Shown here piece after piece: positions 1 to 64,000 of a DNA stretch of 64,000 bases; positions within the stretch are counted from its first letter, which is position 1; each line of letters starts with the position of its first letter. The stretch spans positions 60,450,001 through 60,514,000 of the forward strand of contig OZ024744.1 of the NCBI GenBank assembly GCA_964016885.1. The letters are read 5' to 3'. The notes below the pieces were generated by a model. It was given only the letters and a program-made list of their open reading frames with translations, had not been told where the DNA came from and made no database searches. The DNA comes from Eledone cirrhosa (Eukaryota). Both the position numbers and the translations under genes were made by a program.

Positions 1-219
1 TGGTGTTAGGAAGGACTTCTACTTGGAGAAAGATAGCAAACAAGGGGTTAGGAGGACCCTTTAGTTTGTGACAAAAGACACAACATATCTGCATACGTAA
101 GCAGGATACAGACCCCCTACGGCCTATTGGGAGATTGTAGCTCCGCTTCAGTACTGACTTCATAGGTACACACGTCCAACCTTTTACTGCCAGGAAGTGC
201 GGACGTTAAATGATGATGA
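1..219 (+). mobile_element. 3' end of RTE-type LINE/SINE tail
   Basis: TGGTGTTAGGAAGG motif and GGACGTTAAATGATGATG terminus, shared with RTE 3' ends elsewhere in the window. Confidence 0.65.
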
Positions 220-761
220 AAAAAGTAAGCCAACACATAGATCGACGCTGTTATTTCAATATCCATGCTGATCTCTAAAACAGAGGTGACAATTTAACAA
301 CATATATACTAAATTTAGACAATTCTATTCACTTAGACTGGTGCTTTCTGCTCACCTCTAATTCTTCATCAAATGTATTTCTATCTATTCATTCGTATTA
401 TGTAATATTTTTTCAATCACTTACAGTTGAGTTATCTATTTACTATATGGTCCGGCAAACTGTCCTATTCACTAATGGCTCTTTGGGGAAATATAATTTT
501 TTTGTGATGTCTTCTAACACCTCAACAAATTATATTTAAATCTATTCATTCATATTATACCCGTCATCATGGCCGGGTTAAATCAACTAGTCGGTCCGGA
601 CTAGAGAACAATTGAGACAGTCAGCCTCTGCTCGCAAGAAACATTTTAAAAAAATTAAGAGCAAATGAATGTTAGCCTACAAATAGATCGATGTTGAGAT
701 TTCAATATCCATCCATGCTGATCTCTAAAACAGACCTGACATTTTAATAACAAATATAATT

Positions 762-881
762 GTTTCTACTTTAGGCACAAGGCCAGCAATTACCCAGTGC
801 ATTACTGGTACTTTATTTTATCGACCCCGTAAGGATGAAAGGCAAAGTCAACCTCGGCGGGTTGACTTTGCCTTTCATCAT
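762..881 (-). mobile_element. 5'-truncated tRNA-derived SINE with fold-back 5' junction
   Basis: Matches SINE at 40529-40717; 21-bp TSD ATTTTAATAACAAATATAATT at 741-761 and 882-902. Confidence 0.9.
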
Positions 882-959
882 ATTTTAATAACAAATATAA
901 TTAACTAAATTTTGACAAAAATCTCGTATTTCATGGATATATTTAAATATATATTTAAA

Positions 960-1330
960 ACGGGACGAGGGCCACTGGACTATCAGGCCATTGATTGCAA
1001 CCCACTTAGATCTTATGTAAATCCAGAAATAACTATCATATCTATTTTTGAAATTATTTACTGTTGTGGTGTTTACTACATGAGCTAACAAACTATCCCA
1101 GTCATTAATATAACTCTTTGACAAAAGACAAAGAAATATATTTTCTAGTATCTTTATATCATTGGTTCTTATAAGGCGTGAAATAAAATCATGTTAGTGT
1201 TTTACCTTATAAAGTTTTGAAGCACTTCTCTCAATGAACTGTTGAGAAATTGTATTGGAATATCACAGATGATATACCATCACTACAGAAAAAATATATT
1301 TTATCAAATTTCTTGTATCTTTAAATCTTT
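960..1330 (-). pseudogene. Old CR1/L2-group LINE ORF2 C-terminal relic
   Basis: INDWDSLLAHVVNTTTVNNFKNRYD resembles the WNxLPxxVVxAxSVNxFKxRLD end of CR1/L2-like ORF2. Confidence 0.5.
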
Positions 1331-1429
1331 CGCCTTTTCTCGGGCGTTTCAAAAACTCTAGAAGCGTTTCATCAATATTACCCCCGCCCAACACACACTT
1401 GTTTTTTCTGATCTCATGAATTGGCGAGG

Positions 1430-1895
1430 CAACGTATACGTTGTAATCTCTTGACTTGCAACAAATAACAGTTAAATACCCTTGAATTACACACCATCGA
1501 AGCAGCGTCTATGTGGTGATCCATTGACCCGCTAGAAATAACAGTCACATTCCCTTGAATTTTCCACCAACGCGGCAACGTTTGCATGGTGGTGGCTTAA
1601 TCTGCTAGAAACAGTAGTCAAACTCTCTTGAATTACACACCAACCAATCAGCGTCTTTGTGGTGAACATTTGACCTGCTAGAAATAACAGTCACATTCAT
1701 TTGCAGCTTCTTCGTGGTGATCCCTTGACCTGCTAGAAATAGCTGTTACATCCCCTTGAATTACACACCAACAAGGCAGCATTTGCATTGCGGTCACTTG
1801 ACCTGCTAGAAGCAGTAGTAAAATTGCCTTGAATTACACACCAACGAGGCAGCGGGGTGATCCATAGAAATAGCCGTTGAATTCCACACCAACGA
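1430..1895 (+). repeat. ~73-bp minisatellite, about 6.5 diverged copies
   Basis: GAATT(A/T/C)(C/T)(A/C)CACCA recurs at 1484, 1557, 1630, 1758, 1831, 1879; unit contains GACCTGCTAGAAATA. Confidence 0.85.
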
Positions 1896-2035
1896 GGTAG
1901 ACAGCCTACGAACCCCCAGATGATGCCGGGCACCACATTGGTTCCACAGTAACTATATTGCAGACTAATTTTCAGTGGCTTCAAAGACAATGACGAGATG
2001 CAGCTTTGTTACTCCAGATAATGCTGTTGACCATA

Positions 2036-4951
2036 TGGATGGGTGGTGTAGGTATATTATTAGCTGACAAATGGGTAGATAAGGTAATCTCAGTGAACAG
2101 GGTGAATGCAAGAATCATTAAACTCAGACTAATCCTGAATAAAACAATTGCCACAATCATATCAGCTTACGCACCCCAATCGGGGTTGCCAGACGAACTT
2201 AAGGGTAGGTTTTACGAGTCCCTAATGCACACTACTGCCCTAACAAATGAAAATGACTTCTTAATCATTGCAGGAGACGTTGGGAAACACTGTGATGGCT
2301 TCTATAGAGACCATGGAGGCTATGGGTTTGGCACAAGAAATGAAGAAGGCTTCCGGCTTCTAGAATTCTGCAACGCCAATGACATGTCGATATGTAACAC
2401 AAACTTCAAAAAACCCGACAACCATCTGATCACCTATAGATGCGGGGAGCATTCTAGTCAGATAGATTTTATCCTCATCAGAGGACGAGATAGATGGACA
2501 GTTGTAAACACAAAAGCCTTCCCAGGTGAGGAATGTACCTCCCAACATAACTTAATTGTCAGCAACCTCATTGTCAGAACTAGACAAACTTGGAAACAGA
2601 AGGCAACCTGGAGAAGAAAGATCTGGAAGCTGAAAGACCCCTTAACTAGTAACGGATTTAAAGGTATCTTACTTGACGCTTATGACAGTAAAGAAGAACA
2701 GATAGAGACATTCAAAGTAGAAGAGCACTGGGAGTTCCTAAATAATAACTTACTAAAGGCGACAGACGAGATCTGTGGTTGGAGCAAGACCACAGGGAGG
2801 AGGAGAGTGACTTGGTGGTGGAACAATAAGGTAGATGAGGCAATTAAGACTAAGATATAGGCATGGAAAGAATTGAAGAAGAGAAGAAGGATACATTACA
2901 TAGAGACCAGGAGGGAAGCTAGGTGACAAGTATACTTAGCTAGGGAAGCGGAAGATAGAAAATTCAAGCATGTTTTGCAGGGTGAGGACCAGAAACAGGA
3001 GGTGTTCAGGATTGTGGGGCAATATGTTAGAGAGAATTGTGATGTCATTGGAGAGAAGTGTGTCCGGAATGATAAAGGTGAGCTTGCCCTCACAAGTGCT
3101 GAGAAGAAAGATGCATGGAAGAGATATTATGAAATATTACTAAATAAGGAGAATGCATGGGAGAAAGGGACCCAACCCCAAGTGGACCCTACAGAGGGGC
3201 CAGCAACTGCATAGTAAGTAAGGCAATTAAAGATATGAAGACTGGGGAAGCAACTGGTCCATCAGGTATAGCTGCCTAGATTCTGAAAGCATCTGGGTCG
3301 GTAGGTCACACCATAACCATATATATTGTTAACCAGGTAATACTAGAGGGTGTTATACCAAAGGACTGGTGCAGTAGCATCATTGTAAACTGCTACAAAG
3401 GTAAAGGTGATGCACTAGATAGAGGAAACTACAGAGGTATAAAGCTGATGGACCAGGTCGTGAAAGTAACGGAAAGAGTTATAGCACAGTTTATTAGGGA
3501 CCAAGTAAAACTAGATGAGATGCAATTTGGGGTGGTGCCAGGAAAAGGCACTACTGATGCCCTCTTCCTTGTGAAGCAGTTACAGGAAAAGTACCTAGCT
3601 AAAAGTAAGCTGCTCTACCTAGCATTTGTCGATCTGGAAAAAGCCTTCGACAGAGTGTCCCGTGTTATAATCTGGTGGGCTCTTAGAAAACTAGGAGTAG
3701 ATGAATGGCTTGTGAAAGCTGTACAAGCCATGTATAGGGGAGCAGTCAGCAAAGTTAGGGTTAGCAATGGCTATAGTGAGGAATTTAGCATTGAGGTCGG
3801 TCTCCACCAGGGCTCTGTTCTTAGCCCACTCCTGTTCATCATAGTATTGCAGGCAATAACAGAGATGCCCATGGGATCTCCTATATGGGGATGATCTCAC
3901 ACATAGCTGCATCTATAATGGAACTAGAGCAGAAATTCGAAACATGGAAGCAGGGACTAGAAAGAAAGGGTCTCAAAGTCAACCTGACAAAGTCTAAGGT
4001 CCTCATAAGTAGACGAGAAAACAGAACCCAGATCCCCTCAAGGAAATGGCCTTGCTCACCATGTAGGAAAGGTGTAGGTAGGAACTCCATCCTCTGCCCC
4101 AAATGCAAACAATGGCTACACAAGAGATGTAGTGGGATGTGAGGAAGCTTAGCTAAGAATGTAGGCTTTACATGTAACAGCTACGCCGGGACAGCAAGCA
4201 ACAAATGGCCACAGGACACAAGCGCCACCAAACTCTGGGATGGCTCTGTAGAAACAGTAGACAGCTTTTGCTACCTAGGTGACCAAATTAACAGTGGAGG
4301 TGGGTGTTCAGAAAGTACAGTAGTCAGGGTAAGAACGGGATGGAAGAAGTTCAGGGAGCTACTACATGTGATGCATATGAAGGATGGCAGCTGCATAAAA
4401 AGGTGCAGAGCACTAGAAGTCGAAGGAAGCCATGGAGTGGGGAGACCCAAGAAGACCTGGGATGAGGTGATAAAAGCCGACCTTACCCAATTACATCTCT
4501 CAAAGGCGATGACACAGGACCGTGACCTCTGGCGTCACGCAGTAGTACAGAGTACCCAACTTCCCACGGGTACAAACCGAAGCTGTAGCATTTAGACAAT
4601 AGCCCCCACACCCTCCCACTGCAAAGTAGTCGTAGAGGTGCCACGGCAATAAAGCATCCAGCCCACATTGTAAAGTGGACGGGGAGGTGTCATGACAAAA
4701 AAGTACCCAGCCCACACTGTAAAGTGGTCGTGTAGGCACCATGGAAAAGAAACACCCAGCACTCACTGTAAATGAGGTTGGTGTTAGGAAGGGCATCCAG
4801 CTGTAGAAGTCAAGCCAGAATCAGTTCCTGTATGAGCAAGACAAGGTCAGCCGACCGGGCACTGCCCACAACAGGACAACTCGTCTAACCCATGCTAGCG
4901 AGGAAGAATGGACGTAAAACGGTGATGATGATGATGATGATGATGATGATG
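2036..4951 (+). mobile_element. RTE LINE, 5'-truncated and decayed (APE, RT, PHD-like finger, 3' UTR, (GAT)n tail)
   Basis: ORF pieces 2006-2860 (SAYAPQ, IDFIL), 3448-3894 (FVDLEKAFDRV, QGSVLSPLLF), 3885-4142; stops and deletions; (GAT)n at 4923-4950. Confidence 0.95.
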
Positions 4952-5457
4952 AGACATGTATATAATGTGAAATGAAATTGCAAGGCCCATATATATATGT
5001 GTGTATATGGGGGTTCTCTGGCCTATATACACTGATCACAGACACACACATATATACACACACACATACATATATATACACACACACATATTTATATATA
5101 CATGCACACACACACATGATGATGATATGTATGAAGATATATTTATATATATATATATATATACAGCACGGACACTCTATCTCAAAATTATTTTTGAAAA
5201 GCATTTAGAAATGCGCAACCGGTAAAAACTTAAAAACTTAAAACCACAACTGAATACTAACCCATACAATCACTAATACTATTTTATTCCTAATTAAACC
5301 ATTTTTCAACTGTGAACAATTTGTCAGCATTTTCTATTCCGTTTACCAATATATATATATATATATATATAGTAATAATAATAAAATTGAAGACTAAAAT
5401 CCAAAGAGGGCTCGATAAGGATAAATATATATCAAATTTATAAGAACCGTAGAGCAA

Positions 5458-5637
5458 ATATTTATTAAAATAACAGATTAAAGTTTAAGCAAAGAATTCT
5501 GTCTTCCTCCGGTTGCAACGTTTTTGAAATATCCAGTTCTGCGTTTACAGATTGACTTTGTTAGTTTCAGAAGATCCCGTTAAGGGTGAAAGCAGCGATT
5601 CTTTGCTTAAACTTTAATCTGTTATTTTAATAAATAT
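5458..5637. repeat. Fold-back element with 40-bp inverted repeats (Penelope pLTR-like); second copy at 31545-31662
   Basis: ATATTTATTAAAATAACAGATTAAAGTTTAAGCAAAGAAT at 5458-5497 is the reverse complement of 5598-5637; (TA)n nearby. Confidence 0.75.
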
Positions 5638-5704
5638 ATATATATATATATATATGAGAGTATTGAAGTTTGCTTGAAGCATTGTGGAACAATAAGTAAA
5701 TATC

Positions 5705-6134
5705 TTTAAGTCGTTTGGAAGCCTCGACAATGCAAATGGGTAAATCTCCGGGTAACAAGGTCCGGTGGTGGAGAGAGAGATGTAAGTGGGTGTACGTTGA
5801 GATGCGTGGTGTGTATAAGATGTGTGAGATGTGTAGAATGAAGGGAAGAGTATAAAGGATAGAATAAAAATAACAACACAAGAGAGAGTTACCTTGGGAG
5901 AGATTTAATAGTCCCTATATATTTCGGATTCACATCCATCAACTGGGGGGTTTTCCGGGGTGGGGGAAAAGGTTGTCTGTCGGACAGGTCCGGAATGCGT
6001 CCTTCGCTGTTTGTCTCACACATCTTATACACACCACGCATCTCAACGTACACCCACTTACATCTCTCTCTCCACCACCGGACCTTGTTACCCGGAGATT
6101 TACCCATTTGCATTGTCGAGGCTTCCAAACGACT

Positions 6135-6138
<4 letters not shown>
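5705..6138. repeat. 125-bp perfect inverted repeat with 184-bp spacer
   Basis: 5705-5829 is the reverse complement of 6014-6138; directly followed by long (TA)n. Confidence 0.9.
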
Positions 6139-6206
<68 letters not shown>

Positions 6207-6385
6207 GTCATTTTCTTTGGTAAGATGAGATAAACTCGATGCAGTTTCTTTTCACTCCTGAAGAACAGAGGATGCTCTGTTCTTCGGGAGTGAAAAGAAA
6301 CTGGATGAATTAAGGGTAGTTCAGGTAGCAGAGTATTTAAAATTCAAACTCAAGAAAGCCAAGGATAGGATATTATTTTTTTATT

Positions 6386-6642
6386 TATACATCTCTACGG
6401 CCGTTTCAACGCAGCTAGAATATCACATTCACTTGTGGTGAAATTGGAGATTACCAGTTAACAATTAACTCCATTATGTGTGCTTTGAGTTCAAATCCCG
6501 CCAAGGTTAACTTTGCCTTTCATCCTTACGGGGTCGATAAAATAAAGTACCAGTAATACACTGGTAATTTGCTGGCCTTGTGCCAAAAGTAGAAACAATT
6601 ATGTGTGCTTTATCCCAACTGTATCTCTTCAGGAAATATATA
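6386..6642 (-). ncRNA. Type I hammerhead ribozyme motif interrupted by a SINE in stem II
   Basis: Minus strand: UAUAUAUUUC-CUGAAGA-stem II-GAAA-CGGCCG-UA-GAGAUGUAUA; 10-bp stem I, palindromic stem III, GUA triplet. Confidence 0.8.
6487..6597 (+). mobile_element. tRNA-derived SINE (B box to 3' end)
   Basis: GAGTTCAAATCCC B box; TSD ATTATGTGTGCTTT at 6473-6486 and 6598-6611. Confidence 0.92.
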
Positions 6643-6704
6643 GAATAAAATAACAATAAATTAATATCATAAGACAAATATCAGGAAAAAGGCAAGACTC
6701 AAAG

Positions 6705-7115
6705 TATTTACGCAGGCAGTTAAGATTTGAAGTCTAAATTTAGCATAAGCTTGTACAAGGTTGTCAAACATGCAAGTTTATAAATTTATGAGTGTATTTT
6801 TTTTTTTTTTTTCAGAAAAATATGTTGAATCTAGGAATTGGTTACTGCAGGGGTTGTTAAAAACTTTTCCTACAAATTTAGGGCAGTATGTTCAGTTATT
6901 TATGAGAGAAAGATTTGAAATATTTAGTAGATTTTTTTCATTCATCAATGTCTCATGCATATATTTTTCTTCTATGCCTGCTGTAACTAATTCCTAGTTT
7001 TAACATATTTTACTGAAAAAAAACACTGATAAATTTATACACTTGCATGTTTGAAAACCTTGTACAAGCTTATGCTAAATTTGCACTTTAAATTTTAACT
7101 GCCTGCCTAAATGCT
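6705..7115. mobile_element. MITE-like fold-back element with ~145-bp imperfect TIRs
   Basis: AGGCAGTTAAGATTT...AAATTTAGCATAAGCTTGTACAAGG...CTAGGAATTGGTTAC is mirrored in 6975-7110. Confidence 0.8.
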
Positions 7116-7159
7116 CCATATTTTGAATCTTCCCATTTTTTTAAACATTCAGAGAGATG

Positions 7160-9560
7160 TCATCATCATCATCATCATCGTTTAATGTTCATCTTCCACG
7201 CTAGCATGATTTGGACGGTTTTGTCCCACTTGAGGCGAGATTAGTCGAGAGACTGTATCTCACTCGTACAAAACTGTTTCTGGCAGGTTTTCTATGGCTG
7301 GATGCCCTTCTTAACACCAACCACATTTACAGTGTGGACTGGGTGCTTTTTGTCATGTCACCTACATGACCAGTTTACAGTGGACGGAAATAGAATTGAA
7401 TAGGGTATGTGGAGTGGGAGGTATATTGGGTTAAGAGGTGTCTACTGACTGTAGGTTTAAGTTCGTATGCAAGGGAAGGTGGTTCTTCTGTATAACTGCA
7501 TGGCGCCAAAGATCTCGATCCAGTGACATTGTCTTGGAGAGGTGTAAGTGAGCAAGGTCAGTTTTTATCACCTTGTCCCAGGTTTTTCTTGGTCTACCCA
7601 CTCCGTAGTTTCCATCAATTTTGATCGCTCTGCACTTTTTTATACAACTGTCATCCTTCATATACATCACATGGCCATACCAACATAATCCCCTCTCCTG
7701 CACACAACATTAGTTTCTATCTCAATTCGTTTATGCTTTGCCATTCTCGCACATTACTATTACACATCCATCAGAGCATGCAAGCTTCATTTCTTTCTAA
7801 TCTACGCAGGTCTTCAGCACTCAACACCCAGGTCTCACTACCATGTAATATTGCCATTCGTATACATGCATCATACAATCTGCCTTTCGTTTTTAGAGAA
7901 AAGCCCCTTGTGGCCAACAGCGGTATTAGCTCTCTGAACTTTTTCCATCCTGTTTCCTCCTCCACTGCTGATTTTATTACCCAGGTAACAGAAAGTGTCT
8001 ACTATTTCTATAGAACCATCTGGGCAGTTGAAGGACATAGCATCCACTGGGCCCTTGCTACTTACTGCACCTGAGTATCGGCCACAAAAAAATCTACATT
8101 CTTAGATAGCTTACCTGTGATCCTACCACATATTTTATATACCCATAGTTTGCATTTGGGGCATAGAATGGAATTTTTACCGATTCCCTTCTTACACACT
8201 GAGCATTTCCCAGAGTGCACCTGTGCCCTATTCTCCTTTCTACATACTAGAACCTTAGTCTTAGACAAGTTAACTATAAGGTCTTTTGATTCAAGGCCAT
8301 ACTTCCATGTTTGAAACTTCCTCTCTAGTTCAGCCATGGAATCAGCTATGAGAGTTAGATCATCTGCATATAGAAGTTCCCATGGGCAGCCAGTCTTAAA
8401 CCCCTCTGTTATAGCCTGTAGAACAATAATAAACAGGAGAAGGCTGAAGGCGGAGCCCTGGTGAACCCCTACCATTACGCTAAATTCATCACTATATTCA
8501 TCGTTAATTCTAACCTTGCCAACTGTTGCTCTATACATGGCTTGTACAGCTCTCACAAGCCATTCTTCCACTCCTAGTTTTCTAAGAACCCACCAGATTA
8601 AGGTGCATGGGACTCTGTCAAAGGCCTTCTCCAGGTCAACAAAAGCTAAGTAGAGGGGTTTACTGTTAGCTAGGTACATCTCCTGTAATTGCCATACAAG
8701 GAAAACAGCATCCATGGTACTTTTACCTGGCACAAACCCAAACTGCATTTCATCTAGATCAATTTAGTCTCTAATCAGTTGAGTAATAACTCTTTCTGTG
8801 ACTTTCATGACTTGGTCAACTAATTTAATGCCCCTATAGTTTCCTCTATCTAGGGCGTCTCCTTTTCCCTTGTAACAGTTAATGATGCTGCTGCTACACC
8901 AGTCATTTGGTATGACCCCATTCTGTATTACTTGGTTTACTATCCGGGAGACCATAGTATGTCCCACCATTCCAGATACCTTCAACATTTCAGCAACTAC
9001 CTCCCCGAAGGCCCAGTTGCCTTGCCTGTCTTCATATTTTTGATTACCTTACTTACTACATTACCATTAACTTGCACAGCTGGTCCTTCTATTGTATTGA
9101 TGTGGGGTAGACTATCTTTATTACATTCATTCTCCACATTCAGTACTCTCTCATAGTGACACTTCCAAGCTACCTTTTTATCACTATCAGTGAGGGCAAG
9201 TATACCATTGTCATTACAGACACACGTCTCCCCGACAATATCACAATCCTCCTTGAGACATTGCCTCACAATCCTGAACACCTCACGTCTTTGGACCTCG
9301 CGTTGTAGAATATGCTTCAACTTACTATCCTCTGCTTCCCTCTTTGCAAGGTATACTTGTTGTCTAGCTTCTCTCCTAGCTACCTGATTGTGTTCTTTAC
9401 TACCCCCATCCTGCCATTCTTTCCATGCCTGCCTTTTGGACTCCTCCACCTTACTGTTCCACCACCATGTCACTCTCCTCCTGCCTTACGGTCTGCTCCA
9501 GCCACAGATTTCATTAGTCGCCTTCAACAGATTAACTTTCAGGAATTCCTACTGTTCCTC
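7160..9560 (-). mobile_element. RTE LINE, 5'-truncated and decayed
   Basis: ORFs 8062-8748 (LLYADDL), 8764-8988, 8997-9473; (CAT)n tail at 7160-7179. Confidence 0.95.
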
Positions 9561-9851
9561 TATATTGTATATATATTATTCCAAGTAATCAGTGTTGGTT
9601 GATCAAGCAATCGACTGACTATGGTGTAATTATACATAAGCACTCTACAATATGGGTACCATAAGGTATCAGCATACAGTATTACCTATATGGTATAATG
9701 AAAAAGAAGAGAGTTGTATTACATATACATCTTTAGTTTATGACGTCATCTTGTTATGCACATTTCAAAGATATCAAAGTAATTGTGTAACAATTATTTG
9801 ATGTATTGTCATCAGGCAGGTATTTAAATGTAATAGTATTTTGTTTTGGTA

Positions 9852-10062
9852 GAAGTGAGAGAGGAGTCATCTCTTGACAAGGTCTGAAGTGTTCTTGTTG
9901 TGGCGAAGGAGGTGAGAGTGATGCCTTGATTGTCCTCAAATATATAGTCCCCAGGGGGACACAACTCCATTTAGTACATGGATCTGCCACTGGGAGTTGT
10001 GACCGTCGCAAAGGGACGCAACTCCTATAGGTGCTGAGTTACAGCTGTAAGGGGCCGCTACA
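9852..10062 (-). repeat. 3' LTR, truncated to ~210 bp
   Basis: Starts TGTAGCGGCCCC right after purine tract GGAGGAGGGTAC (10063-10074); matches ~14380-14643. Confidence 0.9.
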
Positions 10063-10276
10063 GTACCCTCCTCCAGACGCTAGGCGAAAAGCCCGAAGGT
10101 AACTGTAGAGAACCCACAAACATGGGCTCCCAGCACAGACATGAAATATTAACGCAAAGGTACAGGCATGAAATAGTAACGAAAAGGTACATGTATAAAT
10201 CAGGCATGAAATGGTAACGAAAAAGTACATGGTAATACAATAAAGAGAAAAACAAAATAAGGCTCCAGTGGCCAGT

Positions 10277-13200
10277 TCACATGAAAACAGTTTGGCAGAG
10301 TTTTTTGGGCCAGTGGACTCTTCGACCGGAACGGGTCGTGGTCTTGTATGTAGGTGAAGGTGGGGCAGAAGGAGCAGGTGTATGCACAAGAGAGAAAGAT
10401 TGGGGTATTTGTGGCTCGGGTGTATGAGCGTCATTGTGTGCCCTTTTTAGTCTATCCACCGAAATTGTCTCTCTGGACCCCTTAATGTCTACAGTGAAAT
10501 GTTTGTCAGTACGTGATAACACACGGTAGGGTCCAGAGTACGGTTGTGTGAGGGGTGGAATAACCGCATCGTTTCTGACGAATACATGGGTCCACGAGGC
10601 AATATCCCTCGGGACTGCAGCTTTAATAGTTTGTTTCCTAGTATTCATGGGCGGTAAGTCCTGAAAATAGGAGTGCAAACAAGATACGTAGGAAACAGGG
10701 TCCTGGAAAGCAAGATCAACAGGGGCAAGCATTTGCCCAGGCAACGCTAGAGGAGCACCATACAGTAATTCGGCCGGAGAGAACCTAAGGTCCTCCTTTA
10801 TTGATGACCGAATTCCTAACAACACAATAGGAAGGTACTCGCTCCAACGTTGAGAGTCTGGATAGACGCGAAGAGCGGCCTTTAATTGGCGGTGGAATCG
10901 TTCCACCATTCCGTTTGAAGCAGGATGATAAGCTGTGGTCCGAATCCGTTGAGCGCCAATGATCTTTGTGAGCTCAGAGAAAAGATGAGACTCAAATTGT
11001 CTACCACGGTCTGTGGTGACTGTAGTTGATACCCCAAAGCGGGTAATCCACCCTGATACCAGGGCACGCGCTACAGTCTCAGCAGTAATATCTTTTAAAG
11101 GGATGGCTTCAGGCCATCACGAAAAACGATCGATACAGGTCAAGAGGTACGAATATCCACTACTGAATGGCTAAGGTCCAACGATATCAATGTGGATGTG
11201 TTGAAACCGAGCATCTGGAGTACTGAAAGTACCAAGTGGAATCCGGATGTCTGTGGATTTTAGATCTCTGACACTGTGTGCAGGAACGGCACCAGACAGT
11301 AATTTCTCGCCTCATATTGGGCCAGAAGAATCTAGCCGTTATAAGCTTTACTGTGGCAGAAATTCCTGGGTGAGAAATGCTGTGCAAAGCAAGGAACACA
11401 ATTCGACGGTGAGTTTCAGGAACAAATGGTCGTGGTGAATCCGTAAATACATCACATAGAATCTGCCTGTCGGTGGTCGACAAGGGCAGATATTTGAAGA
11501 TACAAGTCGCAAATTCGGCAGAAAGAGTATCCAATAATTGTGGTGCAAGTTGGTCTGCAGCTGAACGACCTAAGTCAATCTCCTGGGATGACGAGATGGA
11601 GCTGATTGGCAAACGTGACAATGCGTCTGCAGCTATGTTATGCGAGCCAGCAATGTGCTGGATATCATTTGTAAATTGCGAAACGTAATCCAGGTGCCTT
11701 GTCTCTCTGGACGAATATCTGTCGGCTTTAGCCCTCAAAGCGAAGGTCAGAGGTTTGTGGTCGGTTAAAACAGTAAAATTTTTCCCCTCAAGAATATGAG
11801 AGAAATGTTTCACCGACAGATATATGGCTAATAATTCCCGCCCAAACGTGCGTTTCTGCTGGTTTCAGCTTCCTTGAAAAAAATGCCAAAGGTTGTTGGT
11901 TTCCAGCATTGTACAGCGGTATCAGATGCATCAACGCAAAGCGAAAGCTTGGCCTCTGGTACCGGGTGAACTAGCAAAGATGAACTAGTGAGTGCTGTCT
12001 TGGCAGTCTGGAAGTCCTGAAGCTGTCCTTGTGTCAAGGAAATATCCTCATTCTTCTTACGACGATTTTTCAATATGTCAGTAAGGGAAGATAGCAAATT
12101 AGCACAATGAGGAATGAAACACCTATAGAAATTGATTAGGCCTAAGAAGTGACGCAACTGGTGAAGTGTAGTAGGCGGAGGTAAATCATGTATGGCTTGA
12201 ACTCGCTGAGGGAGCGGCCTAATACCTTCGGCGTCGATGAGCTAGCCTAAAAAATTTAGCGAAGTGGAACCAAAAACACACTTTGCGGGATTCACACGAA
12301 CGCGGTAATCCTGAAGTCGCCGAAATAAGAGATGCATGTGGCGCATATGCTCTTCCCGAGAGTAACTAGCGACGAGAAGATCGTCTATGTAAGCATAAAC
12401 GAAGTCCAGACCACGAGTGACTTCGTCTATGAACCGCTGAAAAGTGCTAGCGGCATTCCTGAGTCCGAAAGGCATGGTCAAAAATTCGAAGGATCCGAAA
12501 GGAGTTGTAATCGCCGTTTTCGGAATATCCTCCTTCCTGACCGGAATTTGGTGGTAGGCTCGCACTAAATCTAGTTTTGAGAAAATCTTACAACCCTGCA
12601 ATGAAGATGCGAAATCCTGGAGATGGGGTATGGGATGCCTATCAGGGACAGTCATAGAATTTAACCTCCTATAATCCCCAGTGGGTTTCCAGTCGCCGGA
12701 AGTCTTGGGCACCATGTGTAACGGTGAAGCCCAAGGACTCGTAGATGGGCGAATAATGCCCAGCTGCAGCACATGGTCGAACTCGGACCGTGCTGCCTTT
12801 AATTTGTCCGCCGGTAAGCGGCGTGGACGCGAAAACACTGGAGCACCGGTGGTGGAAATGAAATGTTCAGTTGAGTGTGTTGGCTCAGTGACTCGAAAAT
12901 TTCAGTGAGCTCCGGGAAAGAACCTAATAACGAATGGTAGGCGTCTCCAGTAGCACCCATGAAGAATATGGGCTGACTGTTGGAGCATTGGCTTTCCGGC
13001 CACGAATTGAAAAACTGGTGATGTCATCCACCAGACGTTGGCCACGGACGTCCACAGTCAAAGAGAAGTTGTGGAGGAAATCCGCTCCTAAGATAGGGTA
13101 TGGCAAATCGGCAACCGTAAAAATCTACTTAAAATCCCTACGAAGATTTAGGAATTTGAGAGAAAGCGAGATTTGTCCGTACGTCTTTATAGACGAGTTA

Positions 13201-13370
13201 TTAACGGCCTGCAGAGTAACGGATGACTCCACGGGGGTATCTTTCAGGCAATGGACTGGCCAAATACTACAGGAGGCTCCTGTATCCACGAGGAAACCTC
13301 TTCCCGACATAAGGTCCTTAATGAAGAAATGGCGGTTTGGTGGCTTTATGTTGAGGTCAACTGCCCCCAT
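10277..13370 (-). pseudogene. pol: Gypsy pol pseudogene (protease, RT, RNase H, integrase)
   Basis: FLVDTGAS; YRRLN, YHQIP, MPFGL, YIDD; DAS, TDHKPL, ADALS; HSISHPG..CTQC; ERFHRQLK; GPYRV; many frameshifts. Confidence 0.93.
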
Positions 13371-13620
13371 CAGCGAACCTCTCTGGCGTTTCCCGCCTTA
13401 TGAAACGAGCAAGGTTGTACGCAGGGGATCGCGTTCTCGGCAAATCGCTCATGGTACCTGCATAAAGATGAAGCTGGTGATTTGGGGCGGCGTCTAAAAG
13501 ATTGAAAACTCCCGCGGCTGCGCGGGCGCGAACGGACACCACACCAGACCTTCATCTTCTGGAGCTCCAGGGTGAGTTCCTGAATGGACTTCTGCATCGC
13601 CATAATGGCTGAGTGAAATG
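13370..13620 (-). pseudogene. gag: gag C-terminal remnant with CHCC knuckle; most of gag deleted
   Basis: Cx2Hx9Cx3C followed by AGNA with G_GGA_AAC at 13388-13394. Confidence 0.8.
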
Positions 13621-14139
13621 CCATTGTTATACCGTAGGTAATCTGCAAAAAATCGTCTCCGTTTGGAAAAATGTCTCCAACACAAGGGAAAAGGAAAACA
13701 AAATCGCTTATTTTTCTCTGTCAAACAACTGGACAGGAAAAAGAATGCATCCGTGACAACATGACTAACCGAGCGATGTCATTAACAAGGTATAGGTAGG
13801 GAATTTAAAATTAAAACCAATATGGTGGACTATTTCGCGCCAAAAACACTATTGATGGAGAAGAAAGCCGTCATCTTGTTATCCTCAAAAAGTTTAGCTA
13901 GAGAAAAGAAGAAAAAAAGAAAAAACATTCATACAATTGCTGTTTGTTTGTGTGTAAATACTTTGGATGTTCGTTTTGCACATATGAAGAGTTTGATGTT
14001 AAGTGTTACAGAGAAATATGTTTAGATCGGTCAATACAGCCATATCAGAATCAAGTGTGTTGTTCTGCATTAAATGTTTTTTTCTTTCTCTTTTTTTTTA
14101 TATATACATGGTACCGTTTCCCATTTTTTTTTTTTTTAA

Positions 14140-14153
14140 ACGTCAGGTCACCA
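14140..14153 (-). promoter_or_regulatory. Primer binding site (tRNA-Trp-like)
   Basis: TGGTGACCTGACGT immediately inside the 5' LTR, similar to the complement of the tRNA-Trp 3' end. Confidence 0.8.
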
Positions 14154-14154
14154 A

Positions 14155-14643
14155 TTTAGAATGTTAGTATCAGTGTATATATATTATAAGGAATGACAAT
14201 AAATGCAGGTGAGTGTTGTGACATGGTTTTACTTCACAGAAGTCAAATAAATTAATAGAAATAATTTTTACCACATGTTGATGGTCAGTTGGTCACAACT
14301 CCCAGACCGGAGTGTGTAGAGAGGAACAGAAATCTTCTCTTGGTAAAGTTCAAGTGTTTCTTTAGGCTGCCGGCGCAGGAAGTGAGACAGGAGTCATCTC
14401 TTGACAAGGTCTGAAGTGTTCTTCTTGTTGCGGTGTAGGAAGTGAGAGTGATGCCTTGATTGTCCTCAAACATATAGTCCCCAGGGGGACGCAACTCCAT
14501 TTAGTACATGGATCTGCTACTGGGAGTCGCGACCGTCACAAAGGGACGCAACTCCTATACGTATCTGCCACTGGGAGTCGCGACCGTCGCAAAGGGACAC
14601 AACTCCTATACGTACTGAGTTACAGCCGTAAGGGGCCGCTACA
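14155..14643 (-). repeat. 5' LTR (~490 bp) with internal ~51-bp tandem duplication
   Basis: TGTAG start at 14643, abuts PBS; ATCTGCYACTGGGAGTCGCGACCGTC..ACTCCTATACGT present twice. Confidence 0.88.
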
Positions 14644-15354
14644 AGTTTATGACATCATCTTCTAATGCACATTTCAAAGATATCAAAGTCATTGTGTAAC
14701 AATTATTTGATGTATTGTCATCAGGCAGGCATTTAAATGTAATAGTATTTTGTTTTGGTATTTTACATGCTCACCATATTATGGAACTCAATGTTGGCTG
14801 TCTGGCTACAAGACATATTACTAAGCCATAATAAAGAATTATTCAACTCTACTTTGGTATTGAGTACTCATTCTCGCATTCGTCAACATCACAGGTGTGT
14901 GTGCATGTATATATATATATTATTGACTCTTCACTCTTCTCTTGTTGTATAGAGGATCAGTTTCCCTCAGTTATGCACCCATGGGTGACCTATCAGTCCA
15001 GTACATGCACTAAAGAGCTAGGGGCAGTTTGGGCATTAATATGTAGCAGAGGATGGGGCATCTCTCCTAACCAACTCAAAGTATACTGTACCCATTTTCA
15101 CTTTCTTTCTCCAAAGCTCCTGCACATCAGATTCCCAGTTGTTATGGTCCAAAGCACAACTTTTAACTGTTCGCTTAATTTGGTCTTTTTAGCACCCCTT
15201 TAGTCCACAAACATAGCATTTTCCTTCAATCAGTTCACTGTAGAAACCTGTCTTGAGTAGCCTGCATTTATTCATGCGGGTGACATGTTCCACATATTGC
15301 AAAGTCAGGATTAACAATGACTATAGCAAGGAATTTAGCATATAAGTTGGTACA

Positions 15355-16364
15355 CTATGGGTACACAAGAGATGTAGTGGGATCTCAGGAAGTTCAGTTA
15401 AGAATGTAGGCTTTACATGTAGCCCCTGCACCTGGACAGTTAGCAGCAGACAGTTGTAAATACAAAAGAATTCCCTGACTGCAGGAAACAAGCACTACCT
15501 CATTCTGGGAGGGCTCTGTAGAAACAGTAGCCAGCTTCTGCTACTTAGGTGACCAAATTAGTAGCAGTGGTGGGTGTGCTGAAAGTACAATAACCAGGGT
15601 AAGAACGGGATGGTAGAAGTTCAGGGGGCTACTACCACTGCTGGCTACAAAAGGCTTTTCCCTCAGAATGAAAGGAAGTCTGTATGATAAATGTATATGA
15701 ACAGCTATGTTGCATGGTAATGAGACGTGGGTGCCGTGTGCAGAAGACTTGCGTAGATTGGAAAGAAATTAAGCTTGCATGTTCCGATGGATGTGTAATA
15801 GTAATATATGAGAACGGCGAAGCATAAACAAACTGAGAGAGAGACTAGGCATAAGAGGTATCAAATGGTGTGTGCAGGAGAGGAGGTTATGTTGGTATGG
15901 ACATGTGATGTGTATGAAGAATGACAACTGCATAAAAAAGTGCAGAGCAGTCAAAGTTGATGGAAGTCTTGGAATGGGGAGACCCAGGAAGACTTGGGAT
16001 GAGGTGATAAAAGCCGACCTTGCCAAATTGCGCCACTCAAAGGTGATGACACATGGCTGAGATGTCTGGTGATACATAGTAATACAGAAGACCTGACTTC
16101 CCATGAGCATAAGCCGAAGCATGCCCCAACCCAACATATACAGTATGCACAACCCAGCTTCCATACACCCCCATGAGGACAGGCCAAAGTAAATGCATCC
16201 AGTGAAGCCCCCAGCCCACACTGTAAAGTGGTTGTGATGGTGACATGGCGAAACGTGCCCAGCCCACACTGTAAAATAATCATGTAGGTATCACGACAAA
16301 AAGCACCCAGCCCACAGTGTTGGCCTAACCGCTGATATGCATTCGGCGCTGGGTACCTCAGGTA

Positions 16365-16414
<50 letters not shown>

Positions 16415-16604
16415 CACCAAGACCACACTGTAAAGTGTTCATGTAGGTGACACAACAAAAAGCACCTGGCACACACTGGAAATTTGGTTGGCATTAGCAA
16501 GGGCATCCAGCCGTAGAAACCAAGCAAGAAAAGTTCTTGCCATCTAACCCATACTGGCATGGAAAACAGATGATACACAATGATGATGATGATGATGATG
16601 ATGA
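15355..16604 (+). mobile_element. RTE LINE 3' fragment
   Basis: WYGHVM..GRPRKTW; 3' UTR repeats; (GAT)n tail. Confidence 0.9.
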
Positions 16605-16674
16605 TATATATATATATATAAATGAAAAGTATAGAAATTATTGTGGCAAGAAGCCAACAGTATTCCATATATCA

Positions 16675-19600
16675 GTGCTATAAATTCTTCTGAGTGAGAA
16701 ATGACAACGGGTTGGGTGGTGTAGGTATACTATTAGCTGACAAATGGGTAGATTAGGTAATCTCAGTGAACAGGGTGAATGCAAGGATTATTAAACTCAG
16801 ACTAGTCCTAAATAAAACAATAGCTACAATTATATCCGCTTACGCACCCCAATCTGGGTTGCCAGACGAACTTAAGGGTAGGTTTTGCGAGTCCCTAATG
16901 CACACTAGCACTCTGTTGAATGACAATGACTTCCTACTCATTGTAGGACACATTGGAAAACACAGTGATGGCTTCTATCGAGTCCATGGGGGCTACGGGT
17001 TTGGCACAAGAAATGAAGAAGGCTTCCGGCTTCTAGAATTCTGTGACACCAATGACTTGTTGATATGTAACACAAACTTCAAAAAAACCTGACAACCATC
17101 TGATCACTTATGGATCAGGGGGGCATTCTAATCAGATAGATTTTATCCTTATCAGAGGACAAGATAGATGGGCGGTTGTAAACAGAAAAGAATTCCCTGG
17201 TGAGGAATGTACCTCCCAACATAACTTAGTTGTCAGCGACCTCATTGTCAGAACTAGATGAACTTGGAAACAGAAGGCAACCTGGAGAAGAAAGATCTGG
17301 AAGCTGAAAGACCCCTAAGCCAGTAACAGATTTAAAGGTATCTTACTTGACGCCTATGACAGTAAAGAAAAACAGATAGAGACATTCAAAGTAGAAGAGC
17401 ACTGGGAGTTCTTAAAAAATAACTTACTAAAGGCGACAGACGAGATCTGTGGTTGGAGCAAGACCACAGGGAGGAGGAGAGTGACTTGGTGGTGGAACAA
17501 TAAGGTAGATGAGGCAATTAAGACTAAGATACAGGCATGGAAAGAATGGAAGAATGGAGGAGCAGGGTACATTACATAGAGACCAGGAGGGAAGCTAGAC
17601 GACAAGTATACTTAGCTAGAAGGGAAACAGAGGATAGAAAATTCAAGCATGTTTTGCAGTGTGAGGACCAGTGTCAGGATTGCGAGGCAGTGTGTTAGAG
17701 AAAATTGTGATGTCATTGGAGAGAAGTGTATCCAGAATGATAAAGGTGAGCTTGCCCTCACAAGTGCTGAGAAGAAAGCTACATGGAAGCGCCATTATGA
17801 AAGATTACTAAATAAGGAGAATGGATGGGAGAAAGAGACCCTACCCCAAGTGGAACATATAGAGGGACCAGCAATACAAGTTAGCAGCAGCGTAATAAGT
17901 AAGGCAATTAAAGATATGAAGACTGGGAAGGCAACCACCTCATCGGGTATAGCTGCCGAGATGCTGAAAGCATCTGGTTCGGTAGTTCACACTATTTATT
18001 GTTAACCAGGTAAAACAAGAAGGCATCATACCAAAGAATTGGCGCAGCAGCATCATTGTCAACTGCTACAAGGGTAAAGGAGATGCACTAGATAAAGGTA
18101 ACTATAGAGGTATAAAGCTGATAGAGCAGGTCATGAAAGTAACAGAGTTATAGAACAGCTGATTAAGGACCGGGTAAAACTAGATGAGATGCAGTTAGGG
18201 TTTGTACCAGGCAAAAGCCCCACTGATTCTCTCTTCCTTGTGAGGCAGTCACAGGAAAAGTACCTAGTTAAAAGTAAGCCGCTCTACCTGGCATTCGTCA
18301 ATCCGGAAAAAGCCTTCGACAGAGTGCCCCCTGCTATAATCTGGTGGGCTCTTAGAAAACTAGGAGTAGATGAATGGCTTGTGAAAGCGATACAAACCAT
18401 GTATAAGGGAGCAGTCAGCAAAGTTAGGGCTAAAAATGGCTATAGCAAGGAATTTAGCATACAGGTCGGTGTCCACCAGGGCTCTGTTCTTAGCCATCTC
18501 CTGTTTAAGACCGGATGCCCATGGTAACTTCTGTACGTGGATGATCTCATACTTATAGCTGAATCTATGGTGGAACTAAAGAAGAAATTCCAAACATGGA
18601 AGCAGGGAGTAGAAAGAAGGGATCGCAACTAAGGTCCTCATATGAGAAAACAGAACAGGGAAATGGGCTTGCTCAGTATATAGGAAAGATGTAGGTAGGA
18701 ATTCCATCCTCTGCCCCAAATGCAAACTAGGGGTACACAAGAGATATGGTGAGATCTCAGGAAGTTTAGTAAAGAATGTAGGCTTTACATGTAGCAGCTG
18801 CACAGGAACAGTAAGCAACAAACAGCCACAGGAAACAAGCACTACCAAACTCTGGGAGAGCTCTTTAAAAACAGTAGAAAGCTTCTGCTACTTAGGTGAC
18901 TGAATTAGCAACCGAGGTAGGTATGCTGAAAGTACAGTAGCCAGGGTAAGAACGGGATGGAAGAAGTTCAGAGAGCTACTGCCACTGCTAGTTGCAAAAG
19001 GATTTTCCCTCAAAATGAAAGGCAGACTGACTGTATGATGCATACAAACAGCAATGTTACATGGTAGTGAGAACTGGGCGTTGTGTGCAGAAGACTTGCA
19101 TAAATTAGAAAGAAACGAAGCTTGCATGCTCCAATGGATGTGTAATAATAATTGTTTCTACTTTTGGCACAAGGCCAGCAATTACCCAGTGCATTACTGG
19201 TACTTTATTTTATCGACCCCGTAAGGATGTGTAATAATAATATATGCGAAAAGCAAAACATAAATGAATTGAGAGAGAGACTGAGCATCAGAGGAATCAA
19301 ATGCTGTGTGCAGGAGAGGAGGTTGCATTGGTATGGACATGTGATGCGTATGAAAGATGACAGCTGCATAAAAAGGTGCAGAGCACTAAAAGTCGATGGA
19401 ATCGTTGGAGTGGGGAGACCCAGGAAGACTTGGGATGAGGTGATAAAAGCCGACCTTACCCAATTACACTTCTCCAACTGTGACCTCTGGTGTTACGCAG
19501 TAATACAGAAGACCCGACCCCCCCCCCCCCCCACGGGTACAAGCCGGAGCTGAAGCATATAGACAATATGCCCCCATCCCCTCCCACTGCATTGTGGTCG

Positions 19601-19857
19601 TGGAGGTGCCACGGAAAAATAGCACCCAGCCCACACTGTAAAGTGGACGTGTAGGCGCCACGAAAAAGCACCTAGCACTCACTGTAAATGAGGTTGGTGT
19701 TAGGAAGGGCATCCAGCTGTAGAAATCAAGCCAGAATCAGTTCCCGTATGAGCAAGGCATGGTCAGCCGACCTGTCATTGCCTACAACAGGACTGCTCTT
19801 CTAACGCATGCTAGCGTGGAAGAATGGACGTAAAACGGTGACGATGATGATGATGAT
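16675..19857 (+). mobile_element. RTE LINE, 5'-truncated and decayed, with nested SINE
   Basis: Close paralog of 2036-4951; APE and RT fragments; (GAT)n tail. Confidence 0.95.
19153..19224 (-). mobile_element. Short SINE 3' fragment nested in RTE
   Basis: TSD GGATGTGTAATAATAAT at 19136-19152 and 19225-19241. Confidence 0.9.
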
Positions 19858-19969
19858 ATATATATATATATAATAGTAGAACACTGGTAGGTTATATCTG
19901 TAGTAGTAGAGCACTCAGTCTATGGGACGAGTTTGGTAGAAGTAGTTCTCGGTATGGTGAACTAACTGT

Positions 19970-19971
<2 letters not shown>

Positions 19972-20050
<79 letters not shown>

Positions 20051-20140
20051 TGTATATATATACTGTATATATATACTGTATATATATACTGTATATATAT
20101 ACTGTATATATATACTGTATATATATACTGTATATATATA
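19972..20140. repeat. (TA)n plus (ATATATATACTGT)-type compound microsatellite
   Basis: Direct reading. Confidence 0.95.
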
Positions 20141-21218
20141 CAAAGTGTTAAAACGATCAAATCTTAGTTTAATACATTTATTTGCTGACAATTGTTTCTT
20201 CCAGAGGGATGTCTGGATTCACCGGAGCATAGGGACTGTCTAAACAGGTGATTATAATCCTAGTCATTCAGAACATTCAGGTAGATACATAGGTGTTGTT
20301 AGTGTCCTAGACATCATGTAGAGAATCAGTGTCCTTGACATCATGTAGAGAATCAGCTCTGTATCTCGGCTCTGGAAATAATTTGAATTGACCCTTTTGT
20401 CATACTGGTAACCGGCTAGTACTTAGTACTACCCTCTGTATTTATAATTGTATATTAAACATATATAAGTATAAATATTGTTATTACTACTATTTATATA
20501 TATATTTCCATTTGCCCTTTTTAGCATAACTTTCTGCATTTACTGCGGTTATGAGAAGCGGCTCTTATTCGGGTACAACTTCTGATTTAGCCTAAGAAAA
20601 TATCTATATGAGTGTGTAAATTATACAAGCATATATTTATTTTTTTATTTTCAATTGAGTTCTTAAACACGTTGGATTGATAATGCTTTCAAAAAAACTA
20701 ATTAACCCGCGTGTATATTATTATTTTTTTCCTCATTTCGTGGGTCGTGAGTTGTCTCCCCTTCCCGCTTCGTGTCGCTATGATACTTCCTCAGTCAAAA
20801 ACTGCTGGAATTTCAAATTTGGTGGTCATTCGAGGTGAGAGAGAGCAACGTTACGGACATGATTTTTGACAGCGGTAAGAAATTGTTTTCTTATATCAAT
20901 GTTTAATGGGCTTCCACTGATGATTTATAAGTGCCCACCTAAATATATTCTTACATGAATATATATTAGGCTTCTACATAAACTGGAAACATTCTCCCAA
21001 CTTGTAGAAAACTTATAATGAAACAATTGTTTGGAAAGAGAGATATACTTTAACTTTAATTATATCTCATAAAATAATACAACTGGTTTTTCCACATTAT
21101 ACATATTGTTAGCACCCCAAACACTTAGATTGGGTTTATATTTTAATATAACCTAATGTTTGTTGAGTGAGATAGTTACCAGTCAGAGTTTAGCTTTAAA
21201 CTATCTCTGTTATTGTAT

Positions 21219-21291
<73 letters not shown>

Positions 21292-21293
<2 letters not shown>

Positions 21294-22482
21294 TTTCTGT
21301 TAACTGGGTGACAGAATCAGTGGTGGAGGGTGCTCTGAAAGTACAGTAGCCAGAGTCAGAACGGATGGAATAAGTTCAGAGCTTATACTGCTTTTGTCCA
21401 CAAAAGGTTTCTCTCTAAAAATGAAAGGCAGATTGTATGATGCCTGTATACAAACAGCAATGCTACATGGCAGTGAGACATGGGCATTACGTGCAGAGGA
21501 CCTGCACAGACTGGAGAGGAATGAAGCATGCATGCTCCGTTGGGATGTGTAATAGTAATATACGTGAACGGCAAAGCATAAATGAACTAAGTGAGAAATT
21601 AGGAATAAGATGGATCAGATGCTGTTTACTTGAGAGAAGACTACGTTGGTATGGTGACGTGATGCGCATGAAAGATGACAGCTGTATAAAAAAGTGTAGG
21701 ACGATCAAAATAGACGGAAGCTACGGAGTAGGTAGACCCAGAAAAACCTGGGGCGACCTGATAAATTCTGATCTTGCATACACTTGCACCTCTCTAAGAC
21801 AATGTCACTGGACCGAGATCTTTGGCGCTACGCAGTAATACAGAAGACCTGCCTTGCCTATGTACATAGCGAAACCTACAGTCAGTAGGCACCTCTTAAC
21901 CAAATATACACCCATCCCACTACCCCTACTCACCCTCCCACTCCCACCAACTCCACCCCTTTATCTGTAAAGTTATGTTGGTACCACAACATCCAGTCCA
22001 AAATAAATGAGGTCGTGTAGGTGTCATGACAAAAAAACACACAGTCCACGCTGTAATGTGGCTGTGTAGGTAACACGGTAAAAACCTCCCAGTCCAAACT
22101 GTAAATGCGGTTGGTGTTAGGAAGCGCATCCAGCCGTAAAAAACCCGCCAGATAGTCCTATATGAGCGAGACACGGTCACCTGACCAATCTTGCCTCAAG
22201 TGGGACAATTCCCGTCTAAACCCATGCTAGCGTTGAAGATTGACGTTAACCCTTTAATGTTCAAACCAGCCAAAACCGGCCAGAATTCTCTACCTCTTTC
22301 TGTTGAAACTGGCTGTAACTGGTGTTAAGGTATTGTTCTCAAAATAAATACTTTTAAAATCTCAAAGATTCGATAACATGTGAGATAATTATGCGAGGTA
22401 AAGCCTTTACCATGAAAATATAATAGTATATATAGAGTAATATGAATGCTAAAGGGTTAAACGATGATGATGATGATGATGA
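21292..22482 (+). mobile_element. RTE LINE 3' fragment with MITE inserted in its terminus
   Basis: RRLRWYGDVMRM..GRPRKTW; tail GACGTTAA|MITE|ACGATGATGATG. Confidence 0.92.
22250..22456. mobile_element. piggyBac-type MITE
   Basis: TTAA|CCCTTTAATGTTCA ... TGAATGCTAAAGGG|TTAA; second copy at 47975-48184. Confidence 0.9.
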
Positions 22483-24939
22483 CACACACACAATGTTACG
22501 GTATGAAAACACATTTAATTTGTATGATAACCGTGTTTCTCTTTAAATAAGCTGAATCTATCAGGAAATCTAGCTTTTCTCACCTTAAGTATGAATTTTT
22601 TCCAGAATATTTTTTTTAAATTATATATGTGTACGAAGTACTATGTGTTTCTCAAATGATATGATTCTTTCTCTCTCTTTCTAAATATATATTTAAAATT
22701 TGAATTATATATATATATAAACACCATGGAATTATAATTATTTTATCTATATAGCATTATCCGATGCTACCCATAGTAACAAATATTTACTCTCAAAATT
22801 ACCCATCATATCATGAGTAAAACACTACCATTAAAAAAAATATTTTGAAACCTTTTCTTGAAATAATAAGCGTGCATGTTTACGGACCAAGGGAAGCAAC
22901 TCTCTATAAACCAGCTTTACTCTCTAAAATGCTCTGGTAAGAAAAGTTATGTAAGTGGTAAGAAATTCTCAATAGAGCTGGGCAGCAGAAGATCTTCAAA
23001 GAAGAAACTCCCCTCAACTTCTTACACTCCAAGGAGGCTGGGCCACATCCAGGTCATTACTCCTGGGAGCCCTTCTGCTTACATTTTGTTATTCGGATAT
23101 AGAGACGTGTTGTGCATTCAAACCATATGGAGATTTTGTTCACAAGATCTGAAATTACTCTCCGTTTCCTCTTCTGCTTTCAAACTTATATATAAACGTT
23201 GGTAGTCATGACAGTGATGAAACGTCAACAATGTCACCGGCGCCACTAGCACTGCAACCATGACTCACTTTGCGTTCGTTAAAATACAAACTTAATGTCC
23301 TCAACCAGTATTGAGGTCGTTTTTGTTCTTCCTCTACAAGATCCAGCTGGAACTCCTTTACGCTATATCTGATATTTATTGCCCCTGCCCATACAGCAAG
23401 CTATATGGTAGTTGTTAGACAATAGGATTGACAGTGCAGTTTAAATAAATGATGGTATAGAGTATTAAGCTGCATTTTCATTTGTTCTACAGGTATAACT
23501 TAAGTATACGTAAAGTATTCACAAAAGTGTTAGTGTATTTAAAGGTAATACTGATCTTTGACAAATATTAAAACCCTATTAAAATATTTGACAAGTCATA
23601 CTATGAGGTATGCCTCTGAGATCATGTAGTTCCCAGCACTGTATTTTTACCTATGGACCTAATAATTTATATAAACGGTTTAATGATCCAGTCACTATAT
23701 TGTTTCCCACCCATGATAATCAAAAACAGATCATACATCTGAAGAAGTTTATAGTGCTCCTAGTCCAGGTAGCGCCCCCTTTCAAGTGGCACCCATGGCA
23801 TGTGCCATGCTTGTTATACCCTAGATACGCCTCTGCCTTTAGGGCTTTGGTCCTGTTCTTCCCAGAGATTGAAAGTTGTTTCATGAAATTGTAGGCAGAT
23901 TTGCCTACAAAACCTCTGGTTCCAACTAGTGCCATCGATAATGACAACTACAGAGTTGAACGTATTTAATTTTTGTTATCCAGGATTGATATACAATATA
24001 TACTCTGATTACCAGATATATGAACAATCACACAAACTGGGAAATTTACGTTTTGATAAATTGGTTTGCATAAGAGAAAACCCTATACTTTATGTTGGTT
24101 ACTGGCACATGGAAATGATTAAAGATAATAATATTCTAATTTATTTCTAGGATATTTTTACCTAAACGTTAAGTATACATGTTCAGATGAAATACATGAT
24201 TAAATAATTGTATGAGTAACTTTAGAGACATAACTATTTGCAGGAATACATGTAGGGTTAGAGCCCAGGACCTTGTGATTGGAAAGTGAACTTCTTATTG
24301 TAGCATCATGACTGATATAGGAAATGTATTCTGTGTATGTGTCTGCATGTAGATGTAATTTTATTTTAATTACGAACGAAGATATATATATAAACTAGCT
24401 GAGGTATCCGGCCTCGTCCAAGTAAACAGATGATGAGGGAAGACCGGTAGAAGAGAAAATGACTGTATCGGGTGCGTTGTCTGGTTTGTAGTATGGGGCG
24501 AGACAGGTGTGTGTGTGTGCGCGCGCACGTGTGTGATATAAAGAAAATTTCCAGATTCACCAGATTCTTCGTTTTACCATTTGTGCATAGTATATGAAGA
24601 TTTCAAACAATTAATAATTATAATCACACAAGTTGTTGTGTGAAAGGGCAATTTTAAGGCCGGATTTAATGGAGGTGAGGTAAAGGGGGTAATTGTCACT
24701 GATATCTCTGGTCTCAGACTTGGACAACCTATCTAATACATGTCAGTGTAGAAAGTGAGCGTAAAATGAGGATGGTTAGATTTTTAAAATCTAATTCCAG
24801 TATGTATAACTTTTTAATTCCAATTAATGGTACCAAGCCATCTTTGATATGTAAGATTGGGGGGGAGGAGGTTGCTGTGTATGAGAGACCCCAAACCTAA
24901 AGTGTTCCCCGGCTCTGGCAAATCTTGCTCCAAAATTGA

Positions 24940-25310
24940 GCTAATGAATAAGATTCCAACAGTAATTAAGAAGTATGATGAAAATCAAGCTGTCCACTAC
25001 CCAATAGAGTTCCTTCATTCTCTCCACATAAACTTTTCCTGAAGGTTGGTATCCCAATAATACTTTTAAGAAATTTAGATCCTCCTAAATTATGCAATGA
25101 GACAAGATTGATTCAAATCAAACCAACAGACATGCCATTTAAATTCAAACGAACACAAGGCCTATCAATAAAGTTCAAGGTCAGACTTTGAAATCTACTG
25201 ACTTGCACTTAATTGAGCTTTGCTTATCTCATGGTCAACTTTATGTTGGTTACTCCAGGTTTACAAGACTTATTTGTCTATGCTCCAAACCAGAAAATAA
25301 AGAATGTTGT
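24940..25310 (+). pseudogene. Helitron Pif1-like helicase relic
   Basis: YPIEFLHSL, LKVGIPIILLRNLDPPKLCN, SINKVQGQTL, SHGQLYVGYSR. Confidence 0.85.
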
Positions 25311-25750
25311 TGTAGTAAGCAAAGGCACTACGTATCACAGCGGAACAACTGGGTTACGCTTGGTCAGTCGCCAGGCCGGTAAGTTGGTGGCGTAGAAATA
25401 CCGAACAATGACTTCCGCCCAGCTAGAAAATCCGTGCCTCTTGTTTTACTTCTAAAACAGTTCCAGCTTCATTCTCGCACAAACAGGACGTTACTAAAAT
25501 CCATTCCCTGGAGCGACTGGCAAGATAAAATATTTACCAAGGGACTTTGGCCCTCTCGGCAAGGGCCCAGCAACCTCTTACCTAGATATATATCACAATA
25601 GCGCCTAGCATCCTAGTATAATATTTTACGGGAAAAAAAAATCCTTTGTTATATTTCCTCGCTGTGCTTTCCTCTCTGATCCTTCCACATGGACTACCAA
25701 CATTAAACGCAGCCTTATAACATAATCTTCTTTAAGGATCCTTAAAGAAT

Positions 25751-26035
25751 ATGTACCGCTCGTCTTTACCACCTGCTACAGTGACAGCAGCTACTCCCAA
25801 CAACAATTCAACAATGTTTCAGGTCATCCTTGAGTTAACCAAGGAAGTTAAAGGATGGTGTGCGCTAGAGCATTCTCGCCCGAATGGACGACGATCGTCC
25901 ATTCATCCCTCCTCACTAGCACGACGTTCTTTTTCTTCTGTCTCTTCATCTATTTGCTGGTACCATGAGCGTTTCGTGGAAAAAGCTCATAGATGCATTA
26001 AACACTGTTCTTATGTCAATCCGGGAAACGCAAGC
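25751..26035 (+). pseudogene. Second CsRn1-like gag C-terminal fragment
   Basis: ICWYHERFVEKAHRCIKHC then PGNA (G_GGA_AAC at 26023-26029). Confidence 0.75.
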
Positions 26036-26239
26036 ACACATGGTCTCTTTCAGATCCTATCTACACCAATATGAAATACAGTGAACAACCAAAAATATTA
26101 TTCTAAAGAACCATTCTGCTAAACTTTGATTTTGTAGCGGAACAGTTTTCATGGCGTGTAACAATAATTTATTCATGCTTGATTTTGTTAACCTTTGATC
26201 AACCATGAGTTGCGCATGAATATACAACTTCTGCCCTGC

Positions 26240-26760
26240 TAGAAGATTTGCATATTAGCAGACTGGCTGATCAGTCAGATCTGCATATTAGCAAATCCAC
26301 TTATCAGCCAGATTTACATATCAGCAGACAGGCCAGTCAGTTTCATGTATACGAACGATTAATGGTCGGCTTTGCCATATTCAAATTTTTTTTTTAATTA
26401 TCGCTCTACATGGCTGAATACAATAAATGTAATCTAAGTTTTTAGAATATTAATAATAATATTCGATTCGTTTGCAATTATGCAAACAGCCTCTATTTTA
26501 AAGCCATCTTCTTTTTTAATATGGCAAAACCAGCCATTAATTGTTCGTATACAGGAAACTGACTGGTCTGCCTGCTGAAATGCAAATCTGGCTGATCAGT
26601 GGATCTGCCAATATGCAGATCTGACTGATCAGCCAGTCTGCTAATATGCAAATCAGGCCGATCAGTCACAGTATATTTTAGAAAATATCATATATTCTAC
26701 TGACATGGCTTTGAAAAAGAGGCTGTTTGCATATTTGCAAACGAATCGAATATCTAAACT
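26240..26760. repeat. Fold-back element (~137-bp inverted arms), same family as 50721-51380
   Basis: 26244-26380 vs 26518-26654 inverted; shares CAGACTGGCTGATCAGTC.GATCTGCATATTAGC and GGCTGAATACAATAAATGTAATC. Confidence 0.85.
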
Positions 26761-26843
26761 ATAATAAAGTAAGGAGTGCGGGACAGCGGTTTGTTTCTTT
26801 TAATCCAGTTAGTAAAATAAGTTGGATTACTTTGAATAAATAA

Positions 26844-26921
26844 TTGTTTCTACTTTTGGCACAAGGCCAACAATTACTTTATTTTATCGACCCAGTAAGG
26901 ATGTAAGGTAAAGTTAACCTC
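26844..26921 (-). mobile_element. SINE 3' fragment
   Basis: TGTTTCTACTTTTGGCACAAGGCC..TTTTATCGACCC. Confidence 0.8.
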
Positions 26922-27230
26922 TACTAAATTTCGTAGCTGTTGATTAAATATATTTTATTGCTTATTTAAAGATTCAGTTCTTTAAAATTTTCAAATGTCA
27001 ACACTTCCGGTTAGCGATCGCTTAAATAAACATTCATATATTTCTGTCACTAATTTCCTCCTCATGCAGTTTATATATAATATCGTCTTTTTTAATGTAT
27101 CATGGATTACGGAAGAAAATATGTAAATTTACCATTTGTTAAGAAATATCAGTAAATCAGAGAGTGTAACGCAGTCTTCGCTCAATTTCTGTGTACATTG
27201 TCAATTACGATTTTATTTGATGTATCATAG

Positions 27231-27654
27231 CATCATCATTTTACGTCCGCTTTTCCCTGCTTGCAAGGGTTGGAAGGGTCCTATTCAGCTCAGCATCTCT
27301 CCACTTGTCACGGTCCTTCGTCATCTCCTCCTTGAGTTTCAGCGATCTGAGGTCTGCTCTCACTACCTCCACCCATGTTTTTCATGGTCTACCTCTACAG
27401 CGTATTCCTTCTACTGGGATTTATTGGCACTTCTTTACCCAGCGGTCATCCTCCATGCGCAGCACATGTCCATACCATCTCAGTCTTCTCTCCTGCACAC
27501 CACATCTTATCCCTCTTATACCCAATTTCTTTCTCAACTCGTCTATGCTTGGTCGTTCACGCACATCCAACGGAGTATGCTTGCTTCATTTCTCTCCAGC
27601 CGTCGCATATCTTCTGTAGTTGCTGCCCATGTCTCACTACCATGCAGCATCACG
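27231..27654 (-). mobile_element. RTE LINE 3' fragment (short-3'UTR family)
   Basis: Minus-strand LHGSETWA..ERNEASMLRWM; (CAT)n tail. Confidence 0.88.
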
Positions 27655-27862
27655 CATATCTACATACATATATACTTACGTATAATATCAATATACACAC
27701 TACACATGCTAGCAGAAAACCACCCGAGGGGTGGTTTTTCTGCTAGTTATTATCAATATTCGAAAAACTCAGATTACAGATATAGATATAGATAATTATA
27801 TATGCTAGCATGTGTAGTGTGTATATTGATATTATACGCAAGTATATATGCATGTAGATATG
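27655..27862. repeat. Fold-back with 60-bp inverted arms and inner hairpin
   Basis: 27655-27714 vs 27803-27862; inner CTAGCAGAAAACCACC/GGTGGTTTTTCTGCTAG; carries AATATTCGAAAAACTCAGATTACA of the 50.7-kb family. Confidence 0.8.
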
Positions 27863-27939
27863 ATACATCAAATATAATCGTAATTGGAGGCTACAAAGAT
27901 GGAGGCTGCAAAGCTCTCAGCATCGTAGCTGATATTCAC

Positions 27940-29500
27940 AACCTCCCGGCGTAAGCAGTTGAAGGCATTCCTCATGTCAAGCTTGACAATGAGGTGTCTG
28001 GAGCCCCTGGATGCTGGTTCCGGGGGGCAGCTATTGAAGTACTGCCTGGTTGCATGTGCGGCCCCCTCACAGCCACCGGACACGGCAACACCCAGTTGCA
28101 TCGGACTGAACTCCTCACCCAGTTCTGGTGTTATGGACCTGCAGACCACCTTGGCAGCCAGCCTCCGGAAGACATTGCCAACAGCGATGGGGCGTATGCC
28201 ACCCTCTTTATTCCTGAGAGCGGTGAGGCTAGCCGAAAAAAAGACGCCTCAGGCGTAAGGGTCCAGGGTGCCATGGATGAGCCTATTGGTGAGCGCCACA
28301 ATTGCACTCAGAAGGCGGCGCCCGGCCTCAGCGGAGAGGGGGAATAGCAACTCTTTGTGGTGGCCTGGTCGGAGACCATCAGCACCTCTGCTGCTGCTAG
28401 CTGGGAAGGACTTGATGGCGGACATAATGTCTGTGTCGGAAGCCACAAGCAGCAAGTGGAGGTCGGATGGGGGTATGGATCTGAGATCAGCGGGTGGCTC
28501 AGGGTCCTTGAGTCGCAGGGCAGCCAGGACCTCCTCGGTGGATTGGAGTCAGTGTCCTCTGAGGCAACCACTCTGACTGCGGCCGAGACATCACCCATGA
28601 TTAATTTAGCATTTACGCGGTCACGCAAACGCTTGGCGCTGGCCTCAAGGGTAGAGGATTGGGGGTACCCGAGGGTGGGGAGTGTGGTGTCCCTAGGCAC
28701 GCTTGGAATGGGCGCTTGCCGAAGGACGAAATATTGACCTTGACGAAGGCTGCTGTCAACCAGCCGCCTCGATCAGCGCCAGAGCTGGGAAGGCCGAGGG
28801 CGAGTGGGGTGAAATAAAAGAGTCGTTCCCAGACGCTGGCTCGATTGGAGTCCAGGGCGCTCTCAATCGAGGAAGCGAGGGCATTGGCTACCAACACCCG
28901 GGCCGCTCTCGGGATCCTGAGTGGGATCTTCCGGAGCCGCCTGAACCGAGCGATGCTGACCAGCGAGGCTTGGACGTCAGGAAAGCTCGCTGTCTCATCT
29001 GGTGGTGTGCCAGACGGCCGTGGCTGGACAGATGAGAGGAAGAGGCAGTTTCTGCATCTCCACGCTGCGAGGGCACTGGAGGCTCGACGTGTCAAGCCAA
29101 CACAGGTGAGGTGGTGGAAGCAGCCGCACCCCAAACAGTTCCGGCCCCTCTTCCGTCTGTTAGTGGTGCTGCAAGTGCTGCAGGTGTCGGCTTGGGGGGA
29201 TGGTGGGGACTGGGGCACCGAGCGGCATCAGGGGTGAGTGTTTGGCGTGTGTGGGTGGAAGGGAAAGTGCTGGGCCTCATAGCTCCCCTACATCAGATAT
29301 AGAGGCGTCAGAAGACAAGAGAGAAAAGAAGGGGGTGCATGGAGGGGACACACAAGAAGATAGAATGTTAGCAAATGAATGAGTGAATGGATGAATGTAC
29401 AGAGAAAAAAAGTGGGGGTGGGGGTGAGAAAACAGAGAGTTGTTCCCAGCGGAAAGACCCAGAGTTCAGCACGCACACATGCGAGCATGTTAGCAGTTTC
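27940..29500 (-). mobile_element. CRE-like (RLE-type) non-LTR retrotransposon, 5' half: N-terminal PHD finger and start of RT
   Basis: GADGLRPGH, GGIRPIAVGNVFRRL, QLGVAVSGGCEGAAHA, KLDMRNAFN; C4HC3 at ~29045-29180; frameshifted, GC-rich. Confidence 0.8.
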
Positions 29501-29914
29501 TCATAGGACCTTGTGGCTGGAGGTGAGTCATTCAATCCTGAAAACATGTGTTGTTATTGTCACTGATGCTGGAGTTGGCTTCCGCTTGTTAATGGTAGTG
29601 GTAGTGATTGTTGGTAAGATGTTGATGTATACATAAATGTGTTGTTGTTGTTAATGTCACTGTTGTTGTCGTTGTCTTCCTTTTGTTAATGGTGGTGGTA
29701 GATGAAACTGCTACCAATTCGGGCTGCCAGGTAGTATGCCGAGGCTCGAGTTTTAGGATACCTTCTCCCTTCTCTCACCAGTCTCTGACTGAATGCTAAA
29801 CATTTTCTTTTTTTAAAGAAAGAAAAGGAAAAGATCCGATTGCCAAATCGAACCAAAGGAACTACGTATTATAAAAAACATCGGTCACACTATGTGTGTG
29901 TGTAAATAGGGAGG

Positions 29915-30060
29915 GGGTATCGGTGGTGGTTAGAGAGTTGGATTCATAATCGCGATTCCGTGTTTGGTTCCTGAACCGGGCGATGTGTTATGTCTTTGAG
30001 CAAGACACTTTATTTCATGCTGCTCTTTCTGCCAGAAATTGCGACAGGTAGATAGTATCA
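29915..30060 (+). mobile_element. Old CORE-type tRNA SINE
   Basis: tRNA-like head GGTGGTGGTTAGAGAG..GGTTCCTGAACC followed by TTGAGCAAGACACTT. Confidence 0.55.
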
Positions 30061-30207
30061 GCAATGGAAACATTGTTTCCTTGGTCCGATTTGACGAGTT
30101 CCACTCCACTCCACTCCTCTCGATAAATGAATGAGGTCTGGATCTTGTTGATCAAAAAAATATATATGTAGACAATTGTTGATCAAAAATATATATATGT
30201 AGACAAT

Positions 30208-31292
30208 TGAGACAATTACAAGAGAGGTTCTTAGAGAAGAATAAGCCACTATACTTTGTTGACCTAGAGAAGGCCTTTGATAGGGTACCCCGATCTGTCA
30301 TCTGGTGGTCCCTAAGGAAACTAGGTGTTGAGGAATGGCTTGTGAGGATAGTGCAAACTTTGTACAGAGGTGCTGTAAGTAAAGTAAGGGTAGGAATGGA
30401 GTTTAGTGAGGAATTCCAGATACAAGTAGGAGTACATCAGGGTTCGGTCCTCAGCCCGCTCTTGTTCATTATAGTCCTCGAAGCCATAACAGAGGAGTTT
30501 AAGACTGGCTGTCCATGGGAACTTCTCTATGCTGACGATCTGGTTCTTATAGCAGAATCAGTAGAGGAGCTAGAGAATAAATTCTGGCTATGGAAACAGC
30601 AGTTGGAATCAAGAGGACTGAGAGTGAACCTAGCTAAGACTAAAGTGTTGATGAGTAGAAAAGAGGACAAAACTCTGATTCCGTCAAGGAAATGGCCATG
30701 TTCGATATGCAGAAAAGGAACTGGCATAAATTCTATAAAATGCACACAATGCAGATCCTGGGTACACAAGAGATGTAGCGGGATAGCAGGCAAACTAACA
30801 GGTTGGGAGAAATACGTATGCAGTAGATGTACAGGGAAATTAGACAGTAGAAGTCGCATTGATAGACACATTTTTCAAATGTAGGCGGGTGCTATAGAAG
30901 TGGTAGATTGCTTCCGGTACCTCGGAGATCAGATTAGCATGGGAGGGGGTGTTCCGAGGCATTAGTATCTAGAATAAGGACGGGCTGGAAGAAGTTTAGG
31001 GAGCTGCTTCCTCTGCTGACGAAGAAGGGTTTCTCCCTGCGTATGAAAGGCCGGTTATATGATGCCAGTGTGAGGAGCGCGATGCTGCATGGTAGTGAGA
31101 CATGGGCAGCAACTGCAGAGGATATACGACGGCTGGAGAGAAATGAGGCAAGCATGCTCCGTTGGATGTGCGTGAACGTCCGAGCATGGATAAGTTGAGA
31201 GAGAAACTGTGTCTGAGAGGGATAGAATGTAGTGTGCGAGAGAGGAGACTGAGGTGGTATGGACATGTGATGCGCATGGAGGATGACCGATG
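30208..31292 (+). mobile_element. RTE LINE internal fragment
   Basis: ORF 30207-30884 with DLEKAFDRV, YADD and PHD-like cysteines. Confidence 0.92.
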
Positions 31293-31671
31293 GGTGAATA
31301 GTGAGTGTTTTGAACAAACAAAATTTCAAATTTTCAATGTCCTAGGGACCGCATTAGTCGATTTAGCGATCACTCTCTCTTTTTCTTAGTCTGTCTTTTT
31401 AGATAGATACATAGTTATAACGTCGCGCCTTTATAATATCTGTCTGTATGTCTGGCTGTCTGCATTACGACATGATGACGCTATCTGTGTGTGAGTATAT
31501 ATGTACAGTATATATTGTGTGTGTATAAATATATATAGTTTGTCACGTTTTTCGAAATATTTACTTCTGCGTTCACAGATTGATTTTTTTTGTTTCAGAA
31601 GATCCCGTTAAGGGTGAAAGCAGCGATTATTCGCTTAAACTTTAATCTGTTATTTTAATAAAACACCATGT

Positions 31672-31742
31672 TATTTATTTATTCTGACGACTGAAGACAG
31701 ACACAACATCTGCCTTCAAGAAACTACTAGTAAATGAAATAA
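31672..31742 (+). ncRNA. Type I hammerhead ribozyme motif
   Basis: UUUAUU-CUGACGA-C-UGAAGACAGA/UCUGCCUUCA-A-GAAA-CUACUAG-UA-AAUGAA; GUA triplet. Confidence 0.72.
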
Positions 31743-31820
31743 TTATCTTATGATGTTATTACATAACTAATAAGCTCTGTAGCCTACATAGAGCACTCTT
31801 ACATACATACACACACATAT

Positions 31821-31853
<33 letters not shown>

Positions 31854-32074
31854 ATATATATAATTATATATTCGTGTGCAGATATTTTTGCATACACAAT
31901 AATAAAATATCAACAAACTTATTTATTGCACGAGGCCCGACAGCAGCAAAAACAACAACAAAAAAGAGAAGGAATGCAATTACATGCTTTTGAAAAATAT
32001 TAATGGAAAATTATTTGCCTATTCACCCAAGGCGACTTCACTTTTTATTAGGACTTCTGCATCAATTAGTGAAC

Positions 32075-32836
32075 ATACTGGCGAGACTTGCAGCTGGAGT
32101 AAAGCACCAGCCAGAGAGAGGGTGAACTGGTGGTGGAACAGCACAGCAGATACAGCCATTAAAGCCAAAAGACTGGCATGAAAAGACTGGGAAAATTGGG
32201 GTAACAGAGACCAGTACCAAAGAAAGAAGCTAGGCAATAGGTATACAGAGGCTGAAGAAAATAAATTTGCCAATATCTTGAGATGTGAGGATCAGAGACA
32301 TGAAGTTGTTCCGTATTGCGAGGCAGTGTGTTAATGTGAATCAAGATTGGGGGGGGGGGGGGGGGGGTTAGAAATTACGCTGGTGCACTTAGCACCATTG
32401 ATGCCTAAAAGGAAGAGGCCTGGAAATGTTACTATGAGAGAATGATGAATGTAGAGAATGAATGGGAGGAAGAGAAACAACTTCCAACTTACCCAAAGGA
32501 AGGACCAACTATTGAAGTTGACAGATATAGGGTTCATGACACAATGAAGATGAGGAATGGTAAAGTTGTGAGACCATCAGAGATAGTTGCTGAGATGCTA
32601 AAAGTATCAGGAGAGGTAGGAGTCAAACTAGTAACCCATATAATAAATTAACTAATACATGATGGTGTCATACCCAATGACTGGTGCAGCAGTACAATCA
32701 TAAATTGCTACAAGGGCAAAGGTGATGCTCTAAAAAGGAGCAACTATAGAGGAATAAAACTAATGGATCAAGTTATGAAAGTGACAAAGAGTTATAGCAC
32801 AGTTAATTAGGGAAAGAGTCAAAATAGATGAGATGC
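32075..32836 (+). mobile_element. RTE LINE fragment (linker and RT start)
   Basis: RVNWWWN, IVAEMLK, NYRGIKL, DEMQFGF. Confidence 0.85.
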
Positions 32837-32984
32837 AGTTTGGTTTCATACTTGGGAACTTGCAGGTTAGTTACGGAGGACCTCAATGAGGAATTGTACC
32901 CTTTCCAGCATTCATGGTTTGTATAGCAGGGATAGGAGTACATTATCATCATCGTTAAATGGCTATTTCCGTATCAATGTGTTC

Positions 32985-34745
32985 TGTGTACAAGAGACTA
33001 GATGAAGAGGTATTTTAGCTAGATTCCTCATAGGCAAAAAACGATGCTATAAACTTTTCTGGGTGGGAAATGATGACAGGCTGTGTGGATTAGGGAATTT
33101 GGTAGCAGAAAAGTGAGTAAACAAAATGATTGCTGTGAACAGAGTAAATGACAGAATAATTAAATTTTGACTTGTACTAAATAGAACAACCATGACAATT
33201 ATATCTGCTTACGCTCCTCAATCTGGACTTCCAGACATACTAAAAGACAGGATCTATGAGCCCCTTATGCACACTACTTCCCAAATAAATGACAGTGACC
33301 TCATACTCATTGCAGGTGACTTTAACGGGCATGTTGGGCAACACTGCAAGGGTTTAGATTGGATTCACAGGGGTTACAGGTACGGCACTAGAAAGAAGGA
33401 AGGCTTCAGACTACAGGAATTCTGTGATGCAAATAATCTATTTATCTGTAACACAAACTTCAGAAAATGAGATAGCCACCTAATCATATATATATCAGGT
33501 GACCTTGCTAGCCAAATTAATTTCATTGTTACTAGAAGACGAGACAGAGTGACTGTTAGGAACACAAAGTCCCTCCCCAGTGAAGAATGCACCTCCCAAC
33601 ATAACTTAATAGTTAGCGACCTTATAGTCAGGGCTAGAAGAACCCGACAACAGAAGCCAACCTGGAGGAGACGAGTATGGAAGTTAAAAGACCCATCAAA
33701 CAGTGACAAATTTAGAAGTATGTTGACCAACGCTTTCAACAGCAAAGAAGAACAAATAGAGACATACGATATAGAAGAGTAGTAGGAGTTCCTGAAAGAT
33801 AACCTACTGAAGGCGACAGATGAAATCTGTGGTTGGAGTAGTCTCTAGGGAGAAGAAGAGTGACTTGGTGGTGAAATAGTAAAGTAGATGAGACAGTTAA
33901 CGCCAAAAGACAGGCTTGGAAAGATTAGCGTAATGGGGTAGCAGAGATGTTGACCAGAAGGCTAGGAGAGAGGCTAGGTTACAAGTTCACCTCGCTAGAA
34001 GGGAAGCAGAAAACAAAAAATGTAAGCATGTTTTGCAGCATGAGGATCAAAGGCATGAGGTCTTCAGAATCGCTAGACAGTGTGATGTCAGTGGGGAGAA
34101 GTGTGTCTGGAATGAATTTGGTGAACTTCCCCTCACTGATGCGGAAAAGAAGGTAGCATGGAAGTGCCACTATGAAAGATTACTGAATGCGGAGAATGCA
34201 TGGATGAAGTCTGTCACATGTTGACCCAACAGAGGGACTGGCTGTACAAGTTAATGGTAGTATAGTAAGTAAGGCCATCAAGGATATGAAGTCAGGCATG
34301 GCAGCTGGTCCTTCAGGGATAGTTGCTGAGATGTTGAAAACTTCAGGTATGGTGGGCCACACCATAGTCTCCCGTATTGTAAACCAAGTCATACAAAATG
34401 GTGTCATACCCAATGATTGGTGTAGCAACATCATCATAAACTGTTACAAGGGCAAAGGAGATTCCCTAGATAGAGAAAACTATAGAGGCATTAAGTTGGT
34501 TGACCAGGTTATGAAGGTCACTGAGAGAGTCATAGCACAGCTGATAAGAGAACGTGTTAACATAGATGAGATGTAGTTTGGATTTGCTCCAGTACCACAG
34601 ATGCCCTCTTCCTTGTAAGACAACTGCAGAAGTACCTAGCTAAGAGTAAGCCCCTCTACTTGGCTTTTGTTGACCTGGAGTCCCCCGTTCCATTATCTGG
34701 TGGGCTCTTAGAAAACAAAGAGTTGACAAATGGCTTGTGAAAGAA
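32985..34745 (+). mobile_element. RTE LINE fragment (APE to RT start)
   Basis: SAYAPQSG, AGDFNGHVG, NYRGIKLVDQ. Confidence 0.9.
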
Positions 34746-34747
34746 GC

Positions 34748-36490
34748 CATGTTGGCTAAGATAAGAGGAAAACAAATGAGAGGGGAAAAGTGAAAAAAAT
34801 TTTACCTTTGATTTTTTTTTTTAGGAAGAGGGTGGATGATCCATCCCTCAGACCAGTGGTGTATTTCTCCACGAGAATGTCAGAATCAATTCTTTTGGTG
34901 AGGGTCCCTCGATAGTCTGCAATTGCTGCGGGGAACTTTTTCTTTAATGTTGTGTAATTCTTCTGAGAGATTTCAATTATTTTTATGTGTGCGTGTGCAA
35001 TTTTGTTGGTTTGTGTGTAATTTGTTTCTGTAATGTTGGTGTTGCATTGAATGTAATTTAAAAGCTTTGTGTTGTCTGTGTCTATAGCTGTGTATTGGGA
35101 TGTTGGTGCTTTCTGTGTTTGCAGTGGTGTTGTTGGAGGTGATGATGGGGTAGATGATAATGGTGGTGGTGGTGATGGTGTAGGAGGTTATGGGTGTGTA
35201 GCTGTCGATGGTGATGGCAGTGGGGTCGTTGATTTTTCAATTTTTTTGTTTTTTTCTTCCTCTTTTTTTTGAAGGGTGAAGGTAGGGTTCTCTTTCTTCT
35301 TTTTTTTACTGCGATTTTTTTCTACCCTTCAGTGTCATCATACTCCCTCTCTGATTTAGTGATATCGGGAAGGGGCATGCTCTCCATTTGGTCTTATTGG
35401 TGCTGCAGTGGAGATGGTGTTTTTGTCGTTGGTGTTGCTGGTGCTGGTAGTTTTTCCGCCACAGCAACCTCAGGTGGTTTGGCTACTCCAGTCGCGGGAC
35501 ACAGCATAGGGAGAAGGGAGAAGCGCGTGAGTTTGGTGCAGAAGGCCTTAAGGTTTGTTTTGTCTCCGCACCAGTGACACCTTGGGCCTCTATCTTTGAC
35601 AGTCATGGGTAGATTGCTGTCATCACCCAAGTCGATCACATCAGGGATGGCCCCTATGCTTTCATGATTTGATTGGATGATTAGCTCCATCCCCGAGCCT
35701 GACCAGTTTTCCTATCTTATACACATGATGTCTAGAATTGTTGTTGACTCCTCGACGTCAGTGAGGACAGCTGCCCTCAGCCAAGCAATCTCTACTGATG
35801 GCGAAACCTGGGTCACTCGGACCCTCGCGACACTCTGGCCACAGTATGTGGACACCATCCCTATTTTGTCACTGCGGAGTGGTGTAATGGACTGTGCTCT
35901 GGCTTCCTCGGGTGTAGCAAAGAGAACATCCACTGTGCCATACTTGATCCTTGGGCTATGTAGGTTTTCTGTGCCCAGACGACACCCATAGCCCTTCGGA
36001 CCTGCAACTAAATCGCCCATTCCACATGGTGTGATTTGAGTCCAAGTGTATGGTACGAGACTGTACACAGACATCGGTTTTTCATGACATTGGGGGAGGG
36101 GGGAGTGAGGCTGACCCTGTGTCCGGTTTTCTTGACCAACATCTTGGCTTGCCTCATCTCCGTGTCACTGATGCGTACTCGTTCAACATTTTTGGCAGCC
36201 TTTGCGAATGATCTAGCTTGGGCGGCTCCTCCCTGCTGTGTGGTTTTGTCGTTACTGCTGCTTTTGATGTTTTGTTGTTGTTGTTGTGGTTGTCACTGTT
36301 GTTGATCTTGTCTTTGTTGTCGTTCTTGCTGTTGTTGTTGTTGGTAATCTTGTCGCTGTTGGTGCTGTTGTTGGTGTTGTCATTTTTTGTGCTGTTACAT
36401 TTCAAAATTGTTGTGGAAGAGGCAGCGTTATTAGCCTCAACGTTTGACTCGCTGTCGCATGACAGCAAACTCAAAGTTGGGGGTGTGGCT
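34748..36490 (-). mobile_element. L1/Tx1-type LINE ORF1 region, spacer and probable ORF2 start codon
   Basis: RRM-like VDVLFATPEEA, knuckle CHWCGDKT(N)LKAFC, low-complexity N/H tracts, GCCAACATGG at 34756-34747. Confidence 0.65.
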
Positions 36491-36497
36491 CCAGCAT

Positions 36498-37300
36498 GTT
36501 TTTTTTTTTTCGATAAAAAATGTTTTCTAAAACACACAAATCTCGAATATTTGGGCCAAAAGGCCCAAATATTATGTGGAGTCCTTTCTTAAGGGCAAAG
36601 ACTGAACCAACCGACACTTCGAGGGCACCTGGGGAGGATACCCTTCTCCTCCTCAAATTCACCAGCCTACAGGCGCATGATCAGAGTAGGCCCACTCACA
36701 CGGGCCATTCTTGCTACATTCACCCACCTTTTAGCAAAGGTTCAAGTGAAACTTGAAGTTGATGAGGGATTGCCCAAAGAGAAAAGTGTCTGTCTTTAGT
36801 CCTTTCAGCCTGGTCCACCATGCAACCTCTTTCGCTATTGCCACCAGACAGAGGAAAAGTGCCTGCCTTCCTGGCCAAAAGAAGTCGGTGGGTCAGTCTT
36901 CACTATCGACTCAGCCGAATTCGTTCTACATGCGACAACAACTGTTCGACATAACTCTACAAGTCAGTAATGCACAGACACTGGACGAGTGCATGCAAAA
37001 CAGTTTTGTCGCTCTGTGCGCATCTCATGCAGGTCCGTTTCACAGCACTTCCGTGCCTGTAGAGTTTATCTCGAACCAGCAGTGCCCCCCCCCCCCCCCG
37101 TAGCACTGCCAAGTGAGGGATTTCTGGAAATTATCCATCATCCCTGGCACGAAAATCCTCCAGAACCAACTGGTCAGTTTGACCTCATTGATGCCCAGAG
37201 CCTTTCCAAGGGCGTCGTCGCACTTGTCCACTACTAATCCTCTATAGAACTCGAGAGTGGAAGTTCCACTGACCACATTGCCCATCAGGTAGAGGGCTGT
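36498..37300 (-). mobile_element. L1/Tx1-type ORF2 3' end with poly(A)
   Basis: Paralog of 37478-38050; Cx2C..H..C knuckle region; T-run at 36498-36510. Confidence 0.7.
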
Positions 37301-37310
37301 AAGTGCCTAA

Positions 37311-37470
37311 TGTTTCTACTTTTGGCACAAGGCCAGCAATTACCCCAGTGCATTAATGGTGCTTTATTTTATCGACCCCGTAAGGATGAAAGGCAAAGTT
37401 AACCTCAGTGGGATTTGAACTCAGAACGTAAAGAGCCATAACTCTATGTTGCAAAGCATAGTGTCTGACG
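37311..37470 (-). mobile_element. tRNA-derived SINE, near full length
   Basis: GGGATTTGAACTC (B box, reverse complement); same body as 40529-40717. Confidence 0.9.
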
Positions 37471-37477
37471 CTAATGC

Positions 37478-38050
37478 TTTTTTTATTAAATGCAAGGGTT
37501 CACATAAAGTATAACATTAAGATCAGCACATGATTTACAAGACGGTACAAATGGGCATTACAAATGGGTACCCACCTTTCAATAAACTGGCTGGAAGGCA
37601 ATACTTCCTTCTCCACCCTGATTTTCCTTTTCAGGTGAGACCTGAAAAAGTTAATGAGGGCCTCACTGAAGAGGAAAGTGCCTGTCTTCAACCCTTCCAG
37701 ACGCATTCACCATACGACTTGTTTTACCATGGCCACCAGGCAGGTAAAAACTCCTTCCCTTCCTGATTAATGGAGGGCGGCGAGGAAATCTTCATGATGA
37801 ACTCAGCTGATAGCCGAATCCGTCTTACATGCGACAGCAGATGTTCAACATAAAACCACAAGTCAGCGATGCTCGGACACTGGACAAGTGTGTGCAGGAC
37901 AGTCTCATCGCCTGATACGCATCTCAGACAGGCCTGGCTGATGGCACTTCCATGCCTGTTAAGTTTATCTCAAACTGGCAATGCTCCTCGGTAACACTGC
38001 CAGGCCAGGGACTTCTGGAAGTTGTCCATTGGCCCTAGACTGAAAGTCCT
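37478..38050 (-). mobile_element. L1/Tx1-type ORF2 3' end
   Basis: MDNFQKSLAWQC..ALPV..ACLRC..DETVLHTLVQC (L1 C-terminal CCHC); AATAAAAAAAA tail. Confidence 0.75.
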
Positions 38051-38699
38051 TCCAAGGAGAATAGCTAATTAGTTATACCATGGTGAGAGAAGTGTTTACA
38101 TATATTGATAGTTATTGAGCTGGGCAAAAAGTGAGAAAAGGTTATGTTATATTCCTACAATAGAGATGCATGCAAGGTAGTTCCAATTATATCAATTCAA
38201 TGACTGACTGGTGACATGTATATATATGTATTTTAGAGCATGAATTTAAGTTACTCTACAGCTTACGTGGTAGATTGGCAACTGTCAGGAGCAAAGCAAG
38301 CTTGCATGGGGCCTTTGGCTAAAATTTTCATTGAGGCACATGCATATTATTTATGGTAACAAAAACAATAATTTGGGCCCTTTAAATAGTGATCCTGGTT
38401 AAAGCCCAGCCAGCGCCCATCCCCTCCTCTCTAATCTGCCATTGGCAGATTTCTTGTTCACACATAGCCATCATGATGAGGTTAGAAAGAGGTGATAAGT
38501 AATTGAAAAAACTGTAAATGTGCTCAAATTCATTGGTAAAAGTGGGGACTGAGCTACAAAGAAGGAATAGAGAAGCAGCATACACACTTGATGAGATCAA
38601 TCATTGTAAAGCTACTTCAGAAGTATGATTCCTGCAGAACCAAACATTTCTCTCTCAAATTATCCCAAAACAACTAGGAATGGAATGGAGTGGAATGGA

Positions 38700-39418
38700 T
38701 CTCCATTGATTTTGAGAATGAATGTTTCAGATAGTTGATCAGCAGAAGAGCCTGCTCATAAAATTAGCATGCAGAGCCTGGGTTAGTCGCAGACTGCAGC
38801 AGGTTGCCACTGGAAAATTTGTCTATGACTACCTGTTAGAAACAGTGTCCTTGGTCTCTGGTCTCCAGTCACTAGTTTTGCTGAAATTGCCAGCATTTCT
38901 TTCATCAGTAACCTCTTTCCGCATCCTCATCAACAAGGTTCTCCACAGCACAATGGAAACCACTGTGATCGAGAAACGTGAGGCCACCTGCGAGACTTGC
39001 AACCAGCTTAGACTTTGCTTCTCCTCTTTCCTCTGTTGACATCAAATCCCCCCCGAGCACATGGAATGCTATCCAGTGCGACATGACCTTGGACAGTTTA
39101 GTGTGCCAGCTCGACCAGTATTGCCTCGCATGTTTATGCTCAGTCTCGCAACCCACAGCAGTACCTGGCTCAATGCCTCCTTTTCGACTGGCACACATCT
39201 GGGTAACGATAGCCTACGAATAGAGGTTTCTCTGAGTCTTTCCCTCCAGATCTACCAGCCACACAAATGTCACTGCAAATCCACCATAGACACTTTTGGC
39301 CTCCACCCGCTATCCTGTCGCTACAGTGCTGGCCGCATTCCACGTCATGCTGCTCTCAACGAAGTCATAAAGCATGGCTTGGATACTGCAGGATTCCCCT
39401 CCCAGCTCGAGCCTGCTA
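38700..39418. mobile_element. CRE-like RLE element fragment with internal inversion
   Basis: Plus 38840-39418 encodes HKCHC..GLHPLSC..RHAALNE..QLEP; minus 38830-38740 matches the downstream RLE part seen at 42800-42860. Confidence 0.75.
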
Positions 39419-40528
39419 AATGACTAGAAGACTAACCAGTTGTTCTTTATTCTCACTTAGCTGGTAGCAAACTAATGACCCACTGCTGGAGTTGATTAAG
39501 TTTGCATTGAGGCCCTTGGCTAAAAATTTCATCATAGCCCTTGAATATTATTTATGGCCGCAAATAGAATTAATTCAGGGCTCCTGACTGTAGTACAATC
39601 AGACCCTCACCCTTAATCTGTTGCTGATCCCAAGGTCAAATATGGCCCACAGCTTTATTTCATAAAACCTGTGACATGGCACACAAAAATTCTTTGTTTC
39701 TTTTATCAATCTTTGGTTAATGAGCAATTAACAAAAATTTAAAAAAGCCCACACTTTCAGTGGCATCAACTAAATCAATAAAATTTAGTAAAATATGAAA
39801 GTTACCCAGGAGTGAGAGCTTGAACAGTAAATGTTTTCATATTCCTAAATGAATAGAGCAAAAACAAAAACAAAAAGGATTCATTTTATGAAATACATTT
39901 ATTTTATTCGATGGTCATCATTTATAATGAAAAACAATTAAGTAATTTGATAAAAAAAAAAAAAAAAAAATAAGCTGTTTCCCTAGCCATGTATAATGGT
40001 TTCTTTTCTTTTTTTCCTCTTTGATCTGCCAAACAGAAAAAACATTTCTAATAGAGCCTGATTTTACAATCTTTCTACTAGCTAATAGACAAAACATTAA
40101 AGTAAAAGAACAGCTAAGGCTGAAATGCTGATTCCATTCTTTAAGCTGGCTAATAGACAATAGATATTGAAGTAAATGATTGGGTGACCTACAAACGAAG
40201 CATACAATTATCTATTTTCATCCACCAAATTGAAAAGACGGAGCTATCACTCTTGAGGAAGGAGACCAGCATAGTGGAATGGTTGATGCAGCAGGCATCA
40301 CTGGTTGTTCACCATATTATCTGCAAGTCACAGCTATGATATGTGTCTAATCAAGGGTGTACAGTTTACCCCTGAGGTAGAATGGCTGATATAGTAGATA
40401 CTGGGATACAGATATACTGTCTAGCCAAAGTAGCAAAATGTTCCCCCTCCCAATTTCTTCACCCTGTTTTACTCCTTTTCTTCCTTTTTTCTTTCTCTTT
40501 CTTTCAGTCATTATGATATTTTAATTTA

Positions 40529-40717
40529 AGGGCGGTGGATTGGCAGTATCGGTAGAGAGTCGGACGCCATGCTTTGACGCATAGAGTTACGTCCCTTGCC
40601 ATTCTGAGTTCAAATCCCGCCGAGGTTAACTTTGCCTTTCATCCTTACGGGGTCGATAAAATAAAGTTCCAGTAATACACTGGGGTAATTGCTGGCCTTG
40701 TGCCAAAAGTAGAAACA
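40529..40717 (+). mobile_element. Full-length tRNA-derived SINE
   Basis: A box TGGCAGTATCGG, B box GAGTTCAAATCCC, central GCCTTTCATCCTTACGGGGTCGATAAAAT; 19-bp TSD at 40510-40528 and 40718-40736. Confidence 0.95.
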
Positions 40718-40805
40718 ATTATGATATTTTAATTTATTTTGAAAATAGGAAATAAAGTTTCGGTTACCACTATACGGTGTCTATACAGATGTAAAGTTAT
40801 CATTC

Positions 40806-40887
40806 ATATATATATATGTGTGTGCGTGCGTGCGTGTGTATATATATATATACATACATATATATATATACATGTATATATATACAT

Positions 40888-40928
<41 letters not shown>

Positions 40929-41070
40929 TATGTATGTATGTATATGTGTATGTGTGTGTGTATGTGTATATGTATGTATGTATATATATGTATATATGTA
41001 TGTATATGTGTATGTGTATGTATATATATATATGTATATATGTATGTATATGTGTATGTGTATATGTATG

Positions 41071-41101
<31 letters not shown>

Positions 41102-41432
41102 ATGTGTATGTGTATGTATATATGTATGTATATATGTATGTATGTGTATGTGTATTTATATGTATATATATATATGTATGTGTGTATATGTGTACGTATA
41201 TGTATGTATATATGTATGTATATATGTGTATATATGTGTATGTATATGTATATATATGTATGTATATGTATGTATATGTGTGTATGTATATATATGTATA
41301 TATGTATGTATGTGTATATATATATGTATGTATATGTATATATATGTGTGTATGTATGTATGTGTATATATATATATGTATGTATGTGTGTATATATATA
41401 TGTATGTATGTATGTATATATATGTATGTATG
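40806..41432. repeat. Compound (TA)/(TG)/(TATG) microsatellite
   Basis: Direct reading. Confidence 0.97.
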
Positions 41433-41710
41433 TCAGGTTACCAGTGCTACTGGTAACATGTATCCCAGTACAACCTGTCTCATGGTCGGGTCGTTGGCGA
41501 CGAAACTGGCAACCCCACCAAGGTTTCTTGGTGAGGAGGGTGACTTTGGACATCCTGCAGGACTAAAGACAAAACCTGTCAAAGGGCAAAGGAGCTCTTA
41601 AGAGTCAATGGCCATCCAAAATCACCGGGAGAGATGACCCCTTAGCCTTTGTCAAGGCAGAATTCTAGGAGAAGGAAAACTCTGATATAACACCTGCAAC
41701 CCTGATGGTA
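41433..41710 (+). mobile_element. Probable RTE-type LINE 5' UTR fragment
   Basis: TCTAGGAGAAGGAAAACTCTGA motif recalled from RTE 5' regions; several hairpins; no ORF follows. Confidence 0.45.
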
Positions 41711-42176
41711 TCCAATGATGTTGACTTTTTCTTCTTTTTGGTAAATATTATCTTGGTTAAGAGAGTGGGACTGGCTTTGTGCAGTGCCTTTGCTCACTAT
41801 AAAAGCTTCACGGCACAGGCATTGCTTTATATCTGGAGATCTCTCTGCACTTGTCGTCACATGGTACCATGGGCCCAGCACTATGTGTCAATAATTGTCA
41901 CAAGTGTAGTGTTTGTACCAGAGTTTTCAAGTCGCTGGCTGGACTAAAAAGTTACACTTGTTCAGCGCATCGGTAGGGGTTCTCCTACATGGTTATAAAG
42001 TAGTGGCCGTACTCGAAAACGAGTTGGCAGCCACCATATATATATATATGTATATATTATAGTTAAAACAGAAAACAAAAAACAAAAACAAAGCGAAGAG
42101 TGCAGTACAAAGGGTTAGTATTAGGTTCGCACTTGAGAGTGGCGGGTATATATATATTTTATATCCAAAATATATC

Positions 42177-42250
42177 TATTTCATCTGATGAACAGGCTGG
42201 ATGTTTCTGTAAAGATCGTCTAGTGTCTTGAAACCTTTGGTGATGGAATA
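42177..42250 (+). ncRNA. Degenerate hammerhead motif (GUG at cleavage triplet)
   Basis: UAUUUCAU-CUGAUGA-stem II-GAAA-CCUUUGG-UG-AUGGAAUA; downstream AGCTCTGTA..TACATAGAGCACTCTT shared with the 31.7-kb copy. Confidence 0.65.
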
Positions 42251-42364
42251 ATTATATTGTGTTGTTTATTATGTAATTAAATAGCTCTGTACAATACATA
42301 GAGCACTCTTCTTTCCTTTACCTTTTCTACAGAAATACTTAACACACATACACACACACACACA

Positions 42365-42402
<38 letters not shown>

Positions 42403-42459
42403 GAATATAAATATATACATATTCACCAGGTCCAAACACAAAGGAACCAAACTCCCACT

Positions 42460-43165
42460 GTCACTGCCTCCATCTCTCCCGCTCTCCCCATCTCTCACTG
42501 TGATGAGCAAATGGGTACTCACATACTGACTGCCCCGTGACCCCGGCGGACAGAATAGAGAAGGTATTTCCTAGGAGAATGGTGAGGGAGATACACTGGA
42601 AGAACGATTCCAACTTGTGAGACTCATACCTGTGTATAGCCAACTATATGCCAATGAGGGTGAGCAGGGAGGTGGCCCTAGGGCCAAGGACACCAGAAGT
42701 CTCTACTAAATGAACTCGACAACAAACTTGTCGGAGAGCAACCAATATTTGGAGAGTTTCCCCGGTATTTGAGGAGTTTGGCCACCTCGGACCAAAGTGC
42801 AGCAGAGCCTGGGTTAGTTGCAGACTGCACCAGGTTGCTGCTGAAAAATGTGTCACTGCATGTGGAATCCCAGATGAGGGGTTTACCACCGTGGAACGGG
42901 AAGATAGTTATGCCATCTGACCTTTTGCCTTCCCCTCAGTCCTGCCCCACCGTCTCAAGCTAGGAGAGGAAGCCTGTAATATCCAAGCCATGCTTTATGA
43001 CTTCATTGAGAGCAGCATGGGATGGAAGGCGGCTAGCACTGTAGCGACAGGATAGAGGGTGGAGGCCAAAAGAGTCCACGGTGGATCCGCAGTGACATTT
43101 GTGTGGCTTGCAGATCCGGAGGCTGAGGCTCGGGGAAACCCCGATTCGCAGGCTAGATAACATTA
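42460..43165 (-). mobile_element. CRE-like element 3' part (CCHC knuckle and RLE)
   Basis: HKCHCGSTVDSFGLHPLSC..HAALNE; GKRSDG..LIWDSTC (RPD..WD RLE-like motif). Confidence 0.8.
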
Positions 43166-43424
43166 TTTATTACATGAGGGGGGTAACATTTACCGACAGA
43201 CTACTTTCACTGGCAGGTCGCATAAGCATCAGTCTGTGTACAAGTGTACGAGCATCAATGCACGTGCGTGTTAGTGTATGGAGGGAGAGAGGAAGGAAGA
43301 GAAAGGAGAGGAAGAGAAAGAGAACGTTTGTGTGTGACAGGAAAAGAAAAGTAAATACTCTTTGATATATAGCTTTTAGAATGACAGAATTCTTGTACAT
43401 TGGGGAGAGAGGCATTTGGAGAGG

Positions 43425-43463
<39 letters not shown>

Positions 43464-43480
43464 ATATATATACACACACA

Positions 43481-43557
43481 CAGGATGTCCCCAAAAATCT
43501 AGACACACTTTGATTAGAATGCTGTTGAAGTGTGTATACATTTTGGGGGACACCCTG
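43481..43557. mobile_element. 77-bp Tc1/mariner-type MITE in microsatellite
   Basis: CAGGATGTCCCCAAAAAT...ATTTTGGGGGACACCCTG, ~30-bp TIRs. Confidence 0.7.
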
Positions 43558-43665
43558 TGTTTATATATATAAAGTGGTAGACAGACAGGTAGAGAGATAG
43601 AGAAGTAACGAAAGTCGGCTATCGGCACAGTTATTTTACTCGTGCAATTACATGAACGACGAAAG

Positions 43666-43945
43666 TACACCAGCGCCACCACCTCCACCACCATTAATAC
43701 CACCTCCACCTACATCTCCACCACCACCACCAAAACCAACAACACCGCCACCAACACCGCTACCTCCACCACCATTAACACCACCGCCACCTACATCACC
43801 ACCACCAAAACCAACAACACCGCTACCACCACCACCATTAACACCACCGCCACTTACATCTCCACCACCACCACCACCACCAAAACCACCGCTACCACCA
43901 CCACCATTAACACCACCTACATCTCCACCTTCGACACGACCACAG
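43666..43945. repeat. (ACC)n-rich higher-order low-complexity repeat
   Basis: Recurrent CCACCACCATTAACACCACCGCCACCTACATC unit. Confidence 0.9.
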
Positions 43946-44384
43946 CATTGAAAACAACAACCCGACTTCTAAATGAGATTTTTATTGTTTTGTTATATAT
44001 CTACTAAAAGGTTGTTTGTTAGCTTTGTTTTGTTTCTTTCGTTATCACAGTAACACTAACAACGACAGTTTGCCATCAACCGGCAACACAACAGGCAGCA
44101 TGTCGATGAGGTTTCTTCGTGTCATCCGGAATCCCTTGTTAAGTTGTCACTGTAAGTTTATTTATTTATGTATATATAATTAGTGCTGTATTCACCTAGT
44201 AGCAAGTGTAACATCTGCTACGCGCCACTGCCTTTAACCTTTATGTCAAGTTTATTTTAAATTTAAGACCTCTTAATAGTACATGCTACAAACCCTCCAC
44301 ACTAAACTAATGACATATATATGCACTCTGTGTGTCATTAATATTATTGCAGTTGTTGTTATACACATACACACACGGGAGAGA

Positions 44385-44551
44385 GAATTCAAATCCCGCG
44401 GAGGTCAACTTTACTTTTCATCTTTCTCGTGGTCGATAAAATAAAGTACCAGTTAAGTACTGGAGGTCGATAAAATAAAGTACCAGTTAAGTACTGGAGG
44501 TCGATATAATCAACTTTCCCCTCCCCTAAAATTGTGCCTAAACCAGAAACA
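44385..44551 (+). mobile_element. Older SINE copy with internal 35-bp duplication
   Basis: TTCAAATCCC..GGTCGATAAAATAAAGTACCAGTTAAGTACTGGA twice..CAGAAACA. Confidence 0.8.
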
Positions 44552-45817
44552 ATTATAATTATTCTGTTGTTACTACATTTATATGTTTACTACTTAACTA
44601 ACGTTCGTTATAATGTCCTTGGAGAGTGGAGAATGCATGAAGATCACAACTTCAAATCCTCACATTTGTTCCGTCCGTCATGCAAATTTGAGGTTTTTTG
44701 TTTATCTTATGATGTAAAAAAAATTCATGTTTTCGCATGGTTTGTTTCATGTTGATATAAAGGGGACCCACACCTTCGATCTCTTCCTTCACACATTTCA
44801 ATGCCATTCTCACATGCTTTTAATAATTGTTTCTTTAAAAAATAGAATTCCTAATCATTTTCTACAAATTACATTATATTCACATACGTACAAACTATCT
44901 TACACAGAAAGAGAGAGAGAGAGAGACTCACACATATACCCATACAACTTCCTATAAATAAAAAAAACCCTCACAACCAGTCGATGTAGTTTCTGTTTAT
45001 ATAGGACACATGCATACGCTGCTTCGTCCAAAGGTCAAAATCTAGGATGCCGAAGTTACTCACTTCTAACTCGTGGTAATTGATTGTTGTTTAGCCTCAG
45101 GTCAGACTTGATTGAGTAATAAACCTGTTCTAATTGCAGGCGTTCCAGTCATGACTACCACGTATGTTGATATATCAAGGGTTACGTTATCAGGCGTGTC
45201 CTTTGAGAGCAAAGATGCAATTTTAGAGGATTTAGCTGCTTTTTATGGCTAGTCGAGCGACCGTGAAGAGGAAACTCCTTCGTTCACTACCTCTACTCAC
45301 ACCCCTCGGTCGATGCATTTTTGTTAAGGAAGGGGCTATTCTTGATTTCAATATATTTATTACCAACTGAGTTTGTATCGGTAACTTATACTGTTAGTAG
45401 GTCATCCTTAGACCGAGCAGAGCTGCTATCAAAGCCGTTCCAACTATGAGTGCCCCGTCCTTCTCTCGAACTTTGCGTAACTCGAATTACATCATCCCTT
45501 TCTAATACGATAGGATATAGATCGTTGGCAGGTCGAATCTCTACATAGAGGTTCCCCTCGTTAACTCGTATGTATGACGTACATTTTATATAATCGTTGT
45601 GACTTTTACTTTTTTTTATGGGGAAAGTTAGTCCATGTACCCAAACATATACAATTAATAAAAACATCGGGCTTAATCCTTAAAAGCATGTAATATTTAG
45701 TTATCTACAAATATGAAACTCGTATACAGGAGAAATAAATAATATATATTACCACCGAAAAACCGTGGCTACCCGGAAAAGTTTTGTCCTTTAAAGTATA
45801 TTTGGTTCATTATCTTG

Positions 45818-45897
45818 TTTCATCCTTACAGGGTCGATAAAATAAAGTACCAGTAATGCACTGGGTTACTGCTGGCCTTGTGCCTAACGTAGAAACA
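45818..45897 (+). mobile_element. SINE 3' fragment
   Basis: TSD ATTATCTT at 45809-45816 and 45898-45905. Confidence 0.85.
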
Positions 45898-46763
45898 ATT
45901 ATCTTATGTTAGATACGACTGTCATTTTCATAGGATTATACTTTCACTTCAATATAAACAAGGTTTATAGGATTCGGCCAAAATTCGTTTTATCTTGCTC
46001 TATATTTTGTGTTATGTAACATTGACTGTTTTACGTTACCACAATAGTATGCTTTAGAAACCCTTTATTAAACATTTTAATATTAGTAAGGGTATTATTA
46101 TAGAACACCCCACTCGATTTCAGTGTGAAAAAAAAAAGTTGTTCGTGATCTATCAACTAATCTAACCTCCAAGATACTGACAATCAACTTTATTCCCGGA
46201 GAACGGAGGGTGTGGGTTGGTTACCCCCTCCCCCACTCGGATAACCAACCTCCTCGGAGTTTTCCCTAATTTTTTTTTTTTTTTCGCGTGTTATCAATGA
46301 ACTGGACCTCAAAGCCAATCAGAAAAGAAAAGATTTGTAGAAAAAGGGGTGTGAAAGGGGGGCGAAAAGACTATCAGAGTTTCGCAGGAAATAATTATCT
46401 TTCCTCGATTTCTTCAGGACTGTTTAGATGCTTGCAATAGACCTTTTCCCTGAAAACGGAAACTCTAACCCTAAAACTAACCATAACCCCAAACCTAACC
46501 CTAATCGTACCAGAGAAAACAACCAACCAAAAAATTTATCAGCGATAAAAGTCATGCAACTTGTGGTAAACAAGTATTTACATCAAACATTCTTTAAAAT
46601 ACGGGTCGCAAGAGAACGGGAAGGAAGTTCTATGCATGACATTATATTGACTAGGTCAATGTAAACAGGTAAATCTCTCTCAACAAATTCCCGAGTATCA
46701 TTAAAATAGATACATGTTTTTCTTCTTCGAATCTTGGAAAACGCATCCCACAAATGAAACGTG

Positions 46764-46992
46764 GGCGATCCTTCATCTTAGGTCTAAGCGTATTATTTGT
46801 TTGTTTGTTTTTTTCCCACTATTGTTTTTATCATTTTTGTTACTACAAACTTATATTTTTATCTTTTTCGTTTGTTTCACATACCTACATGCATACACGT
46901 ACATATGTGTGTAATACGAAAATAAACGGCTACCAGCGCAGAGCTGCCGAAGTCATTGTTTACATCGCTTAGATCTAAGACGAAGGATCGCC
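46764..46992. mobile_element. GG-ended MITE with 27-bp TIRs
   Basis: GGCGATCCTTCATCTTAGGTCTAAGCG / CGCTTAGATCTAAGACGAAGGATCGCC; imperfect 8-bp flanks GAAACGTG / AAAAAGTG. Confidence 0.7.
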
Positions 46993-47719
46993 AAAAAGTG
47001 AATGTGGTTTTTGAGAAAGTTTTATATTAAATATATTTAGGGTACTGGAATCTGGTGGTTGCTCCCAAATACTGTTAGATGTTCATTATCCAAACTAGCA
47101 GTATTTTCTTCAGACTAATGATCTTATCATAAACAAAGAAAGCCATACTGAACATAACTAAGTAAAAAAGTATGTTACAGAATGGACTTTTATTTATTCG
47201 ACAAATTTCAATTCGGTTATATAATGTTTGCTTTTTGTTACAGAATTGTTTATGAATTTTACCAATGTTGTACTCTTGGGCATCAGGCTGGTGCTTATCC
47301 CTTGTTTCATTTTTTTATTAGTGTTAAGCGACTTAGAGTACAAGACTCCTCCCTGGACAAGACCCAAGTCTGATCATAAGTCCAACACTTTAACCACTAG
47401 ACTACTCGCTTTCACTTACAAAGTAATGATTAATTAAATATTCACTGAACCTTAAGATTTGTTTTGGATAATTAATGCTCTGATAGTTAGAGTTCAGATA
47501 ACCAAGGTTTGATTACTTTATAGACCAGTATCGGGGCCTTCAAGAGAAATTTTGCAAGGCAAAATAAAACTGCTTTTGGGAGTTCTGGTAGGGAAAAAGC
47601 TCCTCTCAAAGGAAGCTGAGAGCTTTTTTTGAGGAGGAGAGGCATCAGATATTTATGGGTCTCACCAGACACCATATCTTGTACGACCTGAACTTCTGGA
47701 ACAACTCAACTACTAATCT

Positions 47720-47974
47720 ATCAAATTAATGAAGCTACATAGGTACATATTAAGTGGTCTGGTAGATTAAATTAATGCACCCTATTAGTATATTTAAAAG
47801 TACAAATTAAGTTATCTGGCAGATCAAATTATTACACATTCCCTTAGTATACTTAAAAGTACAGATTAAGTGGTCTGGTAGATCAAATTGATATATACTC
47901 CATTAGTATACTTAAAAGTACAGATTAAGTGATATGGTAGATCAAATTGATGCACACTGCATAAGAATACTTAA
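47720..47974 (+). repeat. ~59-bp minisatellite, about 4 copies
   Basis: ATTAAGT..GGTAGATCAAATT recurs at 47749, 47806, 47865, 47924. Confidence 0.85.
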
Positions 47975-48184
47975 CCCTTTAACATTTAAACTGGCCATAT
48001 CTGGCCAGAATTCTCTCGCCCCTTTCTGTTCAAACCGGTCGTAACTGGCCACTTATACTAACGTTAACGTATTGTTCTCGGAATAAATATCAAAATCTCA
48101 TAGAGTAGATTCGATATTATGTGAGATAAAGCCTTTTCTGTGAAAATACAGTAGTAAATATAGAGTAATGTTAATGCTAAAGGG
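47975..48184. mobile_element. piggyBac-type MITE, second copy
   Basis: TTAA|CCCTTTAACATT...AATGCTAAAGGG|TTAA. Confidence 0.9.
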
Positions 48185-49489
48185 TTAAAACACTGGGAAA
48201 AGAAAGACTCTGTCAAAATATTGTCCCGGTATATATATTTATATTTTTTATTGATTGGTCAGGAAAGTGAAAGCATGTATCTTATTAGTTGGGGCTATTG
48301 AGCTCATGATCATAAGGTTGTAGGTTTGATTGCCATACTGGGGCTTATCTCTGTGATGGACTAACACCTCATGAAACCATGATAATCTCTTGCTTTCATC
48401 CAACCTATGCAAGCATGGAAAAACGTGTAAAAATGAAAACAACAATCATGATGTCCTGTTCATTCTGCCTTTAATGAAAGGAAAAACATGTGCAAAGCAT
48501 AACCTGTTTATCACAAATGTTGTTTTCTGCCTGCCCCACTTCAATAGGATGTTCTGAATATACCTCCCATTCTAAGAACTAGCAAGATAGACAGGATGTT
48601 AGGACCATATGTAGTGACACCAACTGGCACAAACTCACCATGTCCACTGCTCAACTGATCACAATCATCTTCTGTTACGTGCTAAACTGACCTCAGTCAT
48701 ATCCTGTCCACTACTCAACTCTCCACAGACACATTATGTCCATTGCTCAACTGACCAGTCACACTATGTAACATCCTCAAGTAAAAACAAAAGCTAACCA
48801 GGATATTGACTGTCTCCAGTCTGTCAAATGTGAAATAGAATCTGTGAGTACATGGAGAGAAAATTTAAGTTACAACCTCTCTTCTACTAGGGGTAAGGTA
48901 AACTGATCGATGGACTAAGAGTCTACCACCCAAGTAGGCCAGTAGGGAGGGTTTAACTGGGCAACAGATTGACTTTACCATCCAAGTAGATCAGCAGGAT
49001 TTGATCTGTTAACACAAAGGAGGCAGAACAAACACCACAATGCATATCATCCAATGCTCTATCAAAACGCCAGTCCTTTGTCCTGTATTTATACTTTATT
49101 TTATCAACCCTGAAAAAATGAAAAGCAAAGTTCAATGAAGTTCACCTCCTCCCTTTGTGAAAGACTGTGAAGCTTTCAGAGACCTTATTTTACTTAATGT
49201 CACTTCAATGTCTTGGCTCTAAAGTACACAGGCCTCCAGAACAATTGGTATGTTGAGAATACAGATTGGCCCTCCTCTATCATTTTCTCAGAAACCACCT
49301 GAATTATAGCTTCCTAAGTCATGAAGAATGTTCTCATGATGATATGGACTGTTCAGCCATGTCTCAATAGATAACCAACTGTTACAGTTCATAAATAGAG
49401 GTGATCCAATCATATGCAGATAAAATAACTCAACATTCATTTTTGATGATTACCAGCAGGAGCAGACTGGGTCTTAAAACCAGTTTGGG

Positions 49490-49985
49490 TAATGCTGAGG
49501 GCCAGAGGTGTGTTTTTTAACAGCTCAGCTAAGGTGATATGATTAACAGATTGCTAACTGCTGAGAGCCAGAGATGTGTTTTCACTGCTGAGCAAAGGTG
49601 ACACTGACTAACAGATTGCTAACTCCTGAGGACCAGAGGTGTGGTTTCACTGCTCATCTAAGGTGACATTGACTAACACACTGCTAACTCCTGGGGGCCA
49701 TAGATGTATTTTCACTGCTTAGCTGTGACACTAACAAATTGCTGAGGCCTAGAGGTGTGATTTCAGTGCACAGCTAAGGTGACAGTAACTAACAGACTTC
49801 TAATTGTTGAGGGTCAGTGACATATTTTTACTTCTCATCTCAAGGGACACTGACTAATAGACGGCTGAGGGCCAGAGGTGTACTTTTACTGCTCAGCTAT
49901 GATGACACTGATTGCTGAGGGCCAAAGGTGTTTTGTTTTCTGCTAAGCTAAAGCAACACTGACTAACAGACTGCTGAGAGCCACC
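49490..49985 (+). repeat. ~65-bp minisatellite, about 8 copies
   Basis: CTGAGGGCCAGAGGTGT-like start at 49496, 49561, 49626, 49691, 49742, 49807, 49865, 49915. Confidence 0.9.
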
Positions 49986-50655
49986 TTGTATGACAGAAAA
50001 TATTTTAGTTCATTAACCAATTGATTAATTATTATTATTCCATTTTTGTATTTGTTTTGAAAGATTCTTGATGTGAAACTATATGTTGAAACAGATATAT
50101 TTTGAGAGGGTCATAATTGCTAATAAAACACACACACACACACCAGTTGTCGTTTTTTTTTACTTTAGTTTTATTAATAATCAATTAGAAAATTAGTTCA
50201 TTAATTAATCAATTGATTAATTGGTTCATCAAAGTTCTTATGTCACAGCCTGTGACCTTATCAAAAACTGTGTACATTTGTGCACCTCCACCTTATCAAG
50301 ATTTATGTTGTGCTCTCTGTATTTCTATGAAGATATTCCAGTAACCACGTAGGCATTAGGCACAAAACTACAAATTCCTTAGGTGGAAGAGGAGTCTACA
50401 GGACTATACATTCAAATAAATCAACTCTAATGTACATTACTGATAAATATTTTTTTCTTCTTGTAAGGATCAAAGTCCAAATCAACCAAACAGGATTTTA
50501 TCTCATAAACAAATATGACTAAATATATTGTCTGTCATTCAACAAATGGCAGACAAAATCCCTCCACCAATTTAGCATCAACATATCTCCCACCAGTCTT
50601 TGAGACCCCAAAAAGAGTCATATCTACTGCTATTCTCACCACAGGTAAACAGTGA

Positions 50656-50720
<65 letters not shown>

Positions 50721-50725
<5 letters not shown>

Positions 50726-51380
50726 GTAATCTGAGTTTTTCGAATATTAATAACATTCGATTCGTTTTCAATTATGCAAACAAGCCTCAATTTTATAGCT
50801 ATGTCAGTAGAATGAACCTTCATTCTGGCTCTTTTGTTGGCATGTGAACAGAACTGCAGACACTAATGTTTCTGGGCATCACCCTTCATCAGTACAACTC
50901 ACTGTTCACCTGCCAAACTCTCAGATCTAGTGAAAATATATGCTATTTTCAAAAATACACAGTGACTGATCGGCCTAATTTGTATGTCAGCAGACTGGCT
51001 GATCAGTCGGATCTGCATATTAGCAGATCCACTGATCAGCAGACTGGCCAGTCAGTTTCCTGTATACAAGCGATAAATGGCCAGCTTTGCCAAATACAAA
51101 TAAAAAGGAAAATTTCACTTTACATGGCTGAATACAATAAATGTAATCTGAGTTTTTAGAATTATGCAAACAAGCCTCAATTTTATAGTCATGTCAGTTT
51201 TATAGGCATGCGAACAGTTCTGTTCGCATGCCAACACAATGTGTTCATTCTACTGACATGGCTATAAAATTGAGGTTTGTTTGCATAATTGCAAACAAAT
51301 CGAATGTTATTATTAATATTCGAAAAACTCAGATTACATTTATTGTATTCAGCCATGTAGAGCGAAATTTTCTTTTATAT
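50721..51380. mobile_element. Hammerhead-bearing fold-back element (Penelope pLTR/retrozyme-like)
   Basis: ~100-bp inverted arms at 50721-50817 and 51243-51342 next to (TA)n; internal hammerhead. Confidence 0.8.
50837..50916 (-). ncRNA. Type I hammerhead ribozyme with intact core and GUC site
   Basis: GAGUUGUA-CUGAUGA-A-GGGU-GAU-GCCC-A-GAAA-CAUUAGUG-UC-UGCAGUUC; stem I extended by ~15 further bp. Confidence 0.85.
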
Positions 51381-51397
51381 ATGTCATTTTATATTTG

Positions 51398-53360
51398 TCA
51401 TTTTACGTCTGCTTTTCCCTGCTTGCAAGGATAGGACAGGTCCTATTCAGCACAGCATCTCTCCACTTGTCATATTCCTTCATCATCTTCTCCATGGGCT
51501 TCAGCGATCTGAGGTCTGCTCTTACCACCTCCGCCCATGTTTTTCATGGTCTTCCTCTATTGCGTCATCTACTGGGATTTTTTGGCTCTTTTTTGCCCAG
51601 CGGTCATCCTCCATACGCATCATATGTCCATACCATTACAGTTTTCTCTCCTGCACACTACAACTTATCCCTCTTAAACACAGTTTCTCTCTTAACTCAT
51701 CCATGCTTGGTCGTTCACGCACATTGACATTGCACATCCAATAGAGCATGCTTGCTTCATTTCTCTCCAGCCATTGCATATCTTCTGCAGTTGCTGCCCA
51801 TGTCTCACTACTATGCAGCATCGCACATCTCACACAGGCATCATATAACCAGCCTTTCGTACGCAGGGAGAAACCCTTTTTTGTCAACAGAGGAAGCAGC
51901 TCCGTAAACTTCTTCCAACCCATCCTTATTCTAGATACTATAGCTTCGGAACACCCGCCCCTTCCCTTGCTAATCTAATCACCTAGGTACCGGAAGCTAT
52001 CAACCACTTCTATAGAACCTACCTGTATTTGAAAAATGTGTCTATCACTGTGACTTCTACTGTCAAATTTCCCTGTACATCTACTGCATATGTAGTTTCC
52101 CTACTTGTTAGTTTGCCTGCTATCCAACTACATCTCTTGTGTACCGAAGATCTGCATTGTGTACATTTTATAGAATTTATGCCAGCTCCTTTTCTACTTA
52201 TCAACACTTTTGTCTTAACTAGGTTCATTCTCAGTCCTCTTGATTCCAACTGCTGTTTCCATAGCCAGAATTTATTCTCTAGCTCCTCTACTGATTCTGC
52301 TATAAGTACCAGATCGTCAGCATAGAGAAGTTCCCATGGACAGCCAATCTTAAACTCCTCTGTTATGGCTTGGAGGACTATAACGAACAAGAGCGGGCTG
52401 AGGACCGAACCCTGATGTACTCCTACTTGTATCTGGAACTCACCACTAAACTCCATTCCTACTCGCACTTTACTGACAGCACCTCTGTACATAGCTTGCA
52501 CTGTCCTCACAGGCCATTCCTCTACACCTAGTTTCCTTAGGGACCACCAGATGACAGATCGGGGTACCCTATCAAAGGCCTTCTCTAGGTCAATAAAAGC
52601 TAAGTATAGTGGCTTATTCTTCTCTAAGAACCTCTCACTAAGTTGTCTCACTAAATCGTCTTCCTTTTTGTCATACACATCTTGAAGGGCTATCCTAAAT
52701 TTATATTTTAGTGAAAGGTCTTTTAGCTTCCAGACCTTTCTTCTCCACACCTTCCTGTATGTCTCATTTTGTCTCTTGTTTATTGAGATATCACTAATGA
52801 CTAACCTATGCTGGGGGGTACATTCTTCCCCGGGGTATGCCTTAGTATTTGACACCATCTGTCTGTCTCCTTGCCTAACTAGCAAGAAATCAATCTGGCT
52901 TATGTGCTCGCCTGATTTGTAGGATATTAGGTGGTTGGTAGGTTTCTTGAAGTTAGTGTTGCAAATGGTTAGTGCACTTACATCACAAAATTCAAGAAGC
53001 CGCATTCCTTCTTTGTTTCTTGAGCCATAACCGTGCTCACCATGTACCCCAGTGTATCCATCCTGGAGCCATCCAACATGACCATTGAAGTCCCCTGCTA
53101 GTATAACGATGTCTCTGTCCTCTGTCATTGAGGCTGTTTGTAAAAGTTGCTCGTAAAAGCAGTCTTTCTCTTCTTTACCTAGGCCTGCCTGGGGAGCATA
53201 GGCAGAGATGATTGTCAGTAGTCTCTTCTCTACAACTTATCTAATCTCAATTATTCTATTACTGACTCTAACTACTTCTATTGCCTTATTGATCCATCTC
53301 TCAGCCAGGAAAATGCCTACCCTGCCTAACCCACCATCATTACCTACCCAGAAAAGCTTA
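51398..53360 (-). mobile_element. RTE LINE (short-3'UTR family) with large in-frame internal deletion
   Basis: ORF 52019-53128 joins the post-APE linker (YDKKEDD) directly to RT (LVRQLSERFL..YADD). Confidence 0.92.
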
Positions 53361-53403
53361 ACTAACTAAGATATTTGCCTAAGATATATATGTGTGTGTG
53401 TGT

Positions 53404-53745
53404 ATCATCATCATCACTGTTTTATGTCAATTCTTCCATGCTACCATGGGTTAGATGGGTTATCCTGTTGTGGGCAATGCCAGGTCAGATGACCATGTCT
53501 TCCCCATATGGAAACTGATTTTGGCTTGATTTCTACAGCTGGATGCCCTTCCTAACACCAACCTCATTTACAGTGAGTACTGGGTGCTTTTTTTACCGTG
53601 GTGCATACACGACCACTTTACAGTGTGAACTGGGTGCTTTTTTGTCGTGACACCTACATATCCACTTTATAGTCGGAGGGTGTTGGGACATACTGCCTAT
53701 ATGCTTCAGCTTCGGCTTCTACTGGTGGGAAGTCTGGTCTTCTGT
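53404..53745 (-). mobile_element. RTE 3' UTR only; abuts the tail of the intact copy
   Basis: CAGCTGGATGCCCTTCCTAACACC motif; (CAT)n at ~53405-53415. Confidence 0.85.
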
Positions 53746-54098
53746 ATCATCATCATCATCATCAACGTTTAACGTCCGTGTTCCACGCTTGCATGGGTTT
53801 GGACGGGGGTAGTCCCACTTGAGGCAAGAGTGATTGTCTTGCTCGCATAGGACTGTCTGGCAGGTTTTCTACAGCTGGATGCCCTTCCTAACACCAACCA
53901 CATTTACAGTGTGGGTCTGGGAGGTTTTTACCGTGTTGCCTACACGGCCACATTACAGCGTGGACTGTGTGTTTTTTTGTCGTGACACCTACACGATCTC
54001 ATTTGTTTCGGCCTGGATGGCACGGCACCAACATAACTTTACATAGAACGGGGTGGTGTGGATGGGGTGGGGGTGGTGGCGGGACGGGGTGTATTTTG

Positions 54099-57086
54099 TT
54101 AGAGATGCCTACTGGCAAGGCGGGTCTTCTCTGTTACTGAGTACCGCCAAAGGTCTCGGTCCAGTGACATTGTCTTGGAGAGGTGTAAGTGTGTGAGGTC
54201 GGAGTTTATCAGCTCGTCCCAGGTTTTTCTAGGTCTGCCTATTCCGTGGCTACCGTCTATCTTTATTGCCCTGCACTTTGTTATACAGCTATCGACTTTC
54301 ATGCGCATCACGTGTCCATACCAACGTAGCCTTCTCTCGAGTAAACAACATCTGATCCCTCTTATCTCTAATTTTTTCCTTAGTTCGTTTATGCTTTGCC
54401 GTTCACGTATATTACTGTTACACATCCAGCGGAGCATGCAAGCTTCGTTCCTCTCTAGTCTGCGTATATCCTCTGCACACAATGCCCAGGTCTCACTGCC
54501 ATGCAGCATTGCTGTTCGTATGCAGGCATCGTACAACCTGCCTTTCATTTTTAGGGAGAACCCTTTAGCAACTAATAGTGGTATAAGCTCTCTGAACTTT
54601 TTCCAACCAGTTCTGACTCTAGCTACAGTACTTTCAGAGCACCCTCCCCCACTGCTGATTTTATCGCCCAGGTAACGGAAGCTGTCCACTATTTCTATAG
54701 AACCCTCTGCGCAATTGAAAGAGCTAGTATTTTGTGGGCACTTGCTGCTACTTATTGCACCAGAACACCGGCCACATATAAAATGTATGTTCTTAGTTAG
54801 CTTACCTGTGATCCCACTACATCTTTTATGCACCCATACTTTGCATTTAGGACATAAAATGGAGTTTCTACCTACGCCTTTCCTACACACCGAGCACGAC
54901 CATTTCCCAGAAGGGACCGCCGCCTTGTTTTCTTTCCTACAAACTAGAACTTTGGTCTTAGCCAGGTTAATTTTAAGTCCTTTTGACTCTAGGCCGTGCT
55001 TCCATGTTTGGAATTTCTTCTCTAGCTCGGCCATTGATTCCGCTATGAGTGCCAGGTCGTCTGCGTATAGGAGTTCCCATGGGCAGCCTGTCTTGAACTC
55101 CTCTGTTATAGCCTGAAGGGCAATAATAAATAGTAGGGGGCTGAGAACAGAGCCCTGATGGACGCCAACTTTTACGCTAAACTCTTCACTATATTCGTTG
55201 TTAATTCTAACCTTGCTGACTGTTTCTTTATACATGGCTTGTATAGCCCTCACAAGCCATTCGTCAACGCCTAGTTTTCTAAGAGCCCACCAGATAATGG
55301 AGCGGGGGACTCTGTCGAAGGCTTTCTCCAGGTCGACAAAAGCTAAGTAGAGGGGTTTACCTTTAGCTAGGTACTTCTCCTGTAGTTGTCGTACTATGAA
55401 AAGAGCGTCTGTGGTGCTTTTGCCTGACACAAACCCGAACTGCATTTCATCTAGGTCAATTCTCTCTCTGATTAGTTGCGCTATTACTTTTTCCGTGACC
55501 TTCATGACCTGGTCGATTAATTTAATGCCTCTATAGTTACTCCTATCTAGGGCGTCTCCTTTACCCTTATAACAGTTAACGATGATGCTGCTATGCCAGT
55601 CCTTCGGAACAACCCCATTCTGTACGACTTGGTTAACTATGCGGGTGACCATGGTGTGTCCCACCGTGCCAGATGCCTTCAGCATCTCAGCAACTATTTC
55701 CGAAGGCCCAGCCGCCTTACCCGTCTTCATATCCTTGATTGCCTTACTTATTATACTCCCCTCGAGTAACACTGCTGGTCCCTCTATTGGGTCGATATGG
55801 GGGAGACTGTCTTTCTCCCATTTATTCTCCTCATTTAGTAGCCTTTCATAGTGACACTTCCAAGCTACCTTCTTATCAGTGTCGGTGATGGCAAGTATGC
55901 CATCATCGTTAAGTACACACTTCTCCCCGACAATATCACGGTTTTCCTTGACGCATTGCCTAGCAATCCTGAACACCTCACGTTTTTGGTCATCGCGTTG
56001 TAGAACATGCTTGAACTTTCTTTCCTCAGCTTCCCTTCTTGCTAAGTACACTTCTCTCCTAGCTTCCCTCCTGGCCACTTGATAGTCTACTCTACTTCCC
56101 CCATCCCGCCATACTTTCCAAGCCTGCTTTTTGGCCTTAATTGACCCCTCCACCTTACTGTTCCACCACCATGTTACTCTCCTCCTGCCTACAGGCCTGC
56201 TCCAGCCACAGACTTCGTCTGTCGCCAACAGCAGGTTTGCTTTCAGAAATTCCCACTGTCCCTCTATATTGTCCGACTCTAGATGCTCTTCCTTACTGTC
56301 GAAAGCATCAAGTAATATGCTTTGAAATTTATTTCTGGCTGTGGGGTCCTTTAGCTTCCATATTTTCCTCCTGAGGATAGTCCTCTTCTGCTGTCGAGTA
56401 CGTCTCGTCCTGACTATGAGGTCGCTAATTATCAGTCTATGTTGGGAGGTGCATTCTTCATGGGGGAGGGATTTAGTGTTTACAACAGACACTCTGTCAC
56501 GTCTTCTGGTAAGGATATAATCTACCTGGCTTGTATGTTCCCCGGATCTATAGGTGATCAGGTGATTGTCACGTTTTTTGAAGTTAGTGTTACAGATAGT
56601 TAGGTTATTTGCATCACAGAATTCCAGGATTCTGGAGCCTTCCTCATTTCTAGTACCAAACCCATAGCCTCCATGGATTTCGTCGTAGCCGTCACAATGT
56701 TGTCCAACGTGACCATTTAGGTCGCCTGCAATAATTATATAGTCACTGTCAGATATTTGGGAGGTAGTTAGCAACAGTGTCTCATAGAATCTGTCTTTTA
56801 TAGTGCCGGGCAGTCCGGATTGGGGTGCGTACGCAGATATTACTGTCACCGTAGTTCTATTGAGGACAAGTCGTATTTTAATTATTCTGTCGTTCACTCT
56901 ATTTACGTCTATTATCTTATCTGCCCACTTTTCTGCTACCATGATTCCTACTCCACCCAGCCCATCGTCGTTTCCCACCCAGAAAAGCTTATAACATCGT
57001 TTTTTACCCTCAATGAATCTAGCAGACCCACCCCTCCACCTGGTCTCTTGAATACAACAAACATCGACCTCCTTACGTTCAAGCAT
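54099..57086 (-). CDS. RTE ORF2: AP endonuclease plus reverse transcriptase with inserted PHD-type finger
   Basis: IQETRW, SAYAPQ, GDLNGHVG, VDYIL, SQHRLI; NYRGIKL, DLEKAFD, QGSVLSP, YADD, FRYLG; frame stays open upstream to ~57194 (FRVGTINVGTL). Confidence 0.95.
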   Translation of the reverse strand: MLERKEVDVCCIQETRWRGGSARFIEGKKRCYKLFWVGNDDGLGGVGIMVAEKWADKIIDVNRVNDRIIKIRLVLNRTTVTVISAYAPQSGLPGTIKDRFYETLLLTTSQISDSDYIIIAGDLNGHVGQHCDGYDEIHGGYGFGTRNEEGSRILEFCDANNLTICNTNFKKRDNHLITYRSGEHTSQVDYILTRRRDRVSVVNTKSLPHEECTSQHRLIISDLIVRTRRTRQQKRTILRRKIWKLKDPTARNKFQSILLDAFDSKEEHLESDNIEGQWEFLKANLLLATDEVCGWSRPVGRRRVTWWWNSKVEGSIKAKKQAWKVWRDGGSRVDYQVARREARREVYLARREAEERKFKHVLQRDDQKREVFRIARQCVKENRDIVGEKCVLNDDGILAITDTDKKVAWKCHYERLLNEENKWEKDSLPHIDPIEGPAVLLEGSIISKAIKDMKTGKAAGPSEIVAEMLKASGTVGHTMVTRIVNQVVQNGVVPKDWHSSIIVNCYKGKGDALDRSNYRGIKLIDQVMKVTEKVIAQLIRERIDLDEMQFGFVSGKSTTDALFIVRQLQEKYLAKGKPLYLAFVDLEKAFDRVPRSIIWWALRKLGVDEWLVRAIQAMYKETVSKVRINNEYSEEFSVKVGVHQGSVLSPLLFIIALQAITEEFKTGCPWELLYADDLALIAESMAELEKKFQTWKHGLESKGLKINLAKTKVLVCRKENKAAVPSGKWSCSVCRKGVGRNSILCPKCKVWVHKRCSGITGKLTKNIHFICGRCSGAISSSKCPQNTSSFNCAEGSIEIVDSFRYLGDKISSGGGCSESTVARVRTGWKKFRELIPLLVAKGFSLKMKGRLYDACIRTAMLHGSETWALCAEDIRRLERNEACMLRWMCNSNIRERQSINELRKKLEIRGIRCCLLERRLRWYGHVMRMKVDSCITKCRAIKIDGSHGIGRPRKTWDELINSDLTHLHLSKTMSLDRDLWRYSVTEKTRLASRHL

Positions 57087-57127
57087 TTCTACAACCTCGT
57101 TAGCGCGACCCTTTAGGGTGCCTACAT

Positions 57128-57271
57128 TTATGGTACCAACTCTGAAGTTTTGGATTGCGTTTGGAGGGTGGGGGCGGGGGGAGATAGGGTTATGTTAGCC
57201 ATCCGCGGACGAAACAAAGAGGAGTGCTCGCATTCTCGTCCACGAGGTGAATTTGACTTTAACTTTGGCAT
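57128..57271 (-). CDS. Candidate short RTE ORF1 (47 aa) overlapping the ORF2 frame
   Basis: ATG at 57271 to TAA at 57128 overlaps the ATG-less start of the APE domain. Confidence 0.45.
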   Translation of the reverse strand: MPKLKSNSPRGRECEHSSLFRPRMANITLSPPAPTLQTQSKTSELVP

Positions 57272-57561
57272 TTTCGCTCTGAGCGTCCAGATTTTTCTCT
57301 CCCTTCCACTCTCCAGGATTCTGCAGTCCGTCCATCCATCCATCCATCCATCATATATCGAAGGCAACCGGGCAAGCGATAGTATAGGTCTCTGGCTTAT
57401 GATTGGTCCGCGTAATAATAATAATGGTGATGCGTGGGGGGGGGGGGGCTCTGGCTTATAATAATAATGGTGATGCGTGGGGGGGGGGCTCTGGCTTATG
57501 ATTGGTCCACGTATTAAGAATGGTGGTGTGTGGGGGCGGGTGGGAGGGGTGTGGGGTAGCT

Positions 57562-57846
57562 AGCTGGAAGGTTATGAATGTTTAACAAGCGATTAACAAA
57601 AAGCAAAACTGCAAGATTTGTTCTGTTCAATACGACAAAAACACCGTATTTAAACCTTAAATAAATAACAAAAAATATACAGATTTCGGATTTTGCGAGA
57701 TTGGATGTTTGGACTATGTACGAAATTGAGCGTGGAGTAGATAGAGAAAAATGTGTACGTTACGATTACATGGGTACACCGTAGTAGGGGTAGTTGAAGC
57801 AGCGATTGATTAGCGAAAGTGAATAAACATGAAGGAGAACTTATCT

Positions 57847-57877
<31 letters not shown>

Positions 57878-58491
57878 AGCTAAGAGAGAGAGAGAGAGAG
57901 GAAGGGGAAGAGAGAGAGAGGGGAAAGGGAAGAGAGAGAGAGGGGAAGGGGGAGAGAGAGTGTGGCTGACCGCAGCCCCTCGTGGAGTAGATGGAGGGTG
58001 ATGGGTGTAGAGCGGATTTTTTGACTTTCGAAGTAGCATAATATATATATTTAAAGTAATTTATAAGAAGTAGAATGGGAAGGATTTTGTTTTTTGTTTG
58101 AGAATACGATAGAATTAAGGAATTGGAGGATACGATAGAATTAAGAATGGGAAGGATTTTGTTTTTTGTTTGGGAATACGATAGAATTAAGGAATTTAAG
58201 GAATTGGAGAATACGATAGAATTAAGGAATTGAGGAGCTGGAAGGTTATGAATGTTTAACAAGCGATTAACAAAAAGCAAAACTGCAAGATTTGTTCTGT
58301 TCAATACGACAAAAACACCGTATTTAAACCTTAAATAAATAACAAAAAATATACAGATTTCGGATTTTGCGAGATTGGATGTTTGGACTATGTACGAAAT
58401 TGAGCGTGGAGTAGATAGAGAAAAATGTGTACGTTACGATTACATGGGTACACCGTAGTAGGAATAATTGAAGCAGCGATTGATTGGCGAA
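57562..58491. repeat. 256-bp near-identical direct repeat (57562-57817 / 58236-58491) upstream of the intact RTE
   Basis: First ~225 bp identical by eye; spacer has (TA), (GA) and GAATACGATAGAATTAAGGAATT repeats. Confidence 0.9.
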
Positions 58492-58555
58492 TGAAAAGTA
58501 AACAGAAAACAACACTGCAGATGTACAGTATAATGAAGATATATATATATATGTC

Positions 58556-59352
58556 TCATTATTATCATTTTTATATCCGTTTTTCCATGCTTCCATGGGT
58601 TGGACGGGTCCTTGTGAGCTCAGCATCTCTCCAGTTGTCACGTTTCTTCATCATCTTCTCTTCCAGTCTTAGCGATTTGAGATCAGCTCTCACAGCCTCT
58701 GCTCAGATCTTTCTTGGTCATCCTCTACTGCAGTTTCTCTCCACTGGGATTTCCTGGCATCTCTTCACCCATCAGTCATTGTCCATGCATATCACATGTC
58801 CATACCAACGCAGTCATATCTCCTGCCCAGCGTCTCTCTCAGCTAATCCAAGCTCTGCCTTTCTCTCACATTTACATTGTACATCCAACGAAACATGGTT
58901 GCTTCATTTCTCTCCAGTCTATGCATGTTTTCTGCAGTCACAGTCCATGTTTCACTACCATGCAGCATTTCACTTCGCACACAGTCATCATACAGTCATC
59001 CTTTTGTATGTAGGGAGAAACCTTTTGTTGTCAACAGTAGGAATAGCTCTCTAAACCTCCTCCATCCTATCCTTATTCTACTATTATACTCTCGGCACAC
59101 CCTCCTCTGCTGCTAATTAGGTCACCTAGATAGAAGCTATCAACCACACCTATGGATCCTTCCTGTCACTGGAAAAGGTTTATATCATTAGCACTCTTCC
59201 TCTCAATATCTGTGCATCATCTGCATGCAAAGTTCTCCCTTCCTGTTAGTCTATTCGTCATCCCACTACATCTTTTGTGTACCCAAGATTTACATTGTGT
59301 ACATTGTATACAGTTTATGCCTACTCCTTTTCTGCATATTGAGCATGGCCAC
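58556..59352 (-). mobile_element. Old RTE 3' fragment (short-3'UTR type)
   Basis: Minus-strand remnants of WVHKRC, MLHGSETW, WYGHV. Confidence 0.85.
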
Positions 59353-59358
59353 ATAAAT

Positions 59359-61260
59359 ATCATCATCATCGTTTAACGTCTATCTTCCATGCTAGCATGA
59401 GTTTAGATGAGAATTGTCCCACCTGAGGCAAGGTTGGTCGGGTGGTCGTGTCTCGCTCGTATAGGAGTGCCTGGCAGGTTTTCTACGGCTGGATGCCCTT
59501 CCTAACACGACCACATTACAGCGTGGACTGTGTGTTTTTTTGTCATGACACCTACACGATCTCTTTAGTTTGGACTGGGTGTTGTGGTACCAACATAACT
59601 TTACAGAGAAAGGGTGAGGTTGGTGGGAGTGGGAGGATGGAGTAGGGGTAGTGGGTTGGAGGGGCTTACTGACTGTAGGCTAACTTTGCACGCAAGGAGG
59701 GTGGGTCTTTTGTATTAGTGCGTAGCGCCAAAGATCTCGGTCCAGAGACATTGTCTTAGAGAGGTGTAAGTGTGCAAGGTCAGAAAAATCATCAGATCGT
59801 CCCAGGGTTTTCTGGGTCTACCTACTCCGTAACTGCCATCAATTTTGATCGCCCTACACTTTTTCATACAGCTGTCATCTTTCATGCGAATCACGTGTCC
59901 ATACCAACATAGCCTTCTTTCAAGTAAACAACATCTGATCCCACTTATTTCTAATTTCTCATTTAGTTCATTTATGTTTTGCCGTTTGTGTATATTACTA
60001 TTACACATCCAACAGAGCATGCATGCTTCATTCCTTTCAAGTCTGTGCAGGTCCTCTGCACACAATGCCCATGTCTCACTGCCATGTAACATTGCTGTTC
60101 GTGTGCAAGCATCATACAATCTGCCTTTCATTTTTAGAGAGAAACCTTTTGTGGCCAACAGCGGTATAAACTCTTTGAACTTTTTCCATCCCATTCTAAC
60201 TTTGGCTACTGTACTTTCAGAGCACCCTCTTCCACTGCTGATTTTGTTACCCAGGTAATGGAAAGTGTCTAATATTTCTAGAGAACAATCTGGGCAGTAG
60301 AAGGAGCTAGTATCCTGTGGGCACATGCTCATCGGCCACATATAAAATCTACGTTCTTAGATACCCTACTTGTGATCCCACTACATCTTTTATGTGCCCA
60401 TAGTTTGCATTTGGGACATAGAATGGAATTTCTACCTACTCCTTTCCTACACAGTGAGCATGGCCATTTCCCAGAAGGCACCTGTGCCCTATTCTCCTTT
60501 CTACATCCTAGAACTTTAGTCTTAGACAAGTTAACTTTAAGGCCTTTTGATTCTATCGCCCTACACTTTTTCATACAGCTGATTCTAGGCCATGCTTCCA
60601 TGTTTGGAATTTCTTCTCTAGTTCAGTCATAGATTTAATTATGAGAGTTAGATCATCTGCATATAGAAGTTCCCATGGGCAGCCGATCTTGAACTCCTCT
60701 GTTATAGCCTGAAAGGCAATAATAAACAGGAGGGGCTAAGGACAAAGCCTTGATGAACACCAACTTTTACGCTAAACTCTTCACTATATTCATTATTAAT
60801 TCTAACCTCGCTGACTGTTTCTTTATACATGGCTTGTATAGCTCTCACAAGCCATTCATCTACTCCTAGTTTTCTAAGAGCCCACCAGATAATGGAGCGG
60901 GGGACTCTGTCAAAGGCTTTCTCCAAGTCAACAAAAGCTAAGTATAGGGGTTTACTTTTAGCTAGGTACTTCTTCTGTAGTTGTCGTACAAGGAAAAGGG
61001 CGTCTCTGGTACTTTTACCTGACACAAACCCAAACTGCATTTCATCTAGATCAATTCTATCTCTGATTAGTTGTGCTATAACTCTTTCTGTGACCTTCAT
61101 GACCTGGTCAACTAACTTAATGCCTCTATAGTTTCCCCTATCTAGGGCATCTCCTTTACCCTTGTAGCAGTTAACGATGATGCTGCTACGCCAGTCATTT
61201 GGTATGCCCCCATTCTGTATTACTTGGTTTACTATCCGGGTGACCATAGTATGTCCCATT
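59359..61260 (-). mobile_element. RTE LINE, 5'-truncated
   Basis: ORFs 59715-60341, 60329-60601, 60702-61259; (CAT)n tail at 59359-59370. Confidence 0.93.
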
Positions 61261-61484
61261 CCTATATAGATATAGGTGTGTGTGTGTATGTACTTATATG
61301 TATATCTGTGATGTTGACAGACAATTATGAGTTTGTATGTTCAGTTGCAGACTGTAGAAAAAGGGGAAGACCCAGGGTAGAGGAATGAGATGAATAGGTG
61401 TTTTTTAGTTCAAAAACACCCATCCACTTCACTCCTTCCCCCAGGGTCTTCTATTTCTACAGGCTCTCTGTCTCTGAACATACA

Positions 61485-61533
61485 ATCTTGTCTGATGATC
61501 CTGTTAGTACACAGGTGAAACTCCATAATAAAG
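61485..61533 (+). ncRNA. Degenerate hammerhead motif; partial second copy at 61937-61985
   Basis: UCUUGU-CUGAUGA-U-CCUGU-loop-ACAGG-U-GAAA-CUCCA-UA-AUAAAG. Confidence 0.55.
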
Positions 61534-63029
61534 AATAACAGCAGGAGGTCAAGATATATGTAAGTATGTTGGAGGGCCAGTTTAAAGAATGCTTCCTTAA
61601 CTATCAAATGACTTTTAGACATACTGACAAGCAATTGGCTGACAAGCCAAATATGGTCACTCAAAGATGAACATAATCAATGTTTTCCTCAGTGGTGGCA
61701 GTTGCAGGTCATCCAGACATTGGGTCATTTTCAAGACTCTCCCTTCCCCTCCTACATTCAGCTGCCCATTTTTTTTATGTGGCAACCCTGTCAGCATGAA
61801 TGCCCTTGGGGACTAAACCCCTTTTCTGCAGGTACTTGATAACATCATGATACCATAATTCTAGTTTTCGTTTCTCAACTTGACATATGAAAAATATTTG
61901 TTTATATATCCTTTAAATTTGTATAAAATATATTATGTCTTGTCTGATGATCCTGTGAGTACACATCGGAAACTCTAGAATAACAATGCTCATTACTTAG
62001 CCATACTAAGAATATTATATCATCATCATCACTTTTTAAACATCTATTTTCTATGACGTTGATAACATTCTTAGGTTGTCTAGTATAAATAATGCTTTAT
62101 CTAATTACAATAATGTATTAAACAGATCTCAAAATACTAACACTAATATCTAATTGCTATTGTAGGGTCTCTGACTCTTGCCCACTTAAGGGCAATTAGA
62201 AATAATGTTGTATATAAGTAAGAAGTCTCAACACAAAAAAAAACTCTTACAATTAAATATGAGTAACTGCAAATAAATTTATGAGCCATTTTTATTCTCA
62301 TTTACTTTTGGCATTTAAAAAGCAATAGCTTAAGATAATCTCTTAAGTGAGATATTATTAATTCTGCAAAATCTTATAATGGAGGTAGAACTAAATACTT
62401 AAAATTATTACTCAATTCAAAGAATGAAATATTCCCTTCCTGTCCACAAAATATTTCATTCTTTCTTTTACAAAAACTTTGACTTTGATTAATTATACTC
62501 ATGACACCCTTACTTAAGTATTTTTATTAACACTTCATACCCTACCTTTATGTTAAACTTGTAAAATCCCTGTTACCTGTCTTTGACTACTGTGTTTAAT
62601 GAACTCTAATTTTTAAATCACACACACATGTTCTAAAAGTTTCATTTTGCTCTCCTATTTATCATAATTGTAAGCCGATCAATGATATATTCCCAGCCTT
62701 ATTCTTCCAGTAGTTTATCTTCTCTGTACTGATATGGTTTAGTTATTGAAATTTCTTAATCATTTAACCTTTATTTTAATTATAGATATATTTATTGCCA
62801 TTTTATGCTTCCATAACTTTTAACTTCCTTTTGGTATATTCTAATAAGAATTTTATAATGTCACTTAGTAAGTGACATTATAATTCGCATTAGTATAAAT
62901 CTAGCTCTATTTTATTTTGTTATCTTTTATAATTATGATATATTATAGTTAGTAAATTATCTATAGTTACTGAACATAAATATTTTATCATTTATAAATT
63001 TTAATTACATTTTTAGGCTTCCATAATAT

Positions 63030-63180
63030 TTCATTGGCTGTGCTGCATCCGGGGTGAAAACTATACAGTTCATCCACTAGTTTGGACTCAACAATATCCC
63101 TACATCTCTTTGCCAGACACTTAGCATAGGCTTTACCAGGGAGGCTTAACAAAGACATCTCTCTATAATTGCCTTCCTTT
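63030..63180 (-). mobile_element. RTE-like RT fragment of a different family
   Basis: GNYREMSLLSLPGKAYAK on minus strand. Confidence 0.6.
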
Positions 63181-63277
63181 TTGAAAATTCAGTCCAGAAA
63201 AGAGCAAACCTTAAAAAATTTTGGAGTTGAAAAAAAAAGATTTTCAACAGGGAGAAGTGCTTAAAGACTTTATACTG

Positions 63278-63477
63278 NNNNNNNNNNNNNNNNNNNNNNN
63301 NNNNNNNNNNNNNNNNNNNNNNNNNNNNNNNNNNNNNNNNNNNNNNNNNNNNNNNNNNNNNNNNNNNNNNNNNNNNNNNNNNNNNNNNNNNNNNNNNNNN
63401 NNNNNNNNNNNNNNNNNNNNNNNNNNNNNNNNNNNNNNNNNNNNNNNNNNNNNNNNNNNNNNNNNNNNNNNNNNNNN
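63278..63477. other. Assembly gap (200 N)
   Basis: Run of N. Confidence 1.
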
Positions 63478-63639
63478 TGTTTTTATCCTGTGTCCTTTCA
63501 TCTAGGAATCTCAAACGCACAACCCGCAATCTAATATTTCTTAAAACTTCATAAATTTGTTCTGACAATCTCTCTTGTCTTTGGAGTAATGTTACTCAAT
63601 AGAGTACATAGCTCTGCGATCAGAGAGTCGATACAGTTA

Positions 63640-64000
63640 CTGTTGTTACTTCTCTAAATTTAGAGATCACAGCTCTGATACTATGGACATGTGATTAGAA
63701 TGTCTCAGGAAAGAATCACTGGACAGATTTTATGGCCAAAACCAAACTGCAGGAGATCAGGTCACCAGCACGACCACCTTGCAGTGTGGGCTGGGTGCTT
63801 TTTGTGTCACCAGTGTGACCACCTTACAAAATGGACTGGGTGCTTTGTCTCATGTTACCACCGTACAGGATGAACTAGTTGCTTTTGTTGTTGTCACCGG
63901 ATCAGCGTACTCAGTGGCCTTAGTGCTCTTTGTTGTGGGAGATCAAATGTAGACATATCCAGCTTTCATGCTTGTATGCATGGGTTGGGTAGGCAAGGTG
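63640..64000 (+). mobile_element. RTE 3' fragment followed by inverted 3'UTR-type repeats
   Basis: YGHVIRMSQERI; CAGTGTGGGCTGGGTGCTTTTTG is the reverse complement of the RTE 3' UTR unit. Confidence 0.55.

Follow-up and report, generated by a model that had tools for sequence, protein, structure and literature searches.

A hammerhead ribozyme motif with a long stem II, interrupted by a SINE, in a decayed repeat copy of Eledone cirrhosa

The window, i.e., the whole stretch of 64,000 nucleotides (64 kb) that was analysed, contains a hammerhead motif at positions 6386-6642 on the minus strand. It lies within a copy of a multi-copy repeat, and its stem II holds a SINE flanked by a target-site duplication. 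The features at the locus are the following:

6632-6626, minus strand: first half of the hammerhead core, CUGAAGA
6407-6396, minus strand: second half of the core, GAAA-CGGCCG-UA, comprising GAAA, a short stem III and the GUA cleavage triplet
6633-6658, minus strand: 5' strand of stem I, with 10 bp beside the core, a bulged C at 6643 and a U-rich extension
6371-6395, minus strand: 3' strand of stem I with an A-rich extension
6611-6625, minus strand: 5' strand of basal stem II
6408-6486, minus strand: apical part and 3' strand of stem II, 79 nt, with one copy of the target 14-mer inside, common to the paralogs
6487-6597, plus strand (antisense to the ribozyme): tRNA-type SINE, 5'-truncated, 111 nt, B box kept and A box lost
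6473-6486, plus strand: first copy of the target-site duplication, 14 nt
6598-6611, plus strand: second copy of the target-site duplication, its first 5 nt matching the SINE's ATT-type tail
6242-6303: near-perfect hairpin of 29 bp with a 4-nt loop, 3' of the ribozyme
6205-6690, minus strand: copy of the host repeat, approximate extent from contig depth, ~360 nt without the SINE
6138-6204: (TA)n run that adjoins the repeat at its 3' end, its other side bordering a MITE-like element

The canonical core reported in the first-pass annotation is present: on the minus strand the type I core letters CUGANGA, GAAA and NUH stand in register at a three-way junction, both stems I and II flank the core, the 5' and 3' ends of the motif fall in stem I, and the putative cut follows GUA, between 6396 and 6395. 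Stem I was said to have 10 bp, and all 10 of its 10 positions (6642-6633 with 6395-6386) are indeed paired, two of them as G.U; past the bulged C at 6643, a low-complexity extension, U-rich on one side and A-rich on the other, pairs at 14 of 15 positions, and with this AT-rich part stem I counts 24 pairs. Basal stem II (6625-6611 with 6408-6422) is the long helix that had been described, but of its supposed 15 bp 14 are pairs, G.U in five cases, and the remaining position is an A x C mismatch. The 10.1-11.1 pair that closes stem II on the core is G.U, in place of the usual G-C; the G10.1-C11.1 closing pair of type I hammerheads is highly conserved, though not universal, and no paralog change at 6408 occurs among the differences listed. 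As it stands, the stem II domain measures 218 nt; taking out the SINE and one duplicate leaves 93 nt, in agreement with the ~90 nt expected beforehand. In the monomer form stem III consists of 2 bp and a 4-nt loop. As to features for tertiary contact, the motif has a single bulge in stem I, at 6643, and is without a short loop 2.

In the 64-kb window, a descriptor scan that permitted a stem II of up to 300 nt yielded three sites at which stems I and II have no fewer than 4+4 pairs; of these, 6386-6642 is the only one with long stems (10 and 14 pairs). Among 300 dinucleotide shuffles of the window, made in 1-kb blocks, 55 contained a site with 4+4 pairs, two a site with 6+6 pairs and none a site with 8+8 pairs or more, against the 10+14 observed. 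The minus strand of 6365-6665 folds better than its shuffles (z -2.42; 1 of 100 as good), and the plus strand of the same interval folds no better than shuffles (z 0.16). On the minus strand the 40 helix positions comprise 30 Watson-Crick pairs, eight G.U, one A x C and one other combination; the resulting strand bias (8 G.U vs 1 A x C) has p=0.02, in a register that was chosen with G.U allowed. The hammerhead motif at 6386-6642, with its long stem II, is real, as had been proposed.

Searches elsewhere gave no further examples. A metagenome scan for the two core halves at a spacing of 80-110 nt returned 109 loci with core-like matches, in which stem I never exceeds 4 pairs and none of which forms stems I and II. 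One recurring group among them, with a 95-nt gap, looked like a family at first and was rejected as chance, as it does not form stems I and II. Rfam gave no match for the whole window at the gathering level and no hammerhead match for 6200-6750 at E values up to 10, a blank that we tentatively attribute to the 218-nt insert. Weak Rfam microRNA matches in 6200-6750 were discarded, as they merely reflect the 29-bp hairpin.

These results bear on the idea that the locus is a fold-back repeat at the DNA level, of MITE-like kind, whose inverted arms enclose hammerhead-like words by chance. The region is rich in fold-back elements, the extension of stem I is of low complexity, and the missing Rfam match would fit, but the three-way junction is exact and keeps every core letter in register, none of the 300 shuffles contains an 8+8 site and the pairing favours one strand, all of which argues against a chance enclosure; the Rfam blank itself would be expected with an insert of 218 nt. 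We regard this explanation as extremely improbable.

The repeat that carries the motif was traced in contigs of four of the 23 listed runs (X1, X4, X9 and X12), aligned to 6208-7158 at no less than 80% likeness; X1 represents organism A, and may be the same sample as the window, and X4 organism B. In X1 the depth is 90-1084 in the bins of 6208-6463 and 6624-6687 and 36 in the bin of 6688-6719; at the 3' limit of the repeat the alignment began at 6208, and the last 3 nt are assumed. The family is multi-copy in both X1 and X4 and ~12-15% diverged from the window copy, and in its flanks a single shared difference recurs in as many as 31-34 contigs of X1 and 10-13 of X4. X9 and X12 (organisms F and G) have little or no cover of the flanks at 80% likeness; such contigs show presence, not absence.

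Across 121-187 nt, five paralog pieces among those listed differ from the window copy at 14-25 letters. The end point is exactly 6486 in two of these pieces and 6473, 6472 or 6464 in the remaining three; none of the five runs into the SINE, and at least 79 nt of the arm are therefore common to copies that likely lack it. A joint that skips the SINE is not found among the 15 joints listed out of 502, so that the 5' half of the paralogs can be presumed, rather than seen, to be tied to their 3' half. Since two of the listed pieces run from the ribozyme arm into the hairpin at 6242-6303 and end there, this hairpin, whose loop and two flanks share one 4-mer, likely forms part of the same repeat family. 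The (TA)n run starts 181 nt past stem I, which places the 3' end of the repeat in (TA)n and the ribozyme within a few hundred bases of it. The (TA)n may not be the target of the repeat, however, because the run also borders a MITE-like element.

The neighbourhood is a nest of repeats. A MITE-like element with 100-nt arms (90%) and inner arms of 47 nt lies directly 5' of the repeat (6703-7115) and is itself multi-copy in X1 and X4; fold-back elements occur at 5692-6151 (138-nt arms, 97%) and 5458-5637 (perfect 40-nt arms). An uninterrupted LINE frame of 1031 aa with AP endonuclease, RT and PHD finger lies at 54099-57194 on the minus strand; decayed copies of the same kind of LINE are many in the window, and this LINE is a candidate partner for the SINE. 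At 10277-12901, also on the minus strand, there is a broken Gypsy-type pol with pieces of RT, RNase H and integrase. GC-rich frames at 27868-29227 (minus strand) gave no Pfam match; by eye they resemble pieces of a CRE-type non-LTR element. An ORF of a Penelope-like element (PLE) was not found in the window: 12 chosen long ORFs gave LINE or Gypsy domains or nothing in Pfam, and the short frames near the motif, read by eye, showed no RT/GIY-YIG. Neither does the window hold a second copy of the repeat, i.e., a pLTR or a partial tandem or inverted arrangement.

The paralog variants are unphased, and the figures given here derive from 40 listed differences, 82 further rows existing, some of them uncounted. 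All four listed differences within 6414-6486 are letters that the majority carries both in X1 (59-94%) and in X4 (72-100%). When these four letters are introduced, the predicted fold of the apical arm changes from a branched structure of -21.8 kcal/mol to an unbranched rod of -29.7 kcal/mol, a result that random sets of four letters equal in 2 of 1000 cases. Because the majority letters give this rod, the long stem II arm is likely a trait of the family, ancestral and structured, as judged from modelled folds. At each of these apical sites the window copy has a letter other than that of the paralog majority, in the direction that weakens the rod, and it is therefore an old, decayed copy of a repeat family found in two related organisms.

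Other variable positions behave less uniformly. The paralog letter at 6413 (76% in X1, 48% in X4) breaks a pair of basal stem II unless its partner changes, and that partner change is not among the differences listed. With the letters at 6413 and 6410 added, six in all, the arm is predicted at -25.4 kcal/mol, which 67 of 1000 random sets equal. The letter at 6410 turns a G.U into an A-U, and that at 6378 (52% in X1, 20% in X4) turns an A x A mismatch of stem I into an A-U. The two sides of a stem III pair, 6402 and 6399, vary at matching shares (11%/15% in X1 and 43%/44% in X4), as a swap from G-C to A-U would produce. No core change occurs among the 40 listed differences, which for the 3' half corresponds to p=0.31 and is not significant alone.

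The stem II insertion had been described as a ~125-nt antisense SINE cargo. The SINE is indeed antisense to the ribozyme, but its body is 111 nt long, ~125 nt being the body plus one duplicate. Besides this copy, nine sites in the window match the SINE, with 92-96% identity for the four closest, and its target duplicates are identical at 14 of 14 positions, for which reasons we consider it younger than the host repeat copy. Fuller copies near 40606 and 37422 carry a head, ~70 nt further 5', whose words we take to be A- and B-box-like, as in a tRNA-derived SINE. As the copy at 6487-6597 starts at the B box, it likely lacks a promoter of its own. In the contigs the depth of the SINE runs into millions, i.e., a very high copy number, ATT-type tails appear behind 6602, and loose ends occur at 6486 and 6602. 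The 5-nt match between tail and duplicate is what priming on a short match would give. With its A/B-box head in full copies, short-repeat tail, target duplication and very high copy number the element resembles tRNA-derived SINEs in general, from which this copy differs in being 5'-truncated. We presume that it is akin to octopus SINEs. The available part of the MetaSINE paper does not allow the family to be named.

In the first-pass annotation the SINE was said to spare the core. The empty motif measures 132 nt, of which 89% of the sites are non-core and 48% lie in apical stem II; a random insertion would thus miss the core 89% of the time, and with one insertion event this sparing gives no sign of selection. 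At 8-12% drift, a range estimated from the alignment of paralog contigs, 29-15% of copies should still have all 15 core nucleotides intact. That the RNA could still fold with the SINE looped out stands in so far as the pairs of basal stem II have predicted probabilities of 0.86-0.98 in such a fold, but the best predicted fold is inactive. The insertion in the arm is likely a neutral accident, later than the repeat itself.

The palindromic CGGCCG of stem III had been taken to suggest dimeric cleavage. In the window copy an 8-nt palindrome at stem III has a predicted duplex energy of -14.1 kcal/mol, and the strand-swapped active dimer is predicted at -133.3 kcal/mol against -123.4 kcal/mol for two monomers, ~10 kcal/mol lower. 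Another letter, however, occupies 6401 in 85% of the depth in X1 and 69% in X4, and the palindrome is therefore a minority state in the family; with this other letter the stem III duplex drops to -3.1 or -4.6 kcal/mol and the gain from dimerization to ~3 or 0 kcal/mol, so that the suggestion does not extend to the family. The active dimer lies 2-2.5 kcal/mol above the best cofold, which is inactive, and the monomer with a stem III of 2 bp and a tetraloop lies 4.5 kcal/mol above its misfolded best fold. In the best predicted folds of both monomer and dimer the CUG of the core is paired into stem III (with a probability of ~0.9 in the monomer), which leaves them inactive. Cleavage as a dimer, cleavage as an assisted monomer or no cleavage may each apply to this motif, as far as modelling goes. 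For the axolotl hammerhead HHR_Amex2, with a 2-bp stem III and a tetraloop, partial cleavage as a monomer and better cleavage as a dimer are described (PMC7229834), and for an Anolis PLE hammerhead cleavage is described only with the element's protein present (PMC11167929).

A strong form of the first-pass reading would be that the window copy itself is a working, selected ribozyme, tolerant of the antisense SINE in its arm or even making use of it as cargo, and that the palindrome lets it cleave as a dimer. Its core is intact, its basal helix is predicted to be stable with the SINE in place, and the predicted energies favour the active dimer over two monomers. Yet the private letters of this copy weaken the apical rod, the palindrome is the minority state, the copy has no tandem partner in cis, the site lies within a nest of repeats, and the best predicted folds are inactive; moreover, an intact core is no rarity at this level of drift (15-29% of copies), and it is such copies that get noticed. 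We consider a selected role of the window copy highly unlikely.

The explanation we favour, and hold to be probable, combines three points: the locus is one decayed member of a multi-copy repeat whose type I hammerhead motif has a 93-nt stem II, predicted to be an unbranched rod in the family; this repeat likely forms the 3' end of a PLE or of a derivative; and a SINE later entered the arm of this copy, likely without consequence. In RNA of active family members, stems I and II would form on either side of the core, and cleavage would follow GUA (6396/6395), close to the element's 3' end. Such cleavage would likely be slow, because stem III has only 2 bp and there is no short loop 2 for the usual loop-loop contact, and a second copy or the element's protein would assist it, as reported for other PLE hammerheads. 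The window copy would have integrated beside (TA)n and then drifted, after which a LINE-driven SINE insertion, primed on the 5-nt tail match, would have duplicated 14 nt of stem II. Since the second duplicate can take over the pairing in the apical helix, the basal helix would persist, with the SINE branching off to the side. We infer the PLE link, the order of these events and the neutrality of the insertion, and all folds are predictions, while the sequence, the duplication, the multi-copy state and the paralog letters are direct observations.

A rather unlikely alternative origin of the host repeat is that of a solo monomer of a ~360-nt non-LTR retrozyme-like element that would propagate as a small circular RNA, with the long stems I and II and the downstream hairpin as its rod-like body. 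Animal retrozyme monomers are described as ~300 bp long (Cervera and de la Pena, 2020, PMC7229834), close to the ~360-nt unit without the SINE, and the repeat is strongly paired and without an ORF; like these elements, it is a non-coding unit of a few hundred bases that carries a type I hammerhead, with a 2-bp stem III and a tetraloop as in axolotl HHR_Amex2. Unlike them, it is a single unit with no tandem second unit in the window, its long helices do not follow the canonical 6-bp/4-bp type I form, and two paralog contigs continue for ~1.7 kb and ~0.9 kb upstream of the shared part. The two origins shade into one another, as the preprint of Li et al. (2026, 10.64898/2026.07.22.740005), in its available part, derives such retrozymes from the pLTRs of PLEs and counts solo monomers among them.

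Under the favoured explanation of a PLE-derived repeat, one comparison is with the minimal and variant hammerheads of metazoan PLEs, which are mostly solo genomic copies from truncated PLEs and have a weak stem III with U-rich 5' and AU-rich 3' flanks, and for which dimer-type cleavage of low activity was proposed (Cervera and de la Pena, 2014, PMC4209133). The motif studied here is likewise a solo copy with a weak stem III and U-rich/AU-rich flanks. It differs in its arm, which at 93 nt is ~4x the span of the descriptor published there (3-7 bp in stem II and up to 10 nt in its loop, i.e., at most 24 nt), and in having, in the register used, neither an unpaired extra base after position 9 nor a G10.1-C11.1 pair. 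A palindromic stem III/loop 3, as in the minimal hammerheads, is present in the window copy but not in 85% (X1) and 69% (X4) of the paralog depth. The literature, as far as available in part, mentions no such long-armed PLE hammerhead; the figures and one supplement file of PMC4209133, Lunse et al. (2017) and the 2017 Terminon paper fall outside it and may hold longer variants.

A SINE in the arm of a dead repeat copy is an ordinary event, and the noteworthy part is the arm at the level of the family. It is conceivable, though we would only tentatively propose it and do not expect it, that animals contain an overlooked class of active long-armed PLE-type hammerheads in which a stem II rod of ~90 nt is under selection and can carry cargo such as a SINE. 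If so, descriptor searches that limit stem II to ~24 nt miss long-armed hammerheads, and some PLE families scored as hammerhead-less or 'half core' would possess one. If the arm cleaves, natural animal hammerheads carry a stem II of ~4x the published PLE descriptor span, genome counts of such ribozymes are too low, and the claim of hammerhead-less PLE clades needs a re-scan. The empty and SINE-filled forms provide a natural pair for probing how much cargo stem II tolerates.

Within cephalopods, the part of the literature covered contains no PLE hammerhead besides Hydra-1_Obim. In octopus, Naiad elements use (TA)n as insertion site, and one of them bears the label 'half core' (PMC8557442). Naiad membership of the host repeat was considered and found no support: six short repeat motifs gave two matches, located in coding-like sequence that belongs to other families, and by eye the Naiad 3' ends as printed are different. 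These ends (Naiad_Obim and Naiad_Ovul, File S5 of PMC8557442) appear, by eye, to have hammerhead blocks in a permuted order, i.e., stem III/cut site/stem I, GAAA, CUGAUGA, which resembles the type-SGC order of PMC10085705; a partner strand for stem II was not found in them. In the available part of the data, neither motif search nor comparison by eye gave any likeness in sequence between the host repeat and the 3' ends published for octopus Hydra and Naiad elements. Because of this and of the lack of a PLE ORF, membership of a PLE clade is not claimed; by analogy, the host repeat is likely the 3' end of a PLE or of a non-autonomous derivative, and we file the motif as a PLE-like hammerhead variant with clade membership unproven.

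The Hydra clade of PLEs offers the nearest architectural parallel. Its members are described as inserting in (TA)n and as carrying near the 3' end a hammerhead whose stem III has 3-4 bp and a loop of 0-3 nt; G.U closes stem II in Penelope-13_HM and Penelope-17_HM (Craig et al., 2021, PMC8557442). The motif at 6386-6642 differs from them in its 93-nt stem II, the longest among the 34 listed Chlamys/Hydra rows being ~53 nt (PLE-X1_sMoe, not of the Hydra clade), in the 29-bp hairpin that follows the ribozyme and in the window's lack of an RT/GIY-YIG ORF. It shares with them the type I core near the 3' end, the (TA)n neighbourhood and the G.U that closes stem II. In Hydra-1_Obim of Octopus bimaculoides, the core and stem II begin with the same letters as in the window motif, and with this element, as far as it is published in the available part, the architecture is shared, although the flanking sequence is not.

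Follow-up and report, generated by a model that had tools for sequence, protein, structure and literature searches.

Judged by its sequence, the insertion at positions 50720-51378 of the 64-kb window (the whole stretch of DNA analysed, 64,000 nucleotides) is a copy, now aged, of a non-coding animal repeat of high abundance, and the hammerhead on its minus strand is a real but non-canonical variant, conserved across the repeat family and carried in an ordinary Penelope-type insertion. We consider it probable that this high-copy repeat of ~420-440 bp is a non-autonomous Penelope-like element (PLE) of the kind called a non-LTR retrozyme, that its motif would cut only as a dimer or with the help of protein, and that a second, "twin" hairpin in the same insertion is a head-to-head junction formed where reverse transcriptase (RT) ran off a self-cleaved RNA end. 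The features on which this reading rests are collected in Table 1.

Table 1. Features of the insertion, its flanks, and family relatives in the window
Feature	Positions	Strand	Remarks
Type I hammerhead motif, whole	50837-50916	-	Motif scan and fold
Stem I, 5' arm	50893-50916	-	Outer part 50916-50902, bulge 50901-50900, inner part 50899-50893; fold
Core C3 to A9, CUGAUGA	50886-50892	-	C3 is 50892; sequence
Helix II, 4 bp and 3-nt loop	50873-50885	-	Lies between unpaired A50885 and A50873; scan, fold, and family reads
Core G12 to A15.1, GAAA	50869-50872	-	Sequence
Helix III segment, 10 nt, self-complementary	50860-50869	-	Also complementary to the core; fold
Predicted scissile bond, after C17 (50859)	50858-50859	-	By the hammerhead consensus of PMC3088659
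Stem I, 3' arm	50837-50858	-	Fold
(TA)32 microsatellite, left target	50659-50722		Target-site duplication not discernible
Long arm, partial tandem of period 417	50720-51217	-	Ends at a fixed 3' end, 50720-50725
Unit body, non-coding, containing internal repeats of 16-33 bp	50935-51113	-	Also found in the 26246-26751 copy
"Twin" hairpin, head-to-head junction of two 3' arms	51204-51231		Overlap CAG at 51215-51217
Short inverted arm	51215-51378	+	Starts at +3 after the predicted cut
Extension of ~35 nt past the other arm's 3' end (Penelope-type tail)	51344-51378	+	Right end uncertain by ~6 nt
TA-rich tail of a neighbouring LINE, right target	51376-51400		Sequence comparison
Second family copy, head-to-head	26246-26751		Junction near 26507; one arm without the hammerhead segment
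Family fragment of 33 nt ending at the common 3' end (CAGATTACA)	27746-27778	+	Sequence comparison

All letters of a type I core are present (C3 U4 G5 A6 N7 G8 A9, G12 A13 A14 A15.1, and U16.1 H17), and in the predicted fold helices I, II, and III comprise 21, 4, and 3 pairs, helix I being open-ended and helix III lengthening to 10 pairs in a dimer. Stem I, for which an earlier note on this DNA gave ~23 bp, proved to contain 21 pairs on the minus strand: 7 in the inner part (3 of them G·U), then a 2-nt bulge, then 14 in the outer part alongside a single G·A mismatch. In the monomer hammerhead fold, the 3 bp of helix III close a 4-nt loop and are followed by a GUC triplet ending at C17. By sequence this C is 50859, the predicted site and the one given in the earlier note. 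Positions 10.1 and 11.1 are A50885 and A50873, so that no base pair sits directly on the core. The same note had called this an intact and complete type I core; the description stands for the core letters, the GUC triplet, and helices I to III, but needs qualifying for the A·A at 10.1/11.1, for the self-complementary helix III and the predicted monomer rod (both described below), and for the lack of an Rfam match, since a search of the hammerhead region returned no hammerhead model either at the gathering score or at E≤10. The miRNA-type Rfam matches reflect only long hairpins and were dismissed. Exact-pattern scans of viral contigs and of metagenome contigs also gave no match.

A relaxed type I descriptor found 2 loci in the window, compared with a mean of 0.005 (maximum, 1) in 200 block-wise dinucleotide shuffles of the window, and the motif is therefore not a product of chance. 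Core-like strings at 6258, 31016, 31691, 46417, and 7817 failed the helix tests and were rejected. Perreault et al. (2011; PMC3088659) discarded matches mispaired at 10.1/11.1 and reported one natural U10.1·U11.1 hammerhead as active, U·U being described as the best-tolerated mismatch. The present motif resembles that ribozyme in that helix II opens with a mismatch, but here the mismatch is A·A and is conserved across a high-copy animal repeat family. In PLE hammerheads, A9 is commonly followed by a single additional nucleotide and then by a conserved G-C pair (PMC4209133). Our motif shares with these variants its type I form, a small palindromic helix III, and the extra nucleotide after A9 with the G-C that follows, but it has a second extra nucleotide between C11.1 and G12 (equivalently, the A·A at 10.1/11.1). 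Read as A·A, these positions depart from the G-C pair kept in PLE hammerheads, which counts against the ribozyme. Minimal PLE hammerheads combine a long helix II with a short helix I; the present motif has the opposite proportions, with 4 bp in helix II and 21 bp in stem I.

To follow the motif through its family, reads and contigs from 4 of 11 runs were aligned to the unit 50723-51139 at 80% likeness; the counts cover organisms A, B, and C, with D and E, which hold small shares, left out. Family pieces numbered 4806 (contig pieces) in run X1 and 38125 (reads) in run X9, both from organism A, 29 in X5 (organism B), and 1135 in X6 (organism C). Of the variation detected, 40 of 182 substitutions, 12 of 38 indels, and 15 of 148 joints were listed for inspection, and no variant among the substitutions and indels listed falls in the core (50859-50873 and 50885-50892) or on either extra A. 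In organism B, record 12 (50820-50916) has 5 differences and no gaps, each difference matching a listed non-core variant; its core, A·A included, is therefore identical. For organism C, the two deepest of 30 depth bins span 50849-50876, over the cut site and helix III. In paired positions, all 5 of the 5 variants listed keep the minus-strand pair. At two of these positions, 50877 and 50897, it is the present copy that has gone from a Watson-Crick pair to G·U, so that only the other three bear on selection, and weakly (by chance, ~1 in 8). The variants listed include no compensatory change on both sides of a pair. We regard it as very probable that the family motif was once under selection. A loose end at 50876 in run X6 marks a subfamily of 29 contigs in organism C with another helix II loop and another inner stem I 5' arm; its core and the extra A after A9 are unchanged.

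The unit of ~417 bp contains no ORF. The joint 51139>50723, found in 982 reads from 96 starts, carries the unit through its tail into the non-coding body. A unit that lacks an ORF and closes on itself fits a non-autonomous derivative, that is, a non-LTR retrozyme. The two differences between units that might tell a rolling-circle template from a tandem one lie at a CpG and in a TAA run, and fit either template. This copy differs from the X1 majority at at least 18 of 417 positions (~4%) among the differences listed, two of the 18 weakening its stems, and it lacks a 17-nt segment found in 2002 X9 reads. The 13318 X9 reads that start at 50841 were considered as a ribozyme end and rejected, since a family variant creates a restriction site at that position, by its sequence probably that of SphI.

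Energy calculations bear on whether such a motif could cut. The 10-nt palindrome of helix III has a self-duplex energy of -8.8 kcal/mol. For the monomer of this copy, the hammerhead fold reaches -24.3 kcal/mol against a minimum free energy (MFE) of -32.9 kcal/mol, and the probability of helix III is 0.00; the lowest-energy structure, favoured by 8.6 kcal/mol, is a rod in which pairing of the helix III segment buries the core. In a dimer of this copy the active fold lies at -60.8 kcal/mol and the cofold MFE at -71.0 kcal/mol, and with two family-majority letters the corresponding values are -70.8 and -79.4 kcal/mol; all of these are nearest-neighbour energies, which leave out tertiary contacts and proteins. 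The palindromic helix III points to cleavage in dimers, a combination typical of PLE hammerheads (for the palindromic helix III, see PMC4209133). Among Xenopus retrozyme dimers, only 1 of 9 is reported to have cleaved. Because the monomer is predicted to fold into a rod, a monomer transcript is predicted to stay uncut whether or not the family ribozyme works, and a lack of monomer cleavage would thus be no valid refutation of the ribozyme. To single this copy out as the best candidate for ribozyme activity, as the earlier note does, goes too far, given its 18 of 417 differences from the family majority and the rod predicted for its monomer; the note also mentions neither the A·A at the base of helix II nor the Penelope-type architecture. 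Cleavage by the family ribozyme in dimer or extended form is predicted, and we think it reasonably likely; that 50837-50916 itself is an active ribozyme in vivo is unlikely, and so is a role of this copy as an active source.

Were the motif a relic that no longer cuts or cuts very slowly, retained as a rod-like structure for circle stability or protein binding, the strong preference for the rod in both monomer and dimer would be accounted for. The A·A would then mark the loss of catalysis, in keeping with the weight normally given to a 10.1/11.1 mispair as disqualifying (PMC3088659), and one copy in the window has indeed lost the whole motif. We find this explanation rather improbable in view of the core letters, which are single-stranded in the active fold and yet invariant, with no listed variant in three organisms; moreover, the helix III palindrome is perfect, and two unrelated families in the window share the unpaired position with different letters. 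A motif that may still cleave, at least at the level of the family, is the reading that we retain.

The unpaired 10.1/11.1 position recurs in three unrelated families within 64 kb, as A·A, C·A, and U·U. The second type I motif, at 31672-31745 on the plus strand (locus 31684), passes the relaxed scan with C·A at 10.1/11.1. It has a long helix II, a 9-nt palindromic helix III, a GUA triplet, and a 6-bp stem I, and a (CA)n(TA)n tract follows downstream of it; its flanks have relatives at 5518-5634 and 42243-42401. The third family is decayed. Its copies, at 61480-61550 and 61932-62000 on the plus strand, lie 452 bp apart and share 46 nt at 87%; the motifs (61492 and 61944) fail the relaxed scan, the first having U·U at the base of helix II by eye and the second retaining a remnant palindromic helix III. 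After the third-family motif, a 42-aa stop-free frame at 61542-61667 (plus strand) resembles, by its motif, a decayed Penelope GIY-YIG segment; it gave no Pfam match and only unnamed low-score matches in the atlas, and we make no claim for it. A wider reading, which we offer tentatively and think somewhat unlikely as a whole, is that the host lineage has a class of PLE-type hammerheads in which helix II is flanked on each side by an unpaired nucleotide (A·A, C·A, or U·U), which cut nonetheless and are missed by standard descriptors and by Rfam, that the helix III palindrome of the present family may serve as a core-pairing off-switch in lone units, and that the insertion may be a fossil record of self-cleaved RNA ends setting Penelope-type inversion sites.

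The architecture of the insertion makes Penelope-type mobility of the family highly likely. Read on the minus strand, the long arm begins just past one predicted cut site, runs through a whole unit and the intact hammerhead, and continues for 138 more bases to the 3' end beside (TA)32, while the short arm passes the common 3' end at 51343 and adds its extension before the TA-rich tail of the LINE. Summed contig depth in X1, which is not a copy number, is 231797 at 50723-50736 and 26425 at 51129-51139, a ~9-fold fall across the 3' end. The marks of PLE insertions given in PMC8557442 are a partial tandem, an inverted 5'-truncated copy, a 30-40 bp tail, and a bias toward microsatellites. Here, the partial tandem and the inverted, 5'-truncated head-to-head copy are both present, and the 26246-26751 copy is likewise head-to-head; a tail of 30-40 bp is seen directly at this locus only (51344-51378), and the target is AT-rich or microsatellite DNA on both sides. 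In the 26246-26751 copy, one arm has lost the equivalent of 50814-50934, the whole hammerhead with its stem, at 26694-26696, where ATT/ATTC is the shared word. No autonomous partner with RT and GIY-YIG was seen within the 64-kb window.

Three papers deal with PLE insertion (PMC8557442, PMC3846280, and PMC11167929). Palindromes at head-to-head PLE junctions have been described, and PMC11167929 attributes the tail to two RT start sites and describes nicking in AT-rich DNA. Like the insertions of endonuclease-bearing PLEs in these papers, the present one combines a partial tandem, a head-to-head inverted copy, and a junction palindrome with a ~35-nt tail on one arm, a TA/AT-rich target, and a hammerhead in the terminal unit. 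It differs in that its unit has no ORF and in that its junction maps to the ribozyme cut site, a link that the accessible text of the three papers does not state; Arkhipova (2013) attributes such palindromes to an antisense template on which self-priming takes place. Non-LTR retrozymes of metazoans (PMC7229834 and bioRxiv 10.64898/2026.07.22.740005) are similar in their AT-rich, non-coding units, some hundreds of bp long, with one type I hammerhead each, in their high copy number, and in their strong self-pairing (z -7.0 for the unit here). The nearest tested ones, repeats of Mytilus galloprovincialis, are given as 350-390 bp long, against ~417-437 bp here. As in the definition of the non-LTR retrozyme unit (non-coding tandem, 150-450 bp, one type I hammerhead per unit), the period is 417. 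The locus holds one complete hammerhead rather than two consecutive ones, and it falls outside what the preprint calls an "active" retrozyme, which has two.

The inverted ends could also suggest a DNA-based non-autonomous transposon of MITE or helitron type that has captured a hammerhead, with terminal inverted repeats at 50720-50817 and 51243-51343; these are alike at 91 of 98 aligned positions and stand in TA-rich DNA. Inverted arm length and junction differ from copy to copy, the unit is a partial tandem with a ~35-nt extension at one end, and depth declines with distance from a fixed 3' end, a pattern of retroposed copies. We consider such a transposon very unlikely and keep to the Penelope-type element.

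The twin hairpin (DNA fold z -6.9) had been read as the outer part of stem I with the catalytic part missing, either by deletion of the hairpin tip or by a snap-back near the cleavage site during reverse transcription. The hairpin is there as written, but it consists of two 3' arms with downstream flanks. Both arms carry the letter of the 3' arm (CATG) and not the CCTG of the 5' arm; against the sequence downstream of the ribozyme the two flanks give local scores of 68 and 161 (shuffle maxima, 27 and 29), and against the sequence beyond the 5' arm they give 17 and 14, below the shuffle maxima. Loss of the core of a second hammerhead by deletion at the tip of its hairpin is thus refuted by arms and flanks alike, for all the resemblance of the hairpin to outer stem I, and we leave it practically no chance. 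The snap-back option, on the other hand, fits the junction. The plus-strand arm begins as given in Table 1 and the minus-strand arm at +8, so that both start 2-10 nt past the predicted cut, and share 3 nt of microhomology, CAG/CTG, where they meet. The two arms are alike at 108 of 116 positions and have different deletions, which speaks for an old structure of the genome and led us to reject an assembly fold-back artefact.

The following sequence of events would produce the locus. Tandem source loci would be transcribed in the ribozyme sense, and two hammerheads would come together by their helix III segments and cleave some of the sites at least, a lone unit being an inactive rod. A Penelope RT/endonuclease acting in trans would nick TA-rich DNA and prime at two nearby starts, the 50720-equivalent and another ~35 nt further on. 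The cDNA or cDNAs would end at the cut RNA 5' end, and the CAG/CTG microhomology would serve to close them. One cDNA might fold back, two might be joined, or a joint might form at the first four bases, which are palindromic, and then slip by a short distance; each of these would give the same junction. The long arm would have been read through one uncut or rejoined ribozyme. The copy would since have drifted by ~4%, and it is probably not a source copy.

Since both arms start so near the predicted cut, RT likely ran off a self-cleaved RNA end in this one case, and the evidence leans toward a junction set by such an end. By chance, one junction would fall within 10 nt past the cut of a 417-nt unit in 2.4% of cases, a figure for a single case picked after the fact, and two independent ends would both do so in 0.06%; furthermore, the long arm extends exactly from one cut site to the next. 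It is nevertheless a real possibility that the same element came to have its junction near the cut by coincidence, through a 5' truncation of the usual kind or through stalling on the long stem I, with a local 3-nt microhomology to close it and no cleavage. Among the 8 "opposite strand" joints listed (within the 15 of 148 joints), none ends in the first 10 nt downstream of the cut; these inversion joints are scattered, and the 26-kb copy joins elsewhere. The ddRAD run is blind to junctions of the twin type, since these lie between two SphI sites spaced by 20 nt. An inversion in 58 X9 reads (50874 to 50864) was rejected as a second cut-site junction; it starts at the same sequence, yet a 4-nt microhomology spanning the cut site explains it, which again suits coincidence. 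In addition, depth shows no drop at the cut site, so that most copies appear to be read through. For the one PLE tested in vitro, an element from Anolis, PMC11167929 reports insertion without need for ribozyme cleavage, uncut RNA as the main substrate, and no RNA-seq ends at the cut site. A cut RNA end remains our preferred origin for the junction.

The window as a whole is animal-type repetitive DNA, with many LINE copies, gypsy-like pieces, and TA microsatellites; the names of the LINE and gypsy-like families are presumptive, and a short repeat with 9 copies in the window is known from Octopus genomes. At 54099-57194 (minus strand), an uninterrupted frame of 1031 aa, by its motifs a LINE endonuclease/reverse transcriptase, belongs to the abundant LINE family and is a candidate young copy. 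The word ATGCAAAT occurs 9 times in the window against 4.6 expected, with 3 of the 9 in the 26-kb copy; in the unit body it is found at 26246-26653 and in family reads over 50977-51040. It corresponds to the octamer/POU site and is possibly an internal promoter element. At 27660-27866, an inverted-repeat structure identified by eye has arms of ~55 nt around a GC-rich hairpin (27711-27745) and holds the 33-nt family fragment.

Penelope-type end repeats that contain hammerheads and come with inverted copies and tails are known as a class. Our literature search, in which subscription papers were thinly covered, found no paper on this family, on an A·A at helix II, or on inversion junctions mapped to hammerhead cut sites (further literature: PMC6155905, PMC6765202, and PMC11014351). 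The role of the hammerhead in PLEs is called unclear in PMC8557442, and the ribozyme is described as dispensable in vitro in PMC11167929. If the present reading holds, a high-copy family with inversion junctions that can be mapped to the cut site would allow this question to be tested with nothing more than genome sequence. A conserved mismatch at the base of helix II that recurs in other families would, if true, mean that searches requiring a pair at this position undercount animal hammerheads, and on the wider reading given above the insertion itself would be genomic evidence for hammerhead function in Penelope-type elements.
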